Shown here piece after piece: positions 1-64,000 of a stretch of 64,000 nucleotides of DNA. This stretch comes from a virus, in IMG/VR virus record IMGVR_UViG_3300028030_000008, positions 1 through 64,000 of that record. One strand, 5' to 3'. Position 1 is the stretch's first letter; every line of letters begins with the position of its first letter. The notes beneath the pieces are model-generated. The model was not told the origin of the DNA. It worked only from the letters and a program-made list of their open reading frames with translations, and did not search any database. The position numbers and the translations under genes are program-made.

Positions 1-371
1 GGTGTACCCTGTGTGAGCCACTCGATAATTCCAAATTGACCACCATTGTATGTTGGATGGTTGATTGCTATTTCGCTCGTTACCGTAACACTGTCGCCTA
101 TCGTATCGCTTTTGTGCCTGATGGCGTCGCTTTCCACAAGTGTCGCGTCAAGGCTTGTGCCATGAAGTCGCTCACTCGCCCTGATACTTGGTTGGTCAAA
201 GGCGTCTCTTGGTTCTACTTTTCCTTTTGGCGCAAACTTTCTGATACTACCAAGAAGGTGTTGCATTGAAACTTCGAGTGCGTCTTCCGTTAATCTTGCA
301 GCACGTTTTTTGTCAAGAGACTTTTTAATGTCATCAAAGAGTACAGGAAAGCGATTTATATAGTCGCCCAT
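1..371 (-). CDS. Partial neck/tail-completion protein (HK97 gp10-like), runs off the window start
   Basis: Open frame from ATG at 371 (MGDYINRFPVLFDDIKKSLDKKRAARL...IIEWLTQGT), overlapping the adaptor stop; function inferred from position after capsid and adaptor; not in the ORF track. Confidence 0.5.
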   Translation of the reverse strand, partial: MGDYINRFPVLFDDIKKSLDKKRAARLTEDALEVSMQHLLGSIRKFAPKGKVEPRDAFDQPSIRASERLHGTSLDATLVESDAIRHKSDTIGDSVTVTSEIAINHPTYNGGQFGIIEWLTQGT

Positions 372-985
372 TCTCCAACTCCGGTATCGAAATCGCCAAG
401 ACTGTAAAGATAGTCCCAAGGTACATCAAGATACTCAAATACCTTTTGCATATTTTCGACTTTTTCAGTCATAGCCTTTAGGCTTTCGTGCTGCATTGGG
501 TTATAGTGGCCTTCCATATAGTCCGATGTTGGACCAGCGCGTCCTCTAAGTTGGCTTTCAGCTTCGGTGTCTGCATAGTAGCTGGCGCGAAATCTGGTCT
601 GGGAACGTCTACTTCTTGGGTCCCAGACCTGTAAAAGCTCGGCGTCGAACTCTTGTTTGAAAATGTTCTTTTGATCCCCTCTCCTGTTAGGATTTGACAC
701 TGTTGGGCCAGCAATCATTCCAGCCACACCGGTTACACACAACAGTTGAAGGTACTGAGTTTGACTAGCAGGCCAGTCCTCGTCATCTAAATCTTCAAAC
801 GGGATTACATAACCTGCTGATTGGAAGGTTCTCTCTATCTGCGCCGAAATCCAATTGATATACGTATCAACCTGTGTTTTACTTGGCGTAGTATGCCCAT
901 CCGCGAAGTCAGCACCACCCTTGAGTAAATGAGGGAACAGTAAACCGACTTGCGCGGACAGACAATAGGGAGACACTTGTGCCAT
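356..985 (-). CDS. Head-tail adaptor/connector (Mu gp36-like)
   Basis: Directly after the MCP; 'TPSKTQVDTYINWISAQIERTFQSAGYVIP' resembles gp36/Ad1 adaptors. Confidence 0.6.
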   Translation of the reverse strand: MAQVSPYCLSAQVGLLFPHLLKGGADFADGHTTPSKTQVDTYINWISAQIERTFQSAGYVIPFEDLDDEDWPASQTQYLQLLCVTGVAGMIAGPTVSNPNRRGDQKNIFKQEFDAELLQVWDPRSRRSQTRFRASYYADTEAESQLRGRAGPTSDYMEGHYNPMQHESLKAMTEKVENMQKVFEYLDVPWDYLYSLGDFDTGVGEWATI

Positions 986-996
986 GTGGCGTCATC

Positions 997-2208
997 CTAA
1001 GCTAATACTTGCAAAACCATCCGGTTAGCGCCTTCGTCCGCGTCGTCGCCATTCGTAAAGACAGGCCACGCGATAACGTTTACACCGACTTCGCGGTTGT
1101 AGTTGGGCTTGGGGTCTTTGAACGTCCAGGGCATCTTGCCGGGCTTCCAGCTTTCGTCAGCTTGCTCGATTGGCGCAGTACCCATTCGTAGCCCAATGTC
1201 GCCGGGCGGCAGAATGATAATCTTGTTACGCGGCAGGAAGTGGACGCGGGTTTTGGTAGCCGCAGAACCGAGACTTTCGGTTCTGTAAGTCCAGAACGCA
1301 TCGTAGGTCATAAAGTTCCAACCGAGTTTGGTCTTGATGTAGTCTTTAACATCTACATCAGTCACAAAATTTCGAGCGCCGGTTTGCTCTTTGTTTGAGC
1401 CAAGAATGTACTCTTTGATGTCGTCGTTTTCGGCCATCAAGTCAAAGGTGCTTTGGGGAACAATAACCGTGCCGCCCCAGAAGTCAATCCCGTACTTTTC
1501 TGAACCAATCTGGCGCATCAATCTAAACTGACCAAGGATGTCTGCGCTGGGGTCTGACCAATACTTTCTTTGGTCAGCGGTAGCGGCAGAGCCAGCGTAA
1601 TTCACCAAACTGGCAACGTCCTGATTCATGTCAGATGGCATTGGGAAAGTCCAAGTGCCAGAGTATTCAGCGTTCCAGTGAGCCGGGGGGTTGCTAATTG
1701 CAGAGCCAGCGTCGTTTACCGGAGGCCAAACCAGAGAGCCAAGCAAGGCGTGGACGGTGAAGTATTCCAAAGTAACATCAACGTCGTCTTCACACAAGCT
1801 CATTTTGCGTTGAATTTCTTTGGCGATGGCCCGTTTGTTGCGCTTGCTAACAGAAGTGTTGCCAGCATTGAAAACTGCAAGCTCTCCGGCTTCTCGTATC
1901 TTTTGAACAATGTTTGGTTTAATGTTTCGAGCAGATTTTACATCCTGCATCGAGAGCATCATCGTAGAGAACAGCGGGTCGCCAACAGGGATTGCTTGCC
2001 CATCAGGGGCGTACAGGCCAGCCAGGTTGCTTTCGGCCTGTGTTTTTTCTAAAAGAACTTCCCTTTCGTAAAAGTTCTCAAACGGCGCAAGCTTTGGTTG
2101 AAGATATTTCTGTCGCCAACCTCGCTTGGAGTCGTCAGGGCGCTCATTTAGCACCTTATACAAGAACTTCGGAGTCAAGGGATTTAACGGGAATAAATCA
2201 GTAGCCAT
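997..2208 (-). CDS. Major capsid protein (HK97 fold, lambda E-like)
   Basis: 403 aa; follows protease and decoration genes; strong RBS GGAGG; 'WSDPSADILG' and C-terminal 'FLPRNKIIILP...AWPV' typical of the cap E family. Confidence 0.85.
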   Translation of the reverse strand: MATDLFPLNPLTPKFLYKVLNERPDDSKRGWRQKYLQPKLAPFENFYEREVLLEKTQAESNLAGLYAPDGQAIPVGDPLFSTMMLSMQDVKSARNIKPNIVQKIREAGELAVFNAGNTSVSKRNKRAIAKEIQRKMSLCEDDVDVTLEYFTVHALLGSLVWPPVNDAGSAISNPPAHWNAEYSGTWTFPMPSDMNQDVASLVNYAGSAATADQRKYWSDPSADILGQFRLMRQIGSEKYGIDFWGGTVIVPQSTFDLMAENDDIKEYILGSNKEQTGARNFVTDVDVKDYIKTKLGWNFMTYDAFWTYRTESLGSAATKTRVHFLPRNKIIILPPGDIGLRMGTAPIEQADESWKPGKMPWTFKDPKPNYNREVGVNVIAWPVFTNGDDADEGANRMVLQVLA

Positions 2209-2219
2209 TTGTATCCTCC

Positions 2220-2618
2220 TTAAACCCAGTGAATGTCGGCCAGATGGCCCTTAATCGTAGACGAAACAGAACCCAAAGAGCCACCCAGGACATAGCAATT
2301 GCCTTCGATGATTTCGCCGTGATACACAGGCGTCATCCCGTAGTTTCCGTGCGTTACGTCAATAAAGTCATCAGCAAATACACCAACGGCGGTGTCAGAG
2401 CCAGTTCCATAAGCGGCAGAGGAGTTGTAGGGAACGAATTGACCAAGGTCGGTGTTCTTTGCAATAATCAAGCCGGGTCGTACTTCTTTGACACCGTTTG
2501 CGTCTTCGGGCCAGTAAGTTGCGGCAAACTCAAGCCCGATCAATTTCATGATGCCGGTTTGGTTGGCGATTACTTCCCGGATATTTTCACGCGCTTGCCA
2601 GTCTGTTTGATAAGGCAT
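2220..2618 (-). CDS. Head decoration protein
   Basis: 132 aa between scaffold and MCP; 'PGLIIAK...FVPYNSSAAYGTGSDTAVGVF' typical of gpD-like decoration proteins. Confidence 0.7.
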   Translation of the reverse strand: MPYQTDWQARENIREVIANQTGIMKLIGLEFAATYWPEDANGVKEVRPGLIIAKNTDLGQFVPYNSSAAYGTGSDTAVGVFADDFIDVTHGNYGMTPVYHGEIIEGNCYVLGGSLGSVSSTIKGHLADIHWV

Positions 2619-3178
2619 TATTTAACCTCCCAAAGAGCTTTGGCTGCTTCGTCGAGTTCATCGTCGCTCAGAGCGGTAGATTCTTCGCCGCCATGCTCTT
2701 TATCCATACGCTCGTCTTCGCCTGCGGTTTTGCCCTCAAAACCAATAGTGCGGTCAAGGTTCTGCGCTAGGCTAAGAAAAGCTCTAGTGTAATAACTGCG
2801 AACATCTTCAAGGCTGTAGTTGTCTTCGAGCTTGATTTCTCCATCTTCCCCTAACGGGGCTTCCAAGAGAACTTTTTCAATCGTCTCAAGGGTGACTGCT
2901 GGTAATATTTTACCGTCTTTCGGCAACTTAATATCAGCCATCAGTGCGCGGACATTGGCCTCGCGTTTAGCCTTTTTCAACGCAAGGTTGTCAGCTTCGA
3001 GAGCTTCAAGTCGAGCTTGTAAAGCCGCCGGAATTTCAGGCTCGGGTTCGGGAAGTTGAGCTTCCAGTGCCTTCACCTTATTTTCCAATTCATCAACCTT
3101 GCTTTCCAAACCCGCAATAGTTGACTCGGCCTCGTTGAGCTTTACATTATGCTCCTCAAGGGTAATGGTGTCAGTCAT
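2618..3178 (-). CDS. Nested in-frame scaffold protein (Mu gpZ-like internal start)
   Basis: GAGGAGGATGCT-ATG at 3178, in frame, at the start of the coiled-coil part. Confidence 0.65.
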   Translation of the reverse strand: MTDTITLEEHNVKLNEAESTIAGLESKVDELENKVKALEAQLPEPEPEIPAALQARLEALEADNLALKKAKREANVRALMADIKLPKDGKILPAVTLETIEKVLLEAPLGEDGEIKLEDNYSLEDVRSYYTRAFLSLAQNLDRTIGFEGKTAGEDERMDKEHGGEESTALSDDELDEAAKALWEVK

Positions 3179-3718
3179 AGCATCCTCCTCTGTAGGATTT
3201 TCAAACATAGAGTTTCCATTTTCATTAACTTCTAAAACCACCTCTTGACCGTAAGAAGCGGACATTAGTCTATTTGAAGTGTAATTGGGGTGATATTCAA
3301 TCGAGGCTGCGGCGTAACCCAATAGAGCATCTTTCGCCGCTTTTGATACAACAGGGCCGTGACCAACCAGTAGCTTGTCGCCACCCACTTCCTCTTGTTG
3401 TATCCATCCGTTCTTGCTCTTCTCGAACCATACTAGCATGCCAAGTTCTGGTCGGTGACGAATATCAAGACCAACTTGCCCATCGTAGACCTCATTCTCC
3501 CAGTTCTTGAGAAATTCTTCGTACTCATCATCAAAAAACTTGAGAGTTTCACCCGTTCGCCCGTAGCGGTACTTACCCTGCACCATAAACGGGACACGGG
3601 CATATTCAACCCCATCCTTATCGTAAAATTCAATGGGGTGTTTTCTTAGGCGAACATTGGGGCGGTTGGTTGCGGCTACCCCTAGAATTGTTTTACCATT
3701 TCCTGTTTTGTTTGCCAT
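2618..3718 (-). CDS. Prohead protease-scaffold fusion (Mu gpI-like)
   Basis: N-terminal protease-like motifs 'GLDIRH' and 'YAAASIEY'; C-terminal coiled coil; start moved to ATG 3718 because the TTG at 3790 lies upstream of a terminator. Confidence 0.75.
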   Translation of the reverse strand: MANKTGNGKTILGVAATNRPNVRLRKHPIEFYDKDGVEYARVPFMVQGKYRYGRTGETLKFFDDEYEEFLKNWENEVYDGQVGLDIRHRPELGMLVWFEKSKNGWIQQEEVGGDKLLVGHGPVVSKAAKDALLGYAAASIEYHPNYTSNRLMSASYGQEVVLEVNENGNSMFENPTEEDAMTDTITLEEHNVKLNEAESTIAGLESKVDELENKVKALEAQLPEPEPEIPAALQARLEALEADNLALKKAKREANVRALMADIKLPKDGKILPAVTLETIEKVLLEAPLGEDGEIKLEDNYSLEDVRSYYTRAFLSLAQNLDRTIGFEGKTAGEDERMDKEHGGEESTALSDDELDEAAKALWEVK

Positions 3719-3744
3719 ATCTTCAAGCCCTTGTTTTTGGACAT

Positions 3745-3774
3745 AAAAAAAAGCAGCGGTCTTCGGACCGCTGC
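3745..3774 (-). terminator. Intrinsic terminator
   Basis: GCAGCGGTC-CGAA-GACCGCTGC 9-bp stem followed by 8 T on the - strand. Confidence 0.85.
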
Positions 3775-3916
3775 GGGTAAGAGTTATCAATTAGTGTCGT
3801 GACTGCTCCCCCGGCTAAAGTATGGGGGCTTCTACAGTGGTCTAACCACTGAGACTCACCAGTCCGCGAGTCAGAATGTTGATTACCGCGCTAAGGTCGC
3901 GGTCAATCTTGAGTCC
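3775..3916 (-). ncRNA. Orphan IS200/IS605 right end / TnpB omegaRNA scaffold plus ~24-nt guide
   Basis: Translates as the TnpB C-terminal remnant (Y)GLKIDRDLSAVINILTRGL; right-end hairpin GAAGCCCCCATACTTTAGCCGGGGGAGCAG-TCAC ending at 3799; then GACACTAATTGATAACTCTTACCC. Confidence 0.75.
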
Positions 3917-3945
3917 ATAATATCATGAAATTATAAATATGTCAA
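3917..3945 (-). promoter_or_regulatory. Sigma70 promoter driving the omegaRNA / head leader
   Basis: TTGACA-17-TATTAT with a TG extension. Confidence 0.8.
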
Positions 3946-3982
3946 GTCAACCATCTTTGTTACAAAAAACCATAAGTGTTTT

Positions 3983-4011
3983 TTGCTAGAATATGACAAA
4001 CGTGCTATAAT
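3983..4011 (+). promoter_or_regulatory. Sigma70 promoter, leaderless mRNA
   Basis: TTGCTA-17-TATAAT (TG extended), 6 nt, then ATG 4018. Confidence 0.75.
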
Positions 4012-4017
4012 ACTACT

Positions 4018-4545
4018 ATGTCAAAGATAAACATACGCTATCCATCCACAGTTCAGCCCTCTCAGATTTGGGAGGGCGGAGGCAAGTCAATTGAAAAGCA
4101 CTACGTAATGGTGCTAAGAGTTGATGATGAGTACGCATATTGTTTCTCTTGTGGTAGCTTTCGAGAAACAAGAATTAAGCTATCCCGCTTTAATGCAAAG
4201 ACAACCGGATACTTCTTTGTTGCTAATCTTCTTGATTTAATCGAGAAGAGTAAGGGGTTTGTAACACCAATAGTTAATGAGAGAACATTCTTCCGCTTCC
4301 TTAGTGGCTTTCTATATCACAAGGATTACAGCGAAGGTAACGCGGCACAACTAACCCGTTGGTTGGATTATGAAATGACAAGACCAGAGAATGTTGATAG
4401 AAGTTACCCCAAGATACTGGATAGATACTTTACGGTGTACTTACCTTACGCAAAGAACTTGACAGCCAAAGCAAAGGATATTGACGAATTACTGTTTACA
4501 TTGAGCAGTAGAGGAGTATGGGATGAAAGAACTGGTTTGGTTTGA
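4018..4545 (+). CDS. Hypothetical protein
   Basis: 175-aa ORF with leaderless promoter. Confidence 0.7.
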   Translation: MSKINIRYPSTVQPSQIWEGGGKSIEKHYVMVLRVDDEYAYCFSCGSFRETRIKLSRFNAKTTGYFFVANLLDLIEKSKGFVTPIVNERTFFRFLSGFLYHKDYSEGNAAQLTRWLDYEMTRPENVDRSYPKILDRYFTVYLPYAKNLTAKAKDIDELLFTLSSRGVWDERTGLV

Positions 4546-5146
4546 TCTCGAAACATCTGGTCTTGACATGCAAAGGCATCAAATTATTCAAATTGCAATG
4601 ATTGCTACCGACCACAACCTTGAAATTTTAGAGACAGAAGCTTTCAAGTTAGAGTTTAGCGTCAAAATTGCAAGCCCTGATGCTCTAAAGGTTAATGGGT
4701 ATAGTGAAGAAAAATGGGAAGACGCAATTGGGCAACTTGAGGGAGTAGAGCGCATCAGGAGCTTCATGGAAAAACATGCAACATGGCAAAAACAAGGCAG
4801 TACGCATAAGTTCGCTGAACTTGCCGGGCACAATGTTGCTCTGTTTGATGCTCCGTTTTTAAGCGCATACTTTAAGCGAGCCAAAACATTTCTACCAGCA
4901 ACGCACTGGACTGGCGGACAAGTTGACACCCTGCAAATGGCAAAGTCGTACTTTTTTGCAATGGGTATTCAGGATAGCTTGAAACTCGGAAGCCTTTGCA
5001 AGCGGTTTGGGATTAAACTCGAAAACGCTCACGACGCGCTGGCTGACGTGATGGCGACGATTGAACTAGCGAAAGTGTTAAAAAATCAGATTGGATGTCA
5101 AGACAAGCTGGTGAGAGAGGCAATTAAACAAGGGGGTGTAATTTGA
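4523..5146 (+). CDS. DEDDh 3'-5' exonuclease (DnaQ-like)
   Basis: FDLETSGL, GHNVALFD, HDALADV motifs. Confidence 0.9.
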   Translation: MKELVWFDLETSGLDMQRHQIIQIAMIATDHNLEILETEAFKLEFSVKIASPDALKVNGYSEEKWEDAIGQLEGVERIRSFMEKHATWQKQGSTHKFAELAGHNVALFDAPFLSAYFKRAKTFLPATHWTGGQVDTLQMAKSYFFAMGIQDSLKLGSLCKRFGIKLENAHDALADVMATIELAKVLKNQIGCQDKLVREAIKQGGVI

Positions 5147-5463
5147 ATACAATTACGCTTACAATTGACGTAATGGATGAATGGAGTTTAGATTTAGCCG
5201 TTGGTGCAATACCAAAAGAGAAGAAGGACGAGTTATATAAATTCGCAAAAACATTGAAGGACAATCAGCAAGTAGTAAAGGCATCCAGAGAGCTATATGA
5301 CAAGGTTGCGATTGTCACAGACGCTTACTTGTATGAGTTCGGTGGCGCAAACTATGTTGAAGTGTACTACGTAATGCTTGAGGTGCTAAAAGCTCTTGCG
5401 TCAAATGGGCAAATTATAGACACTGCAACGGCATCCAAGGAAAACCAAGAGGAGGTATCATGA
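5143..5463 (+). CDS. Hypothetical protein
   Basis: ORF with coupled stop/start overlaps. Confidence 0.6.
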   Translation: MNTITLTIDVMDEWSLDLAVGAIPKEKKDELYKFAKTLKDNQQVVKASRELYDKVAIVTDAYLYEFGGANYVEVYYVMLEVLKALASNGQIIDTATASKENQEEVS

Positions 5464-5801
5464 AAATCAAAGGCGTAGCTGCAACAACACTTCCGTTTAA
5501 TATTCACAGTGGACTATTTCAATTTTCCATAGAACAGTTGCAAATGTTGGCAAGAACCGCAGTTGGAGTCTCTGTAACAAGAGACTTTTTACCCGGAAGA
5601 TTGGGTGTGGTAAGCAAGGCATTTGTGGAAGATGGCAACTTGATTATCGAGGCTGATTTGGATAATGCTGAGTTGTTAGATGGGTGGCACATCGTTCCAT
5701 CCTACACCTCTCATGATTTTGCCACATTAGAAATGTCATTAACGCAAAGCCCCGCAGATAAGAGCTTGCCACAGGTAGAAAGATTGAACTTGGAGGAATG
5801 A
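5460..5801 (+). CDS. Small protein resembling a degenerate HK97/herpes-type prohead protease fold
   Basis: 'IKGVAAT...LGVVSKAFVEDGNLIIEA...LEMSLTQSPAD' pattern; catalytic His position appears to be Phe. Confidence 0.45.
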   Translation: MKIKGVAATTLPFNIHSGLFQFSIEQLQMLARTAVGVSVTRDFLPGRLGVVSKAFVEDGNLIIEADLDNAELLDGWHIVPSYTSHDFATLEMSLTQSPADKSLPQVERLNLEE

Positions 5802-5995
5802 TGACTAAGCAGAGACACACTAGAAGCTGCAAAACAGACCCTATATTGTTTATCGAGAAATACTGTACTATTGACGGTAAGCCAATTGTACTGTCTGAAT
5901 TACAAAAAACCTTCTTGAAACAAGAAATCATAATTCCATCATCTGGCGACGCAGAGTTTAAATTGTTATCCTTGGAACAAAAGAGCGAGGCATAA
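5798..5995 (+). CDS. Small protein resembling the TerL N-terminal subdomain
   Basis: CKTDPILFIEKYC...LQ versus the phage's own TerL CRKDPRYFIENYC...FQ. Confidence 0.6.
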   Translation: MMTKQRHTRSCKTDPILFIEKYCTIDGKPIVLSELQKTFLKQEIIIPSSGDAEFKLLSLEQKSEA

Positions 5996-6303
5996 TGACA
6001 TTTATTGCGCCAATTTTAAAACGAACGGTTATCACCGGCGACTGCATCGTTAAGGACGGTAGAGGAAAGGGTTTTAGGTGTACACACCCAGATGTAACAC
6101 ACTTGGGCATTGAAAGAAAACTTTCTCTTGATAAAGAAAGACCATATATAGCTATAGAACGCAGTCAGTGCAAGTTTTGCGATGCGTATATTGAAGAATT
6201 TTGGCTAACCGCGTATCCAGATTACGAAAGCGGAGTAGCCGCAATGGGTGTTGCAAATTCGGTAATTGCTGGTGTTGATAAACTCGATAAAAGGGAGGGA
6301 TAA
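5995..6303 (+). CDS. Hypothetical protein (Cys/His, possible Zn-binding)
   Basis: CTH...CKFC; RBS GAGG. Confidence 0.6.
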   Translation: MTFIAPILKRTVITGDCIVKDGRGKGFRCTHPDVTHLGIERKLSLDKERPYIAIERSQCKFCDAYIEEFWLTAYPDYESGVAAMGVANSVIAGVDKLDKREG

Positions 6304-6726
6304 GTGTGTCATCATAAATGGAAAGAGATTTTAGCGGAAGACTACATTGGTGGTCTGATTGGGTTAAAATGCGAGAAATGCGGAAAATTTCTCTCAGAAA
6401 CAGAACATGGGTTATCTAAACATGTAAACGAGCTGGAAGATGCAGTTGCGGATGCCGGAGTTGTGTTTCGCAAGATGCCAGTAGAGGATGGATTTGCTGT
6501 TGTTGTTCGCGGTGATTGGCACAAAAAACTCTCAAAAGTGCCCGGAAGTAAAACACAGTTTATGCCGTACATTGATAGAGTTATGTTGACCATCGGCGAC
6601 ACAAAGGATAGCGGAGCAATTGTCATTCCAGTAGTCAAGGATACGGAGTTTGAAGTTGTAGAGCTTGATGGGCACAACGAGAATGAATGGGATATTGAAA
6701 TCATATTTAACAAAAAGGAGAAATAA
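6304..6726 (+). CDS. Hypothetical protein with N-terminal Zn ribbon
   Basis: CHHKW...CEKCG; RBS GGAGG. Confidence 0.65.
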   Translation: MCHHKWKEILAEDYIGGLIGLKCEKCGKFLSETEHGLSKHVNELEDAVADAGVVFRKMPVEDGFAVVVRGDWHKKLSKVPGSKTQFMPYIDRVMLTIGDTKDSGAIVIPVVKDTEFEVVELDGHNENEWDIEIIFNKKEK

Positions 6727-7140
6727 ATGTATCAAAAGCTTACAATCATAGGAAACTTGGGCAGAGATCCGGTAATGAAATTTATGCCAAACGGCGACGC
6801 TGTAACAACCTTTAGTGTAGCTACGAGTAATAAGTACACAACAAAGGATGGTAGCAAGGTCGAGGAAACAACTTGGTTTAGAGTTACGGCTTGGCGACGA
6901 CTTGCAGAGATATGCAACCAGTATTTATCGAAAGGTTCAAAGGTGTTTATTGAGGGTAGACTGACGCCGGACAAGGAAACCGGCAGCCCTAGAGTTTACG
7001 AGGCCAACGATGGAACGCACAGAGCGTCTTTTGAGGTCTTGGCTCTTGAGGTTAAATTTCTAAGTAGTAAGGGTGATGTTGCCGCGAAACCACAGCAAGC
7101 ACAAACCCAAGAAGCGCCAGAGGAACAGATACCGTTTTAG
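6727..7140 (+). CDS. ssb: Single-stranded DNA-binding protein
   Basis: IIGNLGRDP, TTWFRVTAW, GSKVFIEGRL, C-terminal IPF. Confidence 0.97.
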   Translation: MYQKLTIIGNLGRDPVMKFMPNGDAVTTFSVATSNKYTTKDGSKVEETTWFRVTAWRRLAEICNQYLSKGSKVFIEGRLTPDKETGSPRVYEANDGTHRASFEVLALEVKFLSSKGDVAAKPQQAQTQEAPEEQIPF

Positions 7141-7186
7141 GCTACTAATTTCTCACTAATATCTCGCAAATTAGTATGGAGAGACA

Positions 7187-7720
7187 ATGCGACAAGCAAC
7201 AACTGATGGAAGACGAATAGTTCAAGCCCCTTGTCCGCCAGATGGCTACCACTCAACAACAGGTGTTGTTAGCGTAACGCTTTCTGACGACGAGGAAGTT
7301 GAATGGATATATTCGCCAGATGGGAAAAGTGTTATTGGGTATACTATCAAGAAAAAGAATAACACATCTCTTGGTGCAATTGATGTGTTACCAAACGGTA
7401 AACAGGCAGTAGCGCCTACGTTTTACTCGTACAAGGACGCGAAACCACCATACGACATCATCCTTGGTTTTACCAAGGCAAAAGAGAAAAGTGAAATCGC
7501 CATCGGTGTTCACAGCCTGCTAAAATCCCTTAACAGGTCTACTATAAGCTACGATACCGCGAAAAGGGTTATTCAGAGGAGAATGAAAAGAGCGATACTA
7601 GAGTTAAAGCCATCGGCAACTGTACATGACATGGAGAGTGCGTTGAAAAATTCAGACAATTGGTATTACAAGGCGTTTGGTAAAGATGACAGGCATCAAA
7701 ACCGGGAGAGGACAAAATAA
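7187..7720 (+). CDS. Hypothetical protein
   Basis: 177-aa ORF, RBS GGAG. Confidence 0.65.
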   Translation: MRQATTDGRRIVQAPCPPDGYHSTTGVVSVTLSDDEEVEWIYSPDGKSVIGYTIKKKNNTSLGAIDVLPNGKQAVAPTFYSYKDAKPPYDIILGFTKAKEKSEIAIGVHSLLKSLNRSTISYDTAKRVIQRRMKRAILELKPSATVHDMESALKNSDNWYYKAFGKDDRHQNRERTK

Positions 7721-8289
7721 TGCTAAGACGTGATTTCTTAAAGCTAATGGGAGCTATAACGCTCGGTGGCCTTACATTCCAAACAATAAAGCTGTTTCCC
7801 GGCGATAATACCAACATTGATGTTGTATTACGATTGGGAACAGACGGACAAAATTCTTTATCAAAAGCCAATGATGTTGACAGTTATGTTGGATGCAAGA
7901 ATGGCAAATCCGTTGAGTTTGGTAAATTGAAGTCTATGTCTGTGGAATATTCCTCTGCGCTTAACATCCCTGATAATGTCACAGAGATATTCATTGAAGC
8001 ACATGTGAGCGTAATAAACAGCGACGCCTTGGATTTCTTGCAAGAAGGAGACCGCTTTGCTTGCAGCAAGCGCATCATCACACCCGATGTGCCAGTTGCA
8101 ATAACGACAATGAATCCGGCAGAGGGGTTGGATTTTGTTATTATCACACTGTACTCTTGTAGGGTTGAGTTTGATAAAGAGTCTTCTATTGTTAAGATTA
8201 GAACTAACGGAGATGGCGGTGAATTTGCCAGCTTGTATGCTTCGCCAATGCAAAGAGGTATTCCAATGAGTGCGTTGGTAACTGCTTAA
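7720..8289 (+). CDS. Hypothetical protein with twin-arginine (Tat)-like N-terminus
   Basis: MLRRDFLKLMGAITLGG. Confidence 0.6.
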   Translation: MLRRDFLKLMGAITLGGLTFQTIKLFPGDNTNIDVVLRLGTDGQNSLSKANDVDSYVGCKNGKSVEFGKLKSMSVEYSSALNIPDNVTEIFIEAHVSVINSDALDFLQEGDRFACSKRIITPDVPVAITTMNPAEGLDFVIITLYSCRVEFDKESSIVKIRTNGDGGEFASLYASPMQRGIPMSALVTA

Positions 8290-8306
8290 GATTAAGAGAG
8301 GGGTAA

Positions 8307-8720
8307 ATGGACAAAGGTAGATGTATTCAACACACGCATCGAGACCTCAAAGGAATGACTTGGTGCGGAAGAGAAATCGAACCGACAGGTTGGGTGTTTC
8401 AAAATATAGACCATGCTGTATACAACGAAGCCGTTGGTGGTGTTAAATGCTGCATAGAATGTAAAAAAGAAATAGACAAGATTTGGCATTACGGACACAC
8501 AAGAGATTTAGAATTGCAACTAAAAGAGAAAGGAATGGATTTGACAGACGAGCAAAAACGCGCAACTGAAAAATACAATCGTTTTCGGGAAGAAACATCA
8601 AAGCTGTACTGGGAGCAAGTACGTAGAATTAAAGCCGAAGACGAAGCGAGACGCAAGAGTAACTTAAAGAATGACAAAAAAGGGATTAGGGATGATACTA
8701 GGCGACAAACAAATAGCTGA
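8307..8720 (+). CDS. Hypothetical protein (Cys/His-rich N-terminus)
   Basis: WCGR...CCIEC. Confidence 0.6.
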
Positions 8721-9240
8721 TTTGTGTACATCAAAAAATGTAATCCATCCATTTGTATCGAGCCAAAAGAGTGACGGTGTTATCTCTTATGGCCTATCCT
8801 CTTACGGATATGATATTCGTGTGGCCGACGAGTTCAAAATATTCCACAACGTCAACTTTACCGTTGTTGACCCCAAGAACTTTGATGACCGCGCCTTTGT
8901 GGAATTTCAGGGCGAAACCTGCATCATTCCTCCCAACTCCTTTGCGTTGGCGCGTAGTGTTGAATATATCAAGATGCCACGCAATGTCACTGGTTTGGTT
9001 TTAGGTAAAAGCACTTATGCCAGATGTGGAATTGTGACTAATTTTACACCTCTTGAAGCAGGTTGGGAAGGTCATATCACTATCGAGATTAGCAACACTA
9101 CACCGTTGCCCGCGAAGATTTATGCAAACGAGGGAGTAGCTCAGGTTCTCTTTTTTGAAGGAGATGATTGTCTTGTGAGTTACGCTGACCGCAATGGTAA
9201 ATATCAAGAGCAACGTGGAATTACATTACCAAAGGTGTAA
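8692..9240 (+). CDS. dcd: dCTP deaminase
   Basis: [40 protein letters not shown]. Confidence 0.97.
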
Positions 9241-9242
9241 CT

Positions 9243-9452
9243 TTGAACCGCCCTGTAGAAGACTTGGTAATCGGTAGAGTAATGAGGGATTGGAGACTTG
9301 AGCAAGCTCTGGTGAAGATGAGTGGTGCAAGCTATCTTTACACGCTACTACTTGCGGCGGGTTGGAGTAGAAAAGATATTGTCTCTCACAGGGACGTTTC
9401 CAAGCAAAGTGTTGATGAGATAATTAGGAAAATAAAAAGTAGTTTCCAGTAG
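9243..9452 (+). CDS. Hypothetical protein (possible HTH)
   Basis: 69-aa ORF filling a gap in the operon. Confidence 0.45.
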   Translation: MNRPVEDLVIGRVMRDWRLEQALVKMSGASYLYTLLLAAGWSRKDIVSHRDVSKQSVDEIIRKIKSSFQ

Positions 9453-9467
9453 AGAGAATGGTGCGCT

Positions 9468-9884
9468 ATGGCAAAAGTTTACAACGTAGAGGTGCTAAAG
9501 GTCGAGCGATTTAGCGTTGAACTTTGTCGTCAAAATCCAAAAATACTCTACATCTTCGGGGACAATCTCGCGAAGATAGGTAAGGGTGGACAAGCTATAA
9601 TTCGTGACGAGCCAAATGCCTTCGGGGTTCCGACGAAGCGGTTGCCAAGTATGTCAAATGACGCTTTTTTTAGGGATAGAATAGACGAGATTGAGGCAGT
9701 TGAAAATGCGCTTTACGAACTTTCTTTGGAGCGACATTCACGCACAATAAACGCAATTGCGTTTCCAGAAGACGGACTCGGAACTGGCCTTGCCAGAATG
9801 AAAACTATGTCCCCAAAGCTGTTTAGAAAGATGAATGACCTGATAAGATTGTATTTTTTTCCTGATGGTGGGTGGGATTTCTAG
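9468..9884 (+). CDS. Conserved phage protein ('IFGDNL..G.GGQA.IR.EPN..G.PTK' family)
   Basis: Motif widespread in phages; function not known to me. Confidence 0.65.
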   Translation: MAKVYNVEVLKVERFSVELCRQNPKILYIFGDNLAKIGKGGQAIIRDEPNAFGVPTKRLPSMSNDAFFRDRIDEIEAVENALYELSLERHSRTINAIAFPEDGLGTGLARMKTMSPKLFRKMNDLIRLYFFPDGGWDF

Positions 9885-10021
9885 GTTTATTTAGTAGTCT
9901 CGCTATTGCAAAAATATCCTTCTTAATCGAGGATACGTAAACTATTTTATGCAAAACCATATCAACAATAGTGAATTTTATGGGGGAGCAATATACTGTA
10001 GCGTAACGTTTCGGAGGTTCA

Positions 10022-10633
10022 ATGAGTGAGCTAGACTTTTTCAATGAACGAGACTTTTTCATTATTGGTAGTGGCCGTTTAGCATGTGAGTTTTTAGGGT
10101 ATCTCAAAGTTGATTTTAGACCAAACAGGTATATATACCTTGTTGGTAAGGCGCAAGAAAAAGGCTTTTTCGAGAAGCTTAGTGGTGTTGCGGTAGATGC
10201 GGTTATCGGCGTTGGCTCTCCTGCCTTACGGCAAGGTTTATCTGAGAAATTTCACGGCGTAAGGTGGGTTACATCTATTCATAATAGTGTGTATAATCAA
10301 GATGCCACTTGCGAGCATGGTGTTGTCGTTGCACCAAACTGTAGTTTGACTACAAATATCATACTTTTTCAGCATGTTTTTCTAAACCTGAACTGCACAG
10401 TCGGGCATGATACAAGAATTGGAGCTTATTCCGTTGTTAATCCCGGTGCGAACATCTCTGGTAATGTTACGATTGGGAAAAGAGTTTTGGTTGGTACAGG
10501 TGCTTGTATTCGAGATGGCGTTACAATCGGCGACGATGCAGTTATCGGGATGGGTGCGGTTGTTGTAAAGGATGTTCCTGCTGGTATGACAGTGGTGGGT
10601 AATCCGGCTACTGAAATCAAGCGCCGAACTTAG
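10022..10633 (+). CDS. NeuD/PglD-family sugar O/N-acetyltransferase (hexapeptide repeat)
   Basis: Rossmann-like GSGRLA N-terminus, TVGHD, hexapeptide repeats, VVGNPA. Confidence 0.9.
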   Translation: MSELDFFNERDFFIIGSGRLACEFLGYLKVDFRPNRYIYLVGKAQEKGFFEKLSGVAVDAVIGVGSPALRQGLSEKFHGVRWVTSIHNSVYNQDATCEHGVVVAPNCSLTTNIILFQHVFLNLNCTVGHDTRIGAYSVVNPGANISGNVTIGKRVLVGTGACIRDGVTIGDDAVIGMGAVVVKDVPAGMTVVGNPATEIKRRT

Positions 10634-11333
10634 ACAAATGGTAATTGTAATCGTTTGGTGCGCTTGGTAGCGGATGGTAAACACTGACACTCGGATCGCA
10701 CCAAATCGAATACCCTAGTTTGGCGCACTCACGACATAGGCTAACAATTGCCTCATCTGTGTATCTCGCTCCTTGTTTTATTGCCGTGAATGGAAACATT
10801 ACTATACCGCCAGCCGAATAAATCTCAAACGGCTTGTTCTCTGTTATGTCACCCTTATTAGATGAGAAGTGACTCCCACCCAGTCTTCTAAACCCCCATA
10901 TATCATAAAATATTTCACCTGCAATAATTATCGGGGCGACAATATCTTTTTTCGTTGACAATAACCTCTCGATGATGTTTGGTGGATAGAGTAAATCGCT
11001 ATCAATAACGAGAACCCTGTCAGCCCAACTATCCCTTACGATACGTTCAAGTGCTGCGTTTGCTGTTTCTCCTAACGCAAGAAACCTGTCCAGATTAACA
11101 ACTGAACCGTACTTTGGTCTTCCGGTATCATGCTTGACAACCCTAAATCGTTTTTTATTCGCGGAAGCATTGGCAATGGAGTCTAGCTGCGCCAAAGTGT
11201 TATCCTTGCTATCCCCCTCGACCAGGTAAACCATAATCTCTTTGTATGCTAGAGATTTTATTCTGGCTAGATAATCGTCAATATACACTCCTTCGTTATC
11301 CCTAAATAAAGAGAGTATAGCTACCTTATCCAC
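10617..11333 (-). CDS. GT-A (GT2/Anp1-like) glycosyltransferase
   Basis: VEGDSKDNT, IDSD (DxD), VYH; GTG start overlapping the upstream stop. Confidence 0.8.
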   Translation of the reverse strand: MDKVAILSLFRDNEGVYIDDYLARIKSLAYKEIMVYLVEGDSKDNTLAQLDSIANASANKKRFRVVKHDTGRPKYGSVVNLDRFLALGETANAALERIVRDSWADRVLVIDSDLLYPPNIIERLLSTKKDIVAPIIIAGEIFYDIWGFRRLGGSHFSSNKGDITENKPFEIYSAGGIVMFPFTAIKQGARYTDEAIVSLCRECAKLGYSIWCDPSVSVYHPLPSAPNDYNYHLSKFGA

Positions 11334-12156
11334 CAGTTGCCTCTGCAAATTTGTCCCAAAAAGGTTTCCAAGCGTTTTCTACTTTGAACTTTTCAAGATT
11401 TGGTGCAAAACCTTTTGACACTTCCTTATAGGGCGTATCCGCTATGCTTCGTAGTTGGTTTTCAATATTCCCCTTTGGATCAATAAAGATAGCAAAATCA
11501 TCAAACCAATGGCGATAGCACTCTAAATCAAATGTTATTGGAACTGCCCCGCAAGCAGCCCCCTCGATGATTGGTAATTCAAAACCCTCAACATGGCGTA
11601 ACCCAATTGTAAACTTGGCGTTATTGTACAGTATTGCCATATCTAAATCTGAAACATTATTAACGTTATGATACCTACGGCCAAGTCTCATGTTTGGGCC
11701 AACGTGCATAATGTCTCCATGGAAGGCGTTGTACACCGACTTGATTTCCTCTGCATTGTCACCATCAACATAACCTGTAACAACTGCGTCAAAGTGCCTG
11801 TCTGTCCTTCCCATTCGTCTAAATACAGGGTCAATGCCAAGTGGATGGCGCACAAACGGAGCAGAGTGAACAGGTAAATCGTAGTAACTGCTTACCATTA
11901 GCGATTGCCCCCATACGCTCTCCCACTCAAATGTTTCACTGCCCGCTGTGAGGTAACACAACTGAACTATCACCGTTGGGATTTGCTTAACCCAAACAGA
12001 GGCAGACTCAGAGTCAAACACCTGCCTGATTGCAATGTCCGCATCACCGATTTCATTTACAAACGAAATACTTCGTGGAGCGGTTTTGTGTATTTGCCCT
12101 CGTATCCTTCTCAGTGCATGTGTGGATAATCCATCTATCTCGCAATAAACTTTCAT
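11326..12156 (-). CDS. GT-B (GT4-like) glycosyltransferase
   Basis: EGFELPIIEGAACG. Confidence 0.85.
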   Translation of the reverse strand: MKVYCEIDGLSTHALRRIRGQIHKTAPRSISFVNEIGDADIAIRQVFDSESASVWVKQIPTVIVQLCYLTAGSETFEWESVWGQSLMVSSYYDLPVHSAPFVRHPLGIDPVFRRMGRTDRHFDAVVTGYVDGDNAEEIKSVYNAFHGDIMHVGPNMRLGRRYHNVNNVSDLDMAILYNNAKFTIGLRHVEGFELPIIEGAACGAVPITFDLECYRHWFDDFAIFIDPKGNIENQLRSIADTPYKEVSKGFAPNLEKFKVENAWKPFWDKFAEATGG

Positions 12157-12473
12157 ATAGCTTCAAATACCCTCATTGTTTGCGGAATTGATTTTTCTAC
12201 TTTCGAGTCTGGATAAGTAGCAATAAATTGAACCTTGAAGTTACCGGCGTCCTTAACATCCGTCGTCCCTGGGGCCCAAGTGAAAATTCCAGTTGTATAC
12301 GGGGAAACCCCGGTTAGCGTACCGTCAATATCTCTCGCGGACGAAGCAACACCAATCTGTTCCATTCTTCCTGTAATTGCCGCATCAGTTAAATCAACCG
12401 CAGAACCATCTTCACGAGTCCAAGTTATTGTTTTCCCGAAATGCCTTGCGCCTTGTACTAAGTCTAAACTCAT
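12153..12473 (-). CDS. BppU-N/Ig-like virion protein
   Basis: DGSAVDLTDA...DVKDAGNFKVQF..TYPD pattern. Confidence 0.6.
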   Translation of the reverse strand: MSLDLVQGARHFGKTITWTREDGSAVDLTDAAITGRMEQIGVASSARDIDGTLTGVSPYTTGIFTWAPGTTDVKDAGNFKVQFIATYPDSKVEKSIPQTMRVFEAI

Positions 12474-12742
12474 CGCGCCTCCAAAGTTGCCATCAGTGAT
12501 GGTGATGTAATACCAGCGTTTGATGCGGGTATAGAAATTTTACCATTCAATGCTATCGAAGTAGCCATAGCTACTATGTTTTTTGCCTTTGCTTTGCCGT
12601 CAAGTGACACGCCGAGAATATCTGCGGTTGACGAGAAGTCAACGGAATCCTTACTTGAACCAGAGAAAAATCCTCTTGTAAAAACACTAATGGCGCTCGA
12701 TAACCAGCCGCCAGATAAAATTCGCCTTACTTTGTCCATCAA
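12470..12742 (-). CDS. Hypothetical virion-associated protein
   Basis: Coupled ORF in the late operon. Confidence 0.5.
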   Translation of the reverse strand: MMDKVRRILSGGWLSSAISVFTRGFFSGSSKDSVDFSSTADILGVSLDGKAKAKNIVAMATSIALNGKISIPASNAGITSPSLMATLEAR

Positions 12743-13890
12743 CTTTGCGTCCTTGTCGTACTGGTTAGTGTATGAGTGCGCTGTGCTGAACCATCAGGGC
12801 TATCGTAGGTTATTGATGTCGGGTTCGTAGCGTCATTGGCGATTGAGTTCCCAATTAGCACAGCCCACATATCTAGTAATGCTTGTTTAACAGTTTTGCC
12901 ACTTTCAAGCACCTCGCTCATTAAGTCGTCTACAACATCCTGAGATGTCGGGTTGTTGAGTGCGGCAATAAGACCGGGAACATCGTCTGCTCTCAATCCA
13001 TTTGTGTCGAGTAATATCGCCGCCAATTGTGTGGAGTTAGTGTCAATTTCACTTCTAATCTGAGCAGCGGTTGGGGGTGTCACCGTGTTAGCGCCATCCG
13101 TACCCCTCATGTCTGTGTTAGTTGTAGTCGTATCAACTAACGCTACATTTGCTACTGTATCCGTAGCTGGATCAAAATAATCTGCCGCCACTAGCGTTCT
13201 TGCATTAAATTCTGAAACAGTGGGAACATCAGCAATATCAGCGCTAACACTCGCCCCGGCAGGTGCGCCCAACCTAGCGTAACTATCCCCCGTTTGAGGA
13301 GTGTGTCCATTCAGATTGTCCAGATAACCCGCTCGCGCAGCCGTTAATCTAGCCAGTAGTGTATCAATATCAGATGGGATATTGACCGATGATAGTTCAT
13401 CCAGGTATCCCGCTCTAGCCGCTGTTAGCCTACTTTCTAATTCGTCAACGAAGTTATCTATTGTCACCAAGTCAGCAGCAATAGAAGCACCAGCGGGAGC
13501 GCCGAGTCGCGCATAGCTATCGCCAGTTTGGGCAGTATGCCCGCTTAACGAATTAACTTGCGTTAAATCGCCATCGCTCTCTATTCCCATATCAGAGAAA
13601 TTCGGTGGCACGGTATCATAAACACCGGGAACGCCAATCACCTGAACATCGGCAGTTGATGACGCCGGAGAAATTAAAATCTGTTCTCCATTTGTTTCAG
13701 CTTGTGTCAGATCGAAATAGTAAAACCCGTCTTCGAGTTCAGTTGGGTTAGTATCATCAACCGCATTGGCTGCGCCGCCATCTAATCTCAAGTTTGCGGT
13801 TATGTTGGCCGCATCCCCCGTTACCGGTGTATTGTCTGTTCTGTCAAACGCAAAAACAATCCATCTTTGCCCGCTAACATTTTTCTGCAT
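12739..13890 (-). CDS. Putative fibre/virion appendage protein with internal repeats
   Basis: Ala/Thr/Asp-rich; QTGDSYARLGAPAGAS x2 and RLTAARAGYLD x2. Confidence 0.6.
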   Translation of the reverse strand: MQKNVSGQRWIVFAFDRTDNTPVTGDAANITANLRLDGGAANAVDDTNPTELEDGFYYFDLTQAETNGEQILISPASSTADVQVIGVPGVYDTVPPNFSDMGIESDGDLTQVNSLSGHTAQTGDSYARLGAPAGASIAADLVTIDNFVDELESRLTAARAGYLDELSSVNIPSDIDTLLARLTAARAGYLDNLNGHTPQTGDSYARLGAPAGASVSADIADVPTVSEFNARTLVAADYFDPATDTVANVALVDTTTTNTDMRGTDGANTVTPPTAAQIRSEIDTNSTQLAAILLDTNGLRADDVPGLIAALNNPTSQDVVDDLMSEVLESGKTVKQALLDMWAVLIGNSIANDATNPTSITYDSPDGSAQRTHTLTSTTRTQS

Positions 13891-14594
13891 TATGATACTC
13901 CTGCCAATAAGTATTCGTAATAGTATTGTGTTACAGTGTTACTGCTTACCTCTGTGTAATCAACTACCAATTTTGGGCGCCGGGAAGTTGTCGCTTCATC
14001 CGATTGCGCCCAGTGAATTTCACTGTTATTTGAGCCAATCAAAATTATTCCATTGTTGGTTGTCCCAAACCATCCCTCAACAACGGTTGTATCAAGGGAA
14101 ATTGCTGTTTCTGTTCCTTTGGCCGCTTTAGGATTAGCGGAATAAGAGCCAATTGCAGTGGCATCGTAATCAGTCCCGGGCGTTTTACATCCAGCACTAC
14201 CTGCCCACGATTCATTACAACCGCCTGCGCCATCAGACGCTTTGCAATTCCAGCAACACTCCCCGGCATCAGCAGCCGCTATGTTCTTATCGCCGGCAAC
14301 CCAATCCCCATTTGCATCAGAAACGTAATAAACATTCCCTGTGCATGGATCAGGAGCGGATTCTGGATCGAAATTGTGATACAGGTATAACGTCGCGGAA
14401 TTACACGTAGATCTTGCCGCAATCGCGGATAAATTGAACCGTAATAGAGATCGCTCTCTGTCCGATGTTTCCGGCCCGCGCGGTGCGAAATTTCCGTGTC
14501 CGCCGCCATTGCGCGTCCCATCCACCCAGATTTTAATTGTTGTATCATCAGCAGAATAAATATCTCCGCCGTATCCATCGGTGTATATTGGCAT
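13890..14594 (-). CDS. DNRLRE/CBM96-like domain virion protein
   Basis: DDTTI...RSLLRFNLS...SATLYLY...NNGIIL...RPKLVVDY. Confidence 0.75.
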   Translation of the reverse strand: MPIYTDGYGGDIYSADDTTIKIWVDGTRNGGGHGNFAPRGPETSDRERSLLRFNLSAIAARSTCNSATLYLYHNFDPESAPDPCTGNVYYVSDANGDWVAGDKNIAAADAGECCWNCKASDGAGGCNESWAGSAGCKTPGTDYDATAIGSYSANPKAAKGTETAISLDTTVVEGWFGTTNNGIILIGSNNSEIHWAQSDEATTSRRPKLVVDYTEVSSNTVTQYYYEYLLAGVS

Positions 14595-14629
14595 TTAAAC
14601 CTCTCGCTAGCCGTTTTGCTTTGTGTTTT

Positions 14630-15124
14630 CTACTTAGTAAAATTGTACCTAATTCTCGTCCGGCATTTTCTTTTTTCGCCACCATGTTTTCTAGGGTCAA
14701 GAGGTTCTTTGCAGAAAAACTCAAAACCACCAGTAATGAGATTATTTTTCGTGGTGGGTTTTCCACAGCGAGGACAGTAGAGGGTTTCCGCAAATACACT
14801 CTTGTAGGTCACAATGTAATCGACATTCTTGAGAACTGCAATCCCATTTGCATCTACTACTCTGTGAACTTCCGGCCTTGCGCCTGGGTCGCTCATTAGT
14901 TTTAATATTGGCTCAACTGCCGAAGACACAGATTCCGCATGTGTCGTGGTTTTTCTCAGGAAATACTTACCTACGGGTTTCTTCTTTGTGTGGTCGTATC
15001 CACGACGGTATTCTAGCAAAACTTCACAATGAGGACAGCACACGTCCTTATCCTCATTTCTCGCCGTCTTATTGAAACCTTTTTTACAAGCCGGGCACTG
15101 ATACTTAAAATCTTGGCTACTCAT
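14630..15124 (-). CDS. Multi-Zn-ribbon protein
   Basis: CPAC, CPHC, CPRC. Confidence 0.65.
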   Translation of the reverse strand: MSSQDFKYQCPACKKGFNKTARNEDKDVCCPHCEVLLEYRRGYDHTKKKPVGKYFLRKTTTHAESVSSAVEPILKLMSDPGARPEVHRVVDANGIAVLKNVDYIVTYKSVFAETLYCPRCGKPTTKNNLITGGFEFFCKEPLDPRKHGGEKRKCRTRIRYNFTK

Positions 15125-16487
15125 TCGCTATTCTCCCTATTAGGTCTGTCATTTTTTCAACTGTATCCTTCCACTTAAACTGACTTGTCCTCTGTTGCCC
15201 TAACTCTGAGAACTCTGCTAGTCTTTCGGGCATTTTCCTTAGATTGGCTATCTGAAAGGCAACTTCTGCTGGGTCAACTTTTACAAGCCTCGCGCCGGTT
15301 TGCCAATAATCCCATATCCTTTTTGGTAGTGGCTTAATACCCATGCAAGCCTCTCCAAATAATTCATCACGAACCCAATCATCTCGAACACCGAGGACAG
15401 GAGTGCCACACGCAAGACTCTCTGCAACAGGCATGCCAAACCCTTCAACTTGGCTTAAATCAAGATACAGGTCAAGCATATTCATTCTGTCTATGTAACT
15501 TGTGTTCCCAAATATCCAGAGTTTGTCTTCTTTTGTCTTGGAATGAGTAATACCGCGTTTTTTGATTTCATTCAGGGCTGTACCGTCGTGTCGTGTTCCA
15601 GCCCAATAGTTGCCTCTGTTTACTGTATTTTTGTCAGGAGGCCAAATGAACATATCCAACACGTCATAACTCTTTGCAAGTTCTCGAAGGTTCAACCCGT
15701 TCATCGCTGGTGAATCTGGGTTAGTGTGTTGGTAAAAAACTACATTTTCGGCATCGCCACTCTCCTTTAATTCAACGGCGACTTGAACCATCTCTGCTAA
15801 TCCTTTGGTTCTTTTATTAACCCCAACAGTTCCGATTAGGAATTTATCGTCAAGTCCGCATAACTGCCTTAAAAATTTCTTATCCTCTAGGGGGTACTTT
15901 CTAAAATCAGAATGATCCATCCCGAAATAAATATACCCATCAGACAAATCACCTACCGCTTCGTGTGAGCATTTTGTCCAGAAAACATTGTAGCCATTAT
16001 GCGCTTTTATTTGGCGAAAAACTTCCATAAAAGATTCTGTGAGTGGTAAATTTTCAACAGGGCCGTAGTTGACAATCTTAAACCCCATCTCCCTTTGAAG
16101 TTTCAGTAAGCCCGTTTCTTCGTTACTCAAAACAACAGCCAGGTTTCCGGGGCTTGTCATCGTCCAAACAACATCCGGCTTAACCCTCTGTATCATTATG
16201 TTTGTTATCCGCAGCCCTAATTCATCGTATGGATGAGCAGGCCAAATTGCAAACGGAAACCGATTACCCTCGTCAGGGTCGATACCGAGTTTGCCAAGTA
16301 TGGTCGGGTCGTACCCAGCGTTGTATAAATTATAGCCGGGTGGCATTGCGGGGTCAGACGCCATTCTACCTAAAACATGCACTTCGTATCCCGCATTGTG
16401 TAGACCATAAGCTATCGGTCTGCTGGCGTTAGCAAAGCCGGTTGTTATCCCCGGGTGGTCGGTAATCATACAAATTTTCTTTTTCAA
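15117..16487 (-). CDS. GT4-family glycosyltransferase
   Basis: TGFAN, VGVNKRTKG, EGFGMPVAESLACGTP. Confidence 0.9.
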   Translation of the reverse strand: MKKKICMITDHPGITTGFANASRPIAYGLHNAGYEVHVLGRMASDPAMPPGYNLYNAGYDPTILGKLGIDPDEGNRFPFAIWPAHPYDELGLRITNIMIQRVKPDVVWTMTSPGNLAVVLSNEETGLLKLQREMGFKIVNYGPVENLPLTESFMEVFRQIKAHNGYNVFWTKCSHEAVGDLSDGYIYFGMDHSDFRKYPLEDKKFLRQLCGLDDKFLIGTVGVNKRTKGLAEMVQVAVELKESGDAENVVFYQHTNPDSPAMNGLNLRELAKSYDVLDMFIWPPDKNTVNRGNYWAGTRHDGTALNEIKKRGITHSKTKEDKLWIFGNTSYIDRMNMLDLYLDLSQVEGFGMPVAESLACGTPVLGVRDDWVRDELFGEACMGIKPLPKRIWDYWQTGARLVKVDPAEVAFQIANLRKMPERLAEFSELGQQRTSQFKWKDTVEKMTDLIGRIANE

Positions 16488-16855
16488 TTTGCTCTCCCTA
16501 CAACAAACTTCTTTGGTACTCTAAACCAAATAGGCTTATCTCCCGGCACTTGTAGTTCGCCGTCCAGTAGTGGTAATTCGTGGCCCTTGTGTCTAAAGTT
16601 TCCGCCTCTAAGATAAAGACTTACTGGTACAATGACATGCTCAAAGAGATAATAGTAGCCATCATCCCCTTCTGTTACAGTTGGACTTTTACCATTGTTT
16701 CTCTTGCGAAATTCAGAGAGGCCAGCGTCTAATTTGAGTAATGTTCTTGTATCTTCAACAAGTTGCCCGTGCTTTTGCTTGTACTCTTCGATTAGAGCTT
16801 TACGAACTGGAATATTTCTGCAAAGAATGTAATCGTCTGGATTTACCGTCGTCAT
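16484..16855 (-). CDS. Hypothetical protein
   Basis: 123-aa ORF in operon. Confidence 0.6.
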   Translation of the reverse strand: MTTVNPDDYILCRNIPVRKALIEEYKQKHGQLVEDTRTLLKLDAGLSEFRKRNNGKSPTVTEGDDGYYYLFEHVIVPVSLYLRGGNFRHKGHELPLLDGELQVPGDKPIWFRVPKKFVVGRAN

Positions 16856-16876
16856 ACTGTCCCCCGTAGTACATTT

Positions 16877-17017
16877 TTACTTACCGGACTTTTTGTCATT
16901 TTTCTTGAATCCTTTCTCGATTCTCGATTTTAGTAATGCAGTTTTAACATCTTCTACACTTGCATCTCCAAAAAAACTACCAGTCTGTTTTTTCGTACCC
17001 TTGTTTGACGACATCAT
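16877..17017 (-). CDS. Small basic protein (46 aa), not in the ORF track
   Basis: AGGAG RBS; MMSSNKGTKKQTGSFFGDASVEDVKTALLKSRIEKGFKKNDKKSGK fills the gap after the portal. Confidence 0.55.
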   Translation of the reverse strand: MMSSNKGTKKQTGSFFGDASVEDVKTALLKSRIEKGFKKNDKKSGK

Positions 17018-19700
17018 CTATGCTCCTATATAAATTTGTAATTCCATAATCCTTGTTTAGCCAATCCCTTGTGGTTTCGTAGTCGGGAAATGTCCAGCTA
17101 CCATCGTCTTGCTTGCCGTAATCGTTCATCCTGTCACCAAACAAGTCTCTCATTGTTTTTTCTGCGTGCGTACTACTCATTCCGTTATCATGCTCTTTGT
17201 ACAGAAAATCAACAGCAGCTTCTCCGGTCTTTTGTTCATGCGCCTGTGCGATTCCGGCCCACATACCAGTATAAGTATCATAGGCGTTAATGTCCCACTT
17301 ATTTTCTCCGTATCCCATCATTGCGTGGGCCGCTGCGCCGTACTGTTTTGACGGGTCTGTTATTGGGGTATCGTAATACTTACTCATCAAGATGCGAGCC
17401 ATCAATTCGTTTTGGCCTTCGTTGTAATGAGAAAATTGCTTTGTATATTCGTCCATATCCCTTGCTTCTGTTTCTACAGGGGACTCTCCGTTTCCCTCTT
17501 GTCTGCTGTGGGCAAACTCGTGAAGCGCCAAATCAACCGCGACAGGATTGCCTTGCAAGAACGCAGCCTTTAGCTTTTCATTTACCGTAATGGTATCTGT
17601 ATCCGGGTCGTAGTGTCCAGACGATACCATATCTGATGATAATTTTCCAGTTGTATCTTGAAAGCCAGTCATTCCGAGTTCCGCAACAAAGGCTTCAATA
17701 TCAGAAACCATCGCGTCAACAGATTCGTAACCCTTTGCATCAGCAATAACTTTCAAATTAAAAGCAAGCTCGTCTTTATTCAAGCCCATGCCCTCAAGCA
17801 AGCCTTGCGGTGTATCTTGTTCTGGGATATTCTTGCTAGGATTTGGTTCTTTTTTACCCTCCTTCTTAGCAAACCTACCACTTGCGTCCCTGACAACCTT
17901 TTCCTCCTCCCAATCATCGCCGACGAGTCTAATTGGGCTGCTTGTACGCAGTTTGTTAATGTCGCTTTCGCTAAGAATGAGCGGCAACGCTCCTCTGTCT
18001 AGTAGGTGCTTGGCAAGTTTTTCGTAGTCAAATTCTGCTTTCTTAGCATCGTCAACTTTGCCCTTTTCGATTTGAGACGTGCTAGATTTTGCCCCTTGAT
18101 TTGGAGACTCATCTTTCGCGAATTTCTTGTTGAGCTTCATCTGAGCTTCTTGTTTTGCCAACGACTCTTCTTCGAGTTTCTTTTTCTTGCGATCAAACTG
18201 CCCTTCATCCAGAAATGCGATGCCAGCATCAATTGCCATGCGTTCATAATCCACTCTACCGAGTGCATCCTGTGCCAACGGAGAGTTTCCGGCAACGCCG
18301 AACAACTTGGTTATCATATCAATATCTTGAACATCTTGTCCTTGCGTCATAAATCTAAGCGGGGGCGGACTTGCGCCTCTTTTCCATTTCGCTATCCATG
18401 GGAAGAAGTAATCGTTCAGGCTACCAACAATTCCCGCAACTGTCATTTGGTTTTGAATGGAGTTGGCGCGAGCGTGGACTTCCGCCATCCCGTAAGAACC
18501 TGTCGTGCCGCTATCCTTCGACACTGCGCGGTCTGCAATAATCATAGACCTGAGTATCATTTGCGTAAGCTGCTCAAGTACATCAATGAATGGCTGACTG
18601 CGCTCTTGGGCAGTCAGATACTTTATGTCCCACAATGGCTTGCCGCTGTGAGGGTCAATATCTGATGGAAGCGCAAGGGCCGACGAAACACCGGCGTTTC
18701 CGGCAACGGCCAAACCCCACACCATAGCGTCAACCAGGTCTGTTGTTCCGGGTTTACGAACCATCTTTTTCGATGGGGCAGTTACAACCGTGACCGGCGT
18801 CCCCATCCTCTCCATGTATCTTACCATTGAGCGAATGACAACCTCGTACCAGAACCATAAAGGATAAACAGCCTCATAGGATGATGTCCCCCAAATACTT
18901 CTGAACTTTTCTTCATTGACAAGTACAAGTGAATTTTGTACTGGTACTTGTATTTCGTTGTGAAATCCCGCGCTATTTGGTTTTTGCACAAAGCCGTTAA
19001 ACTTCATCTTAGCTGTACGCCGAATATGGCTAACTGTGGCAGGATGAACCTGTTTTGGGAGTTTCGGCATTGTCCATATTTCACGCGCCGAACGAGACTT
19101 TGACAACCCAAGCTCGTAAGATGTCATATTGGCAAACACAGTTTCTTGAATTGAGTTACCATAAATAAACATCGAGTCAATAGCATTGGACATCATTCTG
19201 AAAATAATTCTGTCCATCGCGGCGGTTGTTGCGCGTTGCAGGGGGTCATCTGTAGACCAAATACGCCACGTTCTCTGACTTCTAAACGGGGCCAATGCGC
19301 CAGCTTTTTTGACATAAGTGGCAAACTTCACTACACCATTTTCGGCCATTTTGTCAATAGTCTCGTAAGCCAAAGCGTCATCCGGTCTGTATTCCTTTTT
19401 GCCATCCCAAGATAGCACCCATTCGCCAACAGTGCGAACTGTGCTAAGGCTTGGAACTTTTACCACATCGCCCTTCTGTTCTGCGGCGACAAGCTCCATC
19501 ATTCTCAGCATTTCAGGGGACTTACCCGTGACGCTTTCAACCATACTAACAACATCATCTGGAATACTACCCTGTGAAACAACCTCTATTTTCGGTTTTG
19601 GCTTGTTGCGATTTGCCGAGCATTTTGCTGAACAAAACTTTCTACCCGTCTTAAGCGGGTTGTCGCAACCTTCTCTTTGGCATACTGTCATAAGGTTCAC
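16977..19700 (-). CDS. Portal protein (DUF935/Mu gp29-like) fused to a C-terminal HExxH metallopeptidase domain
   Basis: After TerL; 'YMERMGTP' and 'GSYGMAEVH' portal motifs; C-terminal 'GHYDP..TITVN...LALHEFAHSRQ...NEGQNE'. Confidence 0.85.
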   Translation of the reverse strand: MNLMTVCQREGCDNPLKTGRKFCSAKCSANRNKPKPKIEVVSQGSIPDDVVSMVESVTGKSPEMLRMMELVAAEQKGDVVKVPSLSTVRTVGEWVLSWDGKKEYRPDDALAYETIDKMAENGVVKFATYVKKAGALAPFRSQRTWRIWSTDDPLQRATTAAMDRIIFRMMSNAIDSMFIYGNSIQETVFANMTSYELGLSKSRSAREIWTMPKLPKQVHPATVSHIRRTAKMKFNGFVQKPNSAGFHNEIQVPVQNSLVLVNEEKFRSIWGTSSYEAVYPLWFWYEVVIRSMVRYMERMGTPVTVVTAPSKKMVRKPGTTDLVDAMVWGLAVAGNAGVSSALALPSDIDPHSGKPLWDIKYLTAQERSQPFIDVLEQLTQMILRSMIIADRAVSKDSGTTGSYGMAEVHARANSIQNQMTVAGIVGSLNDYFFPWIAKWKRGASPPPLRFMTQGQDVQDIDMITKLFGVAGNSPLAQDALGRVDYERMAIDAGIAFLDEGQFDRKKKKLEEESLAKQEAQMKLNKKFAKDESPNQGAKSSTSQIEKGKVDDAKKAEFDYEKLAKHLLDRGALPLILSESDINKLRTSSPIRLVGDDWEEEKVVRDASGRFAKKEGKKEPNPSKNIPEQDTPQGLLEGMGLNKDELAFNLKVIADAKGYESVDAMVSDIEAFVAELGMTGFQDTTGKLSSDMVSSGHYDPDTDTITVNEKLKAAFLQGNPVAVDLALHEFAHSRQEGNGESPVETEARDMDEYTKQFSHYNEGQNELMARILMSKYYDTPITDPSKQYGAAAHAMMGYGENKWDINAYDTYTGMWAGIAQAHEQKTGEAAVDFLYKEHDNGMSSTHAEKTMRDLFGDRMNDYGKQDDGSWTFPDYETTRDWLNKDYGITNLYRSIDDVVKQGYEKTDW

Positions 19701-21432
19701 CTGAACTTACGCCCATTTCCCTCATTAAATCAAAATCTGGGACTGGCATAGCTATTTTTGGTACGCTTAATCTTCCCGGCCCGTTTATTTCATCTGCCAT
19801 ACGCTTGCTAAAGTCCAACTCGGGAACTTGCGCCATCGGGCCGTACATTTGAGTTACGTCTATTCTCGTAGTGGTAACTTTACCTGTTTCCGAGCCGCGC
19901 TTTAGCTTGGTAGCATCTGCGCCCCAAGAAAACTCCTTACCACCGTTTTCGAGCATGTTTTCGTGAGCAATTATCAGACTTAGAACATCGTCATCGTTGT
20001 ATCCGGCAGGTGCGGTATAGCGATTTGCGCCCGGCCCGTTATCTTGGAAAACTTGCAATTGTTGGTACGTTCTCAAACTTGTAATGACAATCTGGTGCGT
20101 TTCAATGGCAATCTTTAGCCGCTGAACACCGCCCCACTTTGTTTTTTGGGTTTGTTGGAATATTTCTACTTCACTGTAGAAGTCATCTGGAAGCACATGA
20201 TTGTCATACGCTACAGAGCCACCACCTTGCTCCTCTATTTTGAGTATACCGGGGAACTCTTTATGCAAAGCTGATAGCTTGCCGGAAATCTTTACCAAAT
20301 CGCCCGTTGACGGATCGTCAATTTCGTATCCAGCCCATTCGTTTAGCGACTCTTGCGAATAGTAGTGCATAGCCTGAATACCGCTATCCGTTAAGGCTGT
20401 AAATGAGTGCCAATCTTTTTCAGAAGACTTCTTGTGTAGCTTTCCTTGCATTGTATCAGCGCCAGAGTAGTACATTGTAGTTCCGTTGCCGACTTGATTT
20501 CTATAGCTTTCAAGTTCATCTGCAAGTTCTGGATATTCCTCAATGGGTTTGTAGCAGTTAGCAAGATGGGTGGGGTCAAACACAACATTACCGGACGATA
20601 GGAATTGCAATTCCCACTCTTGGGCAGCATCATCGGTGTCGGACGATGCTTTGTCAGCCTCAACCATTTCCCTTGTGAGCCACGAGTCTGACCAGTGAAC
20701 TTCGAGGTACTCCCAAAGTTTATTCCCGTTATCGTCAATATTTTCGCCAAGTTGAGATTGAGAAACAAGCTGGTGAAACTTATTCCCTGTTCCGTTCGGC
20801 GAGCTTCCAACAGCCCAAGTGCCACCGCCGATAATTGTTTTTGAAATAGCTCGCCATGTAATCCAATCATGGTCATAGAACGCAAACTCGTCGAGAAAGA
20901 GATAAGCTGCACCCTTACCACGCCCTGACTGGTCTGTATTCGTCAGGCTAACTACAGTTGACGTGTTCGATAATCTACCGAACTTGTCATTGTACCCTCT
21001 TGTTAGCTGACTTTTATTGGAAACAATGATTGTACCTCGAAGCCAGGGGGCTGGTGTTGCTTCGTCGAAATTATCGCTGTCATGGTGGCGAAGATTGTTC
21101 AAAATAAACTTCACTTTATCCAAAACTGCAATGGCTTCATTTTCCGTTCTTGACAACAAAAGAACTTTTATCCCCTTCTGGAAGTTGATTAGCCACGCAG
21201 CAAAGGCTGCTAAAATCCAAGACCAGCCAACTCGCCGCGACTTGAGGACAACTATCTTTTCGCCTCTTTGCAAACTCTCTAAAATTTTAATTTGGAATGG
21301 AAATGGAATAAACGGAAGGACTTCTGCTGTGGCCTCTCTCTCTACCCAGCAGTAGTTTTCAATAAAGTATCTAGGGTCTTTTCTACACCAAGCAAGTTCT
21401 TCAACTTGCCAAGGTTGAAGCCTAACGCTCAT
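19651..21432 (-). CDS. terL: Terminase large subunit (T4 gp17-like)
   Basis: Walker A KSRRVGWS, Walker B LFLDEFAF, coupling motif SSPNG, nuclease GAD and DDDV. Confidence 0.95.
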   Translation of the reverse strand: MSVRLQPWQVEELAWCRKDPRYFIENYCWVEREATAEVLPFIPFPFQIKILESLQRGEKIVVLKSRRVGWSWILAAFAAWLINFQKGIKVLLLSRTENEAIAVLDKVKFILNNLRHHDSDNFDEATPAPWLRGTIIVSNKSQLTRGYNDKFGRLSNTSTVVSLTNTDQSGRGKGAAYLFLDEFAFYDHDWITWRAISKTIIGGGTWAVGSSPNGTGNKFHQLVSQSQLGENIDDNGNKLWEYLEVHWSDSWLTREMVEADKASSDTDDAAQEWELQFLSSGNVVFDPTHLANCYKPIEEYPELADELESYRNQVGNGTTMYYSGADTMQGKLHKKSSEKDWHSFTALTDSGIQAMHYYSQESLNEWAGYEIDDPSTGDLVKISGKLSALHKEFPGILKIEEQGGGSVAYDNHVLPDDFYSEVEIFQQTQKTKWGGVQRLKIAIETHQIVITSLRTYQQLQVFQDNGPGANRYTAPAGYNDDDVLSLIIAHENMLENGGKEFSWGADATKLKRGSETGKVTTTRIDVTQMYGPMAQVPELDFSKRMADEINGPGRLSVPKIAMPVPDFDLMREMGVSSGEPYDSMPKRRLRQPA

Positions 21433-21925
21433 TGTTCCTCATTGCGCTGTCAACTATATCGAGAACCTCATCCATTGATGTTTTAGCGGAGCCAGGTTGG
21501 AAATTTACCCCGCTTCTGTCAAGTAATTCGAGCCACATTTTAATTTGTTGTGCATCAACTTTACGCTGTTCCTCTCTTGCTCTTTCTATGTCTTCGTAGA
21601 GATAGCGTGTAACTTGACGAATTTGGTGCATCGCGTCGTCTGCGCTAAGACGAAATAAATGTGTTATATCTTCGCCGCAGTGAGGACACAAGACTTCTTC
21701 AACTCTCTCACGAAGCTCGTTCCAACGACCGTCAGGGTCTTCCCATGACAGTTTTTTGATAACATCGGTATCAACACGAGTACCAATTAACTCTTCGGAC
21801 TTTCGAGAGAGTTTATCAAATGTTAATCCGGGGTGAGCTAAGTAGTATTCCTTTAGAATGTCAACATGCTCGTCTTGTACGGCTGTTTTCGCCGCTCTGC
21901 GATGCACAACTCTCTGTTTCGTCAT
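21422..21925 (-). CDS. Probable terminase small subunit
   Basis: Immediately upstream of terL; HTH-like N-terminus, CPHCG. Confidence 0.55.
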   Translation of the reverse strand: MTKQRVVHRRAAKTAVQDEHVDILKEYYLAHPGLTFDKLSRKSEELIGTRVDTDVIKKLSWEDPDGRWNELRERVEEVLCPHCGEDITHLFRLSADDAMHQIRQVTRYLYEDIERAREEQRKVDAQQIKMWLELLDRSGVNFQPGSAKTSMDEVLDIVDSAMRNNER

Positions 21926-21932
21926 GGTATAG

Positions 21933-21961
21933 AGTTTACACTAATTTTACCGAAAGTTCAA
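21933..21961 (-). promoter_or_regulatory. Sigma70 promoter of the terminase operon (leaderless)
   Basis: TTGAAC-17-TAAACT, 7 nt, then ATG. Confidence 0.6.
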
Positions 21962-21996
21962 ATCAAGGTTGCTAAAATGTTAATCAACCTTTGAAT

Positions 21997-22025
21997 TTGA
22001 CAAAACAGAAAGGGTGTGCTACAAT
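21997..22025 (+). promoter_or_regulatory. Sigma70 promoter (leaderless)
   Basis: TTGACA-17-TACAAT, 6 nt, then ATG 22032. Confidence 0.8.
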
Positions 22026-22031
22026 CACTTT

Positions 22032-22442
22032 ATGGATGGATGGAACGTAAGCGACGACGTAAGAAGGCTAAACCCTGACATTTTTGGTGGCAAGCCGGTG
22101 AAGCGAAATAGGAATAAGTTTGGCGCAACCAAGACAGTGGTTGACGGTATCAAGTTTGATAGCAAGGGCGAAGCAAATAGGTACTTGGAGCTCAAAGAAC
22201 TTCAAGAGCTTGGCGCAATTTCAAATCTCGAACTGCAACCAAAGTTTACGCTCATTCCGGCTTTCGAGCATGGAGGGAAGAAGTACAGGGCGATGACGTA
22301 CTCTGCTGATTTTCGATACACCTCTGGTACACTCACATTTGTTGAGGATTTTAAGGGTTTTGAAACAGAGGTATTTAAGATTAAGCGCAAACTTCTTTTG
22401 TATCAAAATCCAAACATCAATTTCATTACCACCCGAAAATGA
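22032..22442 (+). CDS. DUF1064 PD-(D/E)xK nuclease
   Basis: NKFGATKTVVDGIKFDSKGEA...YSADF...VEDFKG. Confidence 0.9.
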   Translation: MDGWNVSDDVRRLNPDIFGGKPVKRNRNKFGATKTVVDGIKFDSKGEANRYLELKELQELGAISNLELQPKFTLIPAFEHGGKKYRAMTYSADFRYTSGTLTFVEDFKGFETEVFKIKRKLLLYQNPNINFITTRK

Positions 22443-22972
22443 AAGACATTAACCTAGATTTTGACGATAGTATTCAGGCGCGCGACGACAACATTTGGAT
22501 ACCAACCAAAAAGTTTAGGAAGCAGTACATTCGTGTAAAACCGAGATACCGAAACAAGATCGAGGTTGTTGAGGATTACGAGGGTAATCTCGTTGAGGAA
22601 ATTCCAGATGAAGAATACCGCTTGAGAATAGAGCGCCCACGAAGAACGCATTTCAAAGGGAGGGAAAGCGCGGGGACTAGAGGAGAGTGGGATTGGTTGA
22701 TAAAAATAGCGCAAGAGGTTATCAACGAATACGGAGATAAACCTGTAGAGTCAAAGAAAATAGTGGCTCTAATTTGCCCAAAGTACAACATGGCGCAGCA
22801 AACTCTTTCTCAGAGGCTAAGAAGATGTTGGCGCAGGGGGTGGATAAGGCGTTGGCAAATGCACAATAATCGAGGAGAGGCAATAGGGAGACACGGTAAA
22901 AAATTGCCCCACTTCTGGAAATTTGAAAGGATAGATGATGACAAATTTGGACACCCAAGAATTGACTATTAA
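22439..22972 (+). CDS. Hypothetical basic protein (possible wHTH)
   Basis: QQTLSQRLRRCWRRGWI. Confidence 0.55.
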   Translation: MKDINLDFDDSIQARDDNIWIPTKKFRKQYIRVKPRYRNKIEVVEDYEGNLVEEIPDEEYRLRIERPRRTHFKGRESAGTRGEWDWLIKIAQEVINEYGDKPVESKKIVALICPKYNMAQQTLSQRLRRCWRRGWIRRWQMHNNRGEAIGRHGKKLPHFWKFERIDDDKFGHPRIDY

Positions 22973-23231
22973 CGAGAATGACAAACGGTGGGAGATTTTG
23001 TATAAAATCCTACTCGCCGAGTACAAAACACAAGAGCCGCAAGTTTCTCTGACAATTAGAGAAATGGGACATCGTATGGCGATGGTGCTTGGACAAGATG
23101 CGTCAATTTCGAGTAGCGTGATTGCCCACTATCTCAAAAAGTTAAAGGATAATGGGTATATTGATTTTCCAAAAATGCGCCCCGGTGTGAAGTCGCGGGA
23201 CGCAAGTAAAATTATTTTGAAACAGGTCTAG
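22935..23231 (+). CDS. wHTH (LexA-N-like) DNA-binding protein
   Basis: LTIREMG...SSSVIAHYLKKLKDNGYI. Confidence 0.65.
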   Translation: MMTNLDTQELTINENDKRWEILYKILLAEYKTQEPQVSLTIREMGHRMAMVLGQDASISSSVIAHYLKKLKDNGYIDFPKMRPGVKSRDASKIILKQV

Positions 23232-23240
23232 GAGGGCCAA

Positions 23241-23504
23241 ATGAAACCGTTTTACAAAAGCAAGACCATGATATTCAATGCGGCGCTCGCAGCTTCGCCG
23301 TTCATCGTTGCAGCTTTAGTGTGGCTGCAATCTGTTTTCACCAATGAGGAATTTCTACCTGCGCTTGCATCTTTGTTGGCCGTACTTGGTGTAAATCTTG
23401 ATATGGCGCTATCTGCGTCTGTTGTTACAGTTCTTGTTGCGGTGATTGGTATGATTTTGCGCTCAGTCACCGATACCGGCATTACCTTCAAGAAACTATG
23501 GTAA
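23241..23504 (+). CDS. Holin-like membrane protein
   Basis: MKPFYKSKT..FN start, 2-3 TM segments, ILRSVT end; next to a hydrolase. Confidence 0.7.
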   Translation: MKPFYKSKTMIFNAALAASPFIVAALVWLQSVFTNEEFLPALASLLAVLGVNLDMALSASVVTVLVAVIGMILRSVTDTGITFKKLW

Positions 23505-23607
23505 ACTACTGGCTAGAAGCAGTGACTATAGCGGTTCACTTGCTGGTACAAGTGTTCGTTGTAGTCGCTGCTTCACCTGCTTCGGTGCACGGGAGTCTCG
23601 TTGAAAA

Positions 23608-24030
23608 ATGGGAAGCAGCTTTTATCTTACTCGTTATCTCTTTATTAAATTTCGCGTTGTACTCATCATTGCGGTCTTATTTTTCGGAATTATATATCCC
23701 GCAAGCGCGGGTTCACCGGATATTGAGCTTGCAAGAATCCTCGAAGGAGAAGCATCATTCGAGGACTGTGGATTCTTAGGACTTATTGCTGTAGCGCATG
23801 TTTATAGCCGTAATAGTATAATGTACGGTTACGCAAAATCATCTCCGCAATCAAGGTTGGTGGCAGAAGTGTGGGAAAGTATACCCGACCCAACACACAA
23901 CTCAACATATATTTTTGGTGAAGCAGATTTACAAAAAAGTAAAGTGCGCTTGCTAGTATCAAAGGAAAAGCTCAAGCTAAAGTTGAGGGTACGCTGTAAT
24001 AGCGGAGACTTATTCGCGTATGGAAAATGA
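23608..24030 (+). CDS. SleB/Hydrolase_2-like cell wall hydrolase with N-terminal TM/signal
   Basis: LARILEGEA...IAVAHV..RN...DPTHNSTY. Confidence 0.65.
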   Translation: MGSSFYLTRYLFIKFRVVLIIAVLFFGIIYPASAGSPDIELARILEGEASFEDCGFLGLIAVAHVYSRNSIMYGYAKSSPQSRLVAEVWESIPDPTHNSTYIFGEADLQKSKVRLLVSKEKLKLKLRVRCNSGDLFAYGK

Positions 24031-24039
24031 GGTTTAGAA

Positions 24040-24597
24040 ATGACAAATGACTTACAATCCGCAGCTATACACATCTACGGTAGTGACGCTCTAGCTATAG
24101 GCAGGAATTTGATTTACCAAGATTCTGGGCTAGACACTTCAATTGATTTCGTGGACGGTATCTTGCCGCAAGTTAATGTGCTACTCTTGCACCCAGACGC
24201 AAAGATGCCAGCGCGTGGGAGAAAAGGCGACATTGGGTATGATGTAAGAGCTGTAGAAAAAACTGTAATTCCGTTTGGTGGATTTATGTGGGTTTCTACT
24301 GGAATTGCAATGTCGTTTCCAAAGTATTTGTGGTATGAAGTTAAGCCAAGGAGTGGATTTTCCTTAAACAGGGGAATTTTCGTTCATCCCGGGACAATCG
24401 AGCATACATACACCGGGGAACTCAAAATTGGTATTCTCAACCTTGGAGGTAATTTCGGCAATGAATTGGTCATCAACAAAAGCCAACGTATCGCTCAAAT
24501 CCTGTGGCATAAAAGGGTGGATGTAACGCACAATGAAGTTGACAAGCTCCAAGAAACAGAAAGAGGGGCGCAGGGGTTTGGGAGTAGCGGGCTGTGA
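24040..24597 (+). CDS. dut: dUTPase
   Basis: GYDV, PRSG, GTIEHTYTGE, RIAQ, RGAQGFGSSG. Confidence 0.95.
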   Translation: MTNDLQSAAIHIYGSDALAIGRNLIYQDSGLDTSIDFVDGILPQVNVLLLHPDAKMPARGRKGDIGYDVRAVEKTVIPFGGFMWVSTGIAMSFPKYLWYEVKPRSGFSLNRGIFVHPGTIEHTYTGELKIGILNLGGNFGNELVINKSQRIAQILWHKRVDVTHNEVDKLQETERGAQGFGSSGL

Positions 24598-24851
24598 CAA
24601 GGGAAACCGCAGAATACTATAGCGAACTTGCAGAGTTGGGTTGTATTATTTGTCAAATGCCCGCCGAGATACATCACTTGACCGGCGCTGGGATGGCGCT
24701 TAAAAGCGAAAACGCAATACCGCTCTGCCCTCGACATCACAGAACGGGCGGATATGGAGTAGCTATTCACGCCGGAGAAAAGAAGTGGGAAGAAAACTTT
24801 GGAACGCAAGAGGAACTACTTGAGAGAGTAAAGAAGTTAATCGGTGACTAA
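24594..24851 (+). CDS. Ref/DUF968-like HNH nuclease
   Basis: GCIIC..PAEIHH...IPLCPRHHR..AIH. Confidence 0.85.
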   Translation: MTRETAEYYSELAELGCIICQMPAEIHHLTGAGMALKSENAIPLCPRHHRTGGYGVAIHAGEKKWEENFGTQEELLERVKKLIGD

Positions 24852-25137
24852 TAAACAAACAGCAGCGTTATTGAAACTTCTGAGACTTAAACTGGAAGCC
24901 GAAATATACGAAGCAGACGCTACACTTGGGGATAATGTTGTTAGAGTGCAAAATGACAAGTACATCGGCAATAACAGATTCGGAGAATTTCTAAGTTCCC
25001 CAATAACGCACCCCAATAAATGGGAAAAAGAGGATGGATTGGCCGTTGCATTAACCGGATTACTAGCCTTTACCATTGAAATCGAGGAAATAGAAGAAAT
25101 GCTAACGAGTGGTACAGAAGATGAAGACTCCGCCTGA
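24844..25137 (+). CDS. Hypothetical protein
   Basis: Coupled ORF. Confidence 0.55.
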   Translation: MTNKQTAALLKLLRLKLEAEIYEADATLGDNVVRVQNDKYIGNNRFGEFLSSPITHPNKWEKEDGLAVALTGLLAFTIEIEEIEEMLTSGTEDEDSA

Positions 25138-25777
25138 AAAAGTTCTAAACGAAGTAAGCGAAAACGAGGAAATCACATACTGGACTCGTCGCTCTGAATA
25201 TGAGATGGTCGAGGAGTTCGCTGAGGGATTTCTGTACATTTGGGTTTGGTCATTAGCAATGTTGGATATTTCCAACGCACTCGACATGCCATCAATTTTG
25301 TATGGCCTTCTGTTTAATCTCTTGTTTATCTGGACAATGGTTCGTGAATTTATCGAGTGGAAAGCAGAAGTACATGTTGTTACAGAGTACATTAGTGACA
25401 AAGGTGGGTCTTACTACAAATTTTGGGGAGCTTTTAGGCAGAGAGACAAGGAAATCCCAATCTCAGGTTCATCGCCGGATATTTCGACAGATACGCTACT
25501 CAGTGCAAGAATTTGGAGATTTATAACAGGCGAACATCTAAAAAAAATCACTTTGTCGTCTCAAGGGCGCACGTATATCAATGGTAGTAAAATGTCGCCA
25601 CAACTAAAAGCTGCAATCAAATCCGCCAGAGGAAGCCCAGCGGAAAAGAATGAAGCCGATTCTGATACAGTGCAGATTGCAAGAGAAGTCAGGAGGATGA
25701 TGAAGGACGGCACGCTTAGTAAGCACGAGGCAAGGCACTACGCAAGAAACTTAATCGAGAGAGCGGTAAATGGATAA
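25121..25777 (+). CDS. Membrane protein (2 TM)
   Basis: Two hydrophobic segments followed by a soluble domain. Confidence 0.65.
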   Translation: MKTPPEKVLNEVSENEEITYWTRRSEYEMVEEFAEGFLYIWVWSLAMLDISNALDMPSILYGLLFNLLFIWTMVREFIEWKAEVHVVTEYISDKGGSYYKFWGAFRQRDKEIPISGSSPDISTDTLLSARIWRFITGEHLKKITLSSQGRTYINGSKMSPQLKAAIKSARGSPAEKNEADSDTVQIAREVRRMMKDGTLSKHEARHYARNLIERAVNG

Positions 25778-26326
<549 letters not shown>

Positions 26327-26345
26327 ATAGCGGGGCTAGGTAAGT

Positions 26346-27614
26346 ATGGAAGTTCAAACCTCGTGGTGGTTAATCCCACTTCTAGTAGAAGCAGCATTTA
26401 GAATAATCAGCAAAGGCAGAATAAAGCCTTCCGTTATGATTGGTACGCTTTTGTATGGCGTTTTCCTGATTTTGCTTAGAATTTACTCGAAGATTTACTC
26501 GAAGATTCAGGAGAATCGCTTCCAGAGAGCGATGCAAGCAAAAGAACTACCAAAGATCGCCAGAAACGCAACCGAAGCTGCATCAATTCATCGTTTGAAG
26601 CCAATGGAGGTTGTAAGCGGTAAACGTGGTAGAAGATTAGTCAAAACCAACTACCTTAGACATCACACGCTTATTGCATCACTGACAGGTGGTGGAAAAA
26701 CCAATTACATCAACTCGATGCTAGTTCAGTTCTTCTCAAAAGGTGTTGAATTTACTGATGTTGCAGACGTTTACCTGTTTGACTTGAAGGGAGTTGAGGA
26801 AGACTACTTGCACCTCTGGAAGCCTGTCGTGAAAGGCTACTTTAGCATCACGGCGGAAGGAAGCGGAATTAACAAGGCGATTGAGCAGCTTGAGGAAGTG
26901 GCTGACTTGCTCAAAAAGCCAAAGAGAAAGCACGCTATTGTTATTATCGACGAGGTTGCAAGTCTTACATCTTTTATCAAAGACCCCCAAATCAGGCATT
27001 GGAGCGAAGCCACCCTTGATAAGTTGGCAATGCAATTACGCTCTCGCGGGACGCTGATTATAGCAACTCAGTATCCCAAGTTTGACATTATAGGGAGAGG
27101 TGTGACATCAAACTTGCCGCGCAAAATTGGTTTTATGGTAGACGATGTTAGTCAGGGGGAATTGATATTCAGAAGTAGGCCAAAGGAAAAAGATTTACCA
27201 AGATACCCCGGTGAGTTTTTAGTGAAAGAACCGGGAACAAGAGGGTTGATTTCCGGTAAATCCTTCCTCGTAAACTTACCCGACGAAATCAATAGCGCCG
27301 TAAAGAAGGTGCTTGATACCCAAATACAAGGAGACGCAAGGCTTGAATTTCTTGGGAAAATGATAGCAAATAAAGAAGTGGGAGCATCTCTCTTGGGTGT
27401 TAATAAGTTATCTGGTAACGGCTCCGGGATAAGGCAAGGGGATGCTCTGAGTATGCAAAGAAACTTTGTAGCAGCGAGTGCGTTAATTCCACCAAGCAAA
27501 AGAGGGCAACCGCACAAGCTGGCAGTAAGCTACGCAGAGGCATTTGGGCTTGTAAAAAAGTACATCGACGATGGTAGATGGGTAGAGGGATTGCCGCCGT
27601 CGCTGACAAAGTGA
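26346..27614 (+). CDS. FtsK/SpoIIIE-like ATPase with N-terminal TM
   Basis: HTLIASLTGGGKT, FDLKG, IIDE, ATQYP. Confidence 0.85.
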   Translation: MEVQTSWWLIPLLVEAAFRIISKGRIKPSVMIGTLLYGVFLILLRIYSKIYSKIQENRFQRAMQAKELPKIARNATEAASIHRLKPMEVVSGKRGRRLVKTNYLRHHTLIASLTGGGKTNYINSMLVQFFSKGVEFTDVADVYLFDLKGVEEDYLHLWKPVVKGYFSITAEGSGINKAIEQLEEVADLLKKPKRKHAIVIIDEVASLTSFIKDPQIRHWSEATLDKLAMQLRSRGTLIIATQYPKFDIIGRGVTSNLPRKIGFMVDDVSQGELIFRSRPKEKDLPRYPGEFLVKEPGTRGLISGKSFLVNLPDEINSAVKKVLDTQIQGDARLEFLGKMIANKEVGASLLGVNKLSGNGSGIRQGDALSMQRNFVAASALIPPSKRGQPHKLAVSYAEAFGLVKKYIDDGRWVEGLPPSLTK

Positions 27615-27623
27615 GGAGGAGTA

Positions 27624-28205
27624 ATGAGGGTTTTAGTTGCATGTGAATTTTCAGGGATAGTAAGGAGTGAATTTGCCAAGCTCGGACACGATGCTTGGAG
27701 TTGTGATTTACTCGAAACAGAAATTCCGGGTAATCATATCGTTGGGGACGTTTTAGATGTACTTGATGACGGATGGGATTTAATGATAGCACATCCCCCG
27801 TGTACGTATTTGTCAAACAGCGGAGTTAGGTGGCTACACACGCAAGAGGGGCGTTGGCAAAAAATGAAAGATGGGGCTACATTTTCCAGAAAGCTACTAA
27901 ACGCGAATGTTCCAATGGTGGCCGCTGAGAATCCAATTCCTCACAAATACGCTGTAAATATAATTGGGGAAAAATACACCCAGATCATTCAGCCTTGGCA
28001 ATTTGGTCACGGAGAGCAAAAAGCTACTTGTTTATGGCTACGAAACTTGCCGCCGTTAGTACCAACTAACATTGTTACAGGTAGGAAACAAAGGATATGG
28101 AAATTGCCACCAACGAAAGATAGATGGAAACTGAGAAGCGTAACCTACAAGGGAATCGCGGAGGCAATGGCGATGCAATGGGGAGGGAGCAAAAGTGGAC
28201 ATTAG
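27624..28205 (+). CDS. Short phage C5-cytosine methyltransferase-like protein
   Basis: MRVLVACEFSG, HPPCTY, ENP, QPWQFG, RS.TY.GIA.AMA.QW. Confidence 0.8.
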   Translation: MRVLVACEFSGIVRSEFAKLGHDAWSCDLLETEIPGNHIVGDVLDVLDDGWDLMIAHPPCTYLSNSGVRWLHTQEGRWQKMKDGATFSRKLLNANVPMVAAENPIPHKYAVNIIGEKYTQIIQPWQFGHGEQKATCLWLRNLPPLVPTNIVTGRKQRIWKLPPTKDRWKLRSVTYKGIAEAMAMQWGGSKSGH

Positions 28206-28578
28206 AACAATTGAAAAACTTGCTATCGAACTAGAAGATAAACTCAGCAAGGAAATTTCAGGAGTTGAATGGCAAGCTGGCATCCTTGTTAAAAAGAAGC
28301 TAATCGAGTTGACTGGTATCGCGGCGATTGATGGCCGACGCTCTACTACTCGTAGATTGCTCCTCCCTGAATTTGTGGAGGCAACAAGGGATGAGAATAT
28401 AATAATACAAATTAAAGAAGCCTTTCAGTCATTTCTCGAAAAAGTAACAGGAGTGCGGGGCGGAGTGTACCAACCTAAAGACTCAGAAGAAGGAGAGAAG
28501 CAAATGAAGGCATTAACAGTAGTCGATGCAGTAGAGAAGAAAAGAAAACTCGAAACAGGAGGTGGTAATGGATATTGA
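28195..28578 (+). CDS. Hypothetical protein, paralogue of the next gene
   Basis: MDI..I..LA..LE.......WQA shared with 28568..28837. Confidence 0.65.
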   Translation: MDIRTIEKLAIELEDKLSKEISGVEWQAGILVKKKLIELTGIAAIDGRRSTTRRLLLPEFVEATRDENIIIQIKEAFQSFLEKVTGVRGGVYQPKDSEEGEKQMKALTVVDAVEKKRKLETGGGNGY

Positions 28579-28837
28579 CAAAATAAAGGAGCTCGCTGTC
28601 AAACTAGAGAATGGTTTTGATAAAACTATCCCAGATTGCGGGTGGCAAGCAAAAGTTTTTGAGGATAAGGAAGTGATTAGGCTAACTGGCTTTATTGATT
28701 ACCCTCGCTATGCCATTCGTAAAAAAATAAACATTGAATTTGCGTACAAAACAAGTAAAGGCATGGCGTTATTGCAAACAATGCTAAAACTTGATAAATC
28801 TATGTGTAAGCTTCTCAAGAGTGCGGCGACTACATAA
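28568..28837 (+). CDS. Hypothetical protein, paralogue of the previous gene
   Basis: RBS GGAGG; shared N-terminal pattern. Confidence 0.65.
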   Translation: MDIDKIKELAVKLENGFDKTIPDCGWQAKVFEDKEVIRLTGFIDYPRYAIRKKINIEFAYKTSKGMALLQTMLKLDKSMCKLLKSAATT

Positions 28838-29337
28838 TGCCAAACAGACCAACACATACCAAGATTACAATAGCACTAACAGCAAGTAGTCTGATACCGG
28901 CAATTATGATTGGGGCAGATGCGGCCATTCCGTTTCTTGGCGGAATTGCTTCCACGCTGTCAGTGAAACTTGGTAAATACTGGGTGGCGCTCAACCCTGA
29001 CCTAGACATTGTTCAAAACAACTCGGACTTAGCAAAAATGTTGGGCTTTTCATCCTACCAGCAATCAATTTCCCACAGGTCTGGATTGACAAAATCAAGT
29101 TGGAGGTATGTAGCAAAAAATCCACTTAATCTGATATGGATGTCTCATCTTCCCGTCATTGGGACGTTACCGAGATTTCTTATTGTATTGATTTTACTTG
29201 GGATTGTCGCGTTAATGCTTGGGGTTGAGTTAAAGGCGGTGTGGATACTGTGGTGGTTTCTGGGAATGGCGTGGTCTGATCTATGGCATATTATCGCGGA
29301 TATTTCGTGGAGTTGGATAAAAAGTAAGTGGAAATAA
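28837..29337 (+). CDS. DUF2227/YbcI-like metal-binding membrane protein
   Basis: MP...TH, PDLD, HR...SH...GT, HIIAD. Confidence 0.8.
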   Translation: MPNRPTHTKITIALTASSLIPAIMIGADAAIPFLGGIASTLSVKLGKYWVALNPDLDIVQNNSDLAKMLGFSSYQQSISHRSGLTKSSWRYVAKNPLNLIWMSHLPVIGTLPRFLIVLILLGIVALMLGVELKAVWILWWFLGMAWSDLWHIIADISWSWIKSKWK

Positions 29338-29342
29338 CAGGC

Positions 29343-29735
29343 TTACCGCTTCGACAAAGACGGTTGCCGCTCTGGACACCCAAAAGGTTTTAGTTGGTTA
29401 GGGTTATCCAATATGCACTCATCCAATGGACAATTAAGGCACAATTCTCGACCAAGTTCGCATACCTTCCAGGGGGCTGACGATGCCAAAAAATCATTTC
29501 CGTTTCCATTACTAGCCCCTCTCCCCTTCCCTACATTCTTTGGTCTAACTATAGTTATGTTCATCAGGCCAGCTTCTTTAATTCTACGAAGGCGATACCA
29601 AACTGCTTGCATTGAATGAACTTCCGTAGCCAACCAAACCTTCTCCCGAATATCAGATACACCAACGGTTGCGCCGGGTGGAAAAACAGCATTGATTTCC
29701 TCAATCCACTTAGGCGCTTTAGATACTGCTTTCAA
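29343..29735 (-). CDS. Hypothetical protein (wHTH-like plus C-terminal Cys cluster)
   Basis: CLNCPLDEC. Confidence 0.55.
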   Translation of the reverse strand: MKAVSKAPKWIEEINAVFPPGATVGVSDIREKVWLATEVHSMQAVWYRLRRIKEAGLMNITIVRPKNVGKGRGASNGNGNDFLASSAPWKVCELGRELCLNCPLDECILDNPNQLKPFGCPERQPSLSKR

Positions 29736-29737
29736 CT

Positions 29738-29926
29738 CTACCCCTCCTCAGCCATATCTAATCCAAAGTAATGTTCGTTTTCCTCTGCCTTTTCCTCTAA
29801 CTCTCTTTCTTCTTGTACTATTTTTCTCCATAAATTCTGTAGTCTTCTGTAATCCTCACCATCCCCGACAGATGCAGCAACACTCATTGCGTTAAGAACA
29901 GCTTGCTTCCTGTCACTTGCGTACAT
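29738..29926 (-). CDS. Hypothetical protein
   Basis: RBS GGAGG. Confidence 0.6.
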   Translation of the reverse strand: MYASDRKQAVLNAMSVAASVGDGEDYRRLQNLWRKIVQEERELEEKAEENEHYFGLDMAEEG

Positions 29927-29935
29927 AAAACCTCC

Positions 29936-30460
29936 TTAAGAATTATCATCATTTGTTTTCGGTGAAACCATCTTTATTGAACTATGCAACAACCCAAGCT
30001 GTCGCCATGCCAATGTATCTGAAAGACGAACAACAGTTGTAGTGTGATGCGGCTTAATATTCAATAGAGCGCGTCTTTGCTGCTCGTGTAGCCAATAAAA
30101 CAATGTAGTTAAGGTTTTTAACAACACCCAGTAGGTGAGAATAATAGTGCCAAGTGAAATGATAGAGCCAATAACAGTCCCGGCAAGCAGCATAACGGAC
30201 AGCGAAAAGCTATGCCAACGATCTGCTAACGCAAACAGGAAGGCATTTCTACGCACGGCAAACGCCTCCCATGTATCCTTGCTCGACTGTCGATACGCCA
30301 AACGCTTACTCTCTTCTCCTCTCTCCCCTGCGATTTTCATAACAGTACGAGCGCTTTCTCGTTGCTCTACCGCACTATCAACACCACGAACCCCGATTAC
30401 ACCAAGAACAACGCAGCAAAAAAGAAGACCGGCTATGACGGTAACAATAACGTTATCCAC
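29936..30460 (-). CDS. Membrane protein
   Basis: Hydrophobic N-terminal and central segments. Confidence 0.6.
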   Translation of the reverse strand: MDNVIVTVIAGLLFCCVVLGVIGVRGVDSAVEQRESARTVMKIAGERGEESKRLAYRQSSKDTWEAFAVRRNAFLFALADRWHSFSLSVMLLAGTVIGSIISLGTIILTYWVLLKTLTTLFYWLHEQQRRALLNIKPHHTTTVVRLSDTLAWRQLGLLHSSIKMVSPKTNDDNS

Positions 30461-30463
30461 AGT

Positions 30464-31018
30464 TTACCCCCTGTAAAACAGACGTGTATCTCCGGGCGTT
30501 TCAGGACTTTGCAAAGCATACGCCGCTGAGATTTGCTGGTACATCTCTCGTTTTGACTGCCCAGGCTGTAAAACAAAGAGCGTCTGCGTCGGAGGCGGCA
30601 ATTTATTTCTGGCATTTGCCAACAACCCAAGCAAGAAAATCGCAACAATGACAATGCCGATTGTTCCAACAACGCCAATCCCAAACAATGTCAGCGCCAT
30701 TATTATGGCAACGCTATGAGTTGAAGAAGTCAACCCCATAGAAAAACTTTGAGCCGCACTCAAGGAACGTTCACTAAAAGCTGCTGCACTTGCCTGCACT
30801 CGCTCACTGTAAGCCTGAGCGCTATCCAAGCGGCTGTCACCTTTGGCGCGAATGACGCTCGCCTCTCCTTGATAACGAGAATACACCTCATGCGCCCTCG
30901 CCGCATACTTGTCCGCAGCCGTATTATTGAGATAACCAAGACCAAAAATACCGGCCAATACTAACACGGCTATTAAAATAATCCCGAAGAATACGCTCGC
31001 TGCTCCGTTCATTTGCAC
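30464..31018 (-). CDS. Membrane protein
   Basis: Two TM segments flanking a helical region. Confidence 0.65.
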   Translation of the reverse strand: MQMNGAASVFFGIILIAVLVLAGIFGLGYLNNTAADKYAARAHEVYSRYQGEASVIRAKGDSRLDSAQAYSERVQASAAAFSERSLSAAQSFSMGLTSSTHSVAIIMALTLFGIGVVGTIGIVIVAIFLLGLLANARNKLPPPTQTLFVLQPGQSKREMYQQISAAYALQSPETPGDTRLFYRG

Positions 31019-31206
31019 TCCTCCTTAACAAGAAAAACGCATCTTGGGTAAGTATCCCTAGGGTCACTCTTTACCCTCTGGATTACGCCTCTATCCTGCA
31101 AGGACTGAATTGTTTCGGCTCTACGCTGATTCTTAGTTACCCAGAATATGGATACCACAGGGTGCGTTCGCAAAAAGGTGATGATTGCTTTTTCGTGCCT
31201 GTTCAT
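31009..31206 (-). CDS. Hypothetical protein
   Basis: Coupled ORF. Confidence 0.55.
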   Translation of the reverse strand: MNRHEKAIITFLRTHPVVSIFWVTKNQRRAETIQSLQDRGVIQRVKSDPRDTYPRCVFLVKEECK

Positions 31207-31595
31207 TAAGTATACCTCTTTTTCTTCGTGAGTTTATTAAACACGTACCGCGCAAATCCAATACGCCCTTGCATTTGACGTTTCGAGAAGGCCACAGCGA
31301 GCCCCGGCGGAATAGGGATACTGCCGGCGACTATGTTAATGCCATTCACCATAAGTAGCCACTGCGTCCAATAAGACTGTGATTTTGCTACAGTCAAGGA
31401 TAAGTAGATGTCGTCTTTGCTTTCCTTGAATACCTTACCGTTGAAATCAAAAACATTCCACACATCAACATTATTGGATTTCAACATACGCTTGACATCT
31501 CCGATAGACCAATCTAGTAGGGCAATGTCAAACTCATGCGTTTTCCCGTGTTGAATTTTCTTGTAAAGCGTATGAAAGAATGATAGCATATACAC
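31206..31595 (-). CDS. Hypothetical protein
   Basis: Coupled ORF. Confidence 0.6.
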   Translation of the reverse strand: MYMLSFFHTLYKKIQHGKTHEFDIALLDWSIGDVKRMLKSNNVDVWNVFDFNGKVFKESKDDIYLSLTVAKSQSYWTQWLLMVNGINIVAGSIPIPPGLAVAFSKRQMQGRIGFARYVFNKLTKKKRYT

Positions 31596-31625
31596 CTCGC
31601 TCCCTAGTTATCCATTTCCATCTTG

Positions 31626-31868
31626 CTATAGCGGTTTTTTGTACTCTCGTTGTTTTGCGGAATCCCGAATAATAAACGTTGGGCTAGAGAGCATTTCAAG
31701 TAACTTGGCGTTCTGCTCTAAGATTATTTCATTTTGATCTAAAACGCGATGGATAAATTTCACCCTATCCTTATCCATTCCCATTTTCTCGATATTCGGT
31801 TTCCATGTAGCCGATACACTATCCGCTGAATATGTTTTTGCCGTCCTAGCTGTATACTCTTTTGTCAT
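31626..31868 (-). CDS. Hypothetical protein
   Basis: RBS AGGAG. Confidence 0.6.
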   Translation of the reverse strand: MTKEYTARTAKTYSADSVSATWKPNIEKMGMDKDRVKFIHRVLDQNEIILEQNAKLLEMLSSPTFIIRDSAKQREYKKPL

Positions 31869-31894
31869 CTTAAACTCCTTTCTCTATAAGCATT

Positions 31895-32281
31895 TCAAAT
31901 AGCGTCTTGAGGAAAATGCCATTCTGACTTTGGCTTTCCCTGTCGCCAACATTCCCCATGCGCTGACCGCGATTTATTACTCGAATCGTAACCAGCAAAC
32001 ACCGCATCATCTAAATCGTCACGCTCGATTAACTCGCCACAAATTCGACACGGTTCGTTGACATACATTGATCTTGCAAATAATTGCACCTTACCGCTCA
32101 GTACAGCTTGCTTAATACACTTATCGCATTGCCACCCGTTTTTTGTTTTGCGCCATCCCTGACAACGGTAAAACGCCTCAGCGTCAGCCTTGTTATCAAA
32201 CTCAGAGTAATCTAACAAATTATCACAAGAGTAACACCATACAGAATATTGAATTGATTTATGGATTTTCCCGTCGCCCAT
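31895..32281 (-). CDS. Hypothetical Zn-finger protein
   Basis: CYSC, CDKC, CRIC, HGEC. Confidence 0.65.
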   Translation of the reverse strand: MGDGKIHKSIQYSVWCYSCDNLLDYSEFDNKADAEAFYRCQGWRKTKNGWQCDKCIKQAVLSGKVQLFARSMYVNEPCRICGELIERDDLDDAVFAGYDSSNKSRSAHGECWRQGKPKSEWHFPQDAI

Positions 32282-32293
32282 GTCGCACTCCTG

Positions 32294-32419
32294 TTACCGC
32301 GCCAAATGAATGATGATAAACAGATTAAAAAACTTCACCGACACTTTCAAGCCAAGATTATCACGGCTAAAATAAAACCAAACGTAACGGGTTAAATGAG
32401 TTGAAAAGTTAGTCATCAT
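32294..32419 (-). CDS. Small hypothetical protein (41 aa), not in the ORF track
   Basis: AAGGAAAC-ATG; MMTNFSTHLTRYVWFYFSRDNLGLKVSVKFFNLFIIIHLAR fills the gap exactly. Confidence 0.45.
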   Translation of the reverse strand: MMTNFSTHLTRYVWFYFSRDNLGLKVSVKFFNLFIIIHLAR

Positions 32420-32431
32420 GTTTCCTTTTCT

Positions 32432-33199
32432 CTAAAAACCAGTGCCACAATAAAGGCTGCATTGTATTGACGGCTCGGTATCGTACCGCCCGGCATTAGG
32501 AGGTAGTTCGTCCAAAAATACACGTACCATTTTACCATCTTCGTATCTTTTACAGATGGCTACATCGAGCTCTCGTTCAACCTCGCTCATTGTCCAAAAG
32601 ACATCTGGTTTTACTACTCTAATACGATTCCAATACCCCATCCCCCCCTTAACGCACCCTGCCTTAAGACAATTTGCGTTCTTGAAACCAATATCGTATG
32701 CAGATGGCCTTTTTATACCCTCACGCAATAGCAATTCCTGACAATTAGGTTTTGATATACCCCTCTCGACAAGAGGACATTCAATGTTTACAAGCGGGTT
32801 ATTTTGCTTAAATCTTTCTAGCCTGTCCTTTTCTTCTACGCTAAAACCAAATATCTGCAAATCCGTATCTACTTTCTCAAAAGCCAGCCTTGGCTTCTTC
32901 TTCATTTCAAGTGAGCATCTTGCTCCCATTGGCCCAACAAGGTAGCGAGTTTTTCTGTAAACATCTATGGTATCAGTGTATTTTGGATTTTTCAAAACAG
33001 TCACTTTGTGGTTTAGCCAGTTTTGCAAATCATCCATAAATCGCCAATTATCGTCATCCTCCGAGCCAGTATCACATATTGCTAATTCTATTGGATAAAT
33101 GTCTTTGTACTTCTCAATTGCAAGTTTAGCTGCTATAGAAGATGTTACCCCTGCCGAAACCCACACTACAACGCGCTCGATAGTCCTTGTATTTTCCAT
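32432..33199 (-). CDS. PAPS-reductase-like (PP-loop) protein with Cys clusters
   Basis: VVWVSAGVTSS, EDDDNWRF, CSLEMKK, NANC..GCVKGG.GYW. Confidence 0.85.
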   Translation of the reverse strand: MENTRTIERVVVWVSAGVTSSIAAKLAIEKYKDIYPIELAICDTGSEDDDNWRFMDDLQNWLNHKVTVLKNPKYTDTIDVYRKTRYLVGPMGARCSLEMKKKPRLAFEKVDTDLQIFGFSVEEKDRLERFKQNNPLVNIECPLVERGISKPNCQELLLREGIKRPSAYDIGFKNANCLKAGCVKGGMGYWNRIRVVKPDVFWTMSEVERELDVAICKRYEDGKMVRVFLDELPPNAGRYDTEPSIQCSLYCGTGF

Positions 33200-33234
33200 A
33201 CCCTACTTCTCCTACCGTGATTGCCAATACAGGT

Positions 33235-33263
33235 ATTATAGCACATCCATCATATATATGCAA
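33235..33263 (-). promoter_or_regulatory. Sigma70 promoter
   Basis: TTGCAT-17-TATAAT with TG. Confidence 0.75.
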
Positions 33264-33613
33264 CTCTACACCCCAGTATATTAGCCCCAAATACACCAAC
33301 AATCAAGAGCATAAGCACACTTGCAGCAAGTAGAACGCATGCACCTTAAAAATTAGATATTCACATTAAACAACTTCTTTATCTTTATAAAAGGAAATGG
33401 CAGTAAAAGAAACTGCCAGCCGCGACGCGAAAGCCCCCTGCCCTGCTCAGTTATCTCTCTTTTGTTTTAGTAAGCTATGCGTTATATATGTTCTATTCGG
33501 GAATTGGGGATGGGATTATCGGGAAGGCAGTCGATAACGCTTCAAGTCGGCGCTGCTAATTCCGAGTAGGGTACTCTGCCAGTCAAAAACAAGGTACTCT
33601 AGTATACCTTTTC

Positions 33614-33960
33614 ATCTTTGTGCATATCACACAACAAAGCAGAGTATTATATCTCATAATCATCATATCTTTGTGCATATCACACAAGAGGATTGACACC
33701 TAAAAAGATTATACCCTTATTTGCACAATTGGTACTCTGGTACTAATCCTTTTGCTTGTCATAATGCCTTATTCTATGCACATTGCACAAATAAACCGGC
33801 TATTGTGTGGTATATCCAGGTCTTTTATAGTGCATACTGCACAAGTCAACATAATAAATGTCATAGTCAATTTGTGACAAAATTATGTCAATAGACATAA
33901 TGCACAAAAATAACCGGCTTATCCCCTATTTTGGCCTGGATTGTAGTGCAATCTGCACAA
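33614..33960. repeat. Array of (TTG)TGCA-N3-(TG/CA)CACAA sites
   Basis: Seven direct copies ending 33634, 33687, 33728, 33790, 33844, 33907, 33960 plus one inverted copy at ~33803. Confidence 0.8.
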
Positions 33961-33993
33961 AAAAATTCGTTGAAATTAGTGACATTTGTCATC

Positions 33994-34022
33994 TTGAAAC
34001 TATGACACAAAATGTGTATAAT
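33994..34022 (+). promoter_or_regulatory. Sigma70 promoter of the early-type region
   Basis: TTGAAA-17-TATAAT; flanked by TGACA/TGTCA dyads. Confidence 0.75.
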
Positions 34023-34079
34023 CTAAGGTATAGAAAATATGTGCAGCCAAATTTTATTCACCTAAAAAAGGAGACAAAA

Positions 34080-34844
34080 ATGAACATCCAAAATGAAGCA
34101 GTAAAAAAACTATCTGACAATAGCCGGAAGCAGTTAGTCGGGTACTTGGCTGAAATCGCCATGCGCCCGGAAGTCCTTACCCTGCTTAACCGCATGGCAA
34201 GCGCAAAGGCCGACGCCGCCAAAGTAATTCAGCAGGCGCAAGAAGACGCGCAAAAAGCCATTCAGGAATTCCTGCCGACTTACACGCAAGACATTCCCGG
34301 CAATGCGGCAAAGATGGCAGAACTTAGCCAGGCGGTAGTTGACGCCCAAAACCTTAAGCCCAGCGACCTACTGAACGGCTTAAAAGGTACGCTTTCTGGC
34401 AATGGCGCTTTTGTGGAAGTATCCACTCAGTATTTTGGGCGGGCGCCGATTGAACGTGCTAAAAAGTTGGATTATGTTGTGTCCTACTACAACACTAAGA
34501 GTAATAAAGGCTTTACCTTTGAACCCCTTGTTGATGACAAAGGGGAATTGACTGGCAAGGTGAAAATTTCCCAACTTGAACGTGTCAAGGATGGGAAGGT
34601 TAATTCCTGGAAATGGGTACATATTGCCGAAGTCAACAGCGACTCTTTCCGCAAACTGGTTGAAAAACACTGGGAGCTTTTGGGCATTACCGACCTGTTT
34701 GAAAGCGCCGCCGCGTTCAATAGAGACGGATTCGGACGTACCAGCGCCAAAAAGGACATTAGCCCTAATGCGCTGGTTGCTCAAGCCAACGGCGTATACT
34801 GTGACAGAAACAACGTCTTGCCCAAACTTTTGAAGCGCATTTAA
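34080..34844 (+). CDS. First early-region protein (254 aa), function unknown
   Basis: AAGGAG RBS before ATG 34080; strong codon bias. Confidence 0.75.
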   Translation: MNIQNEAVKKLSDNSRKQLVGYLAEIAMRPEVLTLLNRMASAKADAAKVIQQAQEDAQKAIQEFLPTYTQDIPGNAAKMAELSQAVVDAQNLKPSDLLNGLKGTLSGNGAFVEVSTQYFGRAPIERAKKLDYVVSYYNTKSNKGFTFEPLVDDKGELTGKVKISQLERVKDGKVNSWKWVHIAEVNSDSFRKLVEKHWELLGITDLFESAAAFNRDGFGRTSAKKDISPNALVAQANGVYCDRNNVLPKLLKRI

Positions 34845-34935
34845 CCGGTTGTTTTCTAATGCTTGCTCACTAGCCGTCATTTAACCTTGCTAGTGGGCAA
34901 CAATTAGCAAATAACTCAAAAAAGGAGAAAGAACA

Positions 34936-35214
34936 ATGACATTTACAGCGCAAAACAAATCAGCAACAAAACAATTGACGTTACTGTACGGGCAACCAAC
35001 CCGTACTAAGACCATAGGTGATTATCATGAAGTTGTCTACAATCACAACATGAGCAAAACTTATCCGACTCGGTATATTGAAGTCGGGGTATGGGAAGGG
35101 ATAGAACGACTTCCCATAAAAGAGGAAAAACGTATCTTGATTGAAAAGCACAACTATAACGATTTCGTGAACGAATATGAAATGTTTAACTTGCTTCAAG
35201 TTTGGAATGAATAA
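34936..35214 (+). CDS. Hypothetical protein
   Basis: AAGGAG RBS. Confidence 0.65.
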   Translation: MTFTAQNKSATKQLTLLYGQPTRTKTIGDYHEVVYNHNMSKTYPTRYIEVGVWEGIERLPIKEEKRILIEKHNYNDFVNEYEMFNLLQVWNE

Positions 35215-35352
35215 CCCGAAGCAAGCAGCCAAATAAAAAGCCACATGCCCCAGCATGTGGCTTCCCCTTGCTTCTCGTTTTTTTGGGCGGCAAGGGGAAG
35301 GCCATATACTCATGGCCGCCTATACGAGCGACTTACTCAAAAGGAGCTAAAA

Positions 35353-35787
35353 ATGAAAGTCACAAAAATGAAAACTATCTGGAAAAAAGGCGACGGCGGC
35401 AATAAGTTACGGAAAGTACTTGAAGACAACTTAGAAAAGTCTGTTGTCGCCCATGTTCCCCTTTATTTAGGGGATATGCTAATAGGAGAGGATGAAGACG
35501 CCCTCTTGCAAGAATGACATGGCGATTTTTCTGACTATTTGACGATCTCTCCCTCAAGGGACGGCGCAAGAGCCGTTTTTGACGCCCACAGCATCGGGAG
35601 CATCACGCAGGATGAAAGCGGCGGTAAAATGCACTTCATCCTTATCGGTGACTATAAGGGATGGGAAGAAGAATTTTATCCAAAAGAAAAAACATGCGCC
35701 GATTGCGCCATCCCCTCGCTATACAAAAACGGGGAAAGTATTTGCGCTATCTGCAAGGACATGGACAAGTTTATAGAACTTCGCTAA
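35353..35787 (+). pseudogene. ORF interrupted by a single in-frame TGA (35515-35517)
   Basis: RBS plus ATG 35353; frame stays open 90 codons past the TGA with no RBS for the downstream part. Confidence 0.5.
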
Positions 35788-36008
35788 AAATGCATGGCCG
35801 CGCGATTCCGGGGGAAATCCGGGGAATCGCGGTTTTGAAAAGTGCATGCCCGCCTTTCGGCCAAAAACTTGGCGACGGCTGACTTAGTTGACGATGACTA
35901 CCACAATACCATTAAAAAAGCAGCCATTGAAAAATGCTTTACCGATCCGGCGGCCATTTACGGCAGGCAATACGCTTCCTGGAAAGTTTGGTGGAATCCC
36001 GGAAGTAA

Positions 36009-36287
36009 CTAACCAAAAAACTCTGATAAGTCATCCAGCAACCCAGGATACCGACTTATCAGAGTTTCTCTTAAAGCCGCCATATTTTGCTCATGAGCGG
36101 CCAATTCTTCGCAGCAATCATCTTCAATTACTCGCTTTACTTGTGGTTGCTGATTACTTAGCAATTCCTTATACAACGGCGAGTTTTTAGCAATACTAAA
36201 ATGAACACGGCAAGCCGGGCGGCAAAACCTGGAACGGCTTGTCTTTGCTTCATAAACTTTACCACAATAATCACATTGGCGTTTCAT
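36009..36287 (-). CDS. Zn-finger protein
   Basis: CDYCG...FCRPACR; RBS GGAGG. Confidence 0.7.
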   Translation of the reverse strand: MKRQCDYCGKVYEAKTSRSRFCRPACRVHFSIAKNSPLYKELLSNQQPQVKRVIEDDCCEELAAHEQNMAALRETLISRYPGLLDDLSEFFG

Positions 36288-36511
36288 TTTACCCTCCTTT
36301 CTTGCGTTATAACGATAAGTGTAGTACCATTACTACGGAACGCAGTTACCATTATAACGATACTTTTGAAACAAGCAAATTTACGCTCTGTTTCCCGCTA
36401 GGCTGGAAGAGTCTGGCGAAACTAGACGCCGAAAGATAACGGTTCGATTCCGTTATTGGCGGGCAATAGCGCGTAAGTTGGGCGCTAAAACTAATTAAAA
36501 GGAGAAAAACA

Positions 36512-36739
36512 ATGTCAAAAACACTCAGATTAAACGCGAACGCAGGCGTAAATATCATAAGATGCCCCGTTGTGAACAAAAGAGGGGAGCGCTGTTTCGG
36601 CCACCAACACGTTCGCATTAGCCTAGAAGAACTGGCTAAAATACGGCACGGCAACGAGAAAGTCGTAACAGCTAACTTCTCTTGCAATCACAAAGGCGTC
36701 AAAAAAATCGTGCTGTTTCGTCGGCCCGCGTGGAAGTAA
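36512..36739 (+). CDS. Hypothetical protein
   Basis: AAGGAG RBS. Confidence 0.65.
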   Translation: MSKTLRLNANAGVNIIRCPVVNKRGERCFGHQHVRISLEELAKIRHGNEKVVTANFSCNHKGVKKIVLFRRPAWK

Positions 36740-36925
36740 TTTGGGATAAAATTTGGGATATTAGGAGAAAGGTACCATTTCCCACCGAAAGCCCCAAAAC
36801 AAGGCGAAAGTGGGGCAAAACGTGGGATAATAGGCCGTTTTTGGGGGTAAAGTGGGGGAAATAGTGGGACGGGGCGGAGTTTTCGGCAAATACAACCCTC
36901 TCAATATCCCAAATATCCCAAATTT
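36738..36925. repeat. G-tract-rich segment bounded by inverted ATTTGGGATA repeats
   Basis: AATTTGGGATA x2 at 36738-36760; TATCCCAAAT x2 at 36905-36923; several G3-G5 runs between. Confidence 0.65.
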
Positions 36926-36996
36926 CGGCGACCATGCCGCGTTTCGGACATTATAAAATCAAAAAGTCATAAAATCAAAAAGTAAGGTGATAGATA

Positions 36997-37245
36997 ATGG
37001 ACAAAAGAAATTTCAAAAAGATGATAAGCAACAAAAAAGCGCGGAAAGTATACGCGCTTGACGGCAATGAGTTATTCGCGGCTGCTGTGCGCTTAGGCGC
37101 TAAAGCGGCCGAAAGCGTCCAGGATAGCTTTGACGTGGAGTTGATTGACAATTACACATTAGTTGCCAACTATGACAAAAATACCGATAAGGTCATTGTC
37201 TCCTTCTGGGGAGACAATGGGGAAGTTATCGCCATTCAAAAGTAA
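36997..37245 (+). CDS. Hypothetical protein
   Basis: AAGGTG RBS. Confidence 0.65.
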   Translation: MDKRNFKKMISNKKARKVYALDGNELFAAAVRLGAKAAESVQDSFDVELIDNYTLVANYDKNTDKVIVSFWGDNGEVIAIQK

Positions 37246-37274
37246 TTACATTGTAATTACACGAGGAGAGTACC

Positions 37275-37706
37275 ATGTTCAAAATAGGATACAACAAAAG
37301 CGGTAGTTTATTCGTGGATAAAGATGACGGGAACAGCGATGACGCCGTATTGGTTTTAACCAAGAAGCAATTAGTGCAATTACAGCAGTCTATTAACTTT
37401 GCGCTTAAAAGCCACCCGAATGTGAAGATATTTGACTTCGAGGGCGCGTATCGAAACTACCTTGTGCATAACATTAGCCTTAACTGGCCTCAAACGATTG
37501 AGTATTTGAGAGAATTTGACGAATTTTGCAATAAGACCTTCTTCTCAAAAGATGGCCTACGCCTAGCGATTAGACAGGCGCAAAAAAGAAGGAATTTCTA
37601 CGGCCTCGATTATACAAACAAAATATCGCGTATCAAAGGGCTGCGCGATGTCTACCCCCTCGGATTGATAGAAGCTAAATTCGTGGTAGAGATACTGTGG
37701 AGTTAA
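37275..37706 (+). CDS. Protein with a C-terminal ribosomal L7/L12-CTD-like motif
   Basis: KISRIKGLRDVYPLGLIEAKFVVE. Confidence 0.6.
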   Translation: MFKIGYNKSGSLFVDKDDGNSDDAVLVLTKKQLVQLQQSINFALKSHPNVKIFDFEGAYRNYLVHNISLNWPQTIEYLREFDEFCNKTFFSKDGLRLAIRQAQKRRNFYGLDYTNKISRIKGLRDVYPLGLIEAKFVVEILWS

Positions 37707-37708
37707 AC

Positions 37709-37912
37709 ATGAAAGTCATAACATCGGCTAAACTGTTAAAAGAGCTTGAAAAGGCGGGCTTTATTACGTCTTTTCACCCAAAATATAAATACGTCAACGA
37801 TAACGCAGACCCGGACCCGTATAGAGTTTTCATGCACAAAGGGACTAAATACGAAGTCAACTATGTTGACGGATGTTTTTGTCCTTACGTGTTTCAGGTG
37901 GAGTCAAACTAA
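37709..37912 (+). CDS. Hypothetical protein
   Basis: C-terminal YVDGCFCPYV; RBS GGAG. Confidence 0.65.
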   Translation: MKVITSAKLLKELEKAGFITSFHPKYKYVNDNADPDPYRVFMHKGTKYEVNYVDGCFCPYVFQVESN

Positions 37913-38266
37913 ACGCTTTCTGGCAGTATCGCGTCACCTGCGTTAGTGGTGAGGGTAGCGAGCTATCGCCTCTAAATGAGACTGCGGTTTGTTTTACGCT
38001 TTCAGTCTATCTCTCGAAGGTAGATTGAGACTGTAGTACAAACTAAATAATATAAAGCTCACGCGAGCTGAGGAGGCAACACAGTCATCATCGGCGTATC
38101 CACTCGAAAGAGACAAAGGGCTTGTAACCCGTTTGCGCGCTAAAGATGCTATTTTAATCTAAACCAGAAAGCGCCTCTATATGGGCGCAACGAAAGAGGT
38201 CGGCGCTATAGTAAATAGAGCCTCACTCGTTGCGCCACCTTCTTAATCAAAAAAGGACAAAATAGC

Positions 38267-38338
38267 ATGTTAATAGTTTTTGCAATCGCTTGTATTATCA
38301 TCGCCATTATAATCGCCGATGGCGAAAGCCCACTCTGA
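38267..38338 (+). CDS. 23-aa hydrophobic peptide, not in the ORF track
   Basis: AAGGA RBS; MLIVFAIACIIIAIIIADGESPL. Confidence 0.45.
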   Translation: MLIVFAIACIIIAIIIADGESPL

Positions 38339-38446
38339 AACTGAATGACATTTAACGAAACCGCGTTAATCAATACGGTTAATGCGGCTTTGTTAGACGT
38401 TATTCAAAACTTCCCTAACTTGGGGAACTTTCAAAAAGGAGACAAG

Positions 38447-38764
38447 ATGATAAATAAAACCAGAAAAGAAGCAATGGAAGACAAAATAGAACTCTGTGTT
38501 CAATTGCTCCACGAACGAAAACATATACACGAAAGAGTAAAAGACCAGTGGATATTCGCTACAAACTATTTTCGCGGTAGCTTTTATGCGTGGGGGGAAA
38601 CCGGGAAAAACGGCGAACCAGACTACTTTACACATGACGAATTGCGGCACATGGAAGCAGAAGCCGTAAAACGTCATAACGACAAATATGGCGCTCCGAT
38701 TGGTATAAACGTATTTCACTCGGAAACGTTCAATCGTCCGGCTCGCGTGAAACATTTCGCATAA
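38447..38764 (+). CDS. Hypothetical protein
   Basis: AAGGAG RBS before ATG 38447. Confidence 0.65.
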   Translation: MINKTRKEAMEDKIELCVQLLHERKHIHERVKDQWIFATNYFRGSFYAWGETGKNGEPDYFTHDELRHMEAEAVKRHNDKYGAPIGINVFHSETFNRPARVKHFA

Positions 38765-38790
38765 CCAACACAAAAAAGGAGACAAAAACA

Positions 38791-39174
38791 ATGAACGAAC
38801 CAAAAGTATCGATTCAAGTGAAAGTTCGGCAAAAGAATGACTACAGCGAGTGGGATGATATTCCCGTTCTCGCCTCTGCCCTCATCGAAGACAGCGACAA
38901 GAGCGGAGACGGGTACGCCAAATTCATTCTTGAAACAAGCGGCGGTGTAGAAGCCCGATGGAATAAGGTCGGCGACTCAAAAGGCCACCATGTCAGAAAG
39001 GAAGGGTATTATCCGTTCTGGCAAATTCAGATCGACAGCCAAACTATCGGCCCTCCCATGATGAAAAGTTTAGCCGAGGAATGGCTCGAAAGCCTGCAAC
39101 GGTGGATTAAGGCTGACAAGCTGCGAAAAAACACCAGAAGTACCATTAAGATTGTCCCGACGGAGGTGATATAA
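38791..39174 (+). CDS. Hypothetical protein
   Basis: AAGGAG RBS. Confidence 0.7.
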   Translation: MNEPKVSIQVKVRQKNDYSEWDDIPVLASALIEDSDKSGDGYAKFILETSGGVEARWNKVGDSKGHHVRKEGYYPFWQIQIDSQTIGPPMMKSLAEEWLESLQRWIKADKLRKNTRSTIKIVPTEVI

Positions 39175-39794
39175 TGAGAACAATAAATCAAGGCGACTAC
39201 AGTAACGAACTAAGGAAGCTCGGTATAAACATGCTTTCTGGTGAAGGCTGCAATATGGGTACTCGAATTGACACCGATGTTTCCCCTACGGCAGCCCCCT
39301 TTGTAGAAGAATACCTCGGTGGTATGAAACTAACCCATTCCGGCTTTAACGGGTGGGGTGTAGACGAGTTCGGCAAATATCATGTCAACAGGATGTCCGC
39401 CTATCACTACGTGAACGACAAGTTTGTCAAACGCGATGGCTGGTCAACAGAAGACGGCTATTGCTTCAAACTACCCCGCAGCATGATTGACGAATTACTC
39501 ATTTTCCTGCTACTGAAACAGAATGAGCATGTTGTCTATGTGCCAGCCGACGGGAAACCAGGATTTGCCATCGGTGGATTTATTCTTGTTATGAGCGACG
39601 ATGAATACTCCATGTTTCGTGGAGGATTAGACTATGACGGTAATTACGCTGACGGTGTTGGGCTACCTAAACCAAAACGCGCCGGGCATGTAATGCGGAT
39701 ACAGTCGGATAGATACGACTTGTACTGGCGACACTTTGAAGGCCAAGACGCCTCTGCTAACCGTCACGCTTTTTCTGGCAAAATGATTGCGTAA
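39174..39794 (+). CDS. Hypothetical protein
   Basis: GGAGG RBS; LGINMLSGEGC...NRHAFSG. Confidence 0.7.
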   Translation: MRTINQGDYSNELRKLGINMLSGEGCNMGTRIDTDVSPTAAPFVEEYLGGMKLTHSGFNGWGVDEFGKYHVNRMSAYHYVNDKFVKRDGWSTEDGYCFKLPRSMIDELLIFLLLKQNEHVVYVPADGKPGFAIGGFILVMSDDEYSMFRGGLDYDGNYADGVGLPKPKRAGHVMRIQSDRYDLYWRHFEGQDASANRHAFSGKMIA

Positions 39795-39804
39795 GGAGAA
39801 GAAA

Positions 39805-40110
39805 ATGATAAGCAGAAACCCGAAAGACTTAACCCTTGTTGTAGATGTACCAGAACAAAAGCAACTGTCGTCTAATCTACGAAACGGCTGGATAACAACA
39901 GCCGGTATCGGCGCAAAAATTTGGGATAAAGATGTAACCGAAATTTACGCCATTACCAGCAAGGGAGATATAGCGACTGGAAACATTCGTGTCCCGCAAG
40001 ACGAACTTGTTGAGTTTTGCTGGCGCGTCCTAGAAGAAACTGGGGAAATTCCGCCTATGGCAGAAACAATCGCAAATATCCTAAAGGAGCGTAAACATGA
40101 ATCAAGTTGA
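39805..40110 (+). CDS. Hypothetical protein
   Basis: AAGGAG RBS. Confidence 0.65.
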   Translation: MISRNPKDLTLVVDVPEQKQLSSNLRNGWITTAGIGAKIWDKDVTEIYAITSKGDIATGNIRVPQDELVEFCWRVLEETGEIPPMAETIANILKERKHESS

Positions 40111-40288
40111 ATTAGCTTTAGCGGTTTTAGCCGCTCGCATGGGTGAAAAGGAAAAAACCCTGTTCAATCGCTCAGGCGTCGGTATCAACACGCGCACAAA
40201 GCGTAGTGTAAGTCAACGTCGGTGCAAAAACAAACAGCGCAAGCAAGCGCGAGCGATTAACCGTAAGCGAGGCCAGAAGATGAAATAA
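40097..40288 (+). CDS. Small basic protein
   Basis: C-terminal RKQARAINRKR. Confidence 0.6.
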   Translation: MNQVELALAVLAARMGEKEKTLFNRSGVGINTRTKRSVSQRRCKNKQRKQARAINRKRGQKMK

Positions 40289-40412
40289 CACTAAACGCAA
40301 TCCAATAATTAAATAGTGGGGACTGGTCATCCCCACCCTAACCCAACCGAGGCCGGTGGCAAGTCCGGGAAAATGGGGAGCCGGGTAAATTAACCACAAA
40401 AAGGAGAAAACG

Positions 40413-40817
40413 ATGGATAAACAAAAAGAAGCGATACTACTGGTAGAAGGATGGGGCAAGCAATACATTGATGCCCTGCTATCAAACAAAGTAGATGAGT
40501 ACGGGATAATCACTTCGCCCGGAAAGTTTGAAGGCGAACACTTCATTGTAAAATTCTTCTGGGATGTTAGCTTGGAAGGTGTAGCCGACGAAGAAATATA
40601 CGATGTAGACACCCAATACTTCGTTTTTGAGTTGGCAGAGTGGGAAAGCCTTATACCGGGAATTGTATACGGCCTAGACGAGTACAGCGAAGAATTATGG
40701 CTCGTCCTCTGGGAGGACGACAACGGCTTTATCAATTCGTACTGGCCCACAGAGAGCGCCCTAAACGACTTACGGGAAGGCGCTCAAAAAGAAGCAGAGG
40801 AGGCGCAAGATGAGTAA
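40413..40817 (+). CDS. Acidic hypothetical protein
   Basis: PGKFEGE...EDDNGF; RBS. Confidence 0.7.
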   Translation: MDKQKEAILLVEGWGKQYIDALLSNKVDEYGIITSPGKFEGEHFIVKFFWDVSLEGVADEEIYDVDTQYFVFELAEWESLIPGIVYGLDEYSEELWLVLWEDDNGFINSYWPTESALNDLREGAQKEAEEAQDE

Positions 40818-41265
40818 AGACGGCCCGAAGTATTTAGACGAATTATCCGCGAACGGCACAGTGTGCCCAATTTGCGGAAGCGATAACGACGATTTGAGCT
40901 TTACTACAATTACTTACGAAAGCGCAGACGTTGCATTTGAAAAAGTTCACTGCGATAGATGCGGCTCAAAGTGGAACTCGGTTTGGAGTCCCGTTGCATT
41001 GACTGAGTTTAAACCCAATGTAGAAATTCGGGATAACGGCGGTGTAACATTTGACCGCTACACTATTATTTACCCAGATGGAAGCTATGTTGCCGCAAGT
41101 GTAAACCCAACTCACCCGCAAGGCTTTTGGCAACATGGCGAGGGTTTGGAAATCGGTGGCGACAATCACCATCTCGGTAAGTTAATCACGTTTAGCGAAT
41201 TGCCTGATGTTTGCCAGCGTCTCGTAATTCAAGAATTACAATCAGAATTTCAAGGAGAAGAATAA
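40810..41265 (+). CDS. Zn-ribbon plus 'DNGG.TFDRYT' domain protein
   Basis: CPICG/CDRCG; DNGGVTFDRYT...P.GFWQH...HLGK. Confidence 0.7.
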   Translation: MSKDGPKYLDELSANGTVCPICGSDNDDLSFTTITYESADVAFEKVHCDRCGSKWNSVWSPVALTEFKPNVEIRDNGGVTFDRYTIIYPDGSYVAASVNPTHPQGFWQHGEGLEIGGDNHHLGKLITFSELPDVCQRLVIQELQSEFQGEE

Positions 41266-41525
41266 TGGTACACACAATAGTAACGAATAGCGCAATGACG
41301 TATCACTCAACAGTCGTGGCGAGAATAGAAGATGGTAAAGTCATCCTCAACACGGGTGGATGGGAAACACCAACAACAAAGAAGCGCATGAACCAATTCG
41401 CCGAAATGATGGGGTTAAACTACACCGTTTTCCAAAAGGACTTTGAGTGGTTTGTTCAAGTTGGCAAAGACGATCCGATACCTTTTGACGGCAACACAGT
41501 TAAATTCGAGGTGCGCTATGGATGA
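41265..41525 (+). CDS. Conserved phage protein
   Basis: YHSTVV...LNTGGWETPTTKKRMNQ. Confidence 0.7.
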   Translation: MVHTIVTNSAMTYHSTVVARIEDGKVILNTGGWETPTTKKRMNQFAEMMGLNYTVFQKDFEWFVQVGKDDPIPFDGNTVKFEVRYG

Positions 41526-41982
41526 GATTACAGAACACGCGAAAAATCTCATGATACTCGCAGACGCTTTTGACGCTTTACAACAGTGGCTTAAAGATGA
41601 ACTTGGCAGCGACGTTGAGTACATTCCAGACAGCGCTATCCAAGAAGCTATTGATGACTTCTGGGCCGAAGAAGGTGAAATTGATTTTGAGCAAGTGTCA
41701 GACGAAATTGTGTCTGCAACAAAGGATCACATCGCTGATACATTTATGACAAAGGATGACGCTATAGCCGAGTTCAAGGAAACTATCCTGCCGTCAATTC
41801 TTCAAAAAGAAGCCGAATATTACGTTTCCAGCGACGGAAAATACAGCGTAGACAAGCCAATGCGCCGAGAAGCGTGGAATAACTTCGTGGACTCTCTGTG
41901 CAAAGAGGGGCGCATTACACAAAACGCCTGCGATGACGACGATTGGTCTACTCCCGACGAATTGGAGAATGGATATGTTTAA
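41518..41982 (+). CDS. Acidic hypothetical protein
   Basis: REAWNNFVDSLCKEGRIT. Confidence 0.7.
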   Translation: MDEITEHAKNLMILADAFDALQQWLKDELGSDVEYIPDSAIQEAIDDFWAEEGEIDFEQVSDEIVSATKDHIADTFMTKDDAIAEFKETILPSILQKEAEYYVSSDGKYSVDKPMRREAWNNFVDSLCKEGRITQNACDDDDWSTPDELENGYV

Positions 41983-42307
41983 TATGGAACTTACCCCAGA
42001 AGACGCAGAGGTGATTATCGCTGATGTTGATATTGACTCTCGGCTGACCGCTTTCGCCAAAAGCACGTTTAAGTGGAAGTATCACACGATTAGCAGCCAA
42101 GTGCTTTCTCGTATCGGCGCACTCAAAAAAGTCAGTGATGTCAAGGTTATCGCAAGAAAACTTCACTGTAAAATCCACCCCGACGAAATGGAAATTCTAC
42201 TCAAGCGACTCGTCTGGTTTGAGGAAACAAACGAGAGATTAGGCGAAAACGCCGGATTATTACTTGGTGACATTGTGTACGCCAAGTATGGCGTAGAGTT
42301 AATCTAG
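41975..42307 (+). CDS. Hypothetical protein
   Basis: Coupled ORF. Confidence 0.6.
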   Translation: MFNMELTPEDAEVIIADVDIDSRLTAFAKSTFKWKYHTISSQVLSRIGALKKVSDVKVIARKLHCKIHPDEMEILLKRLVWFEETNERLGENAGLLLGDIVYAKYGVELI

Positions 42308-42317
42308 GAAGGCAACC

Positions 42318-42746
42318 ATGAGCCAAAGATTTACAAGTGTAAAAACCTTAACCAAAGCTCTCGGTATCTCCAAAAGGCAAGCAAAGGAAATCCGAGAAAC
42401 AATAAAAAATCCAACAAGCGTTTCTGCTATACGCAAGGCGCCAAAAGGCGACTGGGCGGTTGCCGTTTCACCAGAGCGTCTAGTAGAAATGCAGATGGAT
42501 CAAATAAACGAAATCCTCGGCTTACACGGAGTTGAAACAGTATACCTCGACAATCAAAAGTATCTCGGCAATAGCGGCTACTTTCGCCGCTACTATTGGG
42601 GCAGTTGTGTTTTGCTCTATATCAACACAGGGGAAACATACCAGCCAAGCATCGGTTACGAAGTGAGAACGGGGAAGTTTATTCTTCTTCCGGGCGGGTG
42701 GGGTTCGTGGCACGAAAACAATGTTGAGATTAACCCTGAGACTTAA
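42318..42746 (+). CDS. Conserved phage protein
   Basis: HGVE...YINTGETY. Confidence 0.7.
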   Translation: MSQRFTSVKTLTKALGISKRQAKEIRETIKNPTSVSAIRKAPKGDWAVAVSPERLVEMQMDQINEILGLHGVETVYLDNQKYLGNSGYFRRYYWGSCVLLYINTGETYQPSIGYEVRTGKFILLPGGWGSWHENNVEINPET

Positions 42747-42850
42747 CTCCTTCGGGCTCGGGTTATGAAGTTGCCGCATCGGTGTAAAACCAACGGGTGG
42801 AAGTCCCGTCGGTAATTGGTAGTTAAACAAATTAAAAGGGAGACAAGAAG

Positions 42851-43555
42851 ATGAAACTTACTATTCAGCAAGACTTGTACGCAGAAGACCCGCTTACCGA
42901 ATGGGACAACCCCTTTCGTTTTATCAGCAACCACAAAGACTACTATACAAGTAGGCGTAACGTTACAAACGCGCACGGCGACTCCGTGTACGATAAAGAC
43001 GGTGAACCGATCGGTATTGACGATTTAGACGCAATGGGTAAATTCTTTGAAGTTGAAAGATATGTTGTTGTCCCCGTAAGAGCGTATATGCACGGAGGAA
43101 TTTCGCTTTCTACCGGGTACGGTTATCCGTATAACGATGTGTGGGACTCTGGAACTTTCGGCTGGTTGTATGCTTCACCAGAAGATATTCGTAACAACTT
43201 CAACGCAAAACGCGCTTCTAAGAAAATGAGAGAGACGTTTACCCAAATGATGAAGTCGTTTGTCGAAACATGGGACGACTACTTCACCGGGAATGTCTTT
43301 TGGTTTTCCATCGAAGACGACAATGGGGAAATCAAAGACTCTTGTGGCGGTTTTTACGGCGACGTTGAAAAGTCCGGTATAGAACATCACGTTTCAGAAG
43401 AAGCATACGAAGCCTTGCTATGCAATGACCGTAAAGATATAGGAGGTAGCGAAGGATGGGGATTTTACATTGAGTATCAGTCCCCAGAGGAAAGAAACGA
43501 AGCAGATGCGCTACTCGAAGCAATAATCGGAACGACTTCCGCAATAGTTATCTAG
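42851..43555 (+). CDS. Conserved phage protein
   Basis: HGGISLS...WDSG..G...DSCGGFYG. Confidence 0.75.
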   Translation: MKLTIQQDLYAEDPLTEWDNPFRFISNHKDYYTSRRNVTNAHGDSVYDKDGEPIGIDDLDAMGKFFEVERYVVVPVRAYMHGGISLSTGYGYPYNDVWDSGTFGWLYASPEDIRNNFNAKRASKKMRETFTQMMKSFVETWDDYFTGNVFWFSIEDDNGEIKDSCGGFYGDVEKSGIEHHVSEEAYEALLCNDRKDIGGSEGWGFYIEYQSPEERNEADALLEAIIGTTSAIVI

Positions 43556-43896
43556 CAAACAATTATGCGTCGGTATAGCGGGATAATAATATACCTGCCT
43601 GTCCTAGAGACAGCGGCCTATCAAGTATTATATCAAGTGCGGTGGAGGGTAATCACCCGAAGAAGCTACACAAGACGAATATACGGATACCATCTCGGCG
43701 AGAAACCGGGGCGTATAACAAGTCGCGAATAACAAGAGGAAATGCACATGCTGCTTATCTCGAATCTTTTACATAGCATATACTTTTACTGCGTTATGGT
43801 GCCGAAGGCGGTTGTATTCGCCATACGCAACCCACCGAAAAAAGTACAGCCATATACCAAACTTCCCCAATCTAGGGAACTTTCAAAGGAGAACAC

Positions 43897-44220
43897 ATGA
43901 GTAAAAAGAAATTTGTCGTGACCGTCCCATTAACACGTGAGCAATGGTTTACGCTGATTAACGTTGCAGACAAACGCGGTTTATCCGTTTTTGAGCTTAT
44001 CGAGGACTTTGCGGACAGCCTAAACGCGAAAGAAGAAGACAAAGACATATACGTTGTAAACGCCATCAGGTCAATAACCCTCGCGGAAACATACGAGGTT
44101 CTCGCCAGCAATGAAGGAGAGGCCATTGAACTCGTAGAGGACGGCGACCCAAGTGTTATAGAAATTCGTTCCAGCTCAAAAGATGGCAGTCTCTATATTC
44201 TTGACGCCAAAGCTAAATAA
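43897..44220 (+). CDS. Hypothetical protein (RHH-like N-terminus)
   Basis: VTVPLTREQW..L...ADKRGLSV.ELI. Confidence 0.6.
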   Translation: MSKKKFVVTVPLTREQWFTLINVADKRGLSVFELIEDFADSLNAKEEDKDIYVVNAIRSITLAETYEVLASNEGEAIELVEDGDPSVIEIRSSSKDGSLYILDAKAK

Positions 44221-44324
44221 GTAACATAAAACACCGCTAGTTTGCCCTCAAAACAACACATTAGCCCGCTGCACTGTATGCAGTAGAATTTGTGCGTAAT
44301 AGTCCATCATGGTATACTTAGCAC

Positions 44325-44870
44325 ATGAATACAGTGATTGGAAAGTGTAAAGAGTGCTTCAAAAACACAGCGCTGAACCAAGATGGACTTTGCAAAAAAT
44401 GCCAACTCGAAACGGTAGACTCTTTCGAGATGGCAGAAATAAGAGCGAAACTTCTGCGCTTCTATTACAGCGAGTTTGGCGCAAAAAGCGTTATTGCTAA
44501 TTGGCAAAAACTCGCCGACAATCTCTCCCGTTTAGTAAAGAGAGATAAAGCATGGACAGCGAGGTACATTAGGAGTATAGCAAACGGGGACAAAGGCTTT
44601 CGTCGTATTCCAGCGCAATTAAAACAAGCGATAGAAGGCTACTCTCCAAAGATTGTATTCACCGATGGGTTTGCTGTTGAAAATACGGTAAGTAAATACC
44701 AACTTCCGGTTGGCTCAATCATCCTCGGTAAACCACGCAAGTGTAAATGGAGAGACTGCAACGTATGGTTCGTCCCGAAGTGGGACAGTCAGCTATACCA
44801 CACAAAAAAATGCAAAAAGCTCGCTCGAAACGAGCGCAGAAAAAAGCAAAGAGTACAAAAGAGATTCTAA
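44325..44870 (+). CDS. Putative DNA-binding protein with Zn fingers (leaderless)
   Basis: TTGTGC-17-TATACT, 6 nt, then ATG; CKEC/CKKC and C-terminal CKWRDC..YHTKKC. Confidence 0.7.
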   Translation: MNTVIGKCKECFKNTALNQDGLCKKCQLETVDSFEMAEIRAKLLRFYYSEFGAKSVIANWQKLADNLSRLVKRDKAWTARYIRSIANGDKGFRRIPAQLKQAIEGYSPKIVFTDGFAVENTVSKYQLPVGSIILGKPRKCKWRDCNVWFVPKWDSQLYHTKKCKKLARNERRKKQRVQKRF

Positions 44871-44920
44871 CTTTTGTGCTTCATAATTTGTTATGAGGTA
44901 TATTTACGGTCAATGAATTG

Positions 44921-45282
44921 TTAGCTGGCTACGCGCTAGAGAGGAGTGGAATAATGAGCGTTACAATTTTGGAAGTTTTACAAAATGCAGACCATAACAT
45001 CAACGCTACGCATCCTGTACAAATTGAAATGGGAAAAGAGCAACTAAAAAATGCTATTGTCCTGCTGGAAAAAGGATATGATATTGATGCGATTTTTGAT
45101 TACATTGTAGAATCATACGGTAGTGTTGAAGATGCACCAGAAGCAGTAGTCACAGAACGCGCCAGCTAACAACCCGTTGTACGCGAAAAGCTATCAAGCC
45201 ATACCTCATAGCTAATTCGCCTACAACCCAACTGCGATAGCGGCGCAATACGGCCAACCCGCGATCGCGTAAACTCTGGCCG
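44921..45282 (+). mobile_element. Integron-type gene cassette 1
   Basis: Starts G^TTAGCTGGC (44920); R'' side GCCAGCTAAC (45161-45170) is its exact 10-nt reverse complement. Confidence 0.8.
44954..45169 (+). CDS. Cassette-borne hypothetical protein (71 aa)
   Basis: GAGGAG RBS; stop TAA inside the R'' box. Confidence 0.75.
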   Translation: MSVTILEVLQNADHNINATHPVQIEMGKEQLKNAIVLLEKGYDIDAIFDYIVESYGSVEDAPEAVVTERAS

Positions 45283-45288
45283 TTATAT
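45164..45288 (+). other. attC site 1 (125 bp)
   Basis: R'' AGCTAAC, 5 nt, L'' GTTGTACG ... L' CGTAAAC, 7 nt, R' GTTATAT; extrahelical base at L'' position 4. Confidence 0.8.
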
Positions 45289-45730
45289 TACTCAACTAAT
45301 AAGCAAAAGGAGATTAAAAATGTCAGTAGCAAGCGATTTAATTGAACGAATGGAAGCAGAAACAGGTCAGCGTATTGATGCCAATGATGGTAATAATTTG
45401 GCTATGGCTGGCCTGCTCGGAGCAATGTCTCGGCTAATGGGGAAGTCGCCGTCAAGTTACACTGAACGTGATGATGTTGCAGTCGGAGTGCTTATCAGGC
45501 ATCAAATGTCCCCGGAATGGCAGCGAGAGAAAAAAGGTAAACAAATGTTGGCGTCTTTGGGCAAGTGGAATGTCGCCTGACGTTTTGAAAGCTATTGCCG
45601 GATAGTCGTAATATAACCAGGGTATGCAGGCGAATTGCTAGACCTGCTGCCCTCGAAGCAAGTGCGTTTTACAAACTTATCAAACAAGAGGCATCAGACG
45701 ATTTACCCGCAATCGCCTGATCACCCTCTG
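45283..45730 (+). mobile_element. Integron-type gene cassette 2
   Basis: Starts G^TTATATTAC; R'' side GTAATATAAC (45608-45617) is its exact 10-nt reverse complement. Confidence 0.8.
45320..45580 (+). CDS. Cassette-borne hypothetical protein
   Basis: AAGGAG RBS. Confidence 0.7.
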   Translation: MSVASDLIERMEAETGQRIDANDGNNLAMAGLLGAMSRLMGKSPSSYTERDDVAVGVLIRHQMSPEWQREKKGKQMLASLGKWNVA

Positions 45731-45736
45731 TTATAC
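45611..45736 (+). other. attC site 2 (126 bp)
   Basis: R'' ATATAAC, 5 nt, L'' TATGCAGG-CGA[A]TTGC ... GCAATCG-L' CCTGATC, 7 nt, R' GTTATAC; two extrahelical bases. Confidence 0.8.
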
Positions 45737-45763
45737 CGCTACGGCGGGAAAGGAAATGAAGCA

Positions 45764-46171
45764 ATGTCAGCAGGTATGAATATTGGCGATAGAGAAGATT
45801 ATTGGCAATCTTATCGCTTCCCTACTACCCTTGATAAAGATGCCCCGCTGCATACATCTCCGCATTACACCGACAAACGTTTCAATAAAGAACAAGCAGT
45901 TTTTGGGAAACATCCAAAATCGCGGTATGGACACGACAATCTGAAATATGATTATTCTGATCGTCTTTGGCAATGGGATTATGACAAAGCTGAAAAATCC
46001 GTTGAAGTTGCAAACGCCAGCGGCGCGACATTAAGAAGTTGCAAACGGTACGAGGCCTATCTGTCTGCATACTTTAATAAGCCAATCGAGATTAAACACA
46101 TTATTGCAGGTGTCAATCGTGGTAATGGTTATCCGTATTGTGTATTTGGCTACAAAAGCGCAGACAGTTAA
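45764..46171 (+). CDS. Hypothetical protein in a third, attC-less cassette position
   Basis: ATG 34 nt after the R' start; YDYSDRLWQWD...NRGNGYPY. Confidence 0.7.
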   Translation: MSAGMNIGDREDYWQSYRFPTTLDKDAPLHTSPHYTDKRFNKEQAVFGKHPKSRYGHDNLKYDYSDRLWQWDYDKAEKSVEVANASGATLRSCKRYEAYLSAYFNKPIEIKHIIAGVNRGNGYPYCVFGYKSADS

Positions 46172-46194
46172 TAGCTTCAACCTTAAAATTTCAG

Positions 46195-46235
46195 CTATCC
46201 ACAGGTTATCCACAGAAAGAGGTGAGTTATCCACA
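46195..46235 (+). promoter_or_regulatory. Three co-oriented DnaA boxes
   Basis: CTATCCACA 46195, TTATCCACA 46206, TTATCCACA 46227. Confidence 0.75.
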
Positions 46236-46243
46236 GGCAAAAG

Positions 46244-46271
46244 TTGCAAAATAGCACACAATTCCTATAAT
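46244..46271 (+). promoter_or_regulatory. Sigma70 promoter of the tRNA cluster
   Basis: TTGCAA-16-TATAAT. Confidence 0.65.
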
Positions 46272-46284
46272 ATCAAGTAATCAT

Positions 46285-46356
46285 TGCGGAATAGCTTAAC
46301 GGTAGAGCGCCAGAATCATAATCTGGATGTTGCAGGTTCAAATCCCGCTTCCGCAA
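46285..46356 (+). tRNA. tRNA with CAT anticodon (Met/fMet or Ile2)
   Basis: TGCGGAA/TTCCGCA acceptor, GCTT/GAGC D-stem, CCAGA-ATCATAA-TCTGG, GG-TTCAAAT-CC; no encoded CCA. Confidence 0.85.
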
Positions 46357-46436
46357 CATGACCTTAGAGATAACCGAGTTCAATAAGGTCATTCTAATCT
46401 AAGTTGAACGGACGGTGACAGCCGGAGAGACGACGT

Positions 46437-46557
46437 GCAGGCGTAGCAGAATGGGTATATGCCATGTCGAAAGACGAGGGGATGTCACGGACGGGTGTTC
46501 GGATGGGTTCGAGTCCCAGCTTCTCCTAGTGTAAGGTTAGATTCCTTGCCGCCTGTA
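46437..46557 (+). ncRNA. tRNA-like RNA with a nested second T-arm
   Basis: GCAGGCG/CGCCTGT acceptor, D-like arm, GTAAGG-TTAGATT-CCTTGC, internal TGGG-TTCGAGT-CCCA. Confidence 0.55.
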
Positions 46558-46572
46558 TTTAAATAAACCGAA

Positions 46573-46725
46573 GATGGCAGCGGCGTGTGGGAAACGCTAT
46601 GACTGGGAGTAGCAAATGGTTGGTGTCACTACCCTGAAACGGACCAACGTGAAACGCGAGACTGGTAAAACAGTGCCGTACAATGGATTGACCAACCAAA
46701 GCCGGTTCAAATCCGGCCTGCCATT
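46573..46725 (+). ncRNA. tRNA-like RNA with a large multi-hairpin insert
   Basis: GATGGCAG/CTGCCATT acceptor, GCCGG-TTCAAAT-CCGGC, GGTTGGT/ACCAACC closing the insert. Confidence 0.6.
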
Positions 46726-46744
46726 CAAAAAAGCAACTGAAAAT

Positions 46745-46966
46745 TTGCAACAACAAATGTAACATGCTATAATTTCTTTAAGCCGTTGGCCCCGGCTAAA
46801 GAGACAAAGCGAACAATAGACTTCTGTTTTTCTATAGGTGTTGGTTGTTTGTTGGTTTTAGCTGAAAAGCAAAAAGCCTTTGTCTCGCAACCAACAATGG
46901 GCCTAACCAACATCTATAGAAGCGCAGAAGTTTTTTTATTGCCAAAAGAAAGTCCGGGGAGGCAAA
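46745..46966 (+). ncRNA. C4/CI-like antisense RNA module 1 with its promoter
   Basis: TTGCAA-17-TATAAT; b1 GGCCC / b' GGGCC and a1 GAGACAAAG / a' CTTTGTCTC; long hairpin 46820-46931; a2 GAGGCAAA over the next SD. Confidence 0.6.
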
Positions 46967-47173
46967 ATGCAAACAGTGCAGCTAAAATCAATCACAGTAA
47001 TTGCAAACAAGCAAACCGTAGAAATTCCTCGTCATGAATTAAAGGTTGTTGATGGTGGATTTGAGTATGCCGACTTATTTATACCAATCCCAGAACCAGT
47101 AATGACAACTAATAAATACCCCGGATTCGTAATGTCTCTCAAGGAAGCTCTACAATGCAAAAAGAGTTACTAA
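46967..47173 (+). CDS. Small protein downstream of C4-like module 1
   Basis: GGAGG RBS overlapping a2. Confidence 0.65.
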   Translation: MQTVQLKSITVIANKQTVEIPRHELKVVDGGFEYADLFIPIPEPVMTTNKYPGFVMSLKEALQCKKSY

Positions 47174-47379
47174 TAGGATGACAATATATTACTAAGAATT
47201 TAGACGAAAAACCGGATGGTTAGCGGTCGGTGAATCCAAGTCCTAAAATCGCTGTGTGGTTGAGAGTACCACTACGTAGGTAGAAAACAATACCGACAAA
47301 AACTGCCTACACACTGAGTATCTATAAATTCCTAAAATGTAAATTTGACAATCAAGTAATAAGGTGATAAAATATGGGT

Positions 47380-47607
47380 ATGAAGCCAAGTTCGCATAAT
47401 CCGACTTTTTCAAACGTCACGCCACAACAGGTACTTAAATTGCAAGAATTTGCACTAGAACTAACCGGAAAAAGAAGTGCGTCTGCGTTGCTCCGCTTAA
47501 TCGCAGATGACGGTTTTGTAACAAGTGCGCCCAATATCGGTATATCAATGGCGACACCGTTTGACGGTAAACAAAAAAGAGTGCTGGTCGTCGAGCGGCC
47601 AGAATAA
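47380..47607 (+). CDS. RHH-like small protein, paralogue A (own promoter and terminator)
   Basis: TTGACA-17-TAAAAT at 47345-47373; 'LKLQEFALELTGKRSASALLRLIA'. Confidence 0.7.
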   Translation: MKPSSHNPTFSNVTPQQVLKLQEFALELTGKRSASALLRLIADDGFVTSAPNIGISMATPFDGKQKRVLVVERPE

Positions 47608-47683
47608 GGCACGGCAGTCCTAATAGGGCTGTTTTTTATTTAACCACCCTAGATTTGACAAATAGGAACATAAGGTATAGAAT

Positions 47684-47911
47684 ATGTCTCAAATGAAAAC
47701 AACCATTTCCGGGCTAACAGAAACAGAAAAAGCAAAACTTGAACTCCTGTCATTACAGCTACTTGGCAGGGCAAACATGTCAGCACTGATACGCCACATA
47801 GCCAGTAATGGCGTCGTAAAAGATAAAGAAAGCATGAGCATGTCAGAATCGCTAAACGGGACTTTTGACGTTGGACTTAAAAAAGTGCTAATCGTAAAAA
47901 CACAAGCCTAG
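47684..47911 (+). CDS. RHH-like small protein, paralogue B (own promoter)
   Basis: TTGACA-17-TAGAAT at 47655-47683; 'AKLELLSLQLLGRANMSALIRHIA'; may start at ATG 47693. Confidence 0.7.
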   Translation: MSQMKTTISGLTETEKAKLELLSLQLLGRANMSALIRHIASNGVVKDKESMSMSESLNGTFDVGLKKVLIVKTQA

Positions 47912-47969
47912 CGCGGTGCGTCCGCCGACATACTGAGGCTTGTTTTTTATTCACAAAGCCCCTGTTATA

Positions 47970-48410
47970 CCAACAATAAGCCCGGCCCAACCGTCTCAGG
48001 GGAGATGAGTGGTCACAAATACCTGCAAACCAAGATGCTAACCGTGAGGGAACGCCACCGGGAGAGGCCGGAAAATTCTTGGAAAGACGCGGAAATGCGA
48101 GAGTGTGGACAATTAGCTTGAGAGTGCCACGACATGCAGCGGATAAAGCGATGAAACTTGGAGATAGGCCCCAGGTGGAGCAGAGGGAGTTCTGGTAACA
48201 TCAGGAATGATGTGCAATGTAAATCCGAGCCGGGGTTGTTAAACCAGAAGCCTGAAAAATAGTGGCGGATAGCCTGTGCAAATCGCACAGGGGAGCATGG
48301 GCTCAGTGTGTCTATCGAGCAATGTGACATCAAAACATAAAAGAGTTCTTTCAGTGATGTGAAGAATGAACATCACAGGAAGGGTTGGCAAATGCAGTTT
48401 TTGCCAACCA
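47970..48410 (+). ncRNA. Candidate large structured ncRNA
   Basis: ~450 nt with no credible + strand ORF; closing helix AACAA..CCCGGC / GCCGGG.TTGTT; several perfect hairpins. Confidence 0.4.
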
Positions 48411-48429
48411 TACTGTAAGGAGAAATAAA

Positions 48430-48711
48430 ATGCTAACAATATCAGAAGTTTTAGATTACGAAAATGCAGCGTACCTCGCTTGTATTAGTAAACGATGGGG
48501 GGTTGTCTATTCGGAAATTCAAGAGAGCGACTACTGGTTGGGTGGTGATGTTGGAGGATTTACAAACGATAGTAACATTTTCTTTAGAACACCCCATCAA
48601 GCAGAAACGTACTATCAACGAAATTACCAACAAGTATTCGTGTTTGATAACGAGGGCGAAGCACAAGAGAAATGCAACGAACTTGAGGCTGCAATGCAAG
48701 AAAATGAATAA
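48430..48711 (+). CDS. Hypothetical protein
   Basis: AAGGAG RBS. Confidence 0.65.
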   Translation: MLTISEVLDYENAAYLACISKRWGVVYSEIQESDYWLGGDVGGFTNDSNIFFRTPHQAETYYQRNYQQVFVFDNEGEAQEKCNELEAAMQENE

Positions 48712-49240
48712 GAAACGAAAGTGGTACGTTGTATGGAAAGGGAGAAAACCGGGCATATACATAACATGGTTAGCTTGCAAAAAACAAATTCACAAATACC
48801 CGGGAGCAAGGTACAAAAGTTTTCCAACGAAAGCCGCAGCAGAAAAAGCCTTTGGAAACAACTTTGATAAGTTTCCAAAACACCGCAAAACGACAGCATT
48901 TTCTCCTGAAACTGTGACTAAGGAAAGTAAGTCTGAAAGGATCAAACAACCTTCTCAAGCACCGAAACCCACTTTCAGGAAAAAGAAATTCAAAACAGTT
49001 CAAGTTTCATGTCCGTTATGCTTAGGGACAGGAACAGAACGAGACGGGGAGTCGTTCTGGGATTGTCGTAAGTGTAACGGAAAAGGAACTATCGAAATTT
49101 GGGTTGGAGTGACAGACAAGATTGTTTCTCAAGCTGTAATGAAAAAACGCTTTGACTACAAAGAACGTTTGGGTAAACAATATTTAAGAAGACAAAAAGA
49201 TTTTACCAATCGGCTAAATTTAGCGAAAGGAGCAAGATGA
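48704..49240 (+). CDS. RNase H1 N-terminal (Cauli_VI, hybrid-binding) domain plus DnaJ-type Zn finger
   Basis: WYVVWKGRKPGIYITW..C...I..YPGARYKSF; CPLCLGTG / CRKCNGKG; no catalytic RNase H domain. Confidence 0.85.
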   Translation: MNKKRKWYVVWKGRKPGIYITWLACKKQIHKYPGARYKSFPTKAAAEKAFGNNFDKFPKHRKTTAFSPETVTKESKSERIKQPSQAPKPTFRKKKFKTVQVSCPLCLGTGTERDGESFWDCRKCNGKGTIEIWVGVTDKIVSQAVMKKRFDYKERLGKQYLRRQKDFTNRLNLAKGAR

Positions 49241-49452
49241 ACGCTATAAGTAATTTTGTTTGGTTTGATAATAGCTCTATAGGTGTTAATATGGGGTCTG
49301 TAAGTGACTTTGACGTTGATACGATAAAAGATGTTGACGGCAAGAAACGTAAATTGTTACGCTTTATAATACCCGGCAGAACCCCTAGTGTTTTGATTAT
49401 TAACAACAAAGACGACATTGACAACTTTCTACAAAACGTCGCAAGGGTGTAG
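49237..49452 (+). CDS. Hypothetical protein
   Basis: Coupled ORF. Confidence 0.6.
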   Translation: MNAISNFVWFDNSSIGVNMGSVSDFDVDTIKDVDGKKRKLLRFIIPGRTPSVLIINNKDDIDNFLQNVARV

Positions 49453-49454
49453 AA

Positions 49455-49757
49455 ATGAACGGGATAATAAGCAACGCAGACATTGATAAAAAGATAGACG
49501 AACTTGCCGTTTTGTTTTCAACTCAATCCATTGAAGAAATAAAAAGCTGGCTTGAAATCCTAGACGAAAGAATAATAGAATGGGATGGAGTTGGCAGGTT
49601 GTGGGTAGTTAATAGCCTTGCGGCAGAAATACATGACCTCAGAGTTGATCGTGAGGAACTGCAAATAAATCTTGATAAATTAGAAGCTGAGTTTGGTGAA
49701 TTAGAGGCAAAATACGAAGAATTAAAGGAGGAGCACGGAGGCAACGATGATAAGTAA
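49455..49757 (+). CDS. Coiled-coil hypothetical protein
   Basis: Heptad pattern at the C-terminus. Confidence 0.6.
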   Translation: MNGIISNADIDKKIDELAVLFSTQSIEEIKSWLEILDERIIEWDGVGRLWVVNSLAAEIHDLRVDREELQINLDKLEAEFGELEAKYEELKEEHGGNDDK

Positions 49758-50118
49758 TCCCGTTTCATTTTTTACAGATGGGTACACTGAGCGCAAATTC
49801 ACACACGAGGGTGGAGACACACTGTATCATTTTTGCCCACACGACAATGGGCTATCAAATGTTTTTGATACCAACATTGTGTTTTTTGCAAATAGCGAAC
49901 AACATGCTATGAAAGTGCTTCAAGATATGTTTGAGTTTGTAATTTCTTGCTTTAAGGAACACCTGAACAATAAGCCGTCAAATAGCCACATTACCCAAAA
50001 AAGGATGACAAGATACGCAACATATCTTACTGCATTACGCAAAGGGAAGATTCGGTTAGAGAAAGCTCCGACCAACCAGTTCTACAAGGTTGGATGGGCA
50101 GAGAACGATACTATTTAG
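49747..50118 (+). CDS. Hypothetical protein
   Basis: GGAGG RBS. Confidence 0.65.
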   Translation: MISNPVSFFTDGYTERKFTHEGGDTLYHFCPHDNGLSNVFDTNIVFFANSEQHAMKVLQDMFEFVISCFKEHLNNKPSNSHITQKRMTRYATYLTALRKGKIRLEKAPTNQFYKVGWAENDTI

Positions 50119-50127
50119 GAGGCGACT

Positions 50128-50367
50128 ATGGCAATGCGATTAACCGAAAAGCAAAAAGAGTTCATACAAATCACACTTGATGATATTGGGCGTCACGATG
50201 GGGATACAAAGTGCTTTTGGGAATGTTTCCCAGCCGAAAGACGCACGGCGATTTCCTTGCAGAAAAAAGGGCTTGTTGAATTTAAGGACGGGGAAGAGCC
50301 GGTTGCTGGTAGTCACGACATGCTAATGGCGAGATTGACAAAGGCTGGACTAGAGGTGCTAAGATGA
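50128..50367 (+). CDS. Small wHTH-like protein
   Basis: LQKKGLVE...RLTKAGLE. Confidence 0.6.
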   Translation: MAMRLTEKQKEFIQITLDDIGRHDGDTKCFWECFPAERRTAISLQKKGLVEFKDGEEPVAGSHDMLMARLTKAGLEVLR

Positions 50368-50960
50368 AAGCATGGCATGTTTTCTTGGCAGATGACCCGA
50401 TAGAGTATTCTGATATTGTTTTCGCCGAAACAAGTGGCAAAGCAAAGGCTGCTTTTGCTAACAACCAACTGCTTGATTTTACAGACGTGCGTTGTCGGCG
50501 TGTGCCAGAATTAGATGGGGAAGTATTGAACAAAGAGGCAATACATAACGCTGGATTTGGGCTTCACTGTGATAATTGCCAAGCGCTTACATACGATCCG
50601 TTTTTTATCCATGATATGGTATACTGTGAGGAGTGTAAAATGAAAATTCCACAAATGATGATTGGCAATGTAGCAAGATGTGGTAGCAAAGAACACACGC
50701 TAAAAGGTAGATGTGGCGAGCATGGTATAGAAATCTTCTGTAAGGATTGCGACGCCTTGATTTTATGGCCGACACCGGATATTAGAGAACTTGATCGAGA
50801 TAAAAAGATGCAACTACAGGTTGGCTTGGCAATGGGCTACAACGTTGATGAATTTACTATTAACCATTTTCTACTCGAAGGCGGTTTTAAGGTTGTCAAC
50901 AATAGCAACTTTGAACAAGCGTTTAATTATGTCAAGAACGCATTACTTAATACCCTTTAA
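50364..50960 (+). CDS. Hypothetical Zn-binding protein
   Basis: IVFAETSGKAK...RRVPELD; CxxC pairs. Confidence 0.65.
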   Translation: MKAWHVFLADDPIEYSDIVFAETSGKAKAAFANNQLLDFTDVRCRRVPELDGEVLNKEAIHNAGFGLHCDNCQALTYDPFFIHDMVYCEECKMKIPQMMIGNVARCGSKEHTLKGRCGEHGIEIFCKDCDALILWPTPDIRELDRDKKMQLQVGLAMGYNVDEFTINHFLLEGGFKVVNNSNFEQAFNYVKNALLNTL

Positions 50961-51000
50961 TTATGTCAAACGGCCACCTGTCAAAAACTGAGATGTAAAT

Positions 51001-51187
51001 TTGCCAAAATATAACAGGTGTGCTATAATTCTTATGCAGGATAAATCAAACGTCATTGGGGAATGACCAGTCATACACGCGCTAATCTCCTCATCTGTCA
51101 GGAGCTTTGTTTTTTACCCACTACGTTGCGTGGCGTAGGGTAAATTCCCCACAAGGCTTTTGACAAATGTGGAGATTTTTAATTAGC
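51001..51187 (+). ncRNA. C4/CI-like antisense RNA module 2 with its promoter
   Basis: TTGCCA-17-TATAAT; b1 TGGGGAA / b' TTCCCCA (bulge) and a1 CACGCG / a' TGCGTG (apex) of a long hairpin 51081-51187. Confidence 0.55.
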
Positions 51188-51221
51188 AAAAGATTTTTAA
51201 TTAACGAAAGGAGCTAGTAAG

Positions 51222-51548
51222 ATGAACGATGATAGTGCAAAAATTCTTGGATGTTTCGGTAGTATTGTTGGCTTTATAGCATTGATGGTAGTCGGAAGTT
51301 TAGCGAGGGGGTGGGCGTTAGCTACAACTTGGGGATGGTTTATTGCGCCGTATTTCGGGCTACCGTCTCTCGGCGTAGTTCAAGCTATCGGCATTGCCCT
51401 GGTTGTATCTTTGCTAACATATCAAGGTACTGAAACAAAAGATGATGACAAAGACATACTAGAGGTACTGGCGTCACTTTTTGCAAGAGTGATATTTGTT
51501 CCTCTATTTTTTGTTGGTATTGGATGGATTGTGGTTCAATTTCTTTAA
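51222..51548 (+). CDS. Membrane protein (3 TM)
   Basis: WGWFIAPYFGLP.LG..QAIG. Confidence 0.75.
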   Translation: MNDDSAKILGCFGSIVGFIALMVVGSLARGWALATTWGWFIAPYFGLPSLGVVQAIGIALVVSLLTYQGTETKDDDKDILEVLASLFARVIFVPLFFVGIGWIVVQFL

Positions 51549-52193
51549 TTGGAGGTTAATGTGGAAATTAAAGCAGGTCAAGTATTCGAGGAATTAACGA
51601 ATGGCACAGTGTTTGTTGTCAAGAAGGTTTTAGCGCCCGTCAACGGAAACCCTATTATCGCAGTTGATACGTTTGGACAAAGACGCAACATAGAGTACAT
51701 CAAGAAGGAATGTCGTCTTGTTAGTGAAAAAGCAATGTTTCCCGAAGAAGCGCCATCTTCATTCAAAATTAAGGTAGGTCAAACGTTTGAGGAACTATTA
51801 ACCGGTAAAGTATTTACTGTTCAAGAGATTTTAACATCTATTGATGGTAGCAGAGCAGTTGCAATTGGTGCAAACGGCGAAAGATATGACACATCGTTCA
51901 TTAAAAGACAATGCCGTTTAATTGGGGTCAAAGAAGAAACCCCATTACCATCTAGTATTAAGGCGTACATCATAGAAAACCACACAGTTACACATTTTTC
52001 ACAACAAGACCCCTGGACGTTTATAGAAATAATGGTTACTTATGAAGGCCATGAATACTCTGGTGTTGGCTTTGCTCGTAGGGTTTACAAGGATAAGTGG
52101 ATCGCAGAACTCGGTAGGGATATTGCTCTTGGTAGAGCTATCAAGGACGTAATTCGCAACATTGCCAATAACGATTGGGCTATTCCATTTTAG
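51549..52193 (+). CDS. Protein with a duplicated N-terminal domain and a dsRBD-like/DUF1876-like C-terminus
   Basis: IK.GQ.FEEL..G.VF.V x2; GVGFARR..KDKW..ELG..IALGRA. Confidence 0.65.
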   Translation: MEVNVEIKAGQVFEELTNGTVFVVKKVLAPVNGNPIIAVDTFGQRRNIEYIKKECRLVSEKAMFPEEAPSSFKIKVGQTFEELLTGKVFTVQEILTSIDGSRAVAIGANGERYDTSFIKRQCRLIGVKEETPLPSSIKAYIIENHTVTHFSQQDPWTFIEIMVTYEGHEYSGVGFARRVYKDKWIAELGRDIALGRAIKDVIRNIANNDWAIPF

Positions 52194-52201
52194 GAGATAA
52201 A

Positions 52202-52615
52202 ATGACAGCTAGGGCTAAGGAAATCAAAGAAGACCTTTTCAAGCGTAATTTTGCGGAACTTGCCAAGGTGCTAAGTTCCGATGGTGTACTGCCCAGTGTT
52301 ACTCTTTTGAGTGAAAAAAAAAACGTATTACCGCCCGCTGGCACGGAAGAAGCGTCTTTGTTTTTCAATATCAAAACGTATGTTGAGAAGAATTATCAAA
52401 TTAGTGACTTTTGGCAAAAAACTCCTTGGACTTATGTCGATGTGTATGTTGTTTACGATAATAGGTCTTATTTTGGTACAGGTTTTGTTCGCAGAAACTA
52501 TAAGGTTAAGTGGAATAAAGAGGCTGATATGGACGCTGCTTTGGCTAAAGCCATCGAAACTGCTACTTTTAGTATCATTAGTTTTTTAAGGAGACAAAAT
52601 GCTATTACTTGTTGA
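52202..52615 (+). CDS. Paralogue of the previous gene's C-terminal domain
   Basis: IK.Y......Q..PWT...GF.RR.YK.KW. Confidence 0.65.
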   Translation: MTARAKEIKEDLFKRNFAELAKVLSSDGVLPSVTLLSEKKNVLPPAGTEEASLFFNIKTYVEKNYQISDFWQKTPWTYVDVYVVYDNRSYFGTGFVRRNYKVKWNKEADMDAALAKAIETATFSIISFLRRQNAITC

Positions 52616-53465
52616 TGCAAACTCAGTATTCGCTAGAGGCTATTTTGCTCCGGTGGACGATGAATACCAAGACAGTAAGCACTTTGCGGTGTACAGATTT
52701 GGGCAACGTCTTATTTCCTTCCTAAAAGACTATGAGCCAGAAACAGTTGTGTTAGCGTGGGACGGCTCAGTTCTTGTCCGTAGAGAATGGTATCCAAAGT
52801 ACAAGGTTGGGCGTAAGCCTAAACCGGACGACTATTATCAGCAAATGGATTACACTAAAGGACTTGCTTTTAATTCCGGTTTCCTGAACGTGGAAATCGA
52901 GAACAGGGAAGCGGATGATGTCATTGCGGCTTACGCGAACTCTCATCGCGCAAATGTGTTAATCGTTACAGGGGATACGGATTTACTTCAACTAGTATAT
53001 GCAGAAGATTTCCTCAGTGTTCAAGTGGAACTTTTGAAGTGGAATCCGAAGATTGGCTCTCATCGTTTGCGGTTTGCAGCCCCAAGAGATGTTTATGATT
53101 ATATGGGTGTTTGGCCTAGTTGTGTTGCGGACTACAAGGGGATAGTTGGGGATTCGTCTGATAACTTTCCTGGTGTCACTGGTGTTGGCAAGGCAAAAGT
53201 TGCGCCTTGGCTAGAAGAATATGGAACGCTTGAGGAAATCTATGACTTTCTTGATGATTTACCCGGTATGAGGTTAAAATCTGGAAAGTGGTCAGCGGTT
53301 AGGCAAAAAATGATTGATGGTGAGGAAATGGCTTTCTTGTGCAGAAAACTGGCTAGACCGTTACCAATTGAAAGCAATGAACTTTCGTTTCCATTATTAA
53401 CCCCAAAGGCACAAGACATTCACAGTGCAATTAAAAAATTCAGGGAGGTACATGGTGAAAATTAA
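52599..53465 (+). CDS. 5'-3' exonuclease / flap endonuclease (PolA-N, T4 RNase H-like)
   Basis: LVDANS, YK.GR, EADD, TGDTDL.Q, GDSSDNFPGV.GVG. Confidence 0.93.
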   Translation: MLLLVDANSVFARGYFAPVDDEYQDSKHFAVYRFGQRLISFLKDYEPETVVLAWDGSVLVRREWYPKYKVGRKPKPDDYYQQMDYTKGLAFNSGFLNVEIENREADDVIAAYANSHRANVLIVTGDTDLLQLVYAEDFLSVQVELLKWNPKIGSHRLRFAAPRDVYDYMGVWPSCVADYKGIVGDSSDNFPGVTGVGKAKVAPWLEEYGTLEEIYDFLDDLPGMRLKSGKWSAVRQKMIDGEEMAFLCRKLARPLPIESNELSFPLLTPKAQDIHSAIKKFREVHGEN

Positions 53466-53670
53466 CATAGTAAATATTGGAATTGCCAGAAAAATGAATG
53501 GAATAAAAGCTGCTCCTGCGGTTATTATTCTTGTCGAAAAGATACCAAGAGAGCGCACTTGTGAATACCATGAGGAACAAGCTCGTCTTCTTGCAAAAAC
53601 TCTTGAGGACGCATTGCCATATAGCACGCTAAAGAGTCTCACTAATACATTGCATCGAAGGTGGGGATAA
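53452..53670 (+). CDS. Hypothetical protein (shares an 'EQA..LA..L..ALP..T' motif with the next gene)
   Basis: GGAGG RBS. Confidence 0.6.
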   Translation: MVKINIVNIGIARKMNGIKAAPAVIILVEKIPRERTCEYHEEQARLLAKTLEDALPYSTLKSLTNTLHRRWG

Positions 53671-54099
53671 ATGAAAATAGTGAAATGCAGTATTGCTAAT
53701 CCACTTAATGACACAGAAGCGAAAAAGGCAATAATCGAGCTAACACACGGGCTGCCAAAAACCAACTCTTTACCAGAGACAGAGAGATACTTCGACGAAC
53801 AAGCGCAAGAAATAGCTAATGCTTTGTTTGAAGCGTTACCGCAAGGAACGTTTGACAGATTGGTAATTGCACTTATGTCAAAGAAGATGTCTCTGTATCA
53901 TGGAGTGTGTTCTAGTCTTGGCCGACAAATTCATTGGATGCCAGCTAGTGAAGCACTTCCTGTTGTTGGCTGGCTTGTACTTACAGTGGGTACTGATGGT
54001 GTTCTTGTTGGCACATATCATGTGGTTTTTAGGGGGTTGAATGGCGAAGAAATTCACGGCGTTACACATTGGGCTTACGTATCGGATATAGTACCATGA
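53671..54099 (+). CDS. Hypothetical protein with a DUF551-like C-terminus
   Basis: WMPASEALP...VTHWA. Confidence 0.65.
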   Translation: MKIVKCSIANPLNDTEAKKAIIELTHGLPKTNSLPETERYFDEQAQEIANALFEALPQGTFDRLVIALMSKKMSLYHGVCSSLGRQIHWMPASEALPVVGWLVLTVGTDGVLVGTYHVVFRGLNGEEIHGVTHWAYVSDIVP

Positions 54100-54854
54100 C
54101 AAAACTTCCCTTGATTGGGGAATTTTCACGCAACTCTATAGTTCAAGGTGACTGTGGAGAGTTGCTTGATAAACTTCCCGACGAGAGCATTGACTTGGTG
54201 ATAACATCGCCACCTTACAATATGCTTGTGTCTTCTGGTGGTGGCGTGAAAAATAGTATGTCCGGTGGATGGGCAGCAGAACTAAGAAACGGTTACGACA
54301 ACTACGGGGACGATATGACTTGGCCTGAGTATATGGGATGGCAATATGAAATCTTGTTGAAGTTGTGGAGAGTTATCAAGCCAACTGGCGCAATCTTTTA
54401 CAATCACAAGCCACGTGTCCAATATGGGAAACTCGTATGGGCTATTCAGTGGATACCGGAGTCTACGCCGGTACGCCAGATGATTATTTGGCGAAGACCG
54501 GGAGGGTTAAACCACTCGAAGACTTTTTTCACCAACCAACACGAACATATTTGGTTACTAGCCAAGCCGGATTTCAAACTCAAAGGGAAGGGTATAATGG
54601 GTGATGTATGGGAAATGAAACCCGCGAAAAATCCTCATCCTGCGCCATTCCCGATTGACCTACCACGTAGGGCGTTGGTAGCATCTAAAATCCCAGATGG
54701 CGGCATTGTCCTTGACCCGTTTATGGGGAGCGGGACTACCGCCGTAGCGTGTAAGGAGGCTGGTATAAACTATCTTGGGTTTGAGCTTTCAGAGAAATAC
54801 ATTGGGTGGGCTAACGAAAGACTTACTGCTATACCTGTAAGTTTTTCGACGTAA
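54096..54854 (+). CDS. DNA amino-methyltransferase (beta class, SPPY; probably m4C)
   Basis: ITSPPY, HPAPFP, LDPFMGSGTT. Confidence 0.92.
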   Translation: MTKLPLIGEFSRNSIVQGDCGELLDKLPDESIDLVITSPPYNMLVSSGGGVKNSMSGGWAAELRNGYDNYGDDMTWPEYMGWQYEILLKLWRVIKPTGAIFYNHKPRVQYGKLVWAIQWIPESTPVRQMIIWRRPGGLNHSKTFFTNQHEHIWLLAKPDFKLKGKGIMGDVWEMKPAKNPHPAPFPIDLPRRALVASKIPDGGIVLDPFMGSGTTAVACKEAGINYLGFELSEKYIGWANERLTAIPVSFST

Positions 54855-54924
54855 AAAGAGGTCGCCCGGCTGTGGGGACCGGGCGATTGAGAAAAAGGAG
54901 TAAGTATGGGGGAGTGTGGAGGCA
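54853..54924 (-). ncRNA. ~70-nt antisense sRNA with anti-SD motifs
   Basis: TTGACT-17-TACAAT (54958-54930); CCTCC, CTCCCCC, CTCCTTTTT; 9-bp GC hairpin plus T-run. Confidence 0.65.
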
Positions 54925-54973
54925 TTGGTATTGTACCTCACTATTTTTATTCAGTCAAGAAAAGGAGAGTAGT

Positions 54974-55537
54974 ATGGACGCAAAACAATTACAATTCACA
55001 GTAACGTCGCTTGAGCCCGCTGTACGTAAAATACTCGAAACCGGATGGAACGGTGTACCTGGCGGTTCAGCCAGGCATGTTTTTAATGTAGTGATAGCGT
55101 GTGTCAATGGGACTTTAGTTGAGGACGCAGCATATTCGATGGATGCAGATTTCAGGAAAGCTGTTTTCGATTTAGATAAAGTAATTGATGTCAAAATCTA
55201 TCTCGAAAATGTATTGAGCGCTATCCTTGATATTGCCGGCGACTACAGTTTTTCTGTTGAAAACTTCCTTGTGTTAAGAGATGAAGAACGACTGGATATG
55301 CTTCACCTGTTTTACAGCGACGATCTTGGAAAAGTTAAGCGTGTTCACTCTATTGGGGACAAGATATTTGTTATCGAGACTTACGCCCCGTTTCACGACA
55401 GTGCACTGTTTTTCCCGTACTTTATCAACTTTGACGGAGACCGTGATAATTGCGTGTGGTTCTATGATATAAACCACGCAATCCTAATGGAAATCTCCGC
55501 GAAGTGGGGAGATGCGTTAATTAAATTAGTATCCTAA
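54974..55537 (+). CDS. Hypothetical protein
   Basis: AAGGAG RBS before ATG 54974. Confidence 0.65.
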   Translation: MDAKQLQFTVTSLEPAVRKILETGWNGVPGGSARHVFNVVIACVNGTLVEDAAYSMDADFRKAVFDLDKVIDVKIYLENVLSAILDIAGDYSFSVENFLVLRDEERLDMLHLFYSDDLGKVKRVHSIGDKIFVIETYAPFHDSALFFPYFINFDGDRDNCVWFYDINHAILMEISAKWGDALIKLVS

Positions 55538-55574
55538 AACCCCAAAACCTGGTATAATCACAAAAGGAGATTTC

Positions 55575-56726
55575 ATGCAGACATTTAAGTTTGCCCATAT
55601 CGCCGACGCTCATATTGGGCACGGGCAATGGTGGGGAGAGATAAAGAAGAAGCGCAGAGAAGACTTTGGTAACGCCTTCCTGTACGCAATTGATATGATG
55701 ATTTACCATGCTGTTGATTTTGTGGTGGACGCCGGCGATTTGGTTGATAAGCAATTTGCCCCGGAGTGGGATAGGTCTTTTGTGAGAGAAGGGCTTAACA
55801 GGCTAAAGCAGAGTGGTATCCCATACTACGCAATTGACGGCAACCACAATTACAAGGACAGTATTGACGGGTTGTCTTTGCTGGACGAACTGGAAGATAT
55901 GGGGCTAGTTGAGCAAGTTGGTGAGTGGGCGCAGGTTTCATTGCAAGACGGTATCAGTATTGGTATATGTGGTTTGCCTTGGTCTGGCGCAGCTACACAG
56001 TCCTTACTCTCAAGTATCGGAGCGCCTGATTTTACCTCGCATTACAACATTCTTGTTGCTCATTGCGGCTTGGAAGGTTTAATGCCTCAAATGTACCCAG
56101 AAACAGTTCCTCTTGAAACATTCTACGGTATGAAATCCTATATTGATTACGTCGCTCTCGGTCACATTCACAAGCCGTTTAATGATGGCTTTATCAGGAT
56201 GCCGGGTTCTCCCGAAGTCTTGAATAAGGGTGAGGCTAATTACGATGGCGGTATCAACATTGTTACCGTAACTATTGACGATGATGGCAAGGCGACAACC
56301 GAAGTCGAAAAAGTGGGAGTACCGCGCCGTCCCTGGGTATTTCTCGAAAGTGATGTTGGAAAATTTGACACCACAAGGGAGCTTTTTGCTGACATTCAAG
56401 ATCAGATTGGGGATGAGGGGTTTTCTCATTTTACAAAAGAGCCAATTGTTGTTGTTGAGTTGACCGGGGGAAAAACATTCAGAGTCAATCGTCAAGGTAT
56501 CAGAGAGAGTATGGCAAAAGCGTATGGTGTATTTGTTTGTCAAATTGACGACAACTCTGTTCCCGTTGGAGTAGATACGGATGTTGAATTAACCGGCAAA
56601 CTAGCGTCTGAAATCGAGGTAGAGTTTTTTGGAAGGAACTTGGGTGATGACGCTCAAACTGCTCTTGAAATTAAGCGTCTGGTGTTGGCTGGATTTGACA
56701 GTGAGAGAATATTGGAGGTGCTATGA
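55575..56726 (+). CDS. sbcD: Mre11/SbcD-like nuclease
   Basis: ADAHIG, AGDL, GNHN, LGHIH, PGSPE. Confidence 0.92.
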   Translation: MQTFKFAHIADAHIGHGQWWGEIKKKRREDFGNAFLYAIDMMIYHAVDFVVDAGDLVDKQFAPEWDRSFVREGLNRLKQSGIPYYAIDGNHNYKDSIDGLSLLDELEDMGLVEQVGEWAQVSLQDGISIGICGLPWSGAATQSLLSSIGAPDFTSHYNILVAHCGLEGLMPQMYPETVPLETFYGMKSYIDYVALGHIHKPFNDGFIRMPGSPEVLNKGEANYDGGINIVTVTIDDDGKATTEVEKVGVPRRPWVFLESDVGKFDTTRELFADIQDQIGDEGFSHFTKEPIVVVELTGGKTFRVNRQGIRESMAKAYGVFVCQIDDNSVPVGVDTDVELTGKLASEIEVEFFGRNLGDDAQTALEIKRLVLAGFDSERILEVL

Positions 56727-57148
56727 AAAAGCAAACTACTCTGGTTGTACAACGGGCGGATATTGATAAGCTTGATTGCGATTTACTTTTGTCTGATTTT
56801 GGTATTGACGCAACAGATGAGGAGCAGTATTACCGTGTCGGCATTGTCAACAATGGAGTGTGTGGAATATCGAGACTTTTGCTGAAAAACACAACACCGC
56901 ATGACGCTTATGCGCTAAAACTTACTTCTGGTAACATAACAATTAGCGTCATTGCTGAGTGCATAGGTGCTGTTGCAAAATCGGTAAACTCTGGTATAGC
57001 TACAGTTGACATCTTTTGCAATTGCCGCCCTAGTACCGGTGATAGCGTGGGTGGTATTATCGTCGAGCTAAAAGATAATTTCGGGAATGGACAAAACTGC
57101 TATACGCATGAAGCGCTCCTTGATGTTGTTGAGGTGTTAAATGGTTAA
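56723..57148 (+). CDS. Hypothetical protein between sbcD and sbcC
   Basis: Coupled ORF. Confidence 0.6.
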   Translation: MKKQTTLVVQRADIDKLDCDLLLSDFGIDATDEEQYYRVGIVNNGVCGISRLLLKNTTPHDAYALKLTSGNITISVIAECIGAVAKSVNSGIATVDIFCNCRPSTGDSVGGIIVELKDNFGNGQNCYTHEALLDVVEVLNG

Positions 57149-59495
57149 ATCAATTCAACTCAAGGATTTTTGTTCTCACGAAGATACTTTTATCGAGTTC
57201 ACGAGTGGCGTTAATGTAATTACAGGGCAATCCGACGCCGGTAAGTCAAATATCATTTACGCCATTCAGCTTGCGTTATTCGATTCCGTCGCCAGTAAAT
57301 TCAATAAAATGAGCGATATGATTAAGTGGGGCGCAACGGTAGCGGAGATTGAGATTAGCCTTGAGTTTGCAGGACAAGAGGCTACCATCGAGCGTACCAT
57401 TACTAAATCGTCAAGCTCTTGGCGATTAGAGACACCGGATGGAATTTACAAAGGTTCAAAAGAAGTAATCCCTCATCTTCTTGGTTTTCTTCAACTTTCC
57501 CCAACAACAAACTTGCCCGTTCTATGGGACAATGCAATAGCCATCAATCAATTTGGCGTAAAGGATGGTTTCGAGAATACACCGACCAAGCGTAAAGAAA
57601 TCTTCAACAAAGTGCTTGGCGTTGATGATTATAACTACGTGTGGGGGAAGTTGGCCGGTGCGGTTTCTTTGCTGAAAGAACAACAGCAAGGGAAAAAAGA
57701 AAGCGTCATAGCGCTTGAACCCATTGCATCTCAGCTTGACGATTTAGCCACAGAGCTTGATATGATGTCAGATAGAAAGACTGAGATTGAAGGGACTCTT
57801 GTGTCAAAGGATGAGGAGCTTGGTGAGCTAAAGTCTCGATTAGACGAACTGGAAGGTGTAAAGGGCAAGATTGATACACTTAAGCAGGAAGTCGAGCAAC
57901 TGAAAAATAAACTTGCTGTAGCGAATAACGAGCTTGCTGCAATTGACATTGAAATTGAGAGCGCTCGTGCAAGTGGGGTAGTTGTTGCAGAGCTAGAAGT
58001 CAAAGTTAAGTCCCTTCAAGAGAGTCAAGAAAAACTCAAGGCGCTTGAGGAAGCGCTAAATTTAGCCTATGAGCAATTGAGAAAATACGACCAACTTGAT
58101 GCACAGGGCAAATCAATAGATGCGGAAATTAGCGTCCTGAAAGATAAACTTGCACGCAGGGATGTTTACCTTGATGAACTCGACAGAAATGAGGGCATAG
58201 AAAATGAGGTTCGTTCTCTGTCTAGTAAGGTTGATGAGGAAACAAGAAAACATGCAGCCGATACTGTAGCGGTTAATCTGGAAATTACTCAACACGAAGG
58301 CGTAATTAAAAATCTCAAAAGTGGCTATGGTGTATGCCCAACTTGTGGCTCTGTTCTAAATGATGATTATTGTAGCCTAAGAGTCAGTAAGCTGGAAGGC
58401 GAACTTGAGTCTCTTAGATTGCGTAAGGCGGAGCTAAATAACCGAGATAGCGAGCGCAATAAGGCGTTAATAAGTATGCGCTCAAAGTTAGACAACTTAC
58501 GCGCAAAACAAGGCAGGGTGCGCTTTGTAAGAGACGAGTTGTCTCGTTTTGATGGTACCGAAGACGATATAAGAATAAAGGAAAAATTACGAGAGAGTAT
58601 TGCCGCTCAACTGATGTATATGGCGCGTCCTAGCATACAGGAGGCAAAAGAGCTTGTTGATTTAGCCAAAGCGGAAGTTGATGCTTTTGGTAGAATCGAA
58701 GCTAATTTGGCTGTGGCGCAATCAAGTGCAAATAAGTTACCGTTACTTTTTGACAAAAGAAATAAGTTGCAAGAGTGGATTAGCTCTCTTCAAGAAAACG
58801 TCAATGCTGTGTCTCTCCGGCTTAGTGATCTAGAGGGTGAGTTTAGTCAAGAGTTGCTGTTTGATACGCGCAATTCCGTTACATCGGTATCTACAGAAAT
58901 CGCGGCATTAAACGCAGAGTTACACTCGCTCGAAAAAAGCATCAGAGAAGTATCTGTTAGGTATAGGCAGGCCGAAGAAGCAAAGTCTTCTCTCGATAAA
59001 CTTGCGCTTGATATGAAGGCGGATGAGAAAAAGATGACTCGTCTGACAAGCATTAGGGGGACAATCCGCGAAGCGGCTGGTGTTATCGCCGGTAAGTTAG
59101 TGCCAATCATTTCCCATGAGGCAAGCAAGATGTTCCAAAAGGCGTGGGAAGGGCGCAAGGATGTTTCTCTTGAGTGGACACCGGACTACGCTATCAATAT
59201 TACTATTGACGAGCAAGAAATTGGCTACACTTCCGGTGGGGGGATGCAGGTACTCGCCGCTCTTGCCGTTAGGCTTGCAGCGATGAAAACTATTGGCTCA
59301 ATTGGGCTTTTGGTGGCAGACGAGATAAGTATGGGCGCTGTTGACGATGAGCTTAAAGAGGTTGTTCCAAGCATGATAGCAGATGTTTCTGAATACTCTC
59401 AAGTGATAGCTATAGATCACGGCGGGCTATTTGACAATGTAATTTCAAATAAAATAAAGGTGTGGTATAGGGATGGAAAATCAATTATTAGCTAA
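57141..59495 (+). CDS. sbcC: Rad50/SbcC-like SMC ATPase
   Basis: GQSDAGKS, coiled coils, Zn hook CPTC, SGGG signature, VADE. Confidence 0.92.
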   Translation: MVKSIQLKDFCSHEDTFIEFTSGVNVITGQSDAGKSNIIYAIQLALFDSVASKFNKMSDMIKWGATVAEIEISLEFAGQEATIERTITKSSSSWRLETPDGIYKGSKEVIPHLLGFLQLSPTTNLPVLWDNAIAINQFGVKDGFENTPTKRKEIFNKVLGVDDYNYVWGKLAGAVSLLKEQQQGKKESVIALEPIASQLDDLATELDMMSDRKTEIEGTLVSKDEELGELKSRLDELEGVKGKIDTLKQEVEQLKNKLAVANNELAAIDIEIESARASGVVVAELEVKVKSLQESQEKLKALEEALNLAYEQLRKYDQLDAQGKSIDAEISVLKDKLARRDVYLDELDRNEGIENEVRSLSSKVDEETRKHAADTVAVNLEITQHEGVIKNLKSGYGVCPTCGSVLNDDYCSLRVSKLEGELESLRLRKAELNNRDSERNKALISMRSKLDNLRAKQGRVRFVRDELSRFDGTEDDIRIKEKLRESIAAQLMYMARPSIQEAKELVDLAKAEVDAFGRIEANLAVAQSSANKLPLLFDKRNKLQEWISSLQENVNAVSLRLSDLEGEFSQELLFDTRNSVTSVSTEIAALNAELHSLEKSIREVSVRYRQAEEAKSSLDKLALDMKADEKKMTRLTSIRGTIREAAGVIAGKLVPIISHEASKMFQKAWEGRKDVSLEWTPDYAINITIDEQEIGYTSGGGMQVLAALAVRLAAMKTIGSIGLLVADEISMGAVDDELKEVVPSMIADVSEYSQVIAIDHGGLFDNVISNKIKVWYRDGKSIIS

Positions 59496-59979
59496 AGTTG
59501 TTAATTTACACATATCTTCTTATATCGGGACGGCAATTGGCGCAACTCATTTTTACGGTGAACTTCAAATGCGCGGCGAGGGTGATGTTGAGTTGTTTAA
59601 CGTTTTAACAACAAAACAAGCCATTCGCCTTAGAAAAGAAGGGTATAGCCACTACGAAGCAGGTGACAAGTACAGAGGTTTTGAATGTAAAGACGATGCG
59701 ATAGCCGAGGGCAAGAGGGTATGGAAAGAGCATTTTCCAGACGCGCAATTTCTTGTTCTTGGGAAGGTTATTCATATTGAACCCAAAAAACTACTAGATG
59801 CGCCCAATGACGATGTGATAGCCGAGGTAAATGCTATCGTCGATGAATACGACGAGCGTATGAAGAAATACGAAGGCCGGAAAAACCTCAGAAAACCAAT
59901 CAGCATGGAAGATGAAAGATTTTTCGACGATAGCTACAAGGAGTGGGTAAGGTTGCTAAATGAAGCTATTACAAACTAA
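59473..59979 (+). CDS. Hypothetical protein
   Basis: GATHFYG motif; coupled ORF. Confidence 0.65.
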   Translation: MENQLLAKVVNLHISSYIGTAIGATHFYGELQMRGEGDVELFNVLTTKQAIRLRKEGYSHYEAGDKYRGFECKDDAIAEGKRVWKEHFPDAQFLVLGKVIHIEPKKLLDAPNDDVIAEVNAIVDEYDERMKKYEGRKNLRKPISMEDERFFDDSYKEWVRLLNEAITN

Positions 59980-61129
59980 TCAGGTAGTAAACGGGGATTG
60001 CCTTAAAATAGTAAAGACGTTTCCTGAAAACAACATAGACAGTATTATCACCGATCCTCCGTACCACTTGAAATCAATTGTCGAAAGGTTTGGCAAGAAA
60101 AGCTCTGTGCCAGCGCAGTATGGCAAGGACGGTAGTTTTGCTAGACTGTCCGGTGGATTTATGGGTATGAAGTGGGACGGTGGTGATATTGCTTTCCGCC
60201 CTGAAACGTGGGCTGAGTTTCTTCGAGTGGCGAAGCCCGGTGCGACATTGATGAGCTTTGGTGGGACAAGAACGTTTCATCGTATTGCCTGCGCTATTGA
60301 GGATGCTGGTTGGATTATCTACGATACGATTATGTGGGTTTACCTGACTGGTATGCCAAAGTCCAGAGACATCGGTAAAGACATAGACCGCACACTAGGT
60401 TTCGAGAGGGAGGTAATTGAAACCAGAGCGCAGGGTGGGGCAAAATTCAGGGCGACGCAGGAGTTGATTGACAACGGCGGCTTCAACGATCCGAGCAGAA
60501 CTGAATATCAAGTAACTGCGCCTGCTTCCGATGAAGCAAAAGTGTGGGACGGATATGGCACTGGATTATCTCCTGCATTTGAACCCATCATTGTTGCGAG
60601 AAAGCCGGTTGACGAGACTTACGCCAAAAACGCCTTAGAGTGGGGTGTTGCTGGACTAAACATAGAGGCGGGAAGATTAAATGGCAATTGGGCCAAGAAC
60701 GTGATTTTGTCTGAGGAGTTTGCTAACGCCATTGGAGATTTGTCCAGTTTCTTCTATTGCCCAAAACCTTCAATTAAAGAAAAAGAGGCTGGATTAAAAG
60801 ATTTTGCTCCGAAGAAAGTTGACCCATCTAGGCTTGAGGGAAATCCGGGCGGCGACAACCCAAGAAATAGAGGAGTGAATAAACGCAAAAATACTCACCC
60901 ATCGGTAAAGCCGATAAAACTATTAGAATATTTAGTTAAGCTCACGAAAACACCGACGGGTGGTATTGTTCTTGACCCGTTTGCCGGTTCAGGAACGACA
61001 GGTGTTGCTTGTAAAATGCAAGGCCGTCCGTATATTTTAATCGACCAAAGTGAAGAATATTGCAAAATTGCAGAAGCAAGGATAGCTGCATATCATACAG
61101 CAGTGCAGGCATCTTTGTTTGACATCTAA
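59960..61129 (+). CDS. DNA amino-methyltransferase (beta class, DPPY; probably m6A)
   Basis: ITDPPY, FMGMKWD, HPSVKP, LDPFAGSGTT. Confidence 0.92.
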   Translation: MKLLQTNQVVNGDCLKIVKTFPENNIDSIITDPPYHLKSIVERFGKKSSVPAQYGKDGSFARLSGGFMGMKWDGGDIAFRPETWAEFLRVAKPGATLMSFGGTRTFHRIACAIEDAGWIIYDTIMWVYLTGMPKSRDIGKDIDRTLGFEREVIETRAQGGAKFRATQELIDNGGFNDPSRTEYQVTAPASDEAKVWDGYGTGLSPAFEPIIVARKPVDETYAKNALEWGVAGLNIEAGRLNGNWAKNVILSEEFANAIGDLSSFFYCPKPSIKEKEAGLKDFAPKKVDPSRLEGNPGGDNPRNRGVNKRKNTHPSVKPIKLLEYLVKLTKTPTGGIVLDPFAGSGTTGVACKMQGRPYILIDQSEEYCKIAEARIAAYHTAVQASLFDI

Positions 61130-61140
61130 AGGAGATTACA

Positions 61141-61704
61141 ATGAGAACATGTCCGTTATGTAGTCATCAATTTAGCCGCGCAAAAACGGTAGAGCCACGA
61201 AGTAAGTTCCATTATTGTCCAAGTTGCAACGGGGTGATTTACTACGATAAGAAGAAAACGCTAGGAAGAAAGCAAGGAGAGCGTATTGAGGAAGAAAAAG
61301 CGGCTGCTAATAAAATAGTCGAAACGTTTGAAAAAAGAGCGTCAAGTGTTCGTCAAGCTCCCTTTTACTTCGAGGGCGCTGCGAGAGTAAAAGAACTTGC
61401 AATGGCAAGAAATTTCATTGCCAAGTGTCGTACTTATATAAGCCGCTCCTCCTTGAACGGAAAGATTACAGCCTCAGACTTTGCATTAAGGATGGTGGAA
61501 TTTGTGTTCTCTGACAGTAGATGGGGGTGGATGGCTCAAGTGGCTAGTGGGCTATCCTCGATTATGGGGGTAAAGTTTGCTTCTATTGCGTCTGATTTGA
61601 CACGCTTGGTCAGTATAGAGATTACCAGAAGTGAAGCTGTTAGCAGGCGAATGAATTACCGCCCACCCGTAAATTTCAGTTCTGTGACCTATGCGGTTAT
61701 TTAA
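61141..61704 (+). CDS. Zn-ribbon protein upstream of the helicase
   Basis: CPLC, CPSC. Confidence 0.65.
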   Translation: MRTCPLCSHQFSRAKTVEPRSKFHYCPSCNGVIYYDKKKTLGRKQGERIEEEKAAANKIVETFEKRASSVRQAPFYFEGAARVKELAMARNFIAKCRTYISRSSLNGKITASDFALRMVEFVFSDSRWGWMAQVASGLSSIMGVKFASIASDLTRLVSIEITRSEAVSRRMNYRPPVNFSSVTYAVI

Positions 61705-62773
61705 TCCAACAATCAGTGGCCTTGTCGCCGCAACAGAGGAAGATTGGGGCGATACTAAACAAAATGTCGAAGATGCGATACGGTATCGCATTAAGCCAAT
61801 TGACGACGCCTTGTTTGGTATCAACATGAGAGACGGCGAAATGATAGGCGTCCACGCCGTCAAAAAGATGAGAAAGTCAACTCTTGTCCTCAATCTTGTT
61901 CTAGGTTTTGCTCATCAGCTAAAGGGAAGGTCGGAGGGGTATTGGGTGTGCGCCGACACACTGGAATCCGGTATGCCACCACAGGCGTATCGAGACAGCC
62001 TTATCGCTATGGCTGCTACAAGGTTGCTTGTGTCTAGGTTTTACGGGAATGACAGGGATAAATGGCCTAGCGTTGAAACGATAAAGGCTCACCCAGAGCT
62101 TGGCCCGATGATGAACATATCTCGTGAGTTTTTCTTGTACGGGAGACGAACACCGGAACAACAGGAGGCAATCGAACTTGCGAAAAGAGCGGTTGCAAGT
62201 ATGCCAATCTCAATATTTGGCGCGGCGTCTTTTCAGGGAAAAACACGGAACGTTGATGCTACGGTAAAACGGTGGTCTGAGTTATATCACGGGAAGTATA
62301 TTCATCGTCACAAGATTGGTGGCGAGATTAAAGAAGTTGATATGACTGGCTTGCATCATAGAATATTTAGCACTGACCACATTTCTCAACTATCAGGCTT
62401 TGGTGCATCGTCTTTCGAGATGCAAGAGACGGTTGTCAGTAAGTACGCTGAATTTTGCACTGAGCATCCTGGCTCTGTTGTTATTGCTGTTGGACAGATT
62501 GGCTCTAGCTCTGCTAAAGACGAGAAGCGCGGCTTCGGAGATGCAAACACAAAGGGTGGTACTGCCCTTGCTGCCGAAGTGACGGTTTTATTCCGTACTG
62601 AATACGATAAGGACAAGTCACCGTTCAAAATGAAGATTTGGGTGCAAGATACGCGCAAAAGGCCGCCGCCGCCGATTATTCAGGATATAGATGACCAGTC
62701 TGGCGCGTTTCTTGGGACAAGAGTTGCAAGGAATGGAGAGGAAGGTGGTGTAAGGATAGATAGAAGATATTAA
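61691..62773 (+). CDS. DnaB/RecA-superfamily helicase-like ATPase with atypical Walker A
   Basis: AVKKMRKST, TLES, FSTDHISQL, GQI, KGG.AL. Confidence 0.65.
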   Translation: MRLFNPTISGLVAATEEDWGDTKQNVEDAIRYRIKPIDDALFGINMRDGEMIGVHAVKKMRKSTLVLNLVLGFAHQLKGRSEGYWVCADTLESGMPPQAYRDSLIAMAATRLLVSRFYGNDRDKWPSVETIKAHPELGPMMNISREFFLYGRRTPEQQEAIELAKRAVASMPISIFGAASFQGKTRNVDATVKRWSELYHGKYIHRHKIGGEIKEVDMTGLHHRIFSTDHISQLSGFGASSFEMQETVVSKYAEFCTEHPGSVVIAVGQIGSSSAKDEKRGFGDANTKGGTALAAEVTVLFRTEYDKDKSPFKMKIWVQDTRKRPPPPIIQDIDDQSGAFLGTRVARNGEEGGVRIDRRY

Positions 62774-62830
62774 CCTTTAGCAATAATTTCCTGTATTAGT
62801 TTTGACAATAAATGAAAGGAGGTGTACAAT

Positions 62831-63067
62831 ATGGGTGTGAGACAGACTAGATTACCTAAAGGTGTGAAAGCAAGACCAATTACGGCGAATTTACCGGAGG
62901 ATTTGTATAATCGCCTGCTTGAGCTTGCGCGTAAAAATAGACGCTCCATGAGCGCCGAGGCTACTTTTGCAATCGAGGAGTACCTTAGCGAATACGAATG
63001 GGCGACTAACAAGCCTTGGATAACTAAAAATTCTTTTGACAAAACCCCCGCCATAGAAGATAAATAG
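62831..63067 (+). CDS. Arc-family RHH regulator
   Basis: ITANLPEDLYNRL.ELARKNRRSMSAE; promoter TTGACA-17-TACAAT at 62802-62830. Confidence 0.85.
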   Translation: MGVRQTRLPKGVKARPITANLPEDLYNRLLELARKNRRSMSAEATFAIEEYLSEYEWATNKPWITKNSFDKTPAIEDK

Positions 63068-63274
63068 CCCTCCGCCCCAACCATCGCGGGGGCGATGAGT
63101 GGGCGCGGATAAACGCGATTGCTTGCAACGCGCATCCTCTCGATGATTTTGACCGTTTCTGCTGCTGTGATTACGCCCTGGTTTTGGCCTCCGGGGAAAC
63201 GAGGCAGGGGAGAGTCGTAGCCGTAGGAATACGGCGCGTGTACACAGAAACCGAGCATGTTAAGCGACTGGCTG

Positions 63275-64000
63275 GTCAACTACATATCGACTAAAAGTCG
63301 GTAACTTGCCCGTCCGGTTGAAAACCGGCTAAAGAATTAGCCGAACCAGCGTGCTTAAGGGGCGGTTGACACGCCCCATCACCGACCAGGTCTTGCCTGG
63401 CGATGATACCGCGCAATCTAATGTTGCGGGCGGCATTTAGGTCAGAATTAGCAGAGTAACCGCAAGCTCCACACTTAAAATTATGACGCTTACGATTAGA
63501 CTTGGCAACAAAACCGCATACAGAACAACCCTGAGACGTGTGCTTTGGATCAATCTTGATGACCTCAAAGCCTTCGCTTCTGGCTTTGTAGCTAATAAAT
63601 TCATCAAGTTGATAGAAAGCCCATTGATTAAGGTCAGTACGGAACGCCTTACGCAGTTTGCGTCCCTTCCTGATACCCTTCAAATCTTCAAGGGCAATCA
63701 TTGGGTCGCCAGTCTCTTTAGCAAACTCAATAATGCGCTTACTGATAACGTGATTTGTATTCTTGGTAAAACGCGCTTGCTTTCCGCTTTGCCGTTTCAG
63801 AACGCGCCTGATGGAGCGCGTGTTCTTCTGTGCCTTCTTCCTTTGGAGGCTAGAGCGCGTTTTTTGATAGCGACCTCTAACGTGTTTCGTTTGACCGCCG
63901 CCAAAAAACAAACTACGTTTACCATCGGTCACAACAGCAAGATTGTTAATCCCCCTGTCAATACCGATAACCGCATCATTTGGCTTGCTAATTTCCGCTA
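63275..64000 (-). mobile_element. IS200/IS605-family element (right end plus tnpB), truncated by the window
   Basis: Right end GCAAGTTACCGACTTTTAGTCGATATGTAG-TTGAC ending at 63275. Confidence 0.8.
63291..64000 (-). CDS. tnpB: TnpB RNA-guided nuclease (partial)
   Basis: RuvC-I IGIDRG (upstream of the track start), RuvC-II ALEDL, CSVCG/CGACG, RuvC-III NSDLNAARNI. Confidence 0.93.
   Translation of the reverse strand, partial: AEISKPNDAVIGIDRGINNLAVVTDGKRSLFFGGGQTKHVRGRYQKTRSSLQRKKAQKNTRSIRRVLKRQSGKQARFTKNTNHVISKRIIEFAKETGDPMIALEDLKGIRKGRKLRKAFRTDLNQWAFYQLDEFISYKARSEGFEVIKIDPKHTSQGCSVCGFVAKSNRKRHNFKCGACGYSANSDLNAARNIRLRGIIARQDLVGDGACQPPLKHAGSANSLAGFQPDGQVTDF

Follow-up and report, generated by a model that had tools for sequence, protein, structure and literature searches.

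The guide-RNA unit that appears to precede the head operon of this phage is probably a transcribed, polymorphic, 5′-truncated transposon relic which contributes only an omegaRNA scaffold and is tolerated in the leader of a late operon, and not a domesticated guide-RNA gene. The window analysed, i.e. the whole stretch of 64,000 nucleotides, corresponds to positions 1–64,000 of an IMG/VR virus record of 85,699 bp, which is estimated to be about 90% complete and whose probable source is a hydrothermal-vent metagenome. In the preliminary description the region had been interpreted as a stand-alone gene equipped with its own promoter, guide and terminator. Judging from the sequence, this gene-like layout is only apparent: a 118-nt fragment comprising the 5′-truncated right end of an IS608-like (IS200/IS605) element, positions 3916–3799 on the minus strand, lies between a promoter and a terminator that belong to the phage itself. 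Promoter, guide and terminator form a leader which existed before the insertion, as can be seen from the joints in two insert-free contigs (of runs X3 and X5) and from a relative of the phage (L004).

The promoter of the head operon was identified on the minus strand by reading the strand and by a promoter scan, in which it was the top minus-strand match within positions 3000–5000. The −35 hexamer TTGACA (3945–3940) and the −10 hexamer TATTAT, the latter in the extended form TG-A-TATTAT (3925–3917; TG at 3925–3924, TATTAT at 3922–3917), are separated by a spacer of 17 nt and agree with the consensus in 11 of 12 positions. A second TTGACT overlaps the −35 hexamer at 3950–3945 of the same strand. 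Downstream of the transposon fragment follow a 24-nt leader, GACACTAATTGATAACTCTTACCC (3798–3775), in the position of an omegaRNA guide, and an intrinsic terminator (3774–3745) consisting of a stem of nine pairs (seven of them G-C) with the loop CGAA (3774–3753) and a run of eight T (3752–3745). The ATG of the first head-operon gene (3718–3716) is located 26 nt past this T run. The gene encodes 366 aa (3718–2618), its homologues begin with MAKK/MANK…GNGKTI, and it is followed on the same strand by a head-decoration-D-like gene (2618–2220) and the gene for major capsid protein E (2208–997). As to the presence of the TTGACA-17-TATTAT promoter, the 24 nt in guide position after the right end, the 9-bp terminator with T8 and the distance to the head gene, the preliminary description proved to be accurate. 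On the plus strand a divergent promoter-like site, TTGCTA-17-TATAAT with a TG (3983–4011), would serve early/replication genes starting at 4018; genes for an exonuclease and an SSB lie downstream of the first of these, which is conserved in L004.

Contigs from four DNA-type runs of two other studies were placed on positions 2600–4800 of the window. In one contig of run X3 (364 nt) and one of run X5 (277 nt) position 3797 is joined straight to position 3916 and 118 nt are skipped; the position of the joint is uncertain by one nucleotide, because a G is present on both sides. The shorter side of the joint measures 142 nt in X3 and 32 nt in X5, and these 32 nt of X5 (3797–3766) are identical to the window without any difference. 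Contigs of the runs X2 and X4 contain the insert and cover both junctions of the insert-bearing form. Insert-bearing and insert-free alleles were found in each of the two studies, neither of which is the probable source of the record. The scaffold is a presence/absence polymorphism and occurs in some copies of the phage only. The insert-free allele reads TTGACA-17-TATTAT-GACACTAATTGATAACTCTTACCC-terminator, that is to say, it retains the extended −10 element, the leader and the terminator.

The insert-free contigs keep everything from 3916 upward, and TATTAT is therefore native promoter DNA. In this point we have to correct the preliminary description, according to which the retained transposon segment starts at the −10 box with a Cys codon changed to a Tyr codon (TAT); the insert begins at the Gly codon at 3916.

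A more distant relative points in the same direction. A search with the head protein and its alignment gave no match among viral contigs and one relative among metagenome contigs, and a tblastn search with the capsid protein gave no match among phages. The relative L004, the sole more distant one compared, encodes a head protein with 51% identity (gene at 5875–7035). Its leader region consists of the promoter TTGACT-17-TATATT with a TG at 5740–5768 (−35 hexamer TTGACT at 5740–5745, −10 element TG-A-TATATT), a leader of 25 nt, the 3′ part of which is similar to the leader of the phage, and a terminator of ten pairs at 5794–5817 with T7, after which the head gene follows. Transposon sequence is absent. 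Synteny is common to L004 and the phage and includes the homologous divergent gene. A further homologue of the head protein with 77% identity (P0002) is encoded on a 91-kb contig. Since close variants and L004 possess promoter, “guide” and terminator but not the scaffold, these three parts are the phage's own leader.

The insert itself is the 3′ end of a tnpB gene together with an IS200/IS605 right end, in other words an omegaRNA scaffold. Three lines of evidence settle this point. First, the remnant of tnpB (3916–3842) comprises the last 24 codons and the stop codon (GLKIDRDLSAVINILTRGLVSLSG) and is noncoding; the frame YYGLKIDRDLSAVINILTRGLVSLSG spans 3922–3842 on the minus strand and is directly preceded by a stop codon. 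With the 26-aa peptide of this frame, tblastn against 7.3 Gb of plasmid sequence returned 23 matching records, most of them annotated TnpB C-termini. Pfam and NCBIfam searches gave no match for the peptide, a length which family HMMs are unable to score. Second, the right end of an IS608-like element of H. pylori (L005), …GAATCCCCTAGCTTTAGCTATGGGGAGTATGTCAA, can be aligned base for base with GAAGCCCCCATACTTTAGCCGGGGGAGCAGTCAC of the phage. Third, with a pattern derived from the phage and H. pylori right ends we collected 120 right ends from genomes of many phyla. The closest of them, L045 (G001:C309:1-115), belongs to a Caldilineales MAG and is 76% identical to the insert over positions 1–118 (BLAST, E = 5.7e-15), in agreement with the tnpB 3′-end homology and the right end up to TCAC at 3799 which had been noted before. 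The matching sequence of L045 contains the right end and the 3′ end of an intact tnpB, which encodes 379 aa (NF040570, 249 bits). The protein ends with …CPDCGLKLDRDLNASLNILARGLASLRL, its segment CGLKLDRDLNASLNILARGLASLRL aligns with the phage remnant, and the stop codon has the same position in both.

Searches of 401 Campylobacterota, 401 Chloroflexota and 17 genomes of the G002 class (819 genomes sampled) yielded no relative of the scaffold closer than L045. Searching phages and plasmids by blastn with the region or the scaffold returned nothing useful, exact and degenerate patterns had no match in viral contigs, and the first pattern had none in genome contigs. Rfam holds no matching family for the omegaRNA scaffold. 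A permissive Rfam search of 3600–4100 gave only hits below threshold, all on the plus strand; one of them, HEARO, scored 15.9 bits, its gathering score being 83, and we attribute it to the end hairpin shared by IS200/IS605 elements. The sole Rfam find at gathering thresholds was a tRNA at 46285–46356. The insert contains neither tnpA nor a full tnpB coding sequence, of which 24 codons are left, and a left end with a CCCC…GGGG hairpin of its own is absent, the insert beginning inside the zinc-finger codons of tnpB.

Both borders of the insert were compared with those of related elements. At the right border the cleavage motif TCAC is found at 3802–3799. The element ends at 3799, because the base after GTCAC varies among the relatives. 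Among the right ends of the family the base just 5′ of the hairpin foot varies in step with the final base of the cleavage site (GAAT/TCAA in 75, GAAG/TCAC in 16 and GAAA/TCAT in three cases), and the insert of the phage, GAAG/TCAC, fits this covarying guide/cleavage code. At the left border the insert is located directly 3′ of TTAT, the last four bases of the −10 hexamer TATTAT. In L045, TTAT is situated 17 nt before the left-end hairpin; relatives of the TCAA type have TTAC in equal geometry. From this single relative we infer that TTAT is the putative target motif (TAM) of the L045-type element. TTAT is also the TAM of the TnpB of ISDge10 (PMC13507860). With a TTAT target at the left and a canonical cleavage site at the right, both borders look as though they had been made by a transposase.

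The insert begins with the Gly codon at 3916, directly after the place of the second Cys codon of the zinc finger. Had a full-length copy suffered a random internal deletion, a truncation flush with the target in this way would not be expected. Microhomology between the 5′ end of the insert and the right flank was considered as a cause of the truncation and was rejected, as 2660 of 20000 shuffles scored equally well. The truncation may be due to a partial excision by TnpA, which would have cut at the genuine left site as well as at a TTAT-like site inside the element, at the Cys codon of the zinc finger, and joined the flank to the latter. At the internal zinc-finger site the relatives carry xTGY, and TTGT is present in L099.

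We then considered what an RNA transcribed from the insert would look like. The fold prediction and the comparison with relatives yielded a hairpin H1 (CCGCG/CGCGG, 3902–3886) within the tnpB remnant, a helix H2 (GACTC/GAGTC, 3872–3853), a helix H3 (CAGTGGT-TAG-ACCACTG, 3851–3835), and the right-end hairpin of the TnpA type after GAAG (3828–3808). The H2 loop GACTG (3864–3860) is the 5′ strand of a pseudoknot whose 3′ strand CAGTC (3805–3801) overlaps the cleavage motif, both lying within 3805–3799. The pseudoknot comprises five Watson-Crick pairs and connects the H2 loop with the bases just before the guide. Covariation was found for H2 (GGCTC/GAGCC, GAGAC/GTCTC and GAGAT/ATCTC in relatives) and for the pseudoknot (GGCTG/CAGTC, GGCTA/TAGTC, GGCAA/TTGTC, GACGG/TCGTC and GGCTT/AAGTC); H3 covaries too, its place in relatives being taken by CCGG/CCGG, GGGG/CCCC or GGGA/TCCC. 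Helices and covariation were checked by script and by eye on few sequences, MAFFT having misplaced the 3′ strand of H2 in three close relatives. Pairing of H2, H3 and the pseudoknot is perfect in the insert. For the RNA between the predicted start and the T run a folding z score of −4.8 was obtained, and in the predicted fold the 24-nt leader is single-stranded and the terminator hairpin intact, both free of the scaffold.

With these elements intact a working guide RNA could possibly be formed from the insert, and a scaffold length of about 112–118 nt looks sufficient for an omegaRNA. The insertion may be recent, and the intact helices therefore speak for a functional omegaRNA in the parent element, not for selection by the phage.

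The hairpin recognized by the transposase presents a different picture. Compared with L005 and the 120 right ends of the family its outer stem CCCCC/GGGGG has been kept, but of the inner stem a single pair is left and the bulged T is gone, with no compensation. Only six of the 120 relatives have as few inner pairs (the bottom 5%), and 114 have at least two consecutive ones. An intact TnpA-recognition hairpin, having an inner stem of 3–4 pairs and an extrahelical T, is not found in the insert, which is probably immobile.

An omegaRNA acts together with a TnpB protein, and we searched the record for a possible partner. One tnpB gene is present in the 85.7-kb record (63291–64520). NCBIfam identifies its product as a bona fide TnpB, but it was rejected as a partner: it shares 25% identity with the TnpB of L045, belongs to another clade and has an unrelated right end, …GTAGTTGAC. 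The view that this gene has a different end type and is not cognate was thus borne out. No second TnpB-like gene was found in the record, and no compatible TnpB or tldR is encoded in it at its completeness of about 90%; the TCAC-type tnpB or tldR that had been suspected elsewhere in the genome is missing from the 85.7-kb record. The cognate tnpB could be located in the missing part of about 10%, or the host could supply the TnpB. As for a target of the guide, no second one exists in the 85.7-kb genome with up to 3–4 mismatches, and even 16 nt with three mismatches gave none. The sole evident match of the 24-nt guide is the insert-free allele.

These findings bear on the proposal of the preliminary description that the region encodes a domesticated guide RNA which, acting in trans, would direct a TnpB or TldR protein to regulate or attack another locus. 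The succession of promoter, scaffold, guide and terminator does resemble a gene, and phage TldR systems with fixed guides exist (bioRxiv 10.1101/2023.11.30.569447). Yet promoter, guide and terminator are older than the insert, the guide is native flank without another match in the genome, and a tldR or compatible tnpB is neither adjacent nor elsewhere in the record. Moreover, the insert is polymorphic and not fixed, and the insert-free alleles by themselves already contradict domestication. We regard this proposal as hardly tenable.

A second alternative starts from the match between the guide and the vacant site. The insert could be a selfish element which consists of an omegaRNA only and homes: its RNA would load a TTAT-type TnpB encoded by an insertion sequence of the host and cut insert-free siblings at TTAT+GACACTAATTGATAAC, upon which repair would copy the insert in or the rival would be destroyed. 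The cut site would lie inside the head-operon promoter and leader of the siblings, and the repair would be recombinational, from an insert-bearing genome. The guide is identical to the vacant allele, which co-occurs with the insert-bearing allele in the same studies, the TTAT TAM is located immediately 5′ of the target, the scaffold helices and the pseudoknot are intact, and a strong promoter and a clean terminator would yield a defined RNA. There is precedent as well: TnpB is known to home at sites that have been vacated, and action in trans is established for PATE or stand-alone omegaRNAs (PMC10055086, PMC10691335). On the other side, the phage record contains no compatible TnpB, the genomes sampled above revealed no close scaffold relative except L045, and the terminal hairpin is degraded. 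A guide matching its own vacant site is a property of every IS605 insertion and is expected without selection. Homing is in our opinion conceivable but unlikely.

A more general version of this idea can be formulated. Right-end-only omegaRNA inserts of about 100–135 nt, placed flush with the target behind phage promoters, might be recurrent products of partial excision by TnpA at an internal TTAT-like site; in the present case the late promoter would arm a TTAT-type TnpB of the host against insert-free siblings, amounting to protein-less homing or competition between co-infecting phages. We consider this generalization decidedly unlikely.

The reading that we prefer, a tolerated transposon relic, can be summarized as a sequence of events. 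A 118-nt IS608-like fragment would have come to lie after the TTAT of the −10 hexamer and upstream of the native leader and terminator. From this landing place it follows that the resident promoter should transcribe the fragment and the resident terminator should end the RNA. Transcription would start about 7 nt into the insert, and most transcripts would be terminated about 165 nt later. The leader RNA would then consist of the scaffold, 24 nt of native flank and the terminator hairpin, which is the form of an omegaRNA with a guide directed at the vacant site. Without a compatible TnpB such an RNA would presumably do nothing. The head genes would depend on read-through or antitermination, likewise in the insert-free phage.

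The last point concerns the native module and not the insert. As far as can be told from sequence, the module is composed of a strong promoter of the sigma-70 type, a leader of about 24 nt, an intrinsic terminator and the head operon, a layout that resembles a late promoter with a promoter-proximal terminator. From this layout and its conservation in one relative we infer that expression of the head genes would require read-through or antitermination. Genome-wide, one strong unit of promoter and terminator was found, that of the head operon, one weak unit near 54.9 kb, and no more. Searches against PHROGs and Pfam revealed no antiterminator gene among the neighbouring ORFs, which are a minority of the ORFs of the genome. 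The preliminary description had offered a leader of the capsid operon as a second option. This option comes closer to the truth in so far as the leader is real, but the function as a leader would reside in the native parts and not in the insert.

It could nevertheless be argued that the structured insert alters the expression of the head operon in cis, by way of pausing, the loading of an antiterminator, terminator efficiency or RNA stability. Lying downstream of the −10 element and ahead of the conserved leader and terminator, the insert would shift the native initially transcribed sequence 118 nt away from the promoter and lengthen the terminated leader RNA from about 45 to about 165 nt. In favour of such an effect it may be said that neither the terminator hairpin nor the 24-nt leader is engaged by the scaffold in the predicted fold, and that both alleles persist in two studies. 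On the other hand, the scaffold is predicted to fold independently and does not compete with the terminator, and its origin from a transposon accounts entirely for the sequence of the insert. An effect in cis seems very unlikely to us.

If the insert is a tolerated relic, it represents a cautionary case, in which the arrival of a single transposon fragment at the TTAT of a −10 box, upstream of a leader and a terminator, would have produced what looks like a designed guide-RNA gene. At the same time it would provide a natural minimal expression cassette, made up of promoter, 118-nt scaffold, guide and terminator, for an uncharacterised clade of TTAT-type TnpB proteins. The main value of the system lies in the fact that insert-bearing and insert-free alleles are both available in nature, together with a conserved promoter-terminator unit. 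With this pair of alleles it becomes testable whether gene-less omegaRNAs of phages recruit TnpB of the host to bias inheritance between competing phages. In addition, the conserved unit of promoter and terminator ahead of the head genes is a candidate for an antitermination switch in this lineage of hydrothermal-vent phages, which is otherwise unannotated.

The native module can be compared with the PR′-tR′ region of phage lambda, the 6S RNA type of arrangement, in which a late promoter is followed by a promoter-proximal terminator and is released by Q antitermination. In both, a strong, constitutive-looking promoter is succeeded within tens of bases by an intrinsic terminator that looks efficient, directly upstream of the head genes, and the arrangement of our phage is conserved in its relative. 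A terminated RNA of the native module would have only about 45–50 nt, far fewer than in lambda, and no Q-like gene was identified among the neighbouring ORFs searched, nor a Q-binding or pause element in the phage.

With the TldR guide RNAs of prophages the insert has in common that it is phage-borne, derived from TnpB and provided with a fixed guide. However, TldR guide RNAs adjoin tldR and target a specific host promoter, whereas the insert has neither such a gene nor a separate target. The similarity to the reRNAs of ISDra2 and ISDge10, i.e. a scaffold of about 110–130 nt up to the right end, a pseudoknot adjacent to the guide and a 5′ TAM, is one of overall logic.

In sequence the insert resembles elements of the IS608 type, comprising IS608/ISHp608 (L005) and the tnpB-only elements L045, L099 and L028. 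The insert shares with them the subterminal hairpin CCCC…CTTTAGC…GGGG, a TCAx cleavage site 9–10 nt past the hairpin which pairs with the base 5′ of the foot (GAAG/TCAC), the insertion directly 3′ of TTAY, and a tnpB C-terminus, …CG(L)K(I/L)DRD(L)(N/S)A…NIL…RGL, that overlaps the scaffold. Unlike these elements the insert consists of the last 118 nt alone, has lost the inner stem and the bulged T, and is 76% identical to the nearest relative found.

Gene-less omegaRNAs as such have already been described (PMC10055086, PMC10691335), namely the stand-alone omegaRNAs of OMEGA systems (Altae-Tran 2021, in the form summarised in PMC10691335) and the protein-less, PATE-like mini-elements of the IS200/IS605 family (Meers 2023, PMC10055086). 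Like these, the insert is a scaffold made of the 3′ end of tnpB without the gene and of the right end, uses the flank as guide and needs TnpB in trans. PATEs have kept both ends and can be mobilised, whereas the insert possesses the right end only, with a degraded right-end hairpin. In contrast to both kinds of system the insert has no compatible effector in the genome record, and it borrows the late promoter and the terminator of the phage.

The head module (positions 997-3718, minus strand) is very isolated. Only six homologues of its first gene were found among 5.8 billion proteins, and a tblastn search of 50,697 phage records with the major capsid protein gave no match. On the other side, the early/replication arm is oriented divergently. 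A promoter-like site with an extended -10 element (3983-4011, plus strand) lies about 7 nt ahead of the first ATG of this arm, which opens a reading frame for a protein of 175 aa (4018-4545, plus strand). The family search returned no match for this protein, and a homologue with 31% identity is found at the same position in the distant relative L004.

The terminator of the leader ahead of the head operon varies among contigs from other studies. In the insert-free contig of run X5 the loop of the terminator hairpin (hairpin at 3753-3774) is inverted, reading CGAA in place of TTCG on the plus strand, and the contigs of runs X2 and X3 show a one-base difference in the T run (3745-3752). These differences could be due to real flipping of the hairpin loop or to an assembly effect.

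The HEARO model, which describes the omegaRNA of IscB, gave a weak plus-strand match at 3799-4036 (15.9 bits). We rejected an IscB RNA at this place because the 5' hairpin aligned to the model is simply the insert's right-end hairpin read on the opposite strand; for the same reason the match reflects the end structure common to IS200/IS605 elements.

The phage also carries an intact TnpB of 409 aa (63291-64520, minus strand, extending to about 64634 in the genome; NF040570, 179 bits). Its C-terminal tail is long, its right end reads …GTAGTTGAC, and no tnpA adjoins the gene. This TnpB and the parent of the insert belong to different clades.

TTAC is the classic target of IS608. The -10 region of L004 (within 5740-5817), TATATTAC, includes a TTAC, which occupies the position equivalent to the TTAT of the phage studied here. 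This IS608-like transposon family may have natural landing sites in AT-rich -10 boxes. In the tnpB-only element L028 a stretch of about 14 nt is duplicated in tandem at the left end (4840-4880; CAAACCCTCCGTA), and there are therefore two candidate left borders, TTAC and ATAC.

Among 120 genomic right ends of the family (L007-L126), the cleavage site changes in step with the tetranucleotide on the 5' side of the right-end hairpin: GAAT is paired with TCAA in 75 ends, GAAG with TCAC in 16 and GAAA with TCAT in three. The GAAx/TCAx covariation is the DNA-guide code of IS608, which is found here across many phyla.

Follow-up and report, generated by a model that had tools for sequence, protein, structure and literature searches.

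A two-cassette attC cluster without an integrase in an uncultured tailed phage

The analysed stretch of DNA, here called the window, comprises the first 64 kb (64,000 nucleotides) of an 85,699-bp virus record in IMG/VR (IMGVR_UViG_3300028030_000008), for which CheckV estimates a completeness of 90%. The gene content is that of a tailed phage, with a Mu-type portal, a large terminase, a major capsid protein, an SbcC-like ATPase and a DNA methylase. The sole sequencing run that contains the record whole is labelled as a hydrothermal vent metagenome, which may be its source; none of the runs listed for the stretch is recorded as RNA. The array that we describe lies in a block of small plus-strand genes, between a 181-aa gene and a promoter with tRNA-Met. 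The region contains the following features:

44325-44870: 181-aa gene, left flank of the array
44864-44919, plus strand: spacer left of the array
44920-44929, plus strand: left junction and start of cassette 1, G^TTAGCTGGC, reverse complement of 45161-45170, predicted crossover at 44920/44921
44921-45282, plus strand: cassette 1 unit
44954-45169, plus strand: ORF1, 71 aa, cargo of cassette 1, from the ORF list
45164-45288, plus strand: attC1, 125 nt, with R'' AGCTAAC, 5 nt, L'' GTT-G-TACG..., L' CGTAAAC, 7 nt and R' GTTATAT
45282-45291, plus strand: boundary between attC1 and cassette 2, G^TTATATTAC, with its exact reverse complement at 45608-45617
45283-45730, plus strand: cassette 2 unit
45320-45605, plus strand: ORF2, cargo of cassette 2, family of about 95 aa, from alignment and three-frame translation
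45611-45736, plus strand: attC2, 126 nt, with R'' ATATAAC, 5 nt, L'' TAT-G-CAGGCG-A-ATTGC, L' ending in GCAATCGCCTGATC, 7 nt and R' GTTATAC
45764-46171, plus strand: ORF3, 135 aa, after R' of attC2
46244-46271: strong promoter to the right of the array, ahead of tRNA-Met
46285-46357: tRNA-Met

Pfam and PHROGs returned nothing useful for the three cargo genes and their neighbours. The Rfam gathering scan of the window detected tRNA-Met only, and Rfam has no attC family. A blastn search of the INPHARED phage collection with the array region gave no match, and no relatives of the 181-aa flanking gene were found in viral contigs or metagenome contigs.

The two sites of 125 and 126 nt share one layout, which an earlier note on this DNA had correctly recognised as that of an attC site: R'', 5 nt, L'' with an extra G at position 4, 6 bp, an A, L', 7 nt and R'. 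The A after the 6 bp occupies the usual place of the second extrahelical base in real attC sites. The core motifs, RYYYAAC for R'' and GTTRRRY for R', are each matched at six of the seven positions, with AAC and GTT intact. Both sites are located downstream of their own gene in the canonical orientation, and they lie on one strand, separated by 323 nt.

Each cassette starts with the complement of its own end. The word GTTAGCTGGC (44920-44929) is the exact reverse complement of GCCAGCTAAC (45161-45170), in a match that extends to 12 nt, and GTTATATTAC (45282-45291) is the exact reverse complement of GTAATATAAC (45608-45617). Complementarity between the cassette start and its own R'' is thus 10 out of 10 in both cassettes, and each of the four words occurs once in the window. 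The same matches had been reported in the earlier note, with a numbering that agrees with ours to within 1 nt.

The cargo consists of small genes. As the earlier note had observed, the stop codon of ORF1 (TAA, 45167-45169) lies inside R'' of attC1. Pfam gave no match for ORF1 and PHROGs only a weak one, to an entry without assigned function; the relatives of ORF1, at 45-65% identity, are found in four viral contigs without an attC nearby. ORF2 has a frameshift: as read, it ends at 45580 after 86 aa, while the C-terminus of the family (GMSPDVLKAIAG) runs on in another frame to a TAG at 45603-45605, two bases ahead of GTAATATAAC (45608). The frame change is located in or near a GGG run at about 45553-45555, and fits decay of the gene rather than active use. 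No plus-strand promoter match better than 9/12 was found inside the cassettes. Hence, the description of one promoterless small ORF per cassette stands as to the promoters, with the amendment that ORF2 is broken. ORF3 follows GTTATAC and, as had been noted, has no attC behind it: neither of the models described below finds one there. It is either the gene that the cassettes were inserted ahead of, or a last unit that has lost its site. Its relatives are found in four GC-rich viral contigs, again without attC. In fact, all three genes have relatives without attC in other phages.

This anatomy alone is little proof, especially when very many windows are scanned. The bare attC geometry rule gave five matches in the genome, compared with a mean of 6.7 in simulated genomes, and exact 10-nt inverted repeats at 150-450 nt from each other occur at about 30 loci in 64 kb. 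Both features are therefore common by chance, and neither is significant on its own. Our own rough arithmetic from the inverted-repeat and geometry-rule rates gives a joint chance of about 3e-8 per window. The case rests mainly on the matches to covariance models, on the breakpoints seen in related phages and on those relatives that carry arrays.

We used two home-made covariance models, R1 and R2, which were run with cmsearch with filters off on 128 kb of searched sequence. For R1, IntI1 of plasmid R100 served as the query, leading to 80 integrase loci and 84 real attC sites that were selected by rule and fold; 61 of these 84 sites, located beside IntI1-like integrases, were aligned with the R and L boxes as structure. 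Model R2 was made from 39 environmental attC sites. With R1, attC1 was the best match in the window, at 22.5 bits (E 0.0076), and attC2 came fourth at 10.2 bits (E 3.9, noise level), where all E-values given here are rough because the calibration of the models was shortened. With R2 the order was reversed: attC2 was the best match at 16.9 bits (E 0.064) and attC1 the second at 12.8 bits (E 0.62, noise level). All four alignments run over the full length of the sites and end exactly as predicted, and the other weak R1 matches in the window skip the L box. The models gave no further scoring site in the rest of the phage genome. As controls, held-out real sites scored 28-66 bits with R1 and real sites of the environmental family only 17-36 bits with the same model. 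In view of the latter, the scores of the window sites are low, yet within sight of real divergent sites.

The models also bear on the sequence to the left of the array, where the earlier note had seen a half or degenerate site at 44864-44926. The spacer has no R1 or R2 match at E-values up to 10, and the candidate has a weak fold of -6.9 kcal/mol (z -1.4), so that we do not retain it. No attI-like or attC-like site is detectable with the two models left of cassette 1. The left spacer contains a 10-nt word at 44892 that is complementary to the inside of attC1 (45201).

The proposed folding of the bottom strands as attC hairpins was supported for one of the two sites. For the bottom strand of attC2, free energy minimisation yields an end-to-end attC hairpin of -20.5 kcal/mol. 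For attC1, the canonical fold of the R and L boxes reaches -16.5 kcal/mol versus -27.8 kcal/mol for the free fold, as competing internal hairpins are about 11 kcal/mol better. With each attC linked to the start of its own cassette, the form it would have in an excised circle, the free fold of both sites closes with a terminal stem of 10-14 bp. Among all 660 AAC...GTT candidates of the genome, attC1 had the lowest energy when the DNA was folded under constraint. In the same scan attC2 ranked third by energy per base among distinct places, and a terminator also ranked high. One further match to the geometry and energy of an attC, at 47851-47970, was rejected since it is actually the end of a gene with its terminator.

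These data invite the question whether the two sites could be ordinary intergenic hairpins, such as terminators or elements of RNA processing or stability, with AAC and GTT ends and 10-nt complements that arose by chance. The chance rates given above speak for this explanation: the bare geometry is equally frequent in random sequence and 10-nt inverted repeats at such a spacing are common. The region is furthermore rich in structured RNA elements, and the terminator near 47900 also satisfies the geometry rule. Ordinary hairpins would not be expected, however, to be singled out with exact ends by two independent attC models among 128 kb, and the joint chance estimate argues against them as well. 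Other phages add three more arguments, which are presented in the next paragraphs: breakpoints at G^TT in related phages, a match to attC2 only in other flanks, and strong attC sites after homologues of ORF2. Taken together, we regard this explanation as highly improbable.

Related phages were represented by contigs from two other sequencing studies, X2 and X3, which are about 85-95% identical to the window and were compared over positions 43000-48000 at 80% likeness. These contigs cover the flanks of the slot. In one contig from each study, the match to the window ends at 44923, with the GTTA of the cassette-1 junction. Beyond this point the X2 contig continues with unlike sequence that resembles a ribosome-binding site and start codon, and the X3 contig is 185 nt long versus a match of 123 nt that ends at 44923. 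Homology with the related phages restarts at 46177. A 348-nt X3 contig matches solely 45614-45735, which is attC2, in other flanks, and an X2 contig spans the attC1 stretch with small insertions and deletions. Hence, presence or absence at the level of cassettes is seen among related phages, in short assembled contigs. The cassette-precise variation asked for in the earlier note thus applies to the left boundary, where the matches break off in the GTTA of the G^TT junction (44923), and fails at the right boundary, where the edge at 46177 is not at an attC. Since the related phages carry other content in the slot, repeated exchange at the left G^TT is probable.

The family of ORF2, with 146 protein clusters at 60-79% identity, links the window to arrays in other phages. 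In the phage contigs L009 and L010, an ORF2 homologue with 69% identity is directly followed by a canonical 65-nt attC, which reaches 30 bits (R1) and 32 bits (R2), has the same R'' (AGCTAAC) as attC1 and has a 3' spacer of 6 nt. The ORF2-family unit of these contigs starts at GTTAGATGGC. In phage G001 (IMGVR_UViG_3300025030_000076; 80,305 bp, CheckV 100%), the ORF2 homologue is the first unit of an array with 12 co-oriented sites of 21-56 bits (R2). In this first unit, the initial GTTAGACCCC is exactly complementary to the R'' of the unit, within which the stop codon is also located. Another unit of G001 (L106:11396) starts with GTTAGCTGGC, the same word as cassette 1 of the window. We also considered whether attC2 might have decayed from coding sequence homologous to the long ORF of L009 and L010, and rejected this because the tblastn similarity ends by residue 80; the long ORF extension in L010 is a read-through across its own attC.

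Apart from the ORF2-family gene and one distant match to L010, the window shares no genes with L010, G001 and seven other ORF2-family phages. In seven phages other than L009/L010 and G001 the ORF2-family gene is found without attC, among ordinary promoters and terminators. In three unrelated phages, the ORF2-family cassette begins at GTTAG without a preceding attC, which looks like repeated site-specific insertion.

The earlier note had found no integrase in the window. This result extends to the whole record, as PF00589, TIGR02249 and PF00239 had no match anywhere in the 85,699 bp. Its suggestion that the phage might use a recombinase of its own from outside the window thereby loses ground, given that no tyrosine, integron-type or serine recombinase is found in the 85.7-kb record at an estimated completeness of 90%. 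At least two close attC sites without an integron integrase in the record correspond to a CALIN, a cassette array that lacks an integrase. The locus is not a complete integron, because it is without intI, attI-like site or Pc promoter.

The window sites also have a link to bacterial integrons. The L'-R' 17-mer that is conserved in the sites of G001 is carried by at least 120 metagenome contigs, many of which have two copies on the same strand, and by at least 120 IMG/VR contigs. Two contigs of this environmental attC family encode an integron integrase, with 54% and 48% identity to IntI1. The nearest Atlas clusters of that integrase are named integron integrase, with Pseudomonadota as the commonest phylum. 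The word GTTAGCTGGC is the second commonest R' word of the family. The arrays of these environmental sedentary chromosomal integrons (GYCYAAC...CGTGCAG...CTAACGCAARCCGTTRG) have in common with the window an R box of about 10 nt and the word GTTAGCTGGC, and the L'' design of the family (xxTGCAGGCGA) resembles that of attC2. In contrast to the window, the family has a conserved L'-R' 17-mer, and the window sites reach only 13-17 bits with its model. Also, two contigs of the family have an integrase, whereas the window is without integrase, attI and Pc. Sequence likeness of this kind gives the only hint of a host, which may point to Pseudomonadota-type integrons and not to the Chloroflexota named in the earlier note. 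HIP1 (GCGATCGC) was tried as a mark of a cyanobacterial host and set aside, as one copy in the genome versus 0.77 expected is too little. This single copy falls within attC1.

A recombinase of another kind might also have made the array, for example a Xer-like phage enzyme or another one, with its gene in the 10% of the genome that the record lacks or in another element; the likeness to attC would then be convergent or partial. Two details of the sites would suit such an origin, as both are unusual for sites of IntI. The 3' spacer is 7 nt long in both window sites versus 5-6 nt in 79 of the 84 real sites, 4 nt in five and 7 nt in none. Moreover, the extra base of L'' is a G on the top strand, which is the case in only 10 of the 84 real sites. 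The modest scores with IntI-type models go in the same direction. On the other hand, the word GTTAGCTGGC and the L-box design are common to the environmental attC family found beside true integron integrases, and the sister arrays of G001 and L010 reach up to 56 and 32 bits, respectively, with the model of the environmental family. In addition, none of the tested recombinase families (tyrosine, integron-type and serine recombinases) is present in G000, G001, which is 100% complete, or G002. We consider action of a different recombinase quite improbable.

We thus regard the two-cassette attC cluster without an integrase in this phage as genuine, by its anatomy, the models, the relatives and the breakpoints. 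Our preferred explanation, which we think is probably correct, is a short integrase-less cassette array (CALIN) in the accessory-gene slot of a tailed phage, where the cassettes were joined by a host IntI acting in trans. The slot between the 181-aa gene and the tRNA cluster would hold accessory genes. Each unit would comprise a single small gene, which lacks its own promoter, and a folded attC, and would originally have been a circle. The host would have supplied the integron integrase that joined such a circle into the phage DNA at G^TT, leaving the cassette start complementary to its own R''. The cassette genes would then be transcribed by read-through from upstream phage promoters. Host IntI in trans is plausible and the likeliest mechanism, and we infer that IntI did the joining, that it belonged to the host and that the sites still work. 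Counting against this explanation are the modest model scores, the 7-nt 3' spacer and the G in L'', the non-canonical folding preference of attC1, the lack of a detectable site ahead of cassette 1 and after ORF3, the frameshifted cargo gene, the relatives of all three genes that lack attC, and the shortness of the contigs that show the breakpoints.

Several observations are compatible with a more passive history, in which the attC cassettes are genuine yet a decaying relic. According to this alternative, a piece of an array was acquired by illegitimate or homologous recombination, and no integrase ever acted on the phage DNA; a bacterial cassette array or the array of another phage would have been the source. 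Absence of an integrase from the record would be expected of a relic, as would the frameshift in ORF2, the preference of attC1 for a non-canonical fold, and the lack of a site left of cassette 1 and behind ORF3. Such capture routes for attC clusters of phages have been discussed (PMC9892861). Against this history, the variable slot of the related phages does not begin at an arbitrary place on the left but at the GTTA of the predicted crossover. Furthermore, both cassettes have kept the perfect 10-nt match to their own R'', and GTTAG starts without a preceding attC occur in three unrelated phages. We consider a passive relic unlikely, and prefer joining by a host integrase.

T4-type phages have promoter-stem-loop 'mobile regulatory cassettes' that resemble the array in some respects, as small accessory genes of a variable early region are bordered by repeated hairpins and shuffled among relatives. 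They differ from the array in that they have early promoters and homology-driven recombination, and are not known to have AAC/GTT cores or L-box extrahelical bases. Moreover, their units are not known to have a start that is complementary to their own end.

Integrase-less cassette arrays in phages were described in 2023 by Qi, Rajabal, Ghaly, Tetu and Gillings in Front Microbiol, who found 17 CALINs in 10,705 phage genomes, some of them virulent (PMC9892861). Five of the six phage attC sites that they tested recombined with attI1 under IntI1 (PMC9892861). The rarity implied by the earlier note, which placed integrons mostly in bacterial chromosomes and plasmids, is qualified by these published CALINs in virulent phages. 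The kind of element was thus already known, and the window adds an example rather than a principle. As in the published phage CALINs, at least two co-oriented attC sites bound small genes and there is no integrase (PMC9892861). The window differs from them in that it belongs to an uncultured phage from a vent metagenome, known from sequence alone, and has long divergent sites of 125-126 nt with a 7-nt 3' spacer. To the published picture it adds evidence from other samples that the content of the slot differs from G^TT onward. Insertion of cassettes outside att sites by an integrase is reported for bacterial genomes in a preprint (bioRxiv 10.1101/2022.09.11.507474). Such insertion would explain a first cassette that begins at a plain GTT without attC or attI in front of it, the arrangement of the window, L010 and G001.

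A wider reading is conceivable, although we hold it tentatively and consider it rather doubtful. Different phage lineages might keep a fixed slot in which host integron integrases insert and swap small genes, with the ORF2 family moving between unrelated phages as a cassette. If so, phages would be regular members of the integron cassette pool and not accidental carriers. A phage gene of the ORF2 family would have become a cassette that travels with different attC sites, and the left G^TT would be an attachment site without attI or an integrase in cis.

The array described here favours the view that integron cassettes travel via phages besides plasmids and chromosomes. It is a concrete and testable example, in which the content of a slot differs between related phages from a defined G^TT, and in which one phage gene family is cassette-borne in some cases and an ordinary gene in others. 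Should integrases of the host indeed act on the DNA of infecting phages, the bacterial cassette pool would be open to phages as a source of accessory or counter-defence genes, and phages could ferry cassettes between hosts.

An array of attC sites far clearer than the two-site array in the window is carried by another phage, G001, and the ORF2-family gene sits in a cassette both in this phage and in a further phage contig, L010. The two features are as follows.

L106:10066-14451 (= G001:C1:44066-48451; IMGVR_UViG_3300025030_000076): attC array of 12 co-oriented sites, with scores of 21-56 bits under R2, the covariance model from 39 environmental attC sites
L010:5952-6346 (L009 has the same sequence): ORF2-family cassette, ending in a canonical 65-nt attC of 30-32 bits

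The genome hosting the 12-site array is an 80-kb phage (CheckV 100%), in which no recombinase was found. Two further loci, L099 and L101, contain the same array. The ORF2-family gene is the cargo of the first cassette in this array. In L010, the ORF2-family gene lacks a stop codon ahead of the attC, and its reading frame crosses the site to give an ORF of 166 aa. A tRNA gene lies downstream of this cassette, as it does in the window.

Compared with the family, the ORF2 frame in the window contains a frameshift within 45540-45605, near a GGG run at ~45553; either a genuine mutation or a mistake in the assembly could account for it. In the restored frame, the stop would fall 2 nt ahead of the 10-nt R'' word.

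At the right edge of the slot, the GTT of GTTAATAG (46167-46177) lies 10 nt upstream of 46177, the point where homology with related phages restarts. The slot's right-hand crossover may lie at this GTT. It overlaps the stop codon of ORF3. Beyond it, within 46195-46271, three TTATCCACA-like words (DnaA-box consensus) lie directly upstream of the best-scoring promoter match in this region (10/12), which is followed by tRNA-Met.

Within attC1, the HIP1 palindrome GCGATCGC (45261-45268) is the sole copy in the 85.7-kb genome (0.77 expected genome-wide), and its position may be due to chance. Furthermore, ATACCTCATA (45201-45210) in attC1 has an exact complement, TATGAGGTAT (44892-44901), on the left side of cassette 1. 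This complementarity is outside what the cassette model explains; it could be chance or a remnant of an older site.

A widespread family of environmental attC sites is recognisable by the 17-mer CTAACGCAARCCGTTRG. Scans recovered this 17-mer in at least 120 metagenome contigs (L107-L186 among those listed), two of which, L119 and L124, encode integron integrases. It was also present in at least 120 IMG/VR contigs (L227-L306 among those listed), and hence many IMG/VR records hold attC sites of this family.
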